This document shows positions 1 to 23,252 of a stretch of DNA of 23,252 nt, in pieces (positions within the stretch are counted from its first letter, which is position 1; every line of letters begins with the position of its first letter). Source of the stretch: an uncultured Myxococcales bacterium (GTDB taxonomy: Bacteria; Myxococcota_A; UBA9042; CAIXZC01). Under the pieces are notes generated by a model, which did not search any database, had not been told where the DNA came from, and was given only the letters and a program-made list of their open reading frames with translations. The stretch covers positions 1 to 23,252 of the forward strand of contig CAZVFX010000112.1 of NCBI GenBank assembly GCA_964626565.1. The letters are read 5' to 3'. The translations under genes were made by a program, and so were the position numbers.

Positions 1-59
1 AGGCTCATGTCGCCCCTGCGGGGCTGACTACGGCCGTACACCGAGTTTCTGTTCGGACC

Positions 60-2624
60 CTACTCGCACACCTTGAACAGGGTGACGGAGGAACCCGTAT
101 GGCCGGCCAAAACCAGGCTGGTGCCGTCGGGGGAGATGTCCATGCCTCGAGGGTTGAGGAAAGCCAGGTCGGGTGTTCCGGCTAGACCGCCCTGGCCGAA
201 TGCCAGCAGTGACAACTCGTTGGTCAGCGGATCCCGCGCAACCTGTGCGAGATACTTGCTGTCCACCAAATACAGCTGTCTGCCATCAGGCGAGTAGAGC
301 GCAATCTGCAAGGGACGACTGATGGCGGCGCCGTCGTACAACTGGCCTATGGTCGCCAGGTCCAGAGACTTCATGTTGCTCAGCACACCGTCGGGCTCCC
401 GGTCGAACACCACTGACGCATTGTCCCCCCCCCAATATCCGTCCTGCCCGGGAGCGCTGGTAGTGGCGAGCACCGCAAGCTGCCGTCCATCGGGCGAAAT
501 GGCAAGCCAATCGACTCGGCGGTCCGCACCGTAGAAACCTGCACCCGCCTCACCGGGGCTTGCAGGAACGGAGGTTACTACGTGGCCATCCTCATCCAGT
601 TCCAATAGCTCGAGTACTGGTGTTTCCGATTCCTCGTTGCCACCCGGCTCATCAACTCTCCCCCCAAGGTACGCAGTCAAACCATCGGGGGATACCGCTA
701 TCGCTTCCGTCTCCATCGTGTCCGGCAAAGGATATGCCTGGACGCCTGCCAACACCCCGTTTCCCACGGTCCGGTCGAACACTAACACGCTGCGACCGAA
801 GCCTGGCATCAGGCCGGCCGCGTACAGCCTCGCACCGTCGGGAGCAAGGGCAATGCTCGGGTCGTTAAGTCTCCCAGGGGGGATGTCTCCCGTGTCGAGA
901 CAATCCTCGACCTCAAGTTGCCACTTGCCTTCGGGACCCTCAGCGAAATAGGAAGCCACAATTTTTGGTTCGCAATCCTGACAATCCTGCAGAGTGTACA
1001 AAGCGTCCTTGGCCTGAGTCATGACCGGTTTGCCGTCAGTTGGCGGCCCAACCAGTGTCTCTGCCACCGATAGCTCGCCGCCGTCCCCGGTGCTCTCGAG
1101 TTGCACCATCGTCGATTCCGGTGATTCCGCTCCCCCTTTCCACGCTGACACGAGAGCACCACCATCATTGAGGGCAAAAACGTGCTTGGGCTCAAACAGA
1201 CCCTCCACCCCCTCGCCATCACCGTGACCGGCGAGGTCTGAGAGGGCCAGCGAGCCGGCGTCTCCGACTTCGAGAAATGCCACCTGCTCATCATGGGTGA
1301 CGAACCGGGTGCCTGACGAATCGACGGCGAGTTGGCCATCGCCGGGGAAGGTATTGAAGAACCAGAAGGTATCGGTCTCAGCTCCAATATTCAGGTGCGA
1401 AGCATACTCGATCTCCCCGCTGGCGGGGTCCCGATCAAGATAGAGTATGTAGTCGTCCATCATCGTCATGACCAACCCGGCGCCGTCGGCTACAATAGCG
1501 ACATCGTAGAGCACCGACCAACCTTCGAGCCCCAACTCCGGCGCTATCTGCTCAGACGAGAACACGTCGATAATTTCCAGCGCGCCGGATTCCGGATCTA
1601 CCGAAAACACGAGCACTGCCGCCATTGTCAAGAGATACGCACTCTCTCCATCCGGGGCGAAATACATGGGACCGCTCGGTTGAAGGTCCCCCACGCCCGC
1701 GACGGGCATCTCATCGACAGATTCCAAGTCGCCGGTCTGAGTGTCGAGTGAGAAGATGCGGATGCCAACGTCGCCCCAGAAGTTCTCGGGCCAAGCGTAA
1801 ACGTGCCGTCCATCAGGGGACAGGGCCGCCCGCGACCAATCCCCCAGGCCGCCGAACAAGTCCTCATCCTCCAGGGGGTAGCAGGCCAACTGCTGCACCT
1901 GCCCCGTGGCGATGTCCCTCGAGAACACCGACACCACCTCGTAATGTCGCAGGAAAAGTACCCCGTCGTCGTCACCCGACCAGATACCTTGCACGTACCC
2001 TCCGTGGACGTCACCGCAGTCAGGCTCAACAAACCAGTCAAGCTCCAAGGAGCCGTTAGAGTCGGAAGCAAAGGCGGTCAACCCTTCATTCGACCCGACC
2101 AGAACCTGGCTGCCATCCTTGCTCACCCAGATGTCCTGGGGCCAGGCCAGGGTATCCACTCCGTCGAAGCCGTCCCTAAAAGTCTGCAGGTGCTGAGCCT
2201 CACCAGTATCGGGAGACCAGTGCAGCACGGTCAGCGTGTGATCCCAGGAGGTCACGTACACAGTTTCCCCGTCAGGAGAGATGCCCACTTCGTACGGCCA
2301 GTCCATGCCGTCTATGCCTCCCTGCCCGTCGAAGATCGTGCCGACTGGTTCCAGCGGGACCGGCGTGCACATTGCGGGTAGCACTTCGGGAAGGAAGGCT
2401 GCATCGCCTGCGGCATCGTCTTCGACCAGTTCTTCTCCCGCGGGGAGGTCAGCCGGGGGAAGCTCTGCTGCCGCGTCCTTGACCTCCCCGGGGCCCACGT
2501 CACCAACGACGTCGCCGCTCGCGTCTGTAGCTGCGTTGCGCTTACTTCCGCTGCACGCACACAGGACAAAGACCAGGAAGACCACGGTGAAAGAGAGAAG
2601 GTACTTCACCCCGGGTGCTCTCAT
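60..2624 (-). CDS. Secreted beta-propeller repeat lipoprotein (YVTN/PD40/lactonase-like blades), 854 aa
   Basis: Signal peptide with lipobox-like FVLCAC|SG. At least 8 repeats of the [ILV]SPDG..(Y|L)(V|L) blade motif (ISPDGETVYVTS, LSPDGRHVYAW, APDGESAYLL, LAPDGARLYAAG, VSPDGLTAYLGG, ISPDGRQLAVLA, YSPDGRQLYLVD, ISPDGTSLVLAG). AGGAG RBS 7 nt upstream of the ATG. Stop TAG at 60-62. Confidence 0.7.
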   Translation of the reverse strand: MRAPGVKYLLSFTVVFLVFVLCACSGSKRNAATDASGDVVGDVGPGEVKDAAAELPPADLPAGEELVEDDAAGDAAFLPEVLPAMCTPVPLEPVGTIFDGQGGIDGMDWPYEVGISPDGETVYVTSWDHTLTVLHWSPDTGEAQHLQTFRDGFDGVDTLAWPQDIWVSKDGSQVLVGSNEGLTAFASDSNGSLELDWFVEPDCGDVHGGYVQGIWSGDDDGVLFLRHYEVVSVFSRDIATGQVQQLACYPLEDEDLFGGLGDWSRAALSPDGRHVYAWPENFWGDVGIRIFSLDTQTGDLESVDEMPVAGVGDLQPSGPMYFAPDGESAYLLTMAAVLVFSVDPESGALEIIDVFSSEQIAPELGLEGWSVLYDVAIVADGAGLVMTMMDDYILYLDRDPASGEIEYASHLNIGAETDTFWFFNTFPGDGQLAVDSSGTRFVTHDEQVAFLEVGDAGSLALSDLAGHGDGEGVEGLFEPKHVFALNDGGALVSAWKGGAESPESTMVQLESTGDGGELSVAETLVGPPTDGKPVMTQAKDALYTLQDCQDCEPKIVASYFAEGPEGKWQLEVEDCLDTGDIPPGRLNDPSIALAPDGARLYAAGLMPGFGRSVLVFDRTVGNGVLAGVQAYPLPDTMETEAIAVSPDGLTAYLGGRVDEPGGNEESETPVLELLELDEDGHVVTSVPASPGEAGAGFYGADRRVDWLAISPDGRQLAVLATTSAPGQDGYWGGDNASVVFDREPDGVLSNMKSLDLATIGQLYDGAAISRPLQIALYSPDGRQLYLVDSKYLAQVARDPLTNELSLLAFGQGGLAGTPDLAFLNPRGMDISPDGTSLVLAGHTGSSVTLFKVCE
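425..433. repeat. Homopolymeric C9 tract (G9 on the coding strand) inside the beta-propeller lipoprotein CDS, encoding W-G-G
   Basis: ttgtCCCCCCCCCaatat. The coding strand reads tgg ggg ggg gac. It is the longest homopolymer in the window. Confidence 0.9.
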
Positions 2625-2660
2625 GTTCGCGCTCCTGCTTAAGATTCATTGGCTATTGTG

Positions 2661-2690
2661 AGTATAGCTAAAATGACGGGAGGCGTTCAA
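2661..2690 (-). promoter_or_regulatory. Candidate sigma70-type promoter for the beta-propeller lipoprotein gene (-35 TTGAAC, 18 nt spacer, -10 TATACT on the - strand)
   Basis: - strand reads TTGAAC gcctcccgtcattttagc TATACT about 35 nt upstream of the RBS/ATG at 2624. It lies in the only AT-rich stretch of the 232-nt intergenic region. Confidence 0.35.
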
Positions 2691-2856
2691 GGACCCGCAC
2701 TTGCGAAGAGCGTGGAAGAGGCGGTGTAGGCCCCGAGGGAGAGTTTCCCAGCCATGGAAGAGGTCCCTCCATCTCCTACGGTGAGGCCAATCCAGGTGCG
2801 AAGATCGTTGCGTCGGGGATGTCGGGATGACAGTTCGGATGGAAAATGATCGGGGT

Positions 2857-3780
2857 TCAGCCGGCTTGCCAGCCGAAACGGACTTCCACCGGGACGTGGT
2901 CGGAGAGGTTGTCGCCGTCGGCGTCGATGAAGTGGTCGGGGACGGACCAGGTGAGAGGAGTAAGGGTGACACTTTCGGAACTGCGGAACAAGATGCGATC
3001 GATGCGCTCGTCGCCGCATTCCAAGTGCCGGCACGAGTCGGTCAGACCGGCTTCGTCCAGCAACTTATCGAGCACCACCATGTCCTCGGGGCGTTTGGCC
3101 TTCAAGTTGGTGTCGCCGCCAATTATTATGGCTGCTTCCGGCGTGTTAAGTTCAATATCCTCAAGTAATTGTTCAATCTGTGCCTGCCGCGCCAGGGCGT
3201 CCTCTTCAGCCCCGCCGGCATCCATGTGGAGGTTGTACACGACCACCTCGATACCGAGCGCCAAAGCTGTCGCCGAACGCGAAAACCCTTTCGATGTCAG
3301 GCAGTCACCGCCGTCGTCGAAAACGCCGTAGCACACTTCCCACGCATGCCGCTCAACGGGAAGAAAAGGGAAGATGGAAAACCGGTTCAAGCCGTCTCCC
3401 AGGTCCTTTACTGCTTCAGCCGGAATCGACTGGTGCGGCAGCGTAACTTCGGCGGCCAGCTCCTCGTGGTACGCGAAGTCCTCCTGCACCAGCACCAGGT
3501 CGTAGGCGTTGAGCAACGGCCCGACCATGGGAATGTGCTGCTCCGGATTCTCATCGGTGAATTCGTCGGGAAGGCCCGCCACATTGTAGATGAGCATCAA
3601 GAACTCACCTTCAGCCGGCTCCGGCTCCGGCGCCAGTTCGGTTGCCTCTTCTACCGATGCATCCTGCATATCCTGTGAAAGCGGCAGTTCCGACGCAACT
3701 TCCCCTACCCCTTCGGGAGTGCCGGTCGAGCCGGTGCAGCTACAAGCCAGCAGCACAACGACTGCCAGTGCCTGGCGCAC
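2857..3780 (-). CDS. Endonuclease/exonuclease/phosphatase (EEP, DNase I-like fold) family lipoprotein, 307 aa
   Basis: Lipoprotein signal VVLLACSC. EEP motifs LMLIYNVAG (N-terminal catalytic strand), LVLVQE, GGDTN and the C-terminal LSDHVPVEV (SDHxPV). GTG start overlaps the serC TAG stop by 1 nt (TAGTG). Confidence 0.8.
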   Translation of the reverse strand: MRQALAVVVLLACSCTGSTGTPEGVGEVASELPLSQDMQDASVEEATELAPEPEPAEGEFLMLIYNVAGLPDEFTDENPEQHIPMVGPLLNAYDLVLVQEDFAYHEELAAEVTLPHQSIPAEAVKDLGDGLNRFSIFPFLPVERHAWEVCYGVFDDGGDCLTSKGFSRSATALALGIEVVVYNLHMDAGGAEEDALARQAQIEQLLEDIELNTPEAAIIIGGDTNLKAKRPEDMVVLDKLLDEAGLTDSCRHLECGDERIDRILFRSSESVTLTPLTWSVPDHFIDADGDNLSDHVPVEVRFGWQAG

Positions 3781-4865
3781 TAGCCGTGCCGGGCCATAAA
3801 CTGGCCCATGAAGTCAGCCAACGCCTTACACCCTTCCTCGGGCATGGCGTTGTAGGTCGACGCCCGACAGCCGCCGACGCTGCGATGGCCCTTGAGTCCG
3901 ATCATACCCTCGCCGAGGGCCTCCGCGATGAACAGCTTCTCCAACTCTTCGGTGGGAAGCCGCCACACGATGTTCATGAGGGAGCGGAACTCAGTGGGAA
4001 CCGGGCAACGATAGAAGCCGTTGCTCGTGTCCATGGCGCCGTATATGTGCTGAGCCTTGCGCTCATTGATCCGGGCCATGCCTTCCAGCCCGCCATTGGC
4101 CTTCAGCCACTTCATGACTTTGCCGAATGCCCAAATGGCAAATACGGGCGGCGTGTTGTAGAGCGAGTTCTTCGGCCCGTGAATCTTGTAGCTCATGTAC
4201 GCGGTGAGATCGTCGGAGCAGCTTGCCAACAGGTCGTTGCGCATAATCACCAGCGCCATCCCCGCAGGCCCCAGGTTCTTCTGGGCCCCGGCATAGATGA
4301 CACCGAACTTCTCCACCGGCAACGGCCGGCTGAGCGCGTCGCTGGACATGTCCGCGACCATGGGCATGTCGCCGACTTCCGGCCACTCGTGCCACTGCAC
4401 TCCACCGATGGTTTCGTTGGAGGTGACGTGGAGATAGGCCGAATCCGCGTTCAAGGTCAAATCGTTCTTTCCCGGCAGCCGCGTAAAGGAGTCTGCTTCG
4501 CCGTCGAACACCACGTTCACTTTGCCGAGTTTCACCGCGTCGTTGTACGCCTTCTTCGCCCACACACCGGTGAGCGTGAAGTCGCACGACTTGCCGCCGT
4601 GGAGCAGGTTCATGGGCAGCATGGTGAACTGCATGGTGGCGCCGCCCTGAAGCAGCATCACCGTGTAGTCGTCGCCGACTCCCAACAGCTCCTTGACCAG
4701 CGAGATCGCCTCGTTGTGAACCTGGTCGTACTCTTTGCTCCGGTGACTGGTTTCCACCAGGGACAGTCCCATTCCGTGGTAGTCGAGAAACTCTTCCTTC
4801 AGCTCCTCCAGAACCGCGTAGGGCAGCGTAGCCGGGCCCGCGTAAAAATTGTATTTTCTGCTCAT
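3780..4865 (-). CDS. serC: Phosphoserine aminotransferase
   Basis: Full-length collinear similarity to SerC: YNFYAGPATLP, GVIYAGAQKNLGPAG, KWLKANGG, LKGHRSVGGCRASTYNAMP. 361 aa. Confidence 0.95.
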   Translation of the reverse strand: MSRKYNFYAGPATLPYAVLEELKEEFLDYHGMGLSLVETSHRSKEYDQVHNEAISLVKELLGVGDDYTVMLLQGGATMQFTMLPMNLLHGGKSCDFTLTGVWAKKAYNDAVKLGKVNVVFDGEADSFTRLPGKNDLTLNADSAYLHVTSNETIGGVQWHEWPEVGDMPMVADMSSDALSRPLPVEKFGVIYAGAQKNLGPAGMALVIMRNDLLASCSDDLTAYMSYKIHGPKNSLYNTPPVFAIWAFGKVMKWLKANGGLEGMARINERKAQHIYGAMDTSNGFYRCPVPTEFRSLMNIVWRLPTEELEKLFIAEALGEGMIGLKGHRSVGGCRASTYNAMPEEGCKALADFMGQFMARHG

Positions 4866-5749
4866 GTTTTCACCTCCCCCATGAACTCACCGATAATTTC
4901 CTTTACCTCGTCTCCAATACGCCCCAGGTTCTCTTTGCTGCTGGCGCCCAGGTGCGGAACCATGATCACATTTGGTGCCGACAGAATCGGATAGTCGTCA
5001 GGCGGAGGGTCGGAAGGCCACACGTCGGTGGCGTAGGTTTTTACCCGCCCGCTCACCAAAGCTGCCACCATGTCATCAGCATCTACGCACAAGCCCCGCC
5101 CTGTGTTTACCACCACTACGCCTTCTTTCATCACGTCAATAACCGACGCGTTGATCATGCCGCGGGTTTCGTCGGTAAGCGGGGTGTGCAGCGACACGTA
5201 ATCCGCACCACTGACCGCGTCTGCCAGAGTCGGCTTCATCTCGGCTACGCCGCTCGATTCCACGTACGGGTCGAAGGCTTGAACCTTCATGCCGAAAGCC
5301 GCGGCACGGACCGCCACCACCTGCGCGATGTTACCGATGCCCACAAGGCAGAGGGTCTTGCCGAAAAGCTCGGTGCGCTTGAGCTGCTTCTTCAGCCATT
5401 TCCCCTCTTTCATGCCCTCGTGCCCCGGAACGATGTTGTTGGGTGCTGCCAGCATCAGGGCAAAGGCCAACTCACCAACCGCGATGGAAGGGGCCTTGGG
5501 CGTATTGCGAACCTGGATCCCCTTTTCAGCCGCGTACGGCTTGTCGATGTTGTCGGTACCCACGCCGCCCCTGACTATCAACTTCAGGTTGGGTGCGCTG
5601 TCGATATATTCTCTCGTCGCCTTGGTCTTGGAGCGGATGAGCACAACGTCCGCCTCCGCCAGCCGCCCTTTGTCGTCGGTTACCTCGCCAAACTCAGCCA
5701 GCTTGGCCGGCAAGCCGGAATCAAACGCATCAGAAATCAAGATGAGCAT
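4862..5749 (-). CDS. serA: D-3-phosphoglycerate dehydrogenase, short form without ACT domain (D-isomer-specific 2-hydroxyacid dehydrogenase family)
   Basis: NAD-binding Rossmann motif LVGIGNIAQVVA, catalytic-domain motifs VVNTGRG and MVPHLGASS. Stop overlaps the serC start (ATGA). Sits directly upstream of serC in the same operon. Confidence 0.8.
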   Translation of the reverse strand: MLILISDAFDSGLPAKLAEFGEVTDDKGRLAEADVVLIRSKTKATREYIDSAPNLKLIVRGGVGTDNIDKPYAAEKGIQVRNTPKAPSIAVGELAFALMLAAPNNIVPGHEGMKEGKWLKKQLKRTELFGKTLCLVGIGNIAQVVAVRAAAFGMKVQAFDPYVESSGVAEMKPTLADAVSGADYVSLHTPLTDETRGMINASVIDVMKEGVVVVNTGRGLCVDADDMVAALVSGRVKTYATDVWPSDPPPDDYPILSAPNVIMVPHLGASSKENLGRIGDEVKEIIGEFMGEVKT

Positions 5750-5773
5750 GTCACTCCCCCGTGTGTGTATGGG

Positions 5774-7009
5774 TCAAAACTCCCGAACCACCATTCCCGA
5801 TCTCAGCTTGGGCTCAAACCAGGTGGATTTCGGCGGCATCACATTGCCGGTATCAGCAATCGCTATGAGCTCTCCCACCGAGGTGGGATACAGTGAAAAT
5901 GCGACTTTCATGTCGATCCCGCATCGCCGCTCCAGCTCCTTGGTGCCGCGAATGCCGCCGATGAAGTCGATGCGGGTGTCGGTGCGAGGATCTTCGATGC
6001 CCAGAATCGGCTTCAGCAGGTTCTCCTGGAGAATCGACACATCCAGACTAAGCACCGGGTCACCCTCCGGGAAGCTACCTTCCCTTGCCGTGAGGCGATA
6101 CCACCGTCCATCCAGGAACATGCCGAAGCAACGACGCCGGTCCGGAGGCCCGGAAAGGTCGCCTCCGATCTCGAAGTATTTACCCGTCAGTGAGAGGAAT
6201 TGATCCTTGCTGTGTCCGTTGAGGTCCTTCACCGCCCGGTAGTACCCCATAATCTGAAGCTGATCATCGGGAAACGCTACTCCGAGGAAGAAGTTGTAGG
6301 GCTCATTACCGACATGGGCCGGGTTCTGTGCGGCCTTGCGGTCGGCAACCCGGGTGGCGGCCGCGCTACGATGATGCCCGTCGGCGATGTAGAGTGCGTC
6401 CACCTCACCGAACAGCTTCTGAAGCCGGGCCACATCATCTTCGCCGCACATCGCCCACATGGCGTGGGCAATGCCATCGGCCGCAGTGAAATCGTACACC
6501 GGGTCGTTGGCGGCCATGTAGGAAGCGATGAACCGATCGATATCCGCCGAAGCCTTGTAGGTGAGCATCACCGGCCCGGTCTGCGCGCTGAGGTACTCCA
6601 CGTGGCGCGCCCGGTCGTCTTCCTTGTCGGGCCTGGTGAATTCATGCTTCTTGATGAGACCGTCCCGGTATTCGTCACAACTGGCGCCCAGCATCACGCC
6701 GATCTGTTTATGGCCGTCCATGATGAGTTGATAGATGTAGAAGCAGGGATTCTCGTCCCGAATGAGCGCTTCCTGCGTTTCGAGGGCCTTGAGGTTTTCG
6801 AGGCTCTTCGCATATACCGGCTCGCCATGCACGTCGACGCCGGGGTCGAGATCGATTTCGGCTTTGACCACTCTGAGGAAGCTGAGCGGATTCCCCTTGG
6901 CCATCTCCCTGGCTTCACCGGAATTCATCACGTCGTACGGTGGACTGGCAACCTGCTCTACAACTTCCGGTCGGGGTCTTAGACCTTTGAAGGGGGATAC
7001 GTTGGACAT
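5774..7009 (-). CDS. DUF1015 (COG4198) family protein, conserved unknown function
   Basis: N-terminus MSNVSPFKGLRPRPE...ASPPYDV is typical of DUF1015. Start assigned to the ATG at 7009 because a GAGGTG RBS lies 5 nt upstream; the ORF tool's TTG at 7033 is less likely. GGGGGAG RBS for serA follows 24 nt downstream of its stop. Confidence 0.75.
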   Translation of the reverse strand: MSNVSPFKGLRPRPEVVEQVASPPYDVMNSGEAREMAKGNPLSFLRVVKAEIDLDPGVDVHGEPVYAKSLENLKALETQEALIRDENPCFYIYQLIMDGHKQIGVMLGASCDEYRDGLIKKHEFTRPDKEDDRARHVEYLSAQTGPVMLTYKASADIDRFIASYMAANDPVYDFTAADGIAHAMWAMCGEDDVARLQKLFGEVDALYIADGHHRSAAATRVADRKAAQNPAHVGNEPYNFFLGVAFPDDQLQIMGYYRAVKDLNGHSKDQFLSLTGKYFEIGGDLSGPPDRRRCFGMFLDGRWYRLTAREGSFPEGDPVLSLDVSILQENLLKPILGIEDPRTDTRIDFIGGIRGTKELERRCGIDMKVAFSLYPTSVGELIAIADTGNVMPPKSTWFEPKLRSGMVVREF

Positions 7010-7097
7010 TGAGCCACCTCTATTCGTTTTCAAACCGTCAGATCCGGCTTATTACACAAGGAAGGTACCCATTACAAGAATTTCGTCCCGGGAATAA

Positions 7098-7103
7098 ATT
7101 ATA
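7098..7103 (-). promoter_or_regulatory. Perfect TATAAT -10 hexamer on the - strand, candidate promoter for the DUF1015-serA-serC-EEP operon
   Basis: - strand ...cttaagaTATAATttattc... about 90 nt upstream of the DUF1015 ATG. The -35 position overlaps the palindrome at 7114-7135 and has no good hexamer. Confidence 0.3.
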
Positions 7104-7113
7104 TCTTAAGCGT

Positions 7114-7135
7114 ACACGTGCACCGATGCACGTGT
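7114..7135. promoter_or_regulatory. Perfect inverted repeat ACACGTGCA-N4-TGCACGTGT (9-bp arms, each containing CACGTG) in the divergent promoter region; candidate operator
   Basis: Read directly: acacgtgca ccga tgcacgtgt. It abuts the -35 TTGACT of the nfeD promoter and overlaps the -35 region of the divergent DUF1015 promoter. Confidence 0.4.
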
Positions 7136-7137
7136 GC

Positions 7138-7166
7138 TTGACTTTGCCCGTCGCTGGGTCTACAAC
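7138..7166 (+). promoter_or_regulatory. Candidate sigma70-type promoter for the nfeD-floA operon (-35 TTGACT, 17 nt spacer, -10 TACAAC)
   Basis: TTGACT ttgcccgtcgctgggtc TACAAC, about 30 nt upstream of GGAGG-N5-ATG at 7196. Confidence 0.35.
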
Positions 7167-7195
7167 TCTGGTTGCCGATCCGGAAGGAGGAAACC

Positions 7196-8764
7196 ATGTT
7201 GTCGAGTCCTAGCAGAGCGAGGTGGGTCTTCGTGGTCTGCCTTTGCGCGGGCCTGGCAGGGATGTTGGTTTCGCACCCCGAGTCCCATGCCGCACGAATC
7301 AAATTCGGCCCGCTGGAAGTGGAGACCGACGACGTCGCACCCGCGGAAGAAGACCCCGCGGCAACACCGGACGCTCCGTCAGAAACGGAAGAAGCCCCGA
7401 CCCCTCCCCCGGAATTGAAGAGTGAATCTCCCAAACCGCTGGACTTCGGCGGCGGCGAAGGCAAGATCGTCTACCACGCGCATCTTACCGACGTTGTGGA
7501 CCTGGGCATAGCCCCGTTTCTGGAGCGCGTCATTGCGGATGCTGAGGACGCGGGGGCAGCGGTACTGGTAGTGGAAATCGACACTCCGGGCGGCAGGGTG
7601 GATGCCGCGGTGCAGATCAAGGATGTACTGCTGGAAAGCAAGATTCCCACTATCGCGTTTATCAACAAACAAGCCATATCAGCCGGTGCGCTCATCGCTC
7701 TGGCTCACGACTACATTGTCTGGTCCACCGGCGGAACCATGGGCGCGGCGACACCGATCCAGATGGGTGGCGGCGGCGGAGCCGAGCCGGTCGAAGAGAA
7801 GATGGTTTCCTACATGCGTGGCGTGATGAGTGCCACCGCGGAAGCCAAGGGAAGGGACGGATTCGTGGCCACCGCAATGGTGGATGACACCATCGACCTG
7901 CCCGAATTCGCGCCGGAAGGCCAGCTTCTGACTTCCACTTTCACGCAGGCTGAAGCGCTGGGGCTGCTGGATGGCAGAGCCGATAGCTTTGAGGAGCTGC
8001 TGGCCACCTGCAACCTCACCGGCGCCGAAGTGATTGAGCCCGAGGTCAACTGGGCGGAGAAAATCGCCCGCTTCCTGACCCACCCCATCGTCAGTTCCCT
8101 GCTCATGACCATCGGCATGCTGGGGATCCTCATGGAGCTCTACAGCCCCGGTTTCGGCATTACCGGTATCATCGGGCTGTTGTCGCTGCTCCTCTTCTTC
8201 GGTGGCCACATGATCGTGCACATCGCAGGGATCGAGGAGATCGCTCTGTTCCTGCTGGGAATCGTGCTGATAATTGTCGAAGTGGCGGTGATTCCGGGCT
8301 TTGGATTTGTTGGCGTAGCCGGCGCGCTGGCCATCGCAGTGAGTATGATCCTGGCCCTCGTAGGGATACGTGTGGACATCGCGTGGGCTTCCGGGCTGCT
8401 CGTCCGGGCACTGGGCCAGTTCTCCATTGCAGTTGTCCTCACCGCAGTGACAATGATCCTTGGGGTTCGATTCCTGCCCTCGGTAGGGCCCGTGCGCGGC
8501 CTCATCCTCACCAGTTCACTCAGGAAAGAGGACGGGTTCATTGCGACGGACCCCAAAATCAGCGACGCCTTACTGGGTCTCACAGGTGTCGCGCTCACCG
8601 ACCTGCGCCCCGGCGGCAAGGCACGCCTTGACGGCAAGAAGGTCGATGTGGCGGCATATGGCGAGTTCATCACCCGCGGCGAGCAGGTGAAAGTGATCGA
8701 GGTTGATGGACCCAGCGTAACGGTCGAGCGTTTGGGCGATGGCGGAGGTGACGATGCTGAGTGA
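7196..8764 (+). CDS. NfeD-like membrane-bound ClpP-class serine protease, long form (YqeZ-like)
   Basis: Signal/TM segment, acidic Pro-rich linker, then a ClpP/NfeD protease core (LVVEIDTPGGRVDAAVQI, FINKQAISAGALIAL), multiple TM helices and a C-terminal OB-fold beta domain. GGAGG RBS 5 nt upstream of the ATG at 7196; the ORF-track TTG at 7172 is rejected. Confidence 0.85.
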   Translation: MLSSPSRARWVFVVCLCAGLAGMLVSHPESHAARIKFGPLEVETDDVAPAEEDPAATPDAPSETEEAPTPPPELKSESPKPLDFGGGEGKIVYHAHLTDVVDLGIAPFLERVIADAEDAGAAVLVVEIDTPGGRVDAAVQIKDVLLESKIPTIAFINKQAISAGALIALAHDYIVWSTGGTMGAATPIQMGGGGGAEPVEEKMVSYMRGVMSATAEAKGRDGFVATAMVDDTIDLPEFAPEGQLLTSTFTQAEALGLLDGRADSFEELLATCNLTGAEVIEPEVNWAEKIARFLTHPIVSSLLMTIGMLGILMELYSPGFGITGIIGLLSLLLFFGGHMIVHIAGIEEIALFLLGIVLIIVEVAVIPGFGFVGVAGALAIAVSMILALVGIRVDIAWASGLLVRALGQFSIAVVLTAVTMILGVRFLPSVGPVRGLILTSSLRKEDGFIATDPKISDALLGLTGVALTDLRPGGKARLDGKKVDVAAYGEFITRGEQVKVIEVDGPSVTVERLGDGGGDDAE

Positions 8765-9245
8765 GGTAATCGTACCCCTGGTCTGTATGGTGTTGGGGTT
8801 GGCGCTCATATTCATCGAGATCGCCATCGTGCCCGGCTTCGGGCTGGTGGGCATCGCGGGAGGCGTTCTGCTGGTCGGCGGTGCGATAGTGGTTTGGAGC
8901 ACTGCGGGAGCTGCCTGGGGATTGGCGTCTCTGCTGGTAGCCTGCCCGTTGTTCGTGGCCGCCCTCTGGATCTTTTTCAAGAGCGGCGCGTCCAACCGCC
9001 TGGTTCAGCATGAGAAGATAACCGGCGATTCGTCCGCGGTCGCGGAATTGACGTTCCTCTCCGGTCGAACGGGCGTGGCAAAGTCACCGCTTCGGCCGTC
9101 GGGCATAGCGGAAATTGAAGGCAAACGATACGATGTCGTAACCGACGGCGGCGAGTACGTCGAGAAAGGCGAGGCCGTCGTGGTTGTGCGCATCGACACA
9201 AACAGCATAGTTGTAGAGATAACTGAAATCAACGCGGAGGGTTGA
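8754..9245 (+). CDS. NfeD short form (membrane anchor plus OB-fold), YuaF/YqfB-like partner of flotillin
   Basis: Two TM helices followed by the C-terminal beta-barrel region [37 protein letters not shown] 5 nt upstream of the ATG at 8754. Overlaps the preceding stop by 11 nt, suggesting translational coupling. Confidence 0.7.
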
Positions 9246-9247
9246 GA

Positions 9248-10243
9248 ATGCTTCTAGCAGCGGGTTTGTTCAAGGGTTCGATGGTCATCGGCATAGTGGT
9301 GGTCGTAGCTCTCATACTTTTCTTCTATTTTGTACCCGTGGGCCTCTGGATCGCAGCCCGCTTTTCCGGTGCGCCGGTGGGCCTCTTCGGGCTCGTCGCC
9401 ATGCGGCTGAGACGAGTTTCCCCCGCCGCGGTGGTCAACCCTCTCATCAACGCGACCAAAGCCGGGCTGGAACTCACCACCAACAACCTCGAGTCCCACT
9501 ATCTGGCGGGCGGTAACGTGGCCGCGGTCATAAATGCGCTTATCTCTGCCAGCAAGGCGAATATCAGTCTTGACTTCAACAAGGCGGCGGCCATCGACCT
9601 GGCTGGACGTGACGTATTCGAAGCGGTGCAGATGAGCGTGAATCCGCGGGTCATCACTACCCCCAAAGTAACGGCCATGGCCAAAGACGGTATCCAGCTC
9701 ACCGCGGTGGCCAGAGTTACCGTGCGGGCCAACATCGACAAGCTGGTCGGTGGTGCGGGTGAAGAGACCATCCTTGCCCGCGTCGGCGAGGGTATCGTCA
9801 CCACCATCGGTTCATCAGCCACTCACAAGGACGTACTGGAGAACCCGGACAGTATCTCAAAGGGCGTACTGCAGAAGGGGCTGGACGCGGGCACCGCATT
9901 CGAGATCCTCTCAATTGACATCGCGGACGTTGACGTGGGCGCCAACGTAGGCGCCAAGCTGCAGACCGAGCAGGCCGAAGCCGACAAGCAGATCGCCCAG
10001 GCCAAGGCAGAGAGCCGCCGGGCCATGGCAGTTGCTGCCGAGCAGGAGATGAAGGCCAAAGTGCAGGAGATGCAGGCCAAAGTGGTGGAAGCCGAAGCCC
10101 AGGTGCCGCTGGCCATGGCCGAAGCTTTCCGCCAGGGCAACCTCGGTGTCATGGACTACGCCAACTTCCGGAACGTGGTGGCGGACACCAAGATGCGGGA
10201 CGGAATCTCGCACATTACCGATGAACCCGACAACACTAAGTAG
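9248..10243 (+). CDS. floA: Flotillin-like protein FloA (SPFH/band-7 family, UPF0365/YqfA)
   Basis: Near-collinear identity to B. subtilis FloA as I remember it: [151 protein letters not shown]; ATG 2 nt after the nfeD-short stop. Confidence 0.9.
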
Positions 10244-10409
10244 GGGAGTTTGAAAATGACCGCCAGGCGTCGGAGAGAGCCGGTCCCGGAGCGCACCGTG
10301 CAACTTGCCAGTGTGTTCCGCGACCGGCGGCGGTTCCTCTCTCGCTTTGTGTGGTCGGTGGTGTTGTCGCCGCCGTTGGCAAGACGCGGTGTAACTCGAG
10401 GAGGCCCTC

Positions 10410-11672
10410 GTGCTGCCGGAAAATAGCCTCCAGCTCATGAAGGGCTTCTGGGACCGCGCAGAAGTCATAATCGTCATTCTCATTATCGTTATTGCCGATG
10501 TTGTCTGGCCCATCATCAAGAAACGGCGCCAGAAACAACAGATGGCTCAGCAACCCATGGAGCATGTTCCCGTGGCCGAGCCGGCGCCACAGTTCGAGGC
10601 GGTAACGCCGGTCACTACCCCGGTGCGCCGCCCTACCCCGGCGAAGAAGCCGGTCCGTCAACCAGCCAAGAACAATCTCCATACCTTGACCAACGAGTTG
10701 TTCGCACCGCTGGATGCGCACCCGCAACTCTCCCGGGCCATGCGCCTGCAGGAGCTTAGCAGTCGCCTGAACCAGGCGGTGCGAGACCAGCGTTTCCCGC
10801 TTACTCTGGCCGACACCGCAATCTCGGTTTCTACTGTTCTTTGCGCCCGCGTGCCGGGCTATCGTGCCGAACTCCTCCAGGCCTCCGGAGTGGGCGCCGG
10901 CTCGGTGGAGATCTCCAGTCTCGACGATCTGGTGAACAATCCTGACGCGCTGGCCATCGGCTGCATCGATGCGCTGATACATGATGCGCTCGGTCTTACC
11001 CTGTTGGGCCCCGCTTACGCAGCCCTCCGCCTCCGCTCTCTGGTCGAGGAGGGCAAAGAGAGCGTGATGCACCTCAATCTCGCCCGCGGCGGCTCCATCG
11101 CACTTGAGCCCCCCGCGGTACTCCTGAAATCGGTCTACACCGACACGCTCAGGAGTCTGGGATACAAGGCTAATCTGCCTGAACTCAAGACCCGCACAGG
11201 CTACGTTCCGGAGCCTCAGCAGTTCACTCTGCTCATCGGCGGAATCGGACGGCAGATCAATTTGCCCGTCCCCCTCCATCCAGCCCAGGTTGCCCTGGCC
11301 GGCGTCATGAGCAAGCTCGTGACCAGTCGACTCGAAGTTCTGGACAACGTTTCCTTCGAGAAGGCAGCGCTGAATGCGGGCCTTCAAATCCGCTACGAGC
11401 GGGCGAGCAGGCTGCGCAGGGAACTTGAGAAAGGCGCGGTTCCCTCGCGTCTGGACGTCGAACACCTGCTGGTACTGGCGGATATCGCAGCCGACAACGG
11501 AATGGCCGCGTATCAGGAGGCGTTGGCCACTATGGTGTCCCGGGCTCGCAAAGCGAGACGAAGAACCGTCGCACCGCAACAGGGCGGACTTCTCCCCATG
11601 ACCCCTGGCGCAGTCGTGGAGGGCCTCATTCTTGCGGAAGTGATGCAAAGAAAGTCCGGCCGGCCAGTTTGA
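10410..11672 (+). CDS. Hypothetical membrane-anchored protein (N-terminal TM, Pro-rich linker, about 300-aa helical domain), co-operonic with floA and alr
   Basis: GAGGAGG RBS 5 nt upstream of the GTG start. GC3-rich codon usage on the + strand, whereas the overlapping - strand 470-aa ORF is R/H/G/Q-rich antisense junk. TM helix AEVIIVILIIVIADVVWPII followed by KKRRQKQQ. I recognised no catalytic motif. Confidence 0.6.
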   Translation: MLPENSLQLMKGFWDRAEVIIVILIIVIADVVWPIIKKRRQKQQMAQQPMEHVPVAEPAPQFEAVTPVTTPVRRPTPAKKPVRQPAKNNLHTLTNELFAPLDAHPQLSRAMRLQELSSRLNQAVRDQRFPLTLADTAISVSTVLCARVPGYRAELLQASGVGAGSVEISSLDDLVNNPDALAIGCIDALIHDALGLTLLGPAYAALRLRSLVEEGKESVMHLNLARGGSIALEPPAVLLKSVYTDTLRSLGYKANLPELKTRTGYVPEPQQFTLLIGGIGRQINLPVPLHPAQVALAGVMSKLVTSRLEVLDNVSFEKAALNAGLQIRYERASRLRRELEKGAVPSRLDVEHLLVLADIAADNGMAAYQEALATMVSRARKARRRTVAPQQGGLLPMTPGAVVEGLILAEVMQRKSGRPV

Positions 11673-11683
11673 AGGTGTAGATA

Positions 11684-12820
11684 ATGGACCTCACGTGGGT
11701 AGAGATCTCCCGCCAGAGCCTGGCGCACAACATGAACCAGTTCAGAACCCTTGCGCCCAAGTCGCTGCTGGCCCCTGTCGTCAAGGCCAATGCGTACGGC
11801 CACGGCCTGGTTCCCGTGGCCCGGATCTTATGTGATGAGGGTGCGGATTGGCTATGCGTCAACGCGGTCTACGAAGCCGAGATACTACGCCGGGAAGGAA
11901 TCTCTCTACCGCTCTACCTGCTAGGCTATCTTGCGCCGGGCGACTACGAAGCCGCGGTCGAACTGGGGCTGAAAGTGGTCGCCTATGACCCTGATACGAT
12001 CCATGGACTCGGGAAAGCCGCGGCCGCCAGGGGCGCGACGGTGCCGGTCCACGTGAAAGTTGAAACCGGAAACAACCGGCAAGGTCTGCCGCCGGAGCAA
12101 GCGGTACAGCTCGCCCGGCTCATCGCGACCACTCCGGGAGTCGAATTCGAGGGGCTATCCAGTCACTATGCCGATATTGAAGACACCACCGACCACGCGT
12201 TCGCAAAGGGCCAGCTAGAAGTGTTTCTGAACACCGTCGCCACCCTGGAGCAGCAAGGCGTTCCGGCCAGGGTGAAGAACTTCAGCAATAGCGCGGCCGC
12301 CATCCTCTGGGCCGAGACCCACTTTGACCTCGTACGCGCAGGCATTTCCCTATATGGAATGTGGCCGTCGAAGGAGACGTGCGTGAGCGCGGTCCTGCTC
12401 AACCGGGAGAAGCCGGTGTTGGAACCGGTACTCACGTGGAAGACGGTGGTAGCCCAGGTGAAACAGGTGGCCGCGGGTGAGTTCGTGGGCTACGGCCGCA
12501 CCTTCCGCACGACTCACACCACCCGCCTAGCGGTGCTGCCTATCGGCTACTACGACGGCTACGACCGGGGACTCAGCAACCTCGGGCATGTGCTCATAGA
12601 CGGCCATATCGCGCCGGTGAGAGGACGCGTGTGTATGAATATGGTGATGGTGGACGTATCCGACGTTCCCTCGGTGGAAGCGGGCCGGGAGGTGGTGCTC
12701 CTGGGCCAGAGCCTCGACAAGGCTGTTACCGCGGAGAATATTGCGGATTGGAGCAACACCATCAACTACGAAGTGACCACCCGCATCAACGAGCGCATCC
12801 CCCGCCGGATAGTAGACTAG
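11684..12820 (+). CDS. alr: Alanine racemase
   Basis: PLP-lysine motif VVKANAYGHG near the N-terminus. Length 378 aa. The C-terminal domain ends ...YEVTTRINERIPRR, typical of Alr. GAAGGTG RBS. Confidence 0.9.
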   Translation: MDLTWVEISRQSLAHNMNQFRTLAPKSLLAPVVKANAYGHGLVPVARILCDEGADWLCVNAVYEAEILRREGISLPLYLLGYLAPGDYEAAVELGLKVVAYDPDTIHGLGKAAAARGATVPVHVKVETGNNRQGLPPEQAVQLARLIATTPGVEFEGLSSHYADIEDTTDHAFAKGQLEVFLNTVATLEQQGVPARVKNFSNSAAAILWAETHFDLVRAGISLYGMWPSKETCVSAVLLNREKPVLEPVLTWKTVVAQVKQVAAGEFVGYGRTFRTTHTTRLAVLPIGYYDGYDRGLSNLGHVLIDGHIAPVRGRVCMNMVMVDVSDVPSVEAGREVVLLGQSLDKAVTAENIADWSNTINYEVTTRINERIPRRIVD

Positions 12821-12852
12821 AGAGACGAACGGGCCGCCTCCCCCGGCTGCAC

Positions 12853-12880
12853 TTGACTGTGGCACCCGCATGCCTATCTT
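12853..12880 (+). promoter_or_regulatory. Candidate promoter for the Cys-rich repeat/redoxin gene (-35 TTGACT, 16 nt spacer, -10 TATCTT)
   Basis: TTGACT gtggcacccgcatgcc TATCTT, about 30 nt upstream of the ATG at 12912. Confidence 0.3.
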
Positions 12881-12911
12881 TGTCACAGTAACCTGGATTG
12901 GGAGCATTATT

Positions 12912-14528
12912 ATGAAATCGCAGAAACTCAGAGTACCTCTTCTCGCTTTCGCCCTGCTGGTCAGCGCCGGCTGTTCCGGCACCGGTTCCGACAAAGACGT
13001 TTCGGCGACGCCTGATATGGCGGAAGAGCTGGGCGGTGGCGAGGACCTGGCGTCAACGGACACCCTGGACTCCACCGAACAGGACATGGCGCCGGCGCCT
13101 GATCTGACTGCGGATGTCGCCGACGTACCTGCTCCGGACCTGCTCGATGAGGAGTTGCCCCCGGAAATAGTCCCGGCCGAGGTGCTGGAGGAAATTGAAG
13201 AGACCGCGCCAGAGCTACCGTGCGACGAAACCTGCACCGAATGCGGCGTCGCCAACGGATGCGGCGACATCTGTTTCGGCGATGACCTGTGCGACGATGA
13301 TAACCTCTGCACCACCGACTCCTGCCAACCCGATGAAGGGTGCGTCTTTGCCGCCAACACCATCCCCTGCAATGACGGTGACGCTTGTACCTCAAGCGAC
13401 ACATGCGCCGACGGCGAGTGTGTCGGGGCCTCCCTTGATTGCGACGACGGCAACCCGTGTACCGACGATTCCTGCGATGCTGACTCAGGCTGCGTCTTCG
13501 AGAACAACACGGAACCGTGCGACGACAACAGCGATTGCACTATGGAGGACGTTTGCGATGCCGGAGAATGCATGGGCGCGGGCAGCCTTGAATGTGATGA
13601 CGCCAACCCGTGCACCGTTGACGTCTGTCTGGACGACGGTGGCTGCGAATACGAGCCCGTCGACGGGCCGTGCAGCGATGACGACGTCTGCACCGCCGGC
13701 GACCTCTGCCTGGCGGGCGAATGCGTGCCGGGCGAGCCGGTAGTCTGCAGCGACGACAACCCGTGCACCACCGATTCTTGCGCCCCGGACGCAGGCTGCG
13801 TTTTCACAAACAACGACTCCGCGTGCAGCGATGCCAACCCGTGCACACTGGCCGACGCCTGCCTGGACGGCGCGTGCGTCGGCGAGCCGGTTGAGTGCGC
13901 CCCGGGCGAATACTGCCTCGACGGCGCTTGTGTCTGCGCAGACCCCTGCGGCGAAGCAGAGTGCGGCGAGGACGCGTGTGGGAGTTCTTGCGGTGTGTGC
14001 GGAGATGGACTCGCTTGCGTCGATGGGACGTGCGTTGAGGCCGGCCCCGAATGCCCGCCGCCGCCACCGTACGGTACGAGTATCGGCAAGACTCTCCCCA
14101 ACGCAACGCTCCTCGATTGCGACGGAGTTGAGTACTCCATCCACGATCTCTGCCCCTCCAAAGCGGCGTGGATATTTCTGTATACAGGATGGTGATATAG
14201 CTGCAAGATGACCGTCAGTTCGACGGCCGAGCCTGTATATCAGAACTACAAGGACCAGGGATTCCAAGCGTACATCGTGCTGCTGGAGGACGCCACCGGC
14301 GCACCGGCAACCGCAGAATTGTGTACAGCCATCCGTGATCAGAACGGGCTCACCATGCCGGTTCTCTACGATCCCGACGCAGTTATACCCTACAACCTCA
14401 ACCTCGTCGGCGGTCCCGCAAACGACTACAGCATCATGATCGATGAGGGAGGAGTGCTGGAAGGCAAGAAGAAGGGACTAAGCAAGTCGATGCTGGAAAT
14501 GGAGATTGAAATGCTGCTCTCCGATTGA
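12912..14528 (+). CDS. Candidate selenoprotein. Lipoprotein with an acidic linker, four ~50-aa Cys-rich repeats and a C-terminal TlpA/ResA-like thioredoxin-fold domain, translated through the in-frame TGA at 14193-14195 as Sec (active site W-U-Y-S-C)
   Basis: ORFs 12870..14195 and 14208..14528 are in the same frame, separated only by the TGA. The junction reads ...GKTLPNATLLDCDGVEYSIHDLCPSKAAWIFLYTGW-[TGA]-YSCKMTVSS..YQNYKDQGFQAYIVLL..GLTMPVLYDPD..YNL..GPANDYSIMIDEGGVLEGKKKG. This is collinear with the TlpA/ResA/DsbE redoxin fold (G.P.F.L.D..G..v.L.D.KGK.v.lNFWA.WC.PC....P.L...Y..Y...G...v.v.......fv...g..fPvl.D.......Yg....P..flID..G.i), so the TGA falls exactly on the first Cys of the CxxC active site. 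The upstream part alone would lack the second Cys and the downstream part alone would lack the active site. The real start is probably the ATG at 12912 (MKSQKLRVPLLAFALLVSAGC, lipobox) rather than 12870. Confidence 0.55.
14194..14241 (+). promoter_or_regulatory. Bacterial SECIS-like imperfect hairpin immediately 3' of the in-frame UGA
   Basis: Base pairs read by eye. Outer stem 14194-14199 GAUAUA with 14236-14241 UAUAUC; this includes the G and A of the UGA. 14200G-14233C, 14203G-14232C, 14204C-14231G, 14209U-14229G (wobble), 14210G-14228C. Apical stem 14212-14216 CCGUC with 14222-14226 GACGG. Apical loop AGUUC at 14217-14221, which is +24 to +28 from the U of the UGA, and contains a GU. Confidence 0.35.
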
Positions 14529-14544
14529 CATCGCCCTTCCATCC

Positions 14545-14572
14545 TTGATCCAATCAGCCCAGCCTCTATAAT
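14545..14572 (+). promoter_or_regulatory. Strong sigma70-like promoter candidate for the FloT-like flotillin gene (-35 TTGATC, 16 nt spacer, -10 TATAAT)
   Basis: TTGATC caatcagcccagcctc TATAAT, 35 nt upstream of GGAGG-N6-ATG at 14608. An additional TTGACA at 14525-14530 overlaps the redoxin stop codon. Confidence 0.45.
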
Positions 14573-14607
14573 GCCTCCGAACGCATCGCCCACACCGGAG
14601 GTCAACG

Positions 14608-16455
14608 ATGTTTCAAATCCTGCTAGCCATAGTCTTCACCGTGTTTGCTTTTGTGTTGCCCAGCTACGTTCCCCGCTCCCTCCAGAGTGCGGGCACTTCC
14701 TGGGGAATCAGAATTGTCGGCCTGCTGCTGGCCCTCTTCATGATTGTGTCTACCAGTTTCGTCATCGTTGATTCGGACAAGGTCGGTCACCTCAAGCGGG
14801 TGTACTTCGGCGATCCCATGCCTGCTGGACGCATCGTGGCAGTGAGGGGAGAAAAAGGTCCCCAGGCAGAGGTGCTGGCGCCGGGGTTCCATTTTCGGCC
14901 GCTCATTCGGGTGCTTTACAAGTTCGAGGAGAAGCCGGTTGTAAAGGTGCCCGAGGGATCCTACGCCATAGTAACCGCACTGGATGGCAGGCCGCTCAGA
15001 GCAGGTCAATACCTGGCAGACCCCTGGCCCGAGGACGAGGTGGAAAGATATGTGGACGCACTCTACTTCATGGGTGAGGGACAGGAACAGGCCCGCGGCC
15101 AGAAAGGCCCCCAACTTACCGTGCTGCCTCCCGGAGACTACCGCTTGAACCGCTATCTTTTCGCCATTGATCTCGACCACCAGGCCGTGGACATCCCCAT
15201 CGGTTTCGTCGGGGTCGTCAAGAGCAACGTGGGCGAGGAGTACGCGGGCGAGTCGATTGTCCCCGATTCCATCGTCGAAGCCTTCCACAAGGCTTCCAGG
15301 CTGCAGGCTCGCAAGGCCAAGCGGGATGGCATCGATCTGGCCCTGCTCACCAAGGAGGAGGCAAGACAGTTGGCGCTGGAGGCACTGTCCGTCCCCCTCG
15401 TCCCCAGAGGCAACCGGGGAGTGTGGACTGCGGTGCTCACTCCCGGAAGGTACTACTTCAACGAAAAGGCGTACCAGGTGACCCATGTGGACACACGTAT
15501 CCAGACCTGGCCCTACATCGGCGGATTCAAGCGCCGATGGGTCGACCTGGAGTTGAAGGAAGACGGCTCAGTCGTGCAGACTGCGAGAGAAGAAGAGGTC
15601 CCGGTAATGGAGCAGGCGGCAGACACCGCCGTGGTTTGTCGAGTCGAAGGCTGGGACGTGTTTCTCGATTCCCGGGTGCTGGTACAGGTTACCCCGGAGA
15701 ACGCGCCTTACGTTGTCGCGTCCGTGGGCGGCATTCGCAACGTCGAGGACAAGATCATCACTCCCGCCTATCGCAGCGTGCTGAGAAATGTCGTCAGCGA
15801 CAAGGAGCGCAAGGTGCTGGAGCTACTCTACCAGCGGGACATGCTTGAGAGACTGGTGGAAGAAGCGATCATTCCGGAAGGCCTGAAGGCAGGCGTCATC
15901 ATTCGGGAGATCCGGTTCGGTGACCCGGTGGTTCCCCCTGAACTCCTGGTACCGGGTAAGCGCAAGCAACTCGCCGAGCAGATGGAGGAGACCTTCACCA
16001 AGGAAAAGGAATCCCAGCTCAAGCGTATCGAGACGGAAAAAGCCCGGGCCGAAGCGAACCGGCAGGATGAGCTGATGAAGGCCGAAATTCGCCGCAAAGC
16101 GGCCTCGGAGATCAAGGAAGAGCAGAAGCTGCTCGGAGAAGGTGAGAAATTGAAACTCCAGGCCATTGCGGAAGGACAGAAGGCCCAGATGGACGTTCTT
16201 GGTCAGCAAAAGACCTACGAATTGGCCAGACTGAAAATGGTTCTGGAATCAGCGGTCCGCAATCCCAACATTGTACGAGTGCCCAGCGTTCTGGTGAGCA
16301 GCGACGGAAGCGGCCTGGAAGGCGCCGCGGCAATTCTGGGGGCGAGCAACCTCACTTTCGGACTGCAGGAGCTTGACTCAACTCCGGCCTCGGCACCAAC
16401 CGGCGCGCCCGCACTCAGGCCTACTCCTGTTCCCGCCCCCGCCCTCGCACCGTAG
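14608..16455 (+). CDS. Flotillin/YqiK-family SPFH-domain membrane protein (FloT-like), 615 aa
   Basis: Two N-terminal TM helices. SPFH-type start VIVDSDKVGHLKRVYFG...APGFHFRPLIRVL. Downstream SPFH helices, then a charged coiled-coil region rich in EA/K/Q repeats (KEKESQLKRIETEKARAEANRQDELMKAEIRRKAASEIKEEQKLLGEGEKLKLQAIAEGQKAQ). A terminal NPNIVRVPSVLVSSDGSG box resembles the flotillin C-terminal ...ITVVDTGGSG box. C-terminal Pro/Ala tail. Confidence 0.65.
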   Translation: MFQILLAIVFTVFAFVLPSYVPRSLQSAGTSWGIRIVGLLLALFMIVSTSFVIVDSDKVGHLKRVYFGDPMPAGRIVAVRGEKGPQAEVLAPGFHFRPLIRVLYKFEEKPVVKVPEGSYAIVTALDGRPLRAGQYLADPWPEDEVERYVDALYFMGEGQEQARGQKGPQLTVLPPGDYRLNRYLFAIDLDHQAVDIPIGFVGVVKSNVGEEYAGESIVPDSIVEAFHKASRLQARKAKRDGIDLALLTKEEARQLALEALSVPLVPRGNRGVWTAVLTPGRYYFNEKAYQVTHVDTRIQTWPYIGGFKRRWVDLELKEDGSVVQTAREEEVPVMEQAADTAVVCRVEGWDVFLDSRVLVQVTPENAPYVVASVGGIRNVEDKIITPAYRSVLRNVVSDKERKVLELLYQRDMLERLVEEAIIPEGLKAGVIIREIRFGDPVVPPELLVPGKRKQLAEQMEETFTKEKESQLKRIETEKARAEANRQDELMKAEIRRKAASEIKEEQKLLGEGEKLKLQAIAEGQKAQMDVLGQQKTYELARLKMVLESAVRNPNIVRVPSVLVSSDGSGLEGAAAILGASNLTFGLQELDSTPASAPTGAPALRPTPVPAPALAP

Positions 16456-16498
16456 CAACCCCCTCTGTCATCCTGAGCATCGTCGAACGGGGTGACAT

Positions 16499-16523
16499 TT
16501 GCTGATTGCTGATTGCTGATTGC
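16499..16523. repeat. Tandem heptamer (TTGCTGA) x3 plus partial TTGC, in the 71-nt gap between convergent genes
   Basis: tttgctgattgctgattgctgattgccgg, read directly. It starts 3 nt beyond the PP2C stop codon; on the - strand it reads UCAGCAA x3. Confidence 0.85.
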
Positions 16524-16526
16524 CGG

Positions 16527-17387
16527 CTAAATCACGAAATCGTCTTTGGAGTCCCACTCTTCGGTCAGGTCGAAGGTATCTTCGCTGAGGATCATCTGCT
16601 GGCTGTCGATTCCACCGCCCATGAATCTCACCACCACTGCGGTGATGTTGTCCCGGCCGCCGCGCTCCAGCGCCCGTTTCACCAACTCCCGGCATGCAGC
16701 CCGGGGGTCCTTGTCCGTGGCGAGCACCTTGGCAAGGTCGACGTCGTTGACCTCGTTGTTGAGCCCATCGGAGCACATGAGGTAAACATCGCCGGCCATG
16801 GGCGCCACGATGCTGATGTCCGCTTCCGAATTTGATTCGTCATCGACGCCCAGAGCGCGGGAGACGACGTGGCTCAAAAAAGCGAGGCGCCGCTCGTGGT
16901 CCTGGCCCAGGGAAAAACGGTCCAGCATATCGTTGACCAATGAATGATCGCGGGTGAGGAGGTGGAACTCCTCGCCTCTCAGGCAATAGCAGCGACTGTC
17001 GCCGACGTGTGCGATGTACAAACGGCCATCGGCAAAATAGCAGGACACCACCGTCGTACCCATCCCCATCAATTGAGGCCGGGCCTTGATCTCCTTGAGG
17101 ATCCCACTGTGGGCAGACTTGATCGCACCCACCAGACGCACGGAATGAACGTCGTCGCCCGAGGCGACCCGCGCCAGCCAGGTGCCAACACCTTTGCGTT
17201 GGGCCGTACTGGTGAACACCCGCTCTATCGCGCCGACGGCGAGAGAACTGGCCACATCGCCGGCCCCGTGGCCGCCCATACCGTCAGCGACAACGAACAG
17301 ATTCTCATCGGGCAGTATAAGAAGGGAATCTTCGTTGACTTTCCGGACCCGGCCTACGTGGGTAGTGGCGGCATAATCCAGTCTCAT
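16527..17387 (-). CDS. PP2C-family Ser/Thr protein phosphatase (PrpC/Stp-like)
   Basis: Canonical motifs ATTHVGRVRKVNED, FVVADGMGGHGAGDVAS, MGMGTTVV, CSDGL. Acidic tail of about 40 aa. Confidence 0.9.
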   Translation of the reverse strand: MRLDYAATTHVGRVRKVNEDSLLILPDENLFVVADGMGGHGAGDVASSLAVGAIERVFTSTAQRKGVGTWLARVASGDDVHSVRLVGAIKSAHSGILKEIKARPQLMGMGTTVVSCYFADGRLYIAHVGDSRCYCLRGEEFHLLTRDHSLVNDMLDRFSLGQDHERRLAFLSHVVSRALGVDDESNSEADISIVAPMAGDVYLMCSDGLNNEVNDVDLAKVLATDKDPRAACRELVKRALERGGRDNITAVVVRFMGGGIDSQQMILSEDTFDLTEEWDSKDDFVI

Positions 17388-17482
17388 TTACTCGCTAACT
17401 CCGTGCCATGAAGATCACAAACATCCTTAGGGATGTACTATCATGATTACGAGCGCGGGACAAGGAAAAGACTGGAATTCAC

Positions 17483-18406
17483 CTAGTCGCCGGAAGGTTC
17501 GACAGAGAAGGACCGAACGTGAGGAACTCGACGTTGTGCAGGGCGCCGGAAACCTACCCTGCCCTTGCCTATGGCAACTACCGAATACACCCGCTCCGGC
17601 CCGGGAATGTTCAGCAACTTCTTGATGCGGGCATCGTGCTTCATCGCTTCCACCGCAAACCCGATCAGGCAGGTGTCATATCCCATCGCGTGCGCGGCCA
17701 GGAGCATATTCTGGGTGGCCAGCAAGGCGTCTTCCGCCGGGCAGGAAGCCCCGGGGTGCATACCGATCACGATGAGCGCGGTCGCACCGTGGAAAAGACG
17801 ATCCCGCCCGGTCTCCCGGGCCTCCTGCAACGCGCGGGCAACCTCATCCCGGTAGTCCCGATAGTACGCGCCCAGGGCGTCCTTCATAAACAACCTTGAG
17901 AGCAGACGCAGCAGCCATATCCCACTCAACTTGTTAAGCCGCTCGAAAAACCGCCCCACCGCTTCCCCTACCCTCAGCACCGATTTGCGATCGGGTACCG
18001 TGGTGAAGGTCCACAACTGGCAGTTGGTGCCGGAAGGTGCGGTGGTTCCGATCCGCACCAGATCCCGCAGCACCTCCGCAGGCACCTGCTCATCCCCGAA
18101 AGTTCGGCAGGACCGCCGGGCCCGCATGAGCGCCACAAGGCCGGCAGTGTCGTAGTCGCCACGCCGTACAAGCTGGGGTGGCGTGGCAAAGGTCTCCATG
18201 GACAGGGCGTCCGCAGCCAGAGAATCCACGGTCACCGCCCCTTCCGGGCACACCGCGGCACAGTGTCCGCACCCCATGGAATCATCCCCCGTCACCACGG
18301 CTTTGCCCTCCGCCAGAGAGAGAGTCTCGGAGGGACAGACCTTGACGCAGGACCCACATCCCGTACACAACTCCTGGTCGATTCTGGTGGTAACCGGACG
18401 CTTCAT
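17483..18406 (-). CDS. Ferredoxin (2x[4Fe-4S]) plus nitroreductase-family fusion protein
   Basis: N-terminal CTGCGSCVKVCP and CGHCAAVCP cluster motifs. Nitroreductase-family signature RRSCRTF followed by a typical FMN-binding fold region. GGGAGGTG RBS 5 nt upstream of the ATG. Confidence 0.85.
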   Translation of the reverse strand: MKRPVTTRIDQELCTGCGSCVKVCPSETLSLAEGKAVVTGDDSMGCGHCAAVCPEGAVTVDSLAADALSMETFATPPQLVRRGDYDTAGLVALMRARRSCRTFGDEQVPAEVLRDLVRIGTTAPSGTNCQLWTFTTVPDRKSVLRVGEAVGRFFERLNKLSGIWLLRLLSRLFMKDALGAYYRDYRDEVARALQEARETGRDRLFHGATALIVIGMHPGASCPAEDALLATQNMLLAAHAMGYDTCLIGFAVEAMKHDARIKKLLNIPGPERVYSVVAIGKGRVGFRRPAQRRVPHVRSFSVEPSGD

Positions 18407-18420
18407 TTCGACACCTCCCG

Positions 18421-18476
18421 ATAGCGGCCGCTATTGTCCGGCATTTACACCGGACTTGCAAGACGCGCCGGCATTT
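18421..18476. promoter_or_regulatory. 14-bp perfect palindrome ATAGCGGCCGCTAT followed by two direct CCGGCATTT repeats 30 bp apart, in the divergent nitroreductase/protease promoter region
   Basis: Palindrome at 18421-18434, directly upstream of the nitroreductase RBS on the - strand. CCGGCATTT at 18438-18446 and 18468-18476. TTGACG -35-like hexamer at 18481-18486. Confidence 0.3.
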
Positions 18477-18537
18477 GCTTTTGACGCGGCACATTGCTAC
18501 CCTCTCCCCTGCATGTGTCTTTCTTTGGAGGTCAGCC

Positions 18538-20553
18538 TTGAAGTTCAGTCCCCTGCGTTGTCCGCTCCCCGCCCTTGCGTTCATTCTTCTGTTTTTGCCG
18601 CTGCTCGCCTGCAACGCGAACAATGGCCCGGCTTCGACGCCTTCCACCGTCACGAAGCAACAACCGATCATCGGCGGCGAGGCCGAGGACGGTCACATGC
18701 CCGTGGGCGCATTGACGTCCGTCTATCCCGGCTACGGTTATGGCGGCAGTCACTGCTCCGGCACCCTCATCGCACCTCAGTGGGTGCTCACCGCGGCGCA
18801 CTGCGTCTCCAATGACGACGGAATGCCTATGTTCCCGGAATTGGTGAGTTTCTACGTCGGCCCCAACGCCAACCCGCCCAAGTTCGGGAACCTCCCGGCC
18901 CAGGGTTCCCTGCATCAGGCGGACAAGTTCATCGTCCATCCCGACTACAACGCCAACTACATCAGCAACGATATCGCGCTGGTCCATCTCTCGTCGCCGG
19001 TTGAAGAAATCGACCACTACGCCCCGAATCCGGTTCCCATTACGGAAGGTCACTACGGGACGGAAGCGATGTACGTAGGCTTTGGCGTTACCAACGGCAA
19101 GAGCCAGGCCGGGGGCGGGGTCAAACGGTCCGCACTCATCGCCATTACCGGCCATGAAGACTCTCTGTACTGGAGCGAATATGTGGATACCGGCGTCTGC
19201 TTTGGAGACTCAGGCGGTCCGGGCCTGCTGCAGACCGGCGGCGAGGAGGACAACGGCTGGTACGTCATTGGGATCAACTCGTTCGTCGGCGGCGACGGCG
19301 GCAGCGGGGACCCCTGCAAGGACCACGCTTTTCACACCAAGGTCGACGTCTACTACGACTGGGTCCTCGATCATGTAGCAGGCCCCCAGCCCACGTGCAG
19401 CGACGAACCTGCTCTGTGCTGGTGCGACGACGCGTGTGGTGAAGACGGAACGTGCGACAACACGCTGTGCCAGACCAAGACCTGCAAGGAGCTCTACTGG
19501 TGCCTGGCCGATTGCGGCTACAACGCCAAGTGCCGCAAGGACTGCCACATCTCCGGCAGCCCGGAAGCCAAGGAAAACCTGACGCAACTCCTCATCTGCT
19601 ACTACCAGAAATGCGGCTGGTTCGACGGCGAGGACTGGGAATACTGCGTGGAGACTCAATGCAGCGACGTGGTCGAATCCTGCCTGCCCGAGGTTTTCGG
19701 TGAAGCTGATTGTGCGACCATCGATGAGTGTGTCCAGGGCTGTGACAACTACTCCTGTCAGATGGAGTGCGTGGAGAGCGGGACTCTCGAAGCCCAGGAC
19801 GCCCTGTCCGACATGTACAATTGCGTCGAGACAAACTGCTCCGACGACCTGACCCCCTTAGAGTACTTCGGTTGCCTGTACGAGAACTGCGCCGGTCCGG
19901 TCTACACCTGCCTGCCGCCGAAAGGGTGTGCAATCACCGGCGGCGATTGCCCCATCGATTTCGCCTGCTATCCGGCAACCTCAGAGTTGTTCGACTGCTT
20001 CCCGTCCGAACAGTTCGAAATGGACGAACTGTGCGATCCCAACGAATGGCTGCCTCTTCACTGTGGGGACGGGAGTGTCTGCTATCCCGGTGAGCAACTG
20101 GGCTCTTGTCGCCCGTACTGCCTCACCGACGCCGACTGTGACCCGGACGACTACTGCCTTGTTCCGGCCCGCTACGATCAGCCCGGCCTCGGCGCATGCC
20201 TCTGTCGGGATGAGGACGGTGATGGTTGGTGCAAGGCGGACGAATGTGATGACGAGAATCCGCTGGTCAACGCGGGCATCGGCGAGCTTTGTTTCGACGA
20301 GATCGACAACGATTGTGACGGGGAGGTGGACGAAGGATGCGGGCCGCCACCCGGAAGCGAAGAAGATATTCTGGAAACCGGTGACATCCTGGCCGCGGAC
20401 GCGGAGGAAGGGGACGCCGGGCCCCATTTCCTGGGGGGGAAATCTTCTTCGGGATGCAACTCCGCCCCCGCCCGCACACCCGGCTCGGCCGCGATCCTCT
20501 TCCTCTTCCTTTTGTGCGCCATCGTCTCCCCCCGGCTGCGGCGGATGCGATAG
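18538..20553 (+). CDS. Secreted trypsin-like S1 serine protease (lipoprotein signal) with a Cys-rich C-terminal region, a MopE-type Cys/Asp metal-binding-like motif and a MYXO-CTERM-like C-terminal sorting signal
   Basis: TTG start at 18538, 6 nt after GGAGG. Signal peptide FILLFLPLLAC|NANNG. S1 catalytic triad motifs IIGGE...LTAAHC (His), NDIALV (Asp), GDSGGP (Ser). About 300 aa with more than 50 Cys. CRDEDGDGWCKADECDDENPLVNAGIGELCFDEIDNDCDGEVDEGCG resembles the MopE/putative metal-binding repeat. Tail ...SSSGCNSAPARTPGSAAILFLFLLCAIVSPRLRRMR has a GC motif, a hydrophobic helix and an Arg cluster. Confidence 0.8.
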   Translation: MKFSPLRCPLPALAFILLFLPLLACNANNGPASTPSTVTKQQPIIGGEAEDGHMPVGALTSVYPGYGYGGSHCSGTLIAPQWVLTAAHCVSNDDGMPMFPELVSFYVGPNANPPKFGNLPAQGSLHQADKFIVHPDYNANYISNDIALVHLSSPVEEIDHYAPNPVPITEGHYGTEAMYVGFGVTNGKSQAGGGVKRSALIAITGHEDSLYWSEYVDTGVCFGDSGGPGLLQTGGEEDNGWYVIGINSFVGGDGGSGDPCKDHAFHTKVDVYYDWVLDHVAGPQPTCSDEPALCWCDDACGEDGTCDNTLCQTKTCKELYWCLADCGYNAKCRKDCHISGSPEAKENLTQLLICYYQKCGWFDGEDWEYCVETQCSDVVESCLPEVFGEADCATIDECVQGCDNYSCQMECVESGTLEAQDALSDMYNCVETNCSDDLTPLEYFGCLYENCAGPVYTCLPPKGCAITGGDCPIDFACYPATSELFDCFPSEQFEMDELCDPNEWLPLHCGDGSVCYPGEQLGSCRPYCLTDADCDPDDYCLVPARYDQPGLGACLCRDEDGDGWCKADECDDENPLVNAGIGELCFDEIDNDCDGEVDEGCGPPPGSEEDILETGDILAADAEEGDAGPHFLGGKSSSGCNSAPARTPGSAAILFLFLLCAIVSPRLRRMR

Positions 20554-20687
20554 CATTGCATGTTCCAATTTCCCGGTTTATTGTAGCTTCAGGCCACAAG
20601 ACCAGTGAATAGCTGTCGTTCCGTTGCGTCTTTGGCCCGGCTTTGATGGCTAACGGGCAGCAAGAAAGATACCCTGGGGAGGAATTC

Positions 20688-23249
20688 ATGACTGATTTGC
20701 GGAAACTGGTTGCACTGGCGGCTGCGCTTTACCTGGTGGCGTTCATCGGATGTGGTGGCAGCGGTGGGAGCGGCGACAGCACTCCTGCTACTGCAGACCC
20801 GGTGGACAACTGGCACGTCCTGGAGGACTTCGACCCACCCGAGGCCAACGTTCTCATCGGACAGGTGCTCTCCCCCGGCGGGACACCAATTTCGGGCGCT
20901 ACCGTATCGGTGGAAGGCGGGCCTTCGGCAACCACCGACCCCAGGGGGTACTACTATCTGGAAGGAGTGGATCTGGGCAAAGTGTTCTATGTACATTTCT
21001 CTGCTTCCGGATTCAGCCCGCTGATCAAAAAGGCCAAGGTGAATGACGGTACCACCTCCACCATGAACGGGCTGCTGCTACCCCACGTGCAGTCCCGAAA
21101 GGTGACCGCGGCAGACGGCGGCGAGGCGGCGTTCGACCGAGGTGCAGTGGCCTTCAAGCCCGGCACCATCGTCGATTCGTCCGGGGCCGTGGTGGATGGG
21201 GCGGTGAACGTACGCATGTCGATCATCGATATTCGTTCCAATCAACTGCTCGCAGCACCCGGGGATTTCACCGCACGGGATGCAGCAAACGAGGACGTGA
21301 CTCTGGAAACTTTCGGGTTGAGCGATATCTCGGTGGAGATGAACGGCGAAACGCTCAATATCAAGGAAGGCGAAACCGCTGAACTGGAAATCCTGCTTCC
21401 CGATGACACCGAACTCCAGGAAGGCGACGAAGTGCCGCTGTGGTACTTTGACGAACCCACCGGCAAGTGGGTTGAGGAAGGAATGGGAGTGGTAACCTCC
21501 TCGGCTCGCTATCCCGGCCGCCTCGGGGTGGTCGGCGACGTGGGGCATTTTTCGTGGTGGAACTGCGACAAACCGATGGAAGTTGCATGCCTCAAGGGGC
21601 AGGTAAAGAAGTGTGACGGCTCTCCTGCCGCGGGCGCTTATGTCCAGGCGCACGGCATCGACTACGATGGCATAACCGAGGCCCACGCGGACGAAAACGG
21701 ACAATTCTGCATTCCGGTTCGCATTGCGTCCAAGGTGAAGCTCATGGCAACTTACGGCTGGGGTGAAGAGGCGCTGGTTTCGGTGAAGGAAGTCGACACA
21801 CCTGCCGAGGCGTCCAACTGCGACAACCCTTCCGGCTGCGACGTCCACGACATGGAGCTGCCGTGCGATCCGTCGAAAAACGAGGTGGACTGCACCGACA
21901 CCTACTTCGTCCCCTGCAAAGGCAGCGTCAAGGGCAAGGTCGTTGACGAAAACGGCGAACCGGTAGCCCTGGCCGAAGTGACGGTCAAGTCGGGCAACAC
22001 CACGTACATCGTGTACACCAATTCCAACGGCGAGTACTGCTCCAAGGCGGGCTTGGATACGCTCACGACCTTGTTTGCGCTGTCGCCCATCGGCGCGTCC
22101 GTTCCGGTGGCGGTTAAGGTGACGGAAGAATCGCTGTGCCCGGACGGAACTGTGGCTCCCGACCTGGTTGTTCAAGGGGATGTAACCGCGAGTGGCGATG
22201 ATGACGACATTATCGACTTGTGCAAATGCCAGGGGCTGTCGGGAACGGTTTCAATGAACCCCATCTCGGTAGAATCCGCAGCCCCCGAGTTCGCCACCAT
22301 GACCGCGGGCTTCGGTGTCGCCTATTTGCAGGAGAACTCGGAAGGCGTGAAGAAACTCTCTCTGGACCTCACCTTCTATCCGCCCTGTTCCAGCGGCAAC
22401 AACGCACTGCCTACGGCCACCGCGGACCTGGATGTTCCGGTGGCTCTGATCAAGGCGGCCACGCCGATGAACGAGGACTGGGAATCTGAGATCTACTTCG
22501 ACGGCACTGCGTCGCTGCGTCCCAAGCTTCCCATCCACATGGGCAACCAGACTTTCAAGCTCAACAGCGGCGGTGAGTACGAGAGCACCGAAGGTCCGGT
22601 GTCCAGCATCACCCTGGATTCCGCTGACATCAAGGCGGGAGGGACTCTCAAGGGATCTTACGAACTGTACTACGAGCCTCGGTGCGCGCCCGCAGGCGGG
22701 CTGGTGTTGATCTCCGGCAGTTTCGACCTGCCCATTCGAGACAGCTCGTCAGTGCTTTGGACCCTGGATATGGAGTCGGAGTCATTCACCGCCTGGATGT
22801 GCTCCATGGCCAGCCTCCTCATCGAGTTGGAGCTTGGGTGGCTGGGCAGTTACGGGGCCGGCAGCGTGCAGTTGGAAGTAGACGGACTGCCCATCCCCTT
22901 CGAGGACGACTGGGACTCATCTGCCAGATTCAGGCCTGATGACAACGTGTTGCAGCTTGACCTCAACTCCAGCCTCCTGCACTTCTACACCTCGGTAGAT
23001 GGACCGGTGGAAGGAGCCAACCCAGTTGAAAACGGCAATCTTATGATGGAGACCGAGGAGGACTGCTACAACTCCAAGCCCACCGGCACAGTGATTATTC
23101 AGGGCACTCCCGGCGCTCCCGACAGTTTCATCCTCACCGGCAGTTTCGACATCGACTACTCTCCTTCCGAGGGCTCCAGCGGAGCCGGCTGCAAAGACCA
23201 CAAGGCCACCGGCCTGTTCATCGCACCCACCTGCTTCACCGGCTTCTAG
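20688..23249 (+). CDS. Large secreted lipoprotein with CarboxypepD_reg-like (Ig-like beta-sandwich) domains, function unknown
   Basis: GGGGAGG RBS 5 nt upstream of the ATG at 20688. Signal peptide LVALAAALYLVAFIGC|GGSGG. CarboxypepD_reg-like segments (VLIGQVLSPGGTPISGATVSVEGG...TTDPRGYYYLEGV; LKGQVKKCDGSPAAGAYVQAHGIDYDGITEAHADENGQFCIPV; KGKVVDENGEPVALAEVTVKSGNTTYIVYTNSNGEYCS). Stop TAG at 23247-23249. Confidence 0.7.
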   Translation: MTDLRKLVALAAALYLVAFIGCGGSGGSGDSTPATADPVDNWHVLEDFDPPEANVLIGQVLSPGGTPISGATVSVEGGPSATTDPRGYYYLEGVDLGKVFYVHFSASGFSPLIKKAKVNDGTTSTMNGLLLPHVQSRKVTAADGGEAAFDRGAVAFKPGTIVDSSGAVVDGAVNVRMSIIDIRSNQLLAAPGDFTARDAANEDVTLETFGLSDISVEMNGETLNIKEGETAELEILLPDDTELQEGDEVPLWYFDEPTGKWVEEGMGVVTSSARYPGRLGVVGDVGHFSWWNCDKPMEVACLKGQVKKCDGSPAAGAYVQAHGIDYDGITEAHADENGQFCIPVRIASKVKLMATYGWGEEALVSVKEVDTPAEASNCDNPSGCDVHDMELPCDPSKNEVDCTDTYFVPCKGSVKGKVVDENGEPVALAEVTVKSGNTTYIVYTNSNGEYCSKAGLDTLTTLFALSPIGASVPVAVKVTEESLCPDGTVAPDLVVQGDVTASGDDDDIIDLCKCQGLSGTVSMNPISVESAAPEFATMTAGFGVAYLQENSEGVKKLSLDLTFYPPCSSGNNALPTATADLDVPVALIKAATPMNEDWESEIYFDGTASLRPKLPIHMGNQTFKLNSGGEYESTEGPVSSITLDSADIKAGGTLKGSYELYYEPRCAPAGGLVLISGSFDLPIRDSSSVLWTLDMESESFTAWMCSMASLLIELELGWLGSYGAGSVQLEVDGLPIPFEDDWDSSARFRPDDNVLQLDLNSSLLHFYTSVDGPVEGANPVENGNLMMETEEDCYNSKPTGTVIIQGTPGAPDSFILTGSFDIDYSPSEGSSGAGCKDHKATGLFIAPTCFTGF

Positions 23250-23252
23250 ACC

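Follow-up and report, generated by a model that had tools for sequence, protein, structure and literature searches.

An in-frame TGA as the very probable selenocysteine codon of a lipoprotein-anchored ResA/TlpA-type redoxin in an uncultured Myxococcales bacterium

Two adjacent open reading frames in a 23,252-nucleotide stretch of DNA from an uncultured Myxococcales bacterium (hereafter the window, meaning the whole stretch analysed) raise the question of whether they represent two genes or a single one in which an internal TGA is read as an amino acid. The ORFs, placed at 12870..14195 and 14208..14528, lie in one frame, as a preliminary description had stated, and only the TGA at 14193-14195 and four sense codons stand between them; the read-through from the ATG at 12912 gives the junction ...KAAWIFLYTGW-[TGA]-YSCKMTVSSTAEPVYQNYKDQGF..., also as first described. 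The analyses reported here give high confidence that positions 12912-14528 form one gene for a selenoprotein, with the selenocysteine (Sec) insertion, product layout and chemistry proposed below, and the in-frame TGA very probably encodes the active-site Sec of an exported ResA/TlpA-type disulfide oxidoreductase that is anchored to a membrane.

The complete recoded gene (12912..14528, +) comprises, by translation, 538 codons including the single Sec codon, and ends with the TGA at 14526-14528. The ATG at 12912 is the likely start, being also the one chosen by other gene callers and in the orthologue from the assembly L007, which is collinear with the window gene over its whole length. A Shine-Dalgarno-like GGGAG can be read in the sequence at 12900..12904 (+), 7 nt before this ATG. 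The product is composed of four parts, namely a lipobox, an acidic linker of 82 residues, a Cys array of 275 residues and a redoxin domain of 160 residues.

The redoxin domain, a ResA/TlpA-type thioredoxin-fold domain covering residues 379-538 (14046..14525, +), spans the TGA. This TGA-spanning region scored above the gathering cut-offs of two Pfam families, AhpC-TSA (37.4 bits) and Redoxin (33.4 bits), and a profile search of the PDB revealed ResA (E 7e-12), Etrx, StoA and DsbE as the closest solved relatives by sequence, with the WCxxC aligned, as had been predicted for the C-terminal region. Because both the Pfam domain and the ResA alignment cross the TGA, neither half is expected to fold alone, which agrees with the earlier claim that the separate halves would be non-functional. 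The W-U-Y-S-C of the window protein aligns with the WCKPC of ResA, and in the AF2 model (pLDDT 93.7) of P0010, a Cys homologue sharing 41% identity with the window domain, helix 1 begins at residue 60, directly after C59. The best match of this model was also ResA (TM 0.74-0.87), and it predicts, for the homologue rather than for the window protein itself, a thioredoxin fold that carries two additions characteristic of ResA, TlpA and CcmG, a beta-hairpin at the N-terminus and an insert in the centre. The position of the ResA cis-Pro is taken in the redoxin family by a nearly invariant Asn (PANDYS in the window, N131 in P0010) located two residues before a strand, an assignment made by HMM/sequence alignment; the conserved cis-Pro loop of the ResA/TlpA class thus appears to be missing from the family, whose chemistry may therefore differ from that of the classical enzymes. 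The family is further recognized by the signature CPPxxPYG, DCDG, H(D/E)LC, GW-U-xxC, YCxxIR and PVLYDP, together with four extra invariant Cys.

The UGA at 14193..14195 (+), very probably read as Sec at residue 428, occupies the nucleophilic position of U-Y-S-C. In fact, the W-TGA-xxC of the window aligns with the WCxxC of P0003 and of about 180 further Cys homologues, constituting a Sec/Cys pair and bearing out the claim that the TGA replaces the first, nucleophilic Cys of a CxxC. The TGC at 14202..14204 (+), which would encode the resolving Cys431 of the UxxC, was kept in 10 of 11 Sec-type sequences. Moreover, the TGA was preserved in eleven distinct TGA-containing sequences whose frame stays open to the full domain, the TGA-type set including L007, L009 (two paralogues), L010, L011, L012, L015, L051/52, L053 and L054. 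Six TGA-type sequences aligned with the window showed 45-81% identity in the redoxin domain. A weak NJ tree placed L009 and L010 among the Cys forms.

A hairpin of the bacterial SECIS (bSECIS) type was identified by folding and covariation at 14210..14228 (+), just downstream of the UGA, with a stem formed by 14210-14216 and 14222-14228. In the window, this stem has five contiguous pairs plus one and an apical loop, AGUUC (14217-14221), placed 21 nt after the UGA. In an alignment of 10 sequences, 92.9% of the cells were paired, against 13-56% in slid registers; five of the seven pairs presented changes on both sides, none of 500 shuffles reached the observed pairing, and RNAalifold recovered the same helix. 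The hairpin was absent from the four Cys forms folded. Furthermore, a covariance model of the hairpin (R1) found, with 30.6 bits, a second Sec-type paralogue in L009 on which it had not been trained. The published constraints for bSECIS elements are a loop of 3-9 nt, a stem of 4-16 bp and a spacing of 16-37 nt, with a G at loop position 1 or 2 and a U or G directly after it (PMC13188914), and the element described here falls within them, having a 5-nt loop of the form (A/G)G(U/G)..., a stem of 5-7 bp and a spacing of 21 nt. No Rfam match was obtained in the window or around the TGA at either gathering or permissive thresholds; bacterial SECIS elements of such type are therefore evidently not modelled in Rfam. 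The energy of the window hairpin alone was unremarkable (core z -1.2). The rare dicodon AGU-UCG was present in 6 of the 10 aligned TGA-containing sequences, and both AGU and UCG are minority Ser codons among the window genes. The preliminary description had not mentioned any SECIS-like hairpin, which is thus an addition to it.

In the window, the strand UAUAUCA at 14236..14242 (+) pairs with UGAUAUA at 14193-14199, forming a lower stem that encloses the UGA. The minimum-free-energy fold of 14193-14243 had -14 kcal/mol (z -1.8), and L007 keeps the lower stem by means of a U-G wobble (-15.1 kcal/mol, z -2.7). This lower stem is lineage-specific and not family-wide.

The most direct alternative is that the TGA at 14193 is the true stop of a Cys-rich lipoprotein and that a small protein starts at the ATG at 14208, five codons 3' of the TGA. 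It is the arrangement annotated by gene callers in every assembly, since in the seven that allowed both called ORFs to be read (L001, L002, L005, L007, L010, L051, L052) the gene was always divided between a 'hypothetical protein' rich in Cys and a small orphan ORF. However, L007 has AAG in place of that ATG, and the called starts vary by lineage, being ATG, or GTG elsewhere; the diverged relatives hold the TGA and none of them showed termination followed by a separately initiated gene. The stretch between the TGA and the start, which would be left untranslated if there were two genes, is conserved and contains the Cys431 codon, the Pfam domain and the ResA alignment run continuously over the TGA, and a convincing Shine-Dalgarno sequence before 14208 is absent, all of which makes two genes highly improbable. 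More improbable still is a pseudogene, in which the codon of the active-site Cys, TGC or TGT, would have suffered a nonsense change to TGA: a single base change would suffice for this, and one relative (L015/L017) does resemble a decayed copy, with U-PTR and without the N-terminal part, but the eleven distinct TGA-containing sequences have intact frames, and the covarying hairpin accompanied every TGA (10 aligned) and no Cys form (four folded). In comparison with L007, dN/dS was 0.07 before the TGA and 0.16 after it, indicating purifying selection on both sides, and the first 12 codons 3' of the TGA presented zero synonymous change, against a pS of about 0.6 elsewhere. Likewise, the prospect that the true codon is TGC or TGT, misread by sequencing or assembly, is practically negligible, nothing having been found in its favour: six assemblies made independently, by different pipelines and from different material (a JGI sample, several ENA samples, a Logan run), agree on the TGA and on all of the 130 nt around it, by which sequencing error, a point to be checked since the preliminary description, can be ruled out, and the L007 orthologue also has TGA.

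A further possibility, improbable but less so than those above, is that the UGA is decoded as something other than Sec, either by a near-cognate or suppressor tRNA inserting Trp, Cys or Gly or through reassignment of UGA. The observation in its favour is that neither the window nor the 10 kb that follow it on the 65-kb contig contained selA, selB, selD or tRNA-Sec; ARAGORN detected no tRNA and no tRNA-Sec in the window, and no other selenoprotein gene was found in the 10 kb beyond it. Nevertheless, TGA is the stop of 6 of the 15 other window genes and of the recoded gene itself, and therefore the recoding must be site-specific, as had been argued at the outset; to our knowledge, such use of TGA as a stop, together with a G+C content of 60%, is unlike what occurs in UGA-reassigned lineages. 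In addition, the UGA lies exactly at the redox Cys, the spacing and G-U loop of the hairpin are those of a bacterial SECIS, and the contig of the family member L015 encodes a classical Sec formate dehydrogenase of the FdnG type, with EHQARN-U-HSATV.

The Sec competence of the source organism is likewise suggested by relatives. The closest genomes to the window are Myxococcales MAGs, with which gene order is shared (FloA 86% and Alr 57% identical), and Anaeromyxobacter is presumably a myxobacterium. Eleven selenoproteins were reported in the latter, there placed under Deltaproteobacteria (PMC1794560). All eleven TGA-containing sequences come from uncultured organisms, and the only taxon labels, Myxococcales, Bradymonadia or Deltaproteobacteria, are found on Cys-form members and on the nearest MAGs of the window. 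A search of GTDB species representatives with the narrow family alignment retrieved no relatives, and a metagenome scan with the narrow alignment retrieved three Cys forms only. No family member was found near FloA in 28 related genomes, and an unrelated thioredoxin-fold gene follows Alr in the Myxococcales MAG L023. A blind scan for further TGA-joined ORF pairs yielded GC-driven noise only.

The part of the product that precedes the redoxin domain begins with a lipoprotein signal peptide (12912..12974, +) with the lipobox LVSAG-C21, from which the redoxin protein is predicted to be exported and tethered to a membrane; L007, L009, L012 and L051 and 124 of 179 Cys-form homologues have a lipobox as well. 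The signal peptide is followed by an acidic, Pro-rich linker (residues 22-103; 12975..13220, +) that by composition contains 25 D+E, 1 K+R and no Cys, and that evolves fast, with a dN/dS of 0.21 and indels relative to L007; lipobox and acidic linker are thus both as first claimed. The Cys-rich array (residues 104-378; 13221..14045, +) contains 48 Cys and 68 D+E and lacks K and R. It comprises eight CxDxNxCTxDxC units of four Cys each, arranged in pairs as four double repeats, with a CGxDxCGxxCGxC module at its end. Pfam Dicty_CTDC matches it in four stretches (E 7e-15), and it was under purifying selection relative to L007 (dN/dS 0.13). The whole product has 54 Cys, 52 of them in the upstream ORF, in accordance with the initial count of more than 50 Cys and four repeats.

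The other two early proposals about this architecture fared differently. It had been regarded as undescribed, yet other Sec and Cys forms also combine a lipoprotein signal, an acidic linker and a Cys-rich array with the redoxin, namely the Sec forms L051/L052 and the second L009 paralogue and the Cys form P0058. It had also been seen as a self-contained module in which a redoxin is tethered to its own Cys-rich partner, an idea that received no support from the comparison because most family members carry a short acidic leader only, with no array. Since family members can do without the array, it resembles a variable stalk more than an obligate partner, and it most likely acts as a rigid, variable stalk or adhesive module that would position the redoxin, and not as an obligatory substrate. 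An unlikely, though not negligible, reading is that the array has an active function within a self-contained redox machine of the envelope and that the family is a mechanistically distinct branch of the thioredoxin fold, not a ResA/TlpA-type reductase. If it were true, the array could, for example, take part in a disulfide/selenenylsulfide relay or be a metal or selenium store serviced by the tethered Sec-redoxin, while the branch, in which Asn replaces the otherwise universal cis-Pro and four additional Cys are invariant, could comprise, for example, peroxidase-like enzymes.

Under the preferred interpretation, of a ResA/TlpA-type selenoprotein on a stalk, the ribosome would reach the UGA at 14193-14195 and the hairpin at 14210-14228 would recruit SelB with Sec-tRNA(Sec), so that Sec would be inserted and translation would proceed to the TGA at 14526. 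The prolipoprotein would then be cut at Cys21, and this residue lipidated, tethering to a cell-envelope membrane a mature protein in which the acidic linker leads into an array, rich in disulfides and built of small 4-Cys modules, and then to the C-terminal redoxin with W-U-Y-S-C. Acting presumably as a reductase, the enzyme would use Sec428 as an exposed nucleophile to attack a substrate disulfide or other oxidised sulfur, Cys431 would resolve the selenenylsulfide, and the enzyme would be recycled by a putative DsbD/CcdA-type electron donor in the membrane. In the inspected loci, whose neighbourhoods were not conserved, the genes called near family members included none for DsbD/CcdA or for cytochrome c or copper maturation, and an electron-donor or maturation partner may be encoded elsewhere.

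The recognition of the recoding restores an exported redox enzyme from a split annotation and adds one subfamily to the bacterial selenoproteome. Among the selenoproteins of bacteria, those with a UxxC motif in a thioredoxin fold are the most frequent; the window gene joins, on good support, an already known class, and no principle is changed. The compact covarying SECIS, with the loop (A/G)GUUC 21 nt after the UGA, provides a search signature, and since the hairpin model found a paralogue that had been missed, it can be used to mine further cases. Moreover, the family, in which one lipoprotein redoxin occurs in natural Sec and Cys versions, some bearing a large disulfide-rich stalk and others none, is suited to asking what benefit Sec brings outside the cytoplasm.

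Compared with known systems, the hairpin resembles the bSECIS consensus (the bSECISearch model; E. coli fdhF/fdnG) in being a stem-loop after the UGA with a small G-then-U/G loop and a spacing within 16-37 nt, but it is short, with an upper stem of 5-7 bp, has the family-specific loop (A/G)GUUC and is not in Rfam. With regard to the protein, Etrx1 and Etrx2 of Streptococcus pneumoniae (PDB 2yp6, 4hqz) are also surface-exposed, lipoprotein-anchored ResA-like redoxins, and Etrx ranked near the top of the PDB comparisons of both sequence (E 3e-11) and fold; however, they are Cys enzymes from a Gram-positive host, their linkers are short, and they have neither a Cys-rich array nor recoding. ResA, TlpA, CcmG/DsbE and StoA, the best sequence and fold matches, have the WCxxC at the N-terminus of helix 1 and are membrane-tethered and extracytoplasmic, as predicted for the window protein, but all have Cys where the latter has Sec as the nucleophile. 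Their ResA-type anchor is a transmembrane helix, in contrast to the lipid anchor and large N-terminal Cys-rich array of the window protein; ResA has the cis-Pro where the window family has Asn, and no cytochrome-maturation or DsbD/CcdA genes were seen near the window-family loci inspected. The closest selenoproteins are the Prx-like thiol:disulfide oxidoreductases (PF00578/PF08534, UxxC), described as 'Prx-like 1' and 'Prx-like 3' in the GOS survey (PMC2398784) and 'predicted with high confidence' according to a 2026 review (PMC13188914). They share with the window protein a thioredoxin-fold redoxin of the same Pfam families, Sec as the first residue of the UxxC, far commoner Cys homologues and a SECIS within the coding region just 3' of the UGA. 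The NCBIfam selenoprotein models gave no match to the window gene, and the window family is set apart from the Prx-like proteins, by their descriptions only, in its own signature, lipoprotein anchor and frequent Cys-rich array, as well as in its four extra invariant Cys and the Asn at the cis-Pro position.

The open reading frames called at 12870..14195 and 14208..14528 share a frame and are separated by the TGA at 14193-14195 plus four sense codons. Translation from the ATG at 12912, with GGGAG seven bases upstream, crosses the junction as ...KAAWIFLYTGW-[TGA]-YSCKMTVSSTAEPVYQNYKDQGF..., and the read-through product of 538 codons comprises a lipoprotein signal peptide (LVSAG-C21), an acidic linker of 82 residues, a Cys array of 275 residues (48 Cys, 68 Asp+Glu, no Lys/Arg) and a C-terminal domain of 160 residues. 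The array holds eight CxDxNxCTxDxC-type 4-Cys units, forming four double repeats, and a CGxDxCGxxCGxC module. Sequence and repeat anatomy bear out the preliminary description of same-frame ORFs split by a TGA, with lipobox, acidic linker and Cys-rich repeats. An antisense ORF of 559 aa (12527-14206, minus strand) spans the entire Cys-rich region and appears to be a by-product of GC-rich repeats rather than a gene.

The TGA is real and the genetic code is unchanged. The surrounding 130 nt are identical in six independent assemblies (JGI, ENA, Logan), excluding a sequencing error, and TGA is the stop codon of 6 of 15 other window genes (TAG in nine; G+C 60%), in keeping with the site-specific recoding initially proposed.

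This UGA is very probably decoded, as a prediction, as selenocysteine, which SelB would insert by acting on a hairpin at 14210-14228, spaced 21 nt from the UGA. The hairpin was found in the same register in all Sec forms, the family members with an in-frame TGA at the active site, with a stem at positions 18-24/30-36 (numbered from the U of UGA) and 5-nt loops of AGUUC, GGUUC, GGUCA or GGGUC; none was present in the four Cys forms examined. Over ten sequences, 92.9% of stem cells were paired versus 13-56% in slid registers, two-sided changes occurred at 5 of 7 pairs, the covariation score was 0.61 versus 0.34 for shuffles (0/500 as high), and RNAalifold predicted the identical helix. Spacing, stem and loop values fit the constraints on bacterial SECIS elements (PMC13188914). 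The loop Ser-Ser dicodon AGU-UCG was kept in 6 of 10 lineages, AGU and UCG making up 10% and 22% of Ser codons in window genes, and a lower stem enclosing the UGA (UGAUAUA/UAUAUCA) is lineage-specific, occurring in the window and L007. Scanned over 370 kb, a covariance model trained on the ten hairpins recovered the training sites and a single untrained site (30.6 bits), which marked a second Sec-type paralogue in L009 (4340-6125, minus strand). This paralogue, found through the model only, lies about 2 kb from the first (8165-9010, plus strand), the two being divergently oriented, and encodes a lipobox, eight CGDDGCGG modules (CGDDGCGGxCGxC) and YTGW-U-PSC.

Two separate genes, a pseudogene, non-selenocysteine read-through or a reassigned code, and a sequencing error are jointly improbable, each being contradicted by several independent results. 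Some predicted family proteins do stop exactly at ...GW, with small ORFs starting just past that point; were these two genes, the resolving Cys would be untranslated, yet it is kept in 10 of 11 Sec-type sequences. The called downstream starts differ in every lineage, and the ATG following the TGA is AAG in L007, the syntenic orthologue (81% identity across the redoxin domain and 74% over the downstream ORF as called). Comparison with L007 gave a dN/dS of 0.07 for the 50 codons that precede the TGA and 0.16 downstream of it, with no synonymous change in the 12 codons after the TGA and pS of about 0.6 elsewhere. When orthologues were checked for Cys or TGA, diverged relatives proved to keep the TGA and an open frame and Cys forms to have WCxxC: L007, L009, L010, L011, L012, L051/L052, L053 and L054 all carry the TGA, then xxC and a frame open through the complete domain.

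The TGA also persists in a truncated redoxin copy (L015, about 4484-5341; L017, about 2795-3652; both plus strand), identical in three assemblies, where ...FAGW-TGA and the hairpin are kept, the resolving Cys is Arg (U-PTR) and the CPP/DCDG/HDLC N-terminal part is absent from all upstream frames; it is probably a relic or pseudogene. The 830-nt contig L011 passes, at about 440-830 and some 25 codons beyond the TGA, from redoxin into glucose-6-phosphate isomerase-like sequence, and is probably a chimeric assembly. In L012 (7576-16135), the Sec-type gene has five B12-binding radical SAM genes around it, one upstream on the opposite strand and four downstream, the latter also occurring in L013 and L014.

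With Cys in place of the TGA, the C-terminal 157 residues scored 37.4 bits against Pfam AhpC-TSA (cut-off 26) and 33.4 bits against Redoxin (cut-off 26.6), the redoxin-type match extending well to both sides of the TGA, as the preliminary description had anticipated. In NCBIfam, ResA and StoA matched weakly, and none of the matches was to a selenoprotein-specific model. Against solved structures, the family profile found ResA (E 7e-12), pneumococcal Etrx1/2, StoA, DsbE and TlpA, aligning W-U-xxC with WCxxC, so that the TGA indeed falls on the first Cys of a TlpA/ResA-type CxxC. For P0010, a Cys homologue with 41% identity, the AlphaFold model (pLDDT 93.7) was nearest to ResA (TM 0.74-0.87), followed by DsbE/CcmG, Etrx2 and SdbA. 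The product would sit in the envelope, held by a lipid anchor, and its ResA-like domain would use Sec428 as nucleophile and Cys431 as resolving residue; we infer by analogy its reductase direction, electron donor and substrates. Of the family-defining ResA features tested, only one, the cis-Pro, was lacking: in the HMM alignment its place appears to be taken by a nearly invariant Asn (Asn503 in PANDYS, about 14418-14420; N131 of P0010), two residues ahead of the following strand, an arrangement that, judged from sequence, CxxC oxidoreductases of the thioredoxin fold do not usually show. Outside the active site, C381 (14052-14054), C403 (14118-14120), C414 (14151-14153) and C471 (14322-14324) are invariant in both Sec and Cys forms (CPP, DCDG, DLC, xC..IR) and presumably form two structural disulfides.

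Searching 1.84 billion representatives with a profile returned 790 matches, and a second search added members under the names given by their sources, 'peroxiredoxin [Bradymonadia bacterium]', 'redoxin domain-containing protein [Deltaproteobacteria bacterium]' and a Myxococcales MAG protein. Members share CPPxxPYG, DCDG, H(D/E)LC, (F/Y)xGW-C/U-xxC, YCxxIR and PVLYDP, along with the four extra Cys. A lipobox occurs in 124 of the 179 Cys forms collected and at least one Cys-rich module in 22; most leaders are under 120 residues long, and P0058 alone has a large array (48 Cys). Across the family, the leader may be a short acidic linker, a run of EEV repeats, a single module or many (of two different kinds), or an unrelated domain. 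On this comparison the array is most likely an optional stalk rather than the redoxin's own substrate, and the self-contained redox module first suggested finds no support; the array's dN/dS of 0.13, denoting purifying selection, shows only that it is functional. Nor is the architecture without parallel, since lipoprotein and Cys-rich array also co-occur in L051/52, the second L009 paralogue and P0058.

The window's NfeD-NfeD-FloA (flotillin) cluster (7262-10243), upstream of the selenoprotein gene, shares the order NfeD-NfeD-FloA-unknown-Alr with an 'uncultured Myxococcales bacterium' MAG (FloA 86%, Alr 57% identical); relative to L007, FloA is 96% identical and the redoxin domain only 81%. 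In the closest Myxococcales MAG (L023, 13669-14229, plus strand), the position following Alr is occupied by a thioredoxin-fold protein that lacks a leader and carries a CRHC motif; tblastn detected no relationship between it and the window redoxin. Neither the window nor the 10 kb beyond it showed sel genes or a tRNA-Sec. The window's 65-kb contig also carries an RnfC-like Fe-S flavoprotein gene (L021, 15917-17794, about 5.3-7.2 kb past the window's right end), which adjoins a bacterial-microcompartment shell gene. The contig L015, which carries the relic, also encodes a Tat-signal FdnG-type formate dehydrogenase (667-3750, minus strand), which gene callers divide into 189 aa and 821 aa where a TGA lies in frame within the classical motif EHQARN-U-HSATVASL; that lineage therefore uses selenocysteine. 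Anaeromyxobacter is a myxobacterium. Eleven selenoproteins were reported for it, under Deltaproteobacteria (PMC1794560), and these two cases indirectly suggest, by analogy, selenocysteine competence in the window's organism.

Established predicted selenoprotein families include the UxxC redoxins (PF00578/PF08534) 'Prx-like thiol:disulfide oxidoreductase', 'Prx-like 1' and 'Prx-like 3' (PMC2398784; PMC13188914), and a UGC TlpA family is another. The window gene is a new member of this kind of selenoprotein and probably a new subfamily; its distinguishing features are its lipoprotein and Cys-rich-array architecture, four extra invariant Cys and the nearly invariant Asn at the ResA cis-Pro position.

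Follow-up and report, generated by a model that had tools for sequence, protein, structure and literature searches.

In a stretch of 23,252 nucleotides from an uncultured Myxococcales bacterium (hereafter the window), the segment at positions 14210-14228 of the forward strand is highly likely to be a bacterial selenocysteine insertion element (SECIS), with a core at 14212-14226 and an AGUUC apical loop, whereby the in-frame UGA just upstream (14193-14195) would be read as selenocysteine (Sec). This assignment is based on comparative sequence analysis. The UGA is conserved at the position of the nucleophilic Cys of a CxxC redox motif, and the hairpin that follows it covaries among relatives and is absent from homologs that have Cys at this position. 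These observations bear out the central claim of a preliminary description of the window, namely that the distance between the UGA and a SECIS-like hairpin here is the one expected for Sec insertion in bacteria.

The putative selenoprotein gene, read through the UGA, is complete and occupies 12912-14528 of the forward strand, within a single frame (12870-14528) that contains one internal TGA. An upstream ATG at 12870 offers an alternative start, from which a forward-strand open reading frame extends to the TGA (12870-14195), and a lipoprotein-type signal, MKSQKLRVPLLAFALLVSAGC, begins at the second ATG (12912). After read-through of 14193-14195, the same frame is closed by a second TGA at 14526-14528 (forward strand), which would be the true terminator of the gene and is likewise a UGA. 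In every public gene call, the locus is cut into one protein of 441 or 427 aa and another of 106 aa, and the 106-aa piece after the TGA has been deposited in public databases as a separate protein.

By using Pfam, two types of regions were identified in the read-through product: Cys-rich Dicty_CTDC repeats covering approximately 280 residues (PF00526, 8e-15) and a PF00578 match (4e-8) that spans the TGA. The latter belongs to a C-terminal AhpC-TSA/Redoxin domain with a TlpA/ResA-like thioredoxin fold (14082-14456, forward strand), which is interrupted by the UGA. When this domain was analysed in isolation, both PF00578 (3e-9) and PF08534 (5e-8) scored above the gathering score and spanned the UGA site. 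Neither half of the locus would be a complete fold, because a single Pfam domain extends across the TGA. In addition, a weak ResA match was obtained from NCBIfam, and the nearest PDB entries to the redoxin domain were 2yp6/4hqz and ResA 4nmu; in the phmmer alignments the TGA falls on the first Cys of WCGPC in 2yp6/4hqz and on that of WCKPC in ResA 4nmu.

The TGA is codon 442, and its context is AAWIFLYTGW-[TGA]-YSC, i.e., W-U-Y-S-C where homologs read WCPxC. The alignment with homologs places this proposed Sec codon at position 1 of a U-Y-S-C redox motif, and the UGC at 14202-14204 (forward strand), which corresponds to an invariant Cys column in the domain alignment, would provide the resolving Cys of the UxxC motif. 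The redoxin domain of the subfamily has three further Cys that are invariant. Over its whole length the protein contains 54 Cys among 538 residues (10%), and the earlier view that the hairpin lies in a "Cys-poor" protein is therefore wrong. Judging from these features, the product is very probably an exported lipoprotein of about 538 residues with a C-terminal TlpA/ResA-like redoxin domain and a U-Y-S-C active site.

The locus is identical in six independent assemblies, and this exact agreement led to the rejection of a sequencing error. A syntenic ortholog (L001), which is 70% identical over the gene, has kept the TGA. Compared with the window, L001 has AAG in place of the ATG at 14208, the start that gene callers assign to the 106-aa reading frame, and the downstream piece is for this reason not an independent gene. 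Other differences between the two loci include a change of CCT to CCA at an unpaired position and a change of GTA to GTG, by which a U-A pair in the basal stem became U-G.

A scan of genome and metagenome collections with the domain alignment returned 32 loci, among which the motif codon is TGA in 11 and TGC or TGT in 18. On the whole, a UGA at this position is kept by about 20 related loci (L001, L008, L009, L018, L020, L023, L025, L031-33, L035, L036 and L041-47), and 18 other homologs have Cys there, with the UGA aligned to the first Cys of WCxxC in these Cys homologs. A profile search with the part that follows the TGA revealed approximately 60 clusters of fragments of about 100 aa without a recognised domain, some of which are labelled Myxococcota. 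Contigs were obtained for eight of these clusters, and all have an in-frame TGA at the equivalent position. Thus, the approximately 60 fragment clusters show that the predicted Sec form is widespread. The matches in genomes are metagenome-assembled genomes (MAGs) of Myxococcales, Bradymonadia, and "Deltaproteobacteria".

The apical stem of the proposed SECIS is formed by a 5' arm CCGUC (14212-14216) and a 3' arm GACGG (14222-14226), which enclose the loop AGUUC (14217-14221, all on the forward strand); G14218 and U14219 in this loop are, from the loop conservation in the family, the presumed SelB contact. An outer pair, G14210-C14228, lies beyond an A14211/C14227 mismatch, which gives a stem of five contiguous base pairs, or of six pairs across the mismatch. 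The loop is located 24-28 nt after the U of the UGA, with 21 nt (14196-14216) between the UGA and the loop, and the hairpin and the UGA share one reading frame that stays open to 14528. All of the pairings listed in the preliminary description, both in this hairpin and in a lower GAUAUA/UAUAUC helix, were found at their reported positions, with the loop at +24 to +28.

Considered as a single sequence, the structure is statistically ordinary and no more than suggestive, as the preliminary description had said. The apical hairpin alone folds at -7.2 kcal/mol (z -1.6) and is the weakest of its family, and the isolated 50-mer at 14193-14242 folds as the two-helix structure at -13.2 kcal/mol (z -1.63), which was equalled by 15 of 200 shuffles. 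Folding of a 76-nt context, as had been suggested, yielded a different minimum free energy structure (z +0.85), and the proposed structure was recovered in the isolated 50-mer. A hairpin rule was defined by a stem of at least 5 bp, a loop of 4-6 nt containing GU, and a loop start at +19 to +27. Hairpins of this type follow 3.6% of the codon positions in the open reading frames of the window, and helices that involve the codon and reach 6 bp or more occur at 14% of background positions; with these background rates, neither helix is clearly above chance from the window sequence alone. No hairpin matching the rule follows the terminator at 14526-14528, where the next 60 nt fold at only -1.4 kcal/mol. 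A search of Rfam gave no match, either in the whole window at the gathering threshold or in 14150-14300 at a permissive threshold. On the other hand, the earlier worry about the shortness of the 5-bp apical stem is unfounded, and modest stability is no argument against function, since the validated apical hairpin of Escherichia coli fdhF is weaker still (-4.2 vs -7.2 kcal/mol).

By the comparative sequence data, the predicted apical hairpin is far above chance. The hairpin rule is passed by 12 of 13 Sec forms but by none of 18 Cys forms (Fisher 9e-8; background 3.6%), where the rule and the register of one member (L018) had been fixed after the sequences had been viewed, and where the Sec-form counts overstate the independent events because several of them are close relatives. 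Among distinct Sec forms fetched later, when the rule was already fixed, five of six pass with an unchanged register (P = 4e-7 given the background frequency). Covariation was computed on 8 sequences and then on 14, and six of the seven stem pairs were found to carry compensatory changes with both sides altered, so that the comparison of orthologs that had been proposed as a check came out in favor of the apical stem. In this alignment, 90.8% of the cells are paired, as against 66.9% in shuffles (none of 500 shuffles reached the observed value), and slid registers have at most 59.5% of cells paired and a covariation score of at most 0.28, compared with 0.658 for the observed register. The loop follows the consensus RGUYN, in which all 14 family members have the G and 13 of them the U, and it starts at +24 from the U of the UGA in 12 of the 14 aligned members. 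The claim that such a structure would be unexpected by chance can therefore be maintained for the apical hairpin, on the comparative data, and is not supported for the basal stem or for either element when judged from one sequence.

A covariance model (R1) was trained on six relatives, with the window and L001 excluded. Its best match in the whole window, both strands included, is 14208-14230, full length and ungapped, which adds to the folding and covariation evidence for the 5' arm, at a score of 14.4 bits (E 0.14), a low value when taken absolutely; unrelated matches at or above that score number about 8 in 330 kb of searched strand, or approximately 2e-5 per position. The four strongest unrelated matches (L013 at 4517, L024 at 1048, L022 at 2549, and the window at 1209-1238 on the reverse strand) were dismissed as chance GC-rich hairpins because no in-frame TGA lies upstream of them. 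Moreover, R1 recovered the predicted site in L001 and in six of seven later loci and gave no match where the site would lie in the Cys forms; RNAalifold likewise detected no structure in the Cys forms. When 12 Sec forms were aligned with MAFFT alone, RNAalifold recovered only a compromise of three pairs, which results from the shifted registers of the hairpins in L018 and L032-36, and register-anchored alignments together with the covariance model were used instead.

Conservation around this site was also visible at the level of the gene. When the window was compared with L001 in segments of 17 codons, the segments that diverge least in the whole gene start at codons 436-442, with 2-3 differences against a mean of 14.3, and identical synonymous codons are used at 14 of 16 positions here vs 218 of 373 gene-wide (P = 0.018). 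A second helix, CUGC 8-11/GCAG 38-41, was considered and rejected as a by-product of protein conservation because it does not covary, does not occur in the window, and is confined to members with C...AEQ peptides.

Several alternative explanations were weighed against the SECIS reading. Were the TGA a genuine stop, the locus would be a pseudogene or a pair of genes (one for a Cys-rich lipoprotein and one, with ATG 14208 as its start, for a 106-aa protein), and the hairpin would be coincidental or a local attenuator. All public gene calls divide the locus in this way, the hairpin taken by itself is unremarkable, and Sec machinery was not seen nearby: none of selA, selB, selD, and tRNA-Sec was detected in the 23-kb window or in the flanks of the fetched loci, and the search for tRNA-Sec was negative in the window and 34 loci. 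However, one Pfam domain crosses the TGA, the supposed second start is AAG in L001, and the hairpin both covaries and is restricted to TGA forms. A TGA located exactly at the catalytic Cys in about 20 diverged loci, with flanks that are open and conserved, is also unlike what is seen in pseudogenes, and the six identical independent assemblies exclude an error in the sequence. Termination at this codon is thus extremely improbable. A genome-wide reassignment of UGA was rejected as well, because TGA ends 6 of the 14 genes in the window, this gene included.

It is also quite improbable, if somewhat less so, that the hairpin is maintained for a reason unconnected with SelB, i.e., that the hairpin is a by-product of the encoded peptide (V-A-S/G-S-V-A-E) or promotes a SelB-independent near-cognate read-through with Trp or Cys. 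The region is coding and adjoins the active site, so a constraint at the protein level is present, and in other systems the read-through of stop codons is known to be stimulated by structures downstream. Nevertheless, both arms co-vary while the residues encoded by them change from member to member (TVSST, VASSV, VAGSA, FAGQA), and the AGUU loop motif of L018 lies in another reading frame, which implies that the constraint acts on the RNA and not on the peptide. The Cys homologs, although subject to the same protein constraints, have the hairpin in none of 18 cases. Furthermore, a loop G that never varies, a GU dinucleotide, and a constant distance from the UGA specifically mark SECIS elements of the SelB type (PMC4607533), and these traits are left unexplained by SelB-independent read-through, and redoxins with a UxxC motif are already a recognised class of selenoproteins (PMC1794560, PMC2398784, PMC13188914). 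A SelB-dependent SECIS remains the preferred reading of the hairpin.

A different question concerns the extent of the functional element. The basal helix pairs UGAUAUA (14193-14199) with a 3' arm UAUAUCA (14236-14242, forward strand), where the pair U14193-A14242 extends the reported GAUAUA (14194-14199)/UAUAUC (14236-14241) helix to 7 bp. It occurs in the window and L001 only, with one compatible change, and is absent from all other Sec forms, so the ortholog check did not favor the basal stem as it had the apical one. As a conserved element it was rejected, being lineage-restricted and of a length not above chance (14% background). In a broader version of the SECIS reading, the whole 48-nt two-helix structure would be the functional unit, with the basal helix sequestering the UGA, like the lower helix of E. 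coli fdhF, and the apical hairpin alone being insufficient. The isolated 50-mer adopts exactly this fold, L001 has preserved it through the compatible change from U-A to U-G, three rare TAT codons are clustered here (TAC:TAT 137:50 in the window), and the fdhF fold likewise pairs the A of its UGA. Set against this are the lack of a paired UGA in any further Sec-form lineage, the high background frequency of such codon-pairing helices (6 bp or more), and the finding, in the account of Liu et al. 1998 cited in PMC4607533, that fdhF requires no more than its upper hairpin, correctly spaced. A requirement for the two-helix unit is thus possible but on the whole doubtful, and the TAT clustering together with the compatible change in L001 may leave room for a lineage-specific accessory helix. 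With regard to the fdhF-like arrangement put forward in the preliminary description, the stem-loop architecture stands, whereas the UGA-pairing basal helix is confined to one lineage and the spacing is one codon longer.

With the apical hairpin as the SECIS, SelB binding, delivery of Sec-tRNA, and selenium incorporation can be inferred from the established mechanism of E. coli fdhF. When the ribosome is positioned at the UGA (14193-14195), the hairpin would lie 14-16 nt downstream, just outside the mRNA entry channel. The C-terminal domain of SelB, carrying GTP and Sec-tRNA(Sec), would bind the loop G14218-U14219 and the stem, and SelB would thereby be tethered to the A site, so that the UGA would be decoded as selenocysteine and not as a stop. 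The hairpin would then be melted by the ribosome and translated as T-V-S-S-T-A. In published descriptions, the distance from the UGA to the apical loop of bacterial SECIS elements is 16-37 nt (PMC10778597), and the minimal core is an apical stem of about 5-6 bp whose loop has a conserved G (PMC4607533). The window element agrees with both, having a spacing of 21 nt and a hairpin of 5-6 bp with an invariant loop G.

The window thus very probably contains a bacterial SECIS in a UxxC Prx-like/TlpA-like selenoprotein gene, a well-supported but ordinary case of a known mechanism, and the understanding of Sec insertion itself is unchanged by it. What is particular to this member is the fusion of the redoxin to a Cys-rich repeat lipoprotein and the family-specific SECIS consensus. 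A bolder proposal, which appears rather unlikely at present, is that a distinct, lineage-specific SECIS class of Myxococcota-like bacteria (an RGUYN pentaloop fixed at +24, one codon beyond the E. coli position, and a 7-bp stem, which would imply a co-adapted SelB) serves undescribed exported, lipid-anchored fusions of a Sec-redoxin with Cys-rich repeats. If this were true, the Sec-redoxin might act on disulfide bonds of its own repeats or of extracytoplasmic substrates. The findings also correct a systematic error, in that the public records of this gene and dozens of its relatives list a shortened Cys-rich protein and, separately, an orphan "hypothetical protein" of 100 aa; mis-annotation of selenoprotein genes of such kind is a known problem (PMC13326102). 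In addition, the repertoire of bacterial SECIS elements, which is acknowledged to be hard to model (PMC12013277), gains a clean case that is backed by real covariation and comes with a small covariance model fit for use. These results point to uncultured marine Myxococcota-like bacteria as users of selenocysteine in a redoxin that is exported and lipoprotein-anchored.

A comparison with the SECIS of E. coli fdhF, whose sequence was confirmed to be 100% identical to annotated fdhF in 5,419 of 5,426 genomes, revealed both similarities and differences. In both systems, a stem-loop within the open reading frame directly follows the Sec UGA and has a short apical hairpin with G-U in the loop. The overall stability is close (-14.9 kcal/mol for fdhF vs -14.0 kcal/mol for the window element), and in the lineage of the window (the window and L001) a predicted lower helix also touches the UGA. 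However, the loop is AGUUC at +24 to +28 with G at position 26, whereas fdhF has GGUC at +21 to +24 with G23/U24; the spacer is 14-16 nt vs 11 nt, the bulged U of fdhF is absent here, and the apical stem is more stable than its fdhF counterpart. There is no relationship between the two in sequence, and the element of the window lies in the gene of a redoxin, not in that of a formate dehydrogenase.

The Epsilonproteobacterial SECIS model (PMC4607533) is similar in having a hairpin of 5-6 bp soon after the UGA, an invariant loop G, and covariation in the stem, and there too a small covariance model recovers unseen members at approximately 11-20 bits. It differs in its lineage, and the present family has an RGUYN loop, a stem of up to 7-8 bp, and a fixed +24 position. 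Distant TlpA-like Sec forms (L032, L033, L035, and L036) also have the UGA at the equivalent motif position followed by a hairpin, theirs being of 6 bp. In these forms the loop is GGUC at +20 to +23 with an 11-nt spacer, close to the E. coli geometry. They are not recognised by R1, and one model therefore does not cover all TlpA-like SECIS variants.

At the protein level, Prx-like and TlpA-like redoxins with UxxC are long-recognised families of predicted selenoproteins, notably in Deltaproteobacteria-type lineages and marine metagenomes (PMC1794560, PMC2398784, PMC13188914). Such families are not known to have a biochemically verified member and were described as "predicted with high confidence" in a 2026 review (PMC13188914). 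The window protein resembles the Prx-like 1 and 3 and thiol-disulfide isomerase-like (cd02966) families of Zhang and Gladyshev in its PF00578/PF08534 fold and in having UxxC for CxxC, and it shares with the Prx-like/TlpA-like UxxC selenoproteins the many Cys homologs and a SECIS directly after the UGA. Unlike those proteins, it has a lipoprotein signal followed by a long stretch of Cys-rich Dicty_CTDC repeats to which the redoxin is fused, its domain carries the three extra invariant Cys, and its subfamily is found in MAGs of uncultured Myxococcota/Bradymonadia-like bacteria.

The selenoprotein gene is divided in two by the public gene calls, which place an open reading frame of 441 or 427 aa at 12870-14195 and a second one of 106 aa at 14208-14528. 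The ATG at 14208, from which the 106-aa ORF is called, lies within the 5' flank of the SECIS element and is replaced by AAG in the syntenic ortholog L001. The true start of the selenoprotein gene is likely ATG 12912, and a start at this codon provides the selenoprotein with a lipobox, LVSAGC. A similar division can be recognized in the protein databases, in which approximately 60 clusters of "hypothetical proteins" of about 100 aa without Pfam domains (database matches P0011-P0074) are fragments of members of this family, encoded downstream of the TGA. Contigs were examined for eight of these clusters, and an in-frame TGA was present at the same motif position in all eight. Within the redoxin domain, three further Cys residues besides the U/CxxC motif (domain positions 25, 36 and 93) are invariant in both the Sec and Cys forms, as judged from the domain alignment A2 (window 14082-14456), a pattern which points to disulfides with a structural role in an exported protein.

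The surrounding region (7172-16455) has a conserved gene order, comprising NfeD, FloA, a hypothetical gene, alanine racemase, the selenoprotein gene and a Band_7 protein, and the order in L001 agrees with it over the part present on the L001 contig, from FloA through the next gene downstream of the selenoprotein. Membrane-microdomain genes are included among the neighbours. Two long antisense ORFs on the reverse strand, of 559 aa (12527-14206) and 260 aa (13485-14267), overlap the selenoprotein gene. Their translations are low-complexity and Ser/Pro/Ala-rich or Arg/Ala-rich, as is typical of GC-rich DNA, and no sign of genuine genes was found in either ORF.

Three TAT Tyr codons (14181-14183, 14196-14198 and 14238-14240) are grouped around the UGA and in the arms of the basal stem, while TAC is the commoner Tyr codon in the genes of the window (TAC:TAT, 137:50). 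Either selection for the AU-rich basal helix or coincidence may account for this cluster. The second-best match in the window to R1, the covariance model of the hairpin built from six relatives, was located at 1209-1238 on the reverse strand (13.4 bits); it was rejected as a SECIS element and regarded as a chance GC-rich hairpin, since it lies inside an intact 854-aa ORF and has no in-frame TGA upstream.

Several variants of the hairpin were observed among the homologous loci. In L047, a Sec form with the motif W-TGA-PPC (1423-1460), the hairpin occupies the same place as in the rest of the family, and its loop, CGGGC, contains a G without the GU, making it the sole family member that lacks GU. 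In the divergent Sec form L031 (L-TGA-PAC, 2355-2400), the candidate hairpin at the expected distance has only 3-4 bp; a stronger hairpin lies immediately 3' of the UGA (+3 to +17). In L044 (W-TGA-PTRK, 1471-1508), Arg replaces the resolving Cys and the region upstream of the TGA shows no homology to the redoxin fold's N-terminal half; this locus, which still carries a SECIS-like hairpin (R1, 19 bits), looks like a remnant copy. TGA likewise occupies the motif position in a more distant TlpA-like subgroup (L032 1150-1180, L033 3109-3139, L035 3115-3145 and L036 2174-2204). The hairpin of these four loci, GUCCGA-GGUC-UCGGAC (+14 to +29, with a spacer of 11 nt), was missed by R1, a model made from the family of the window, and its GGUC loop is shared with that of E. 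coli fdhF.
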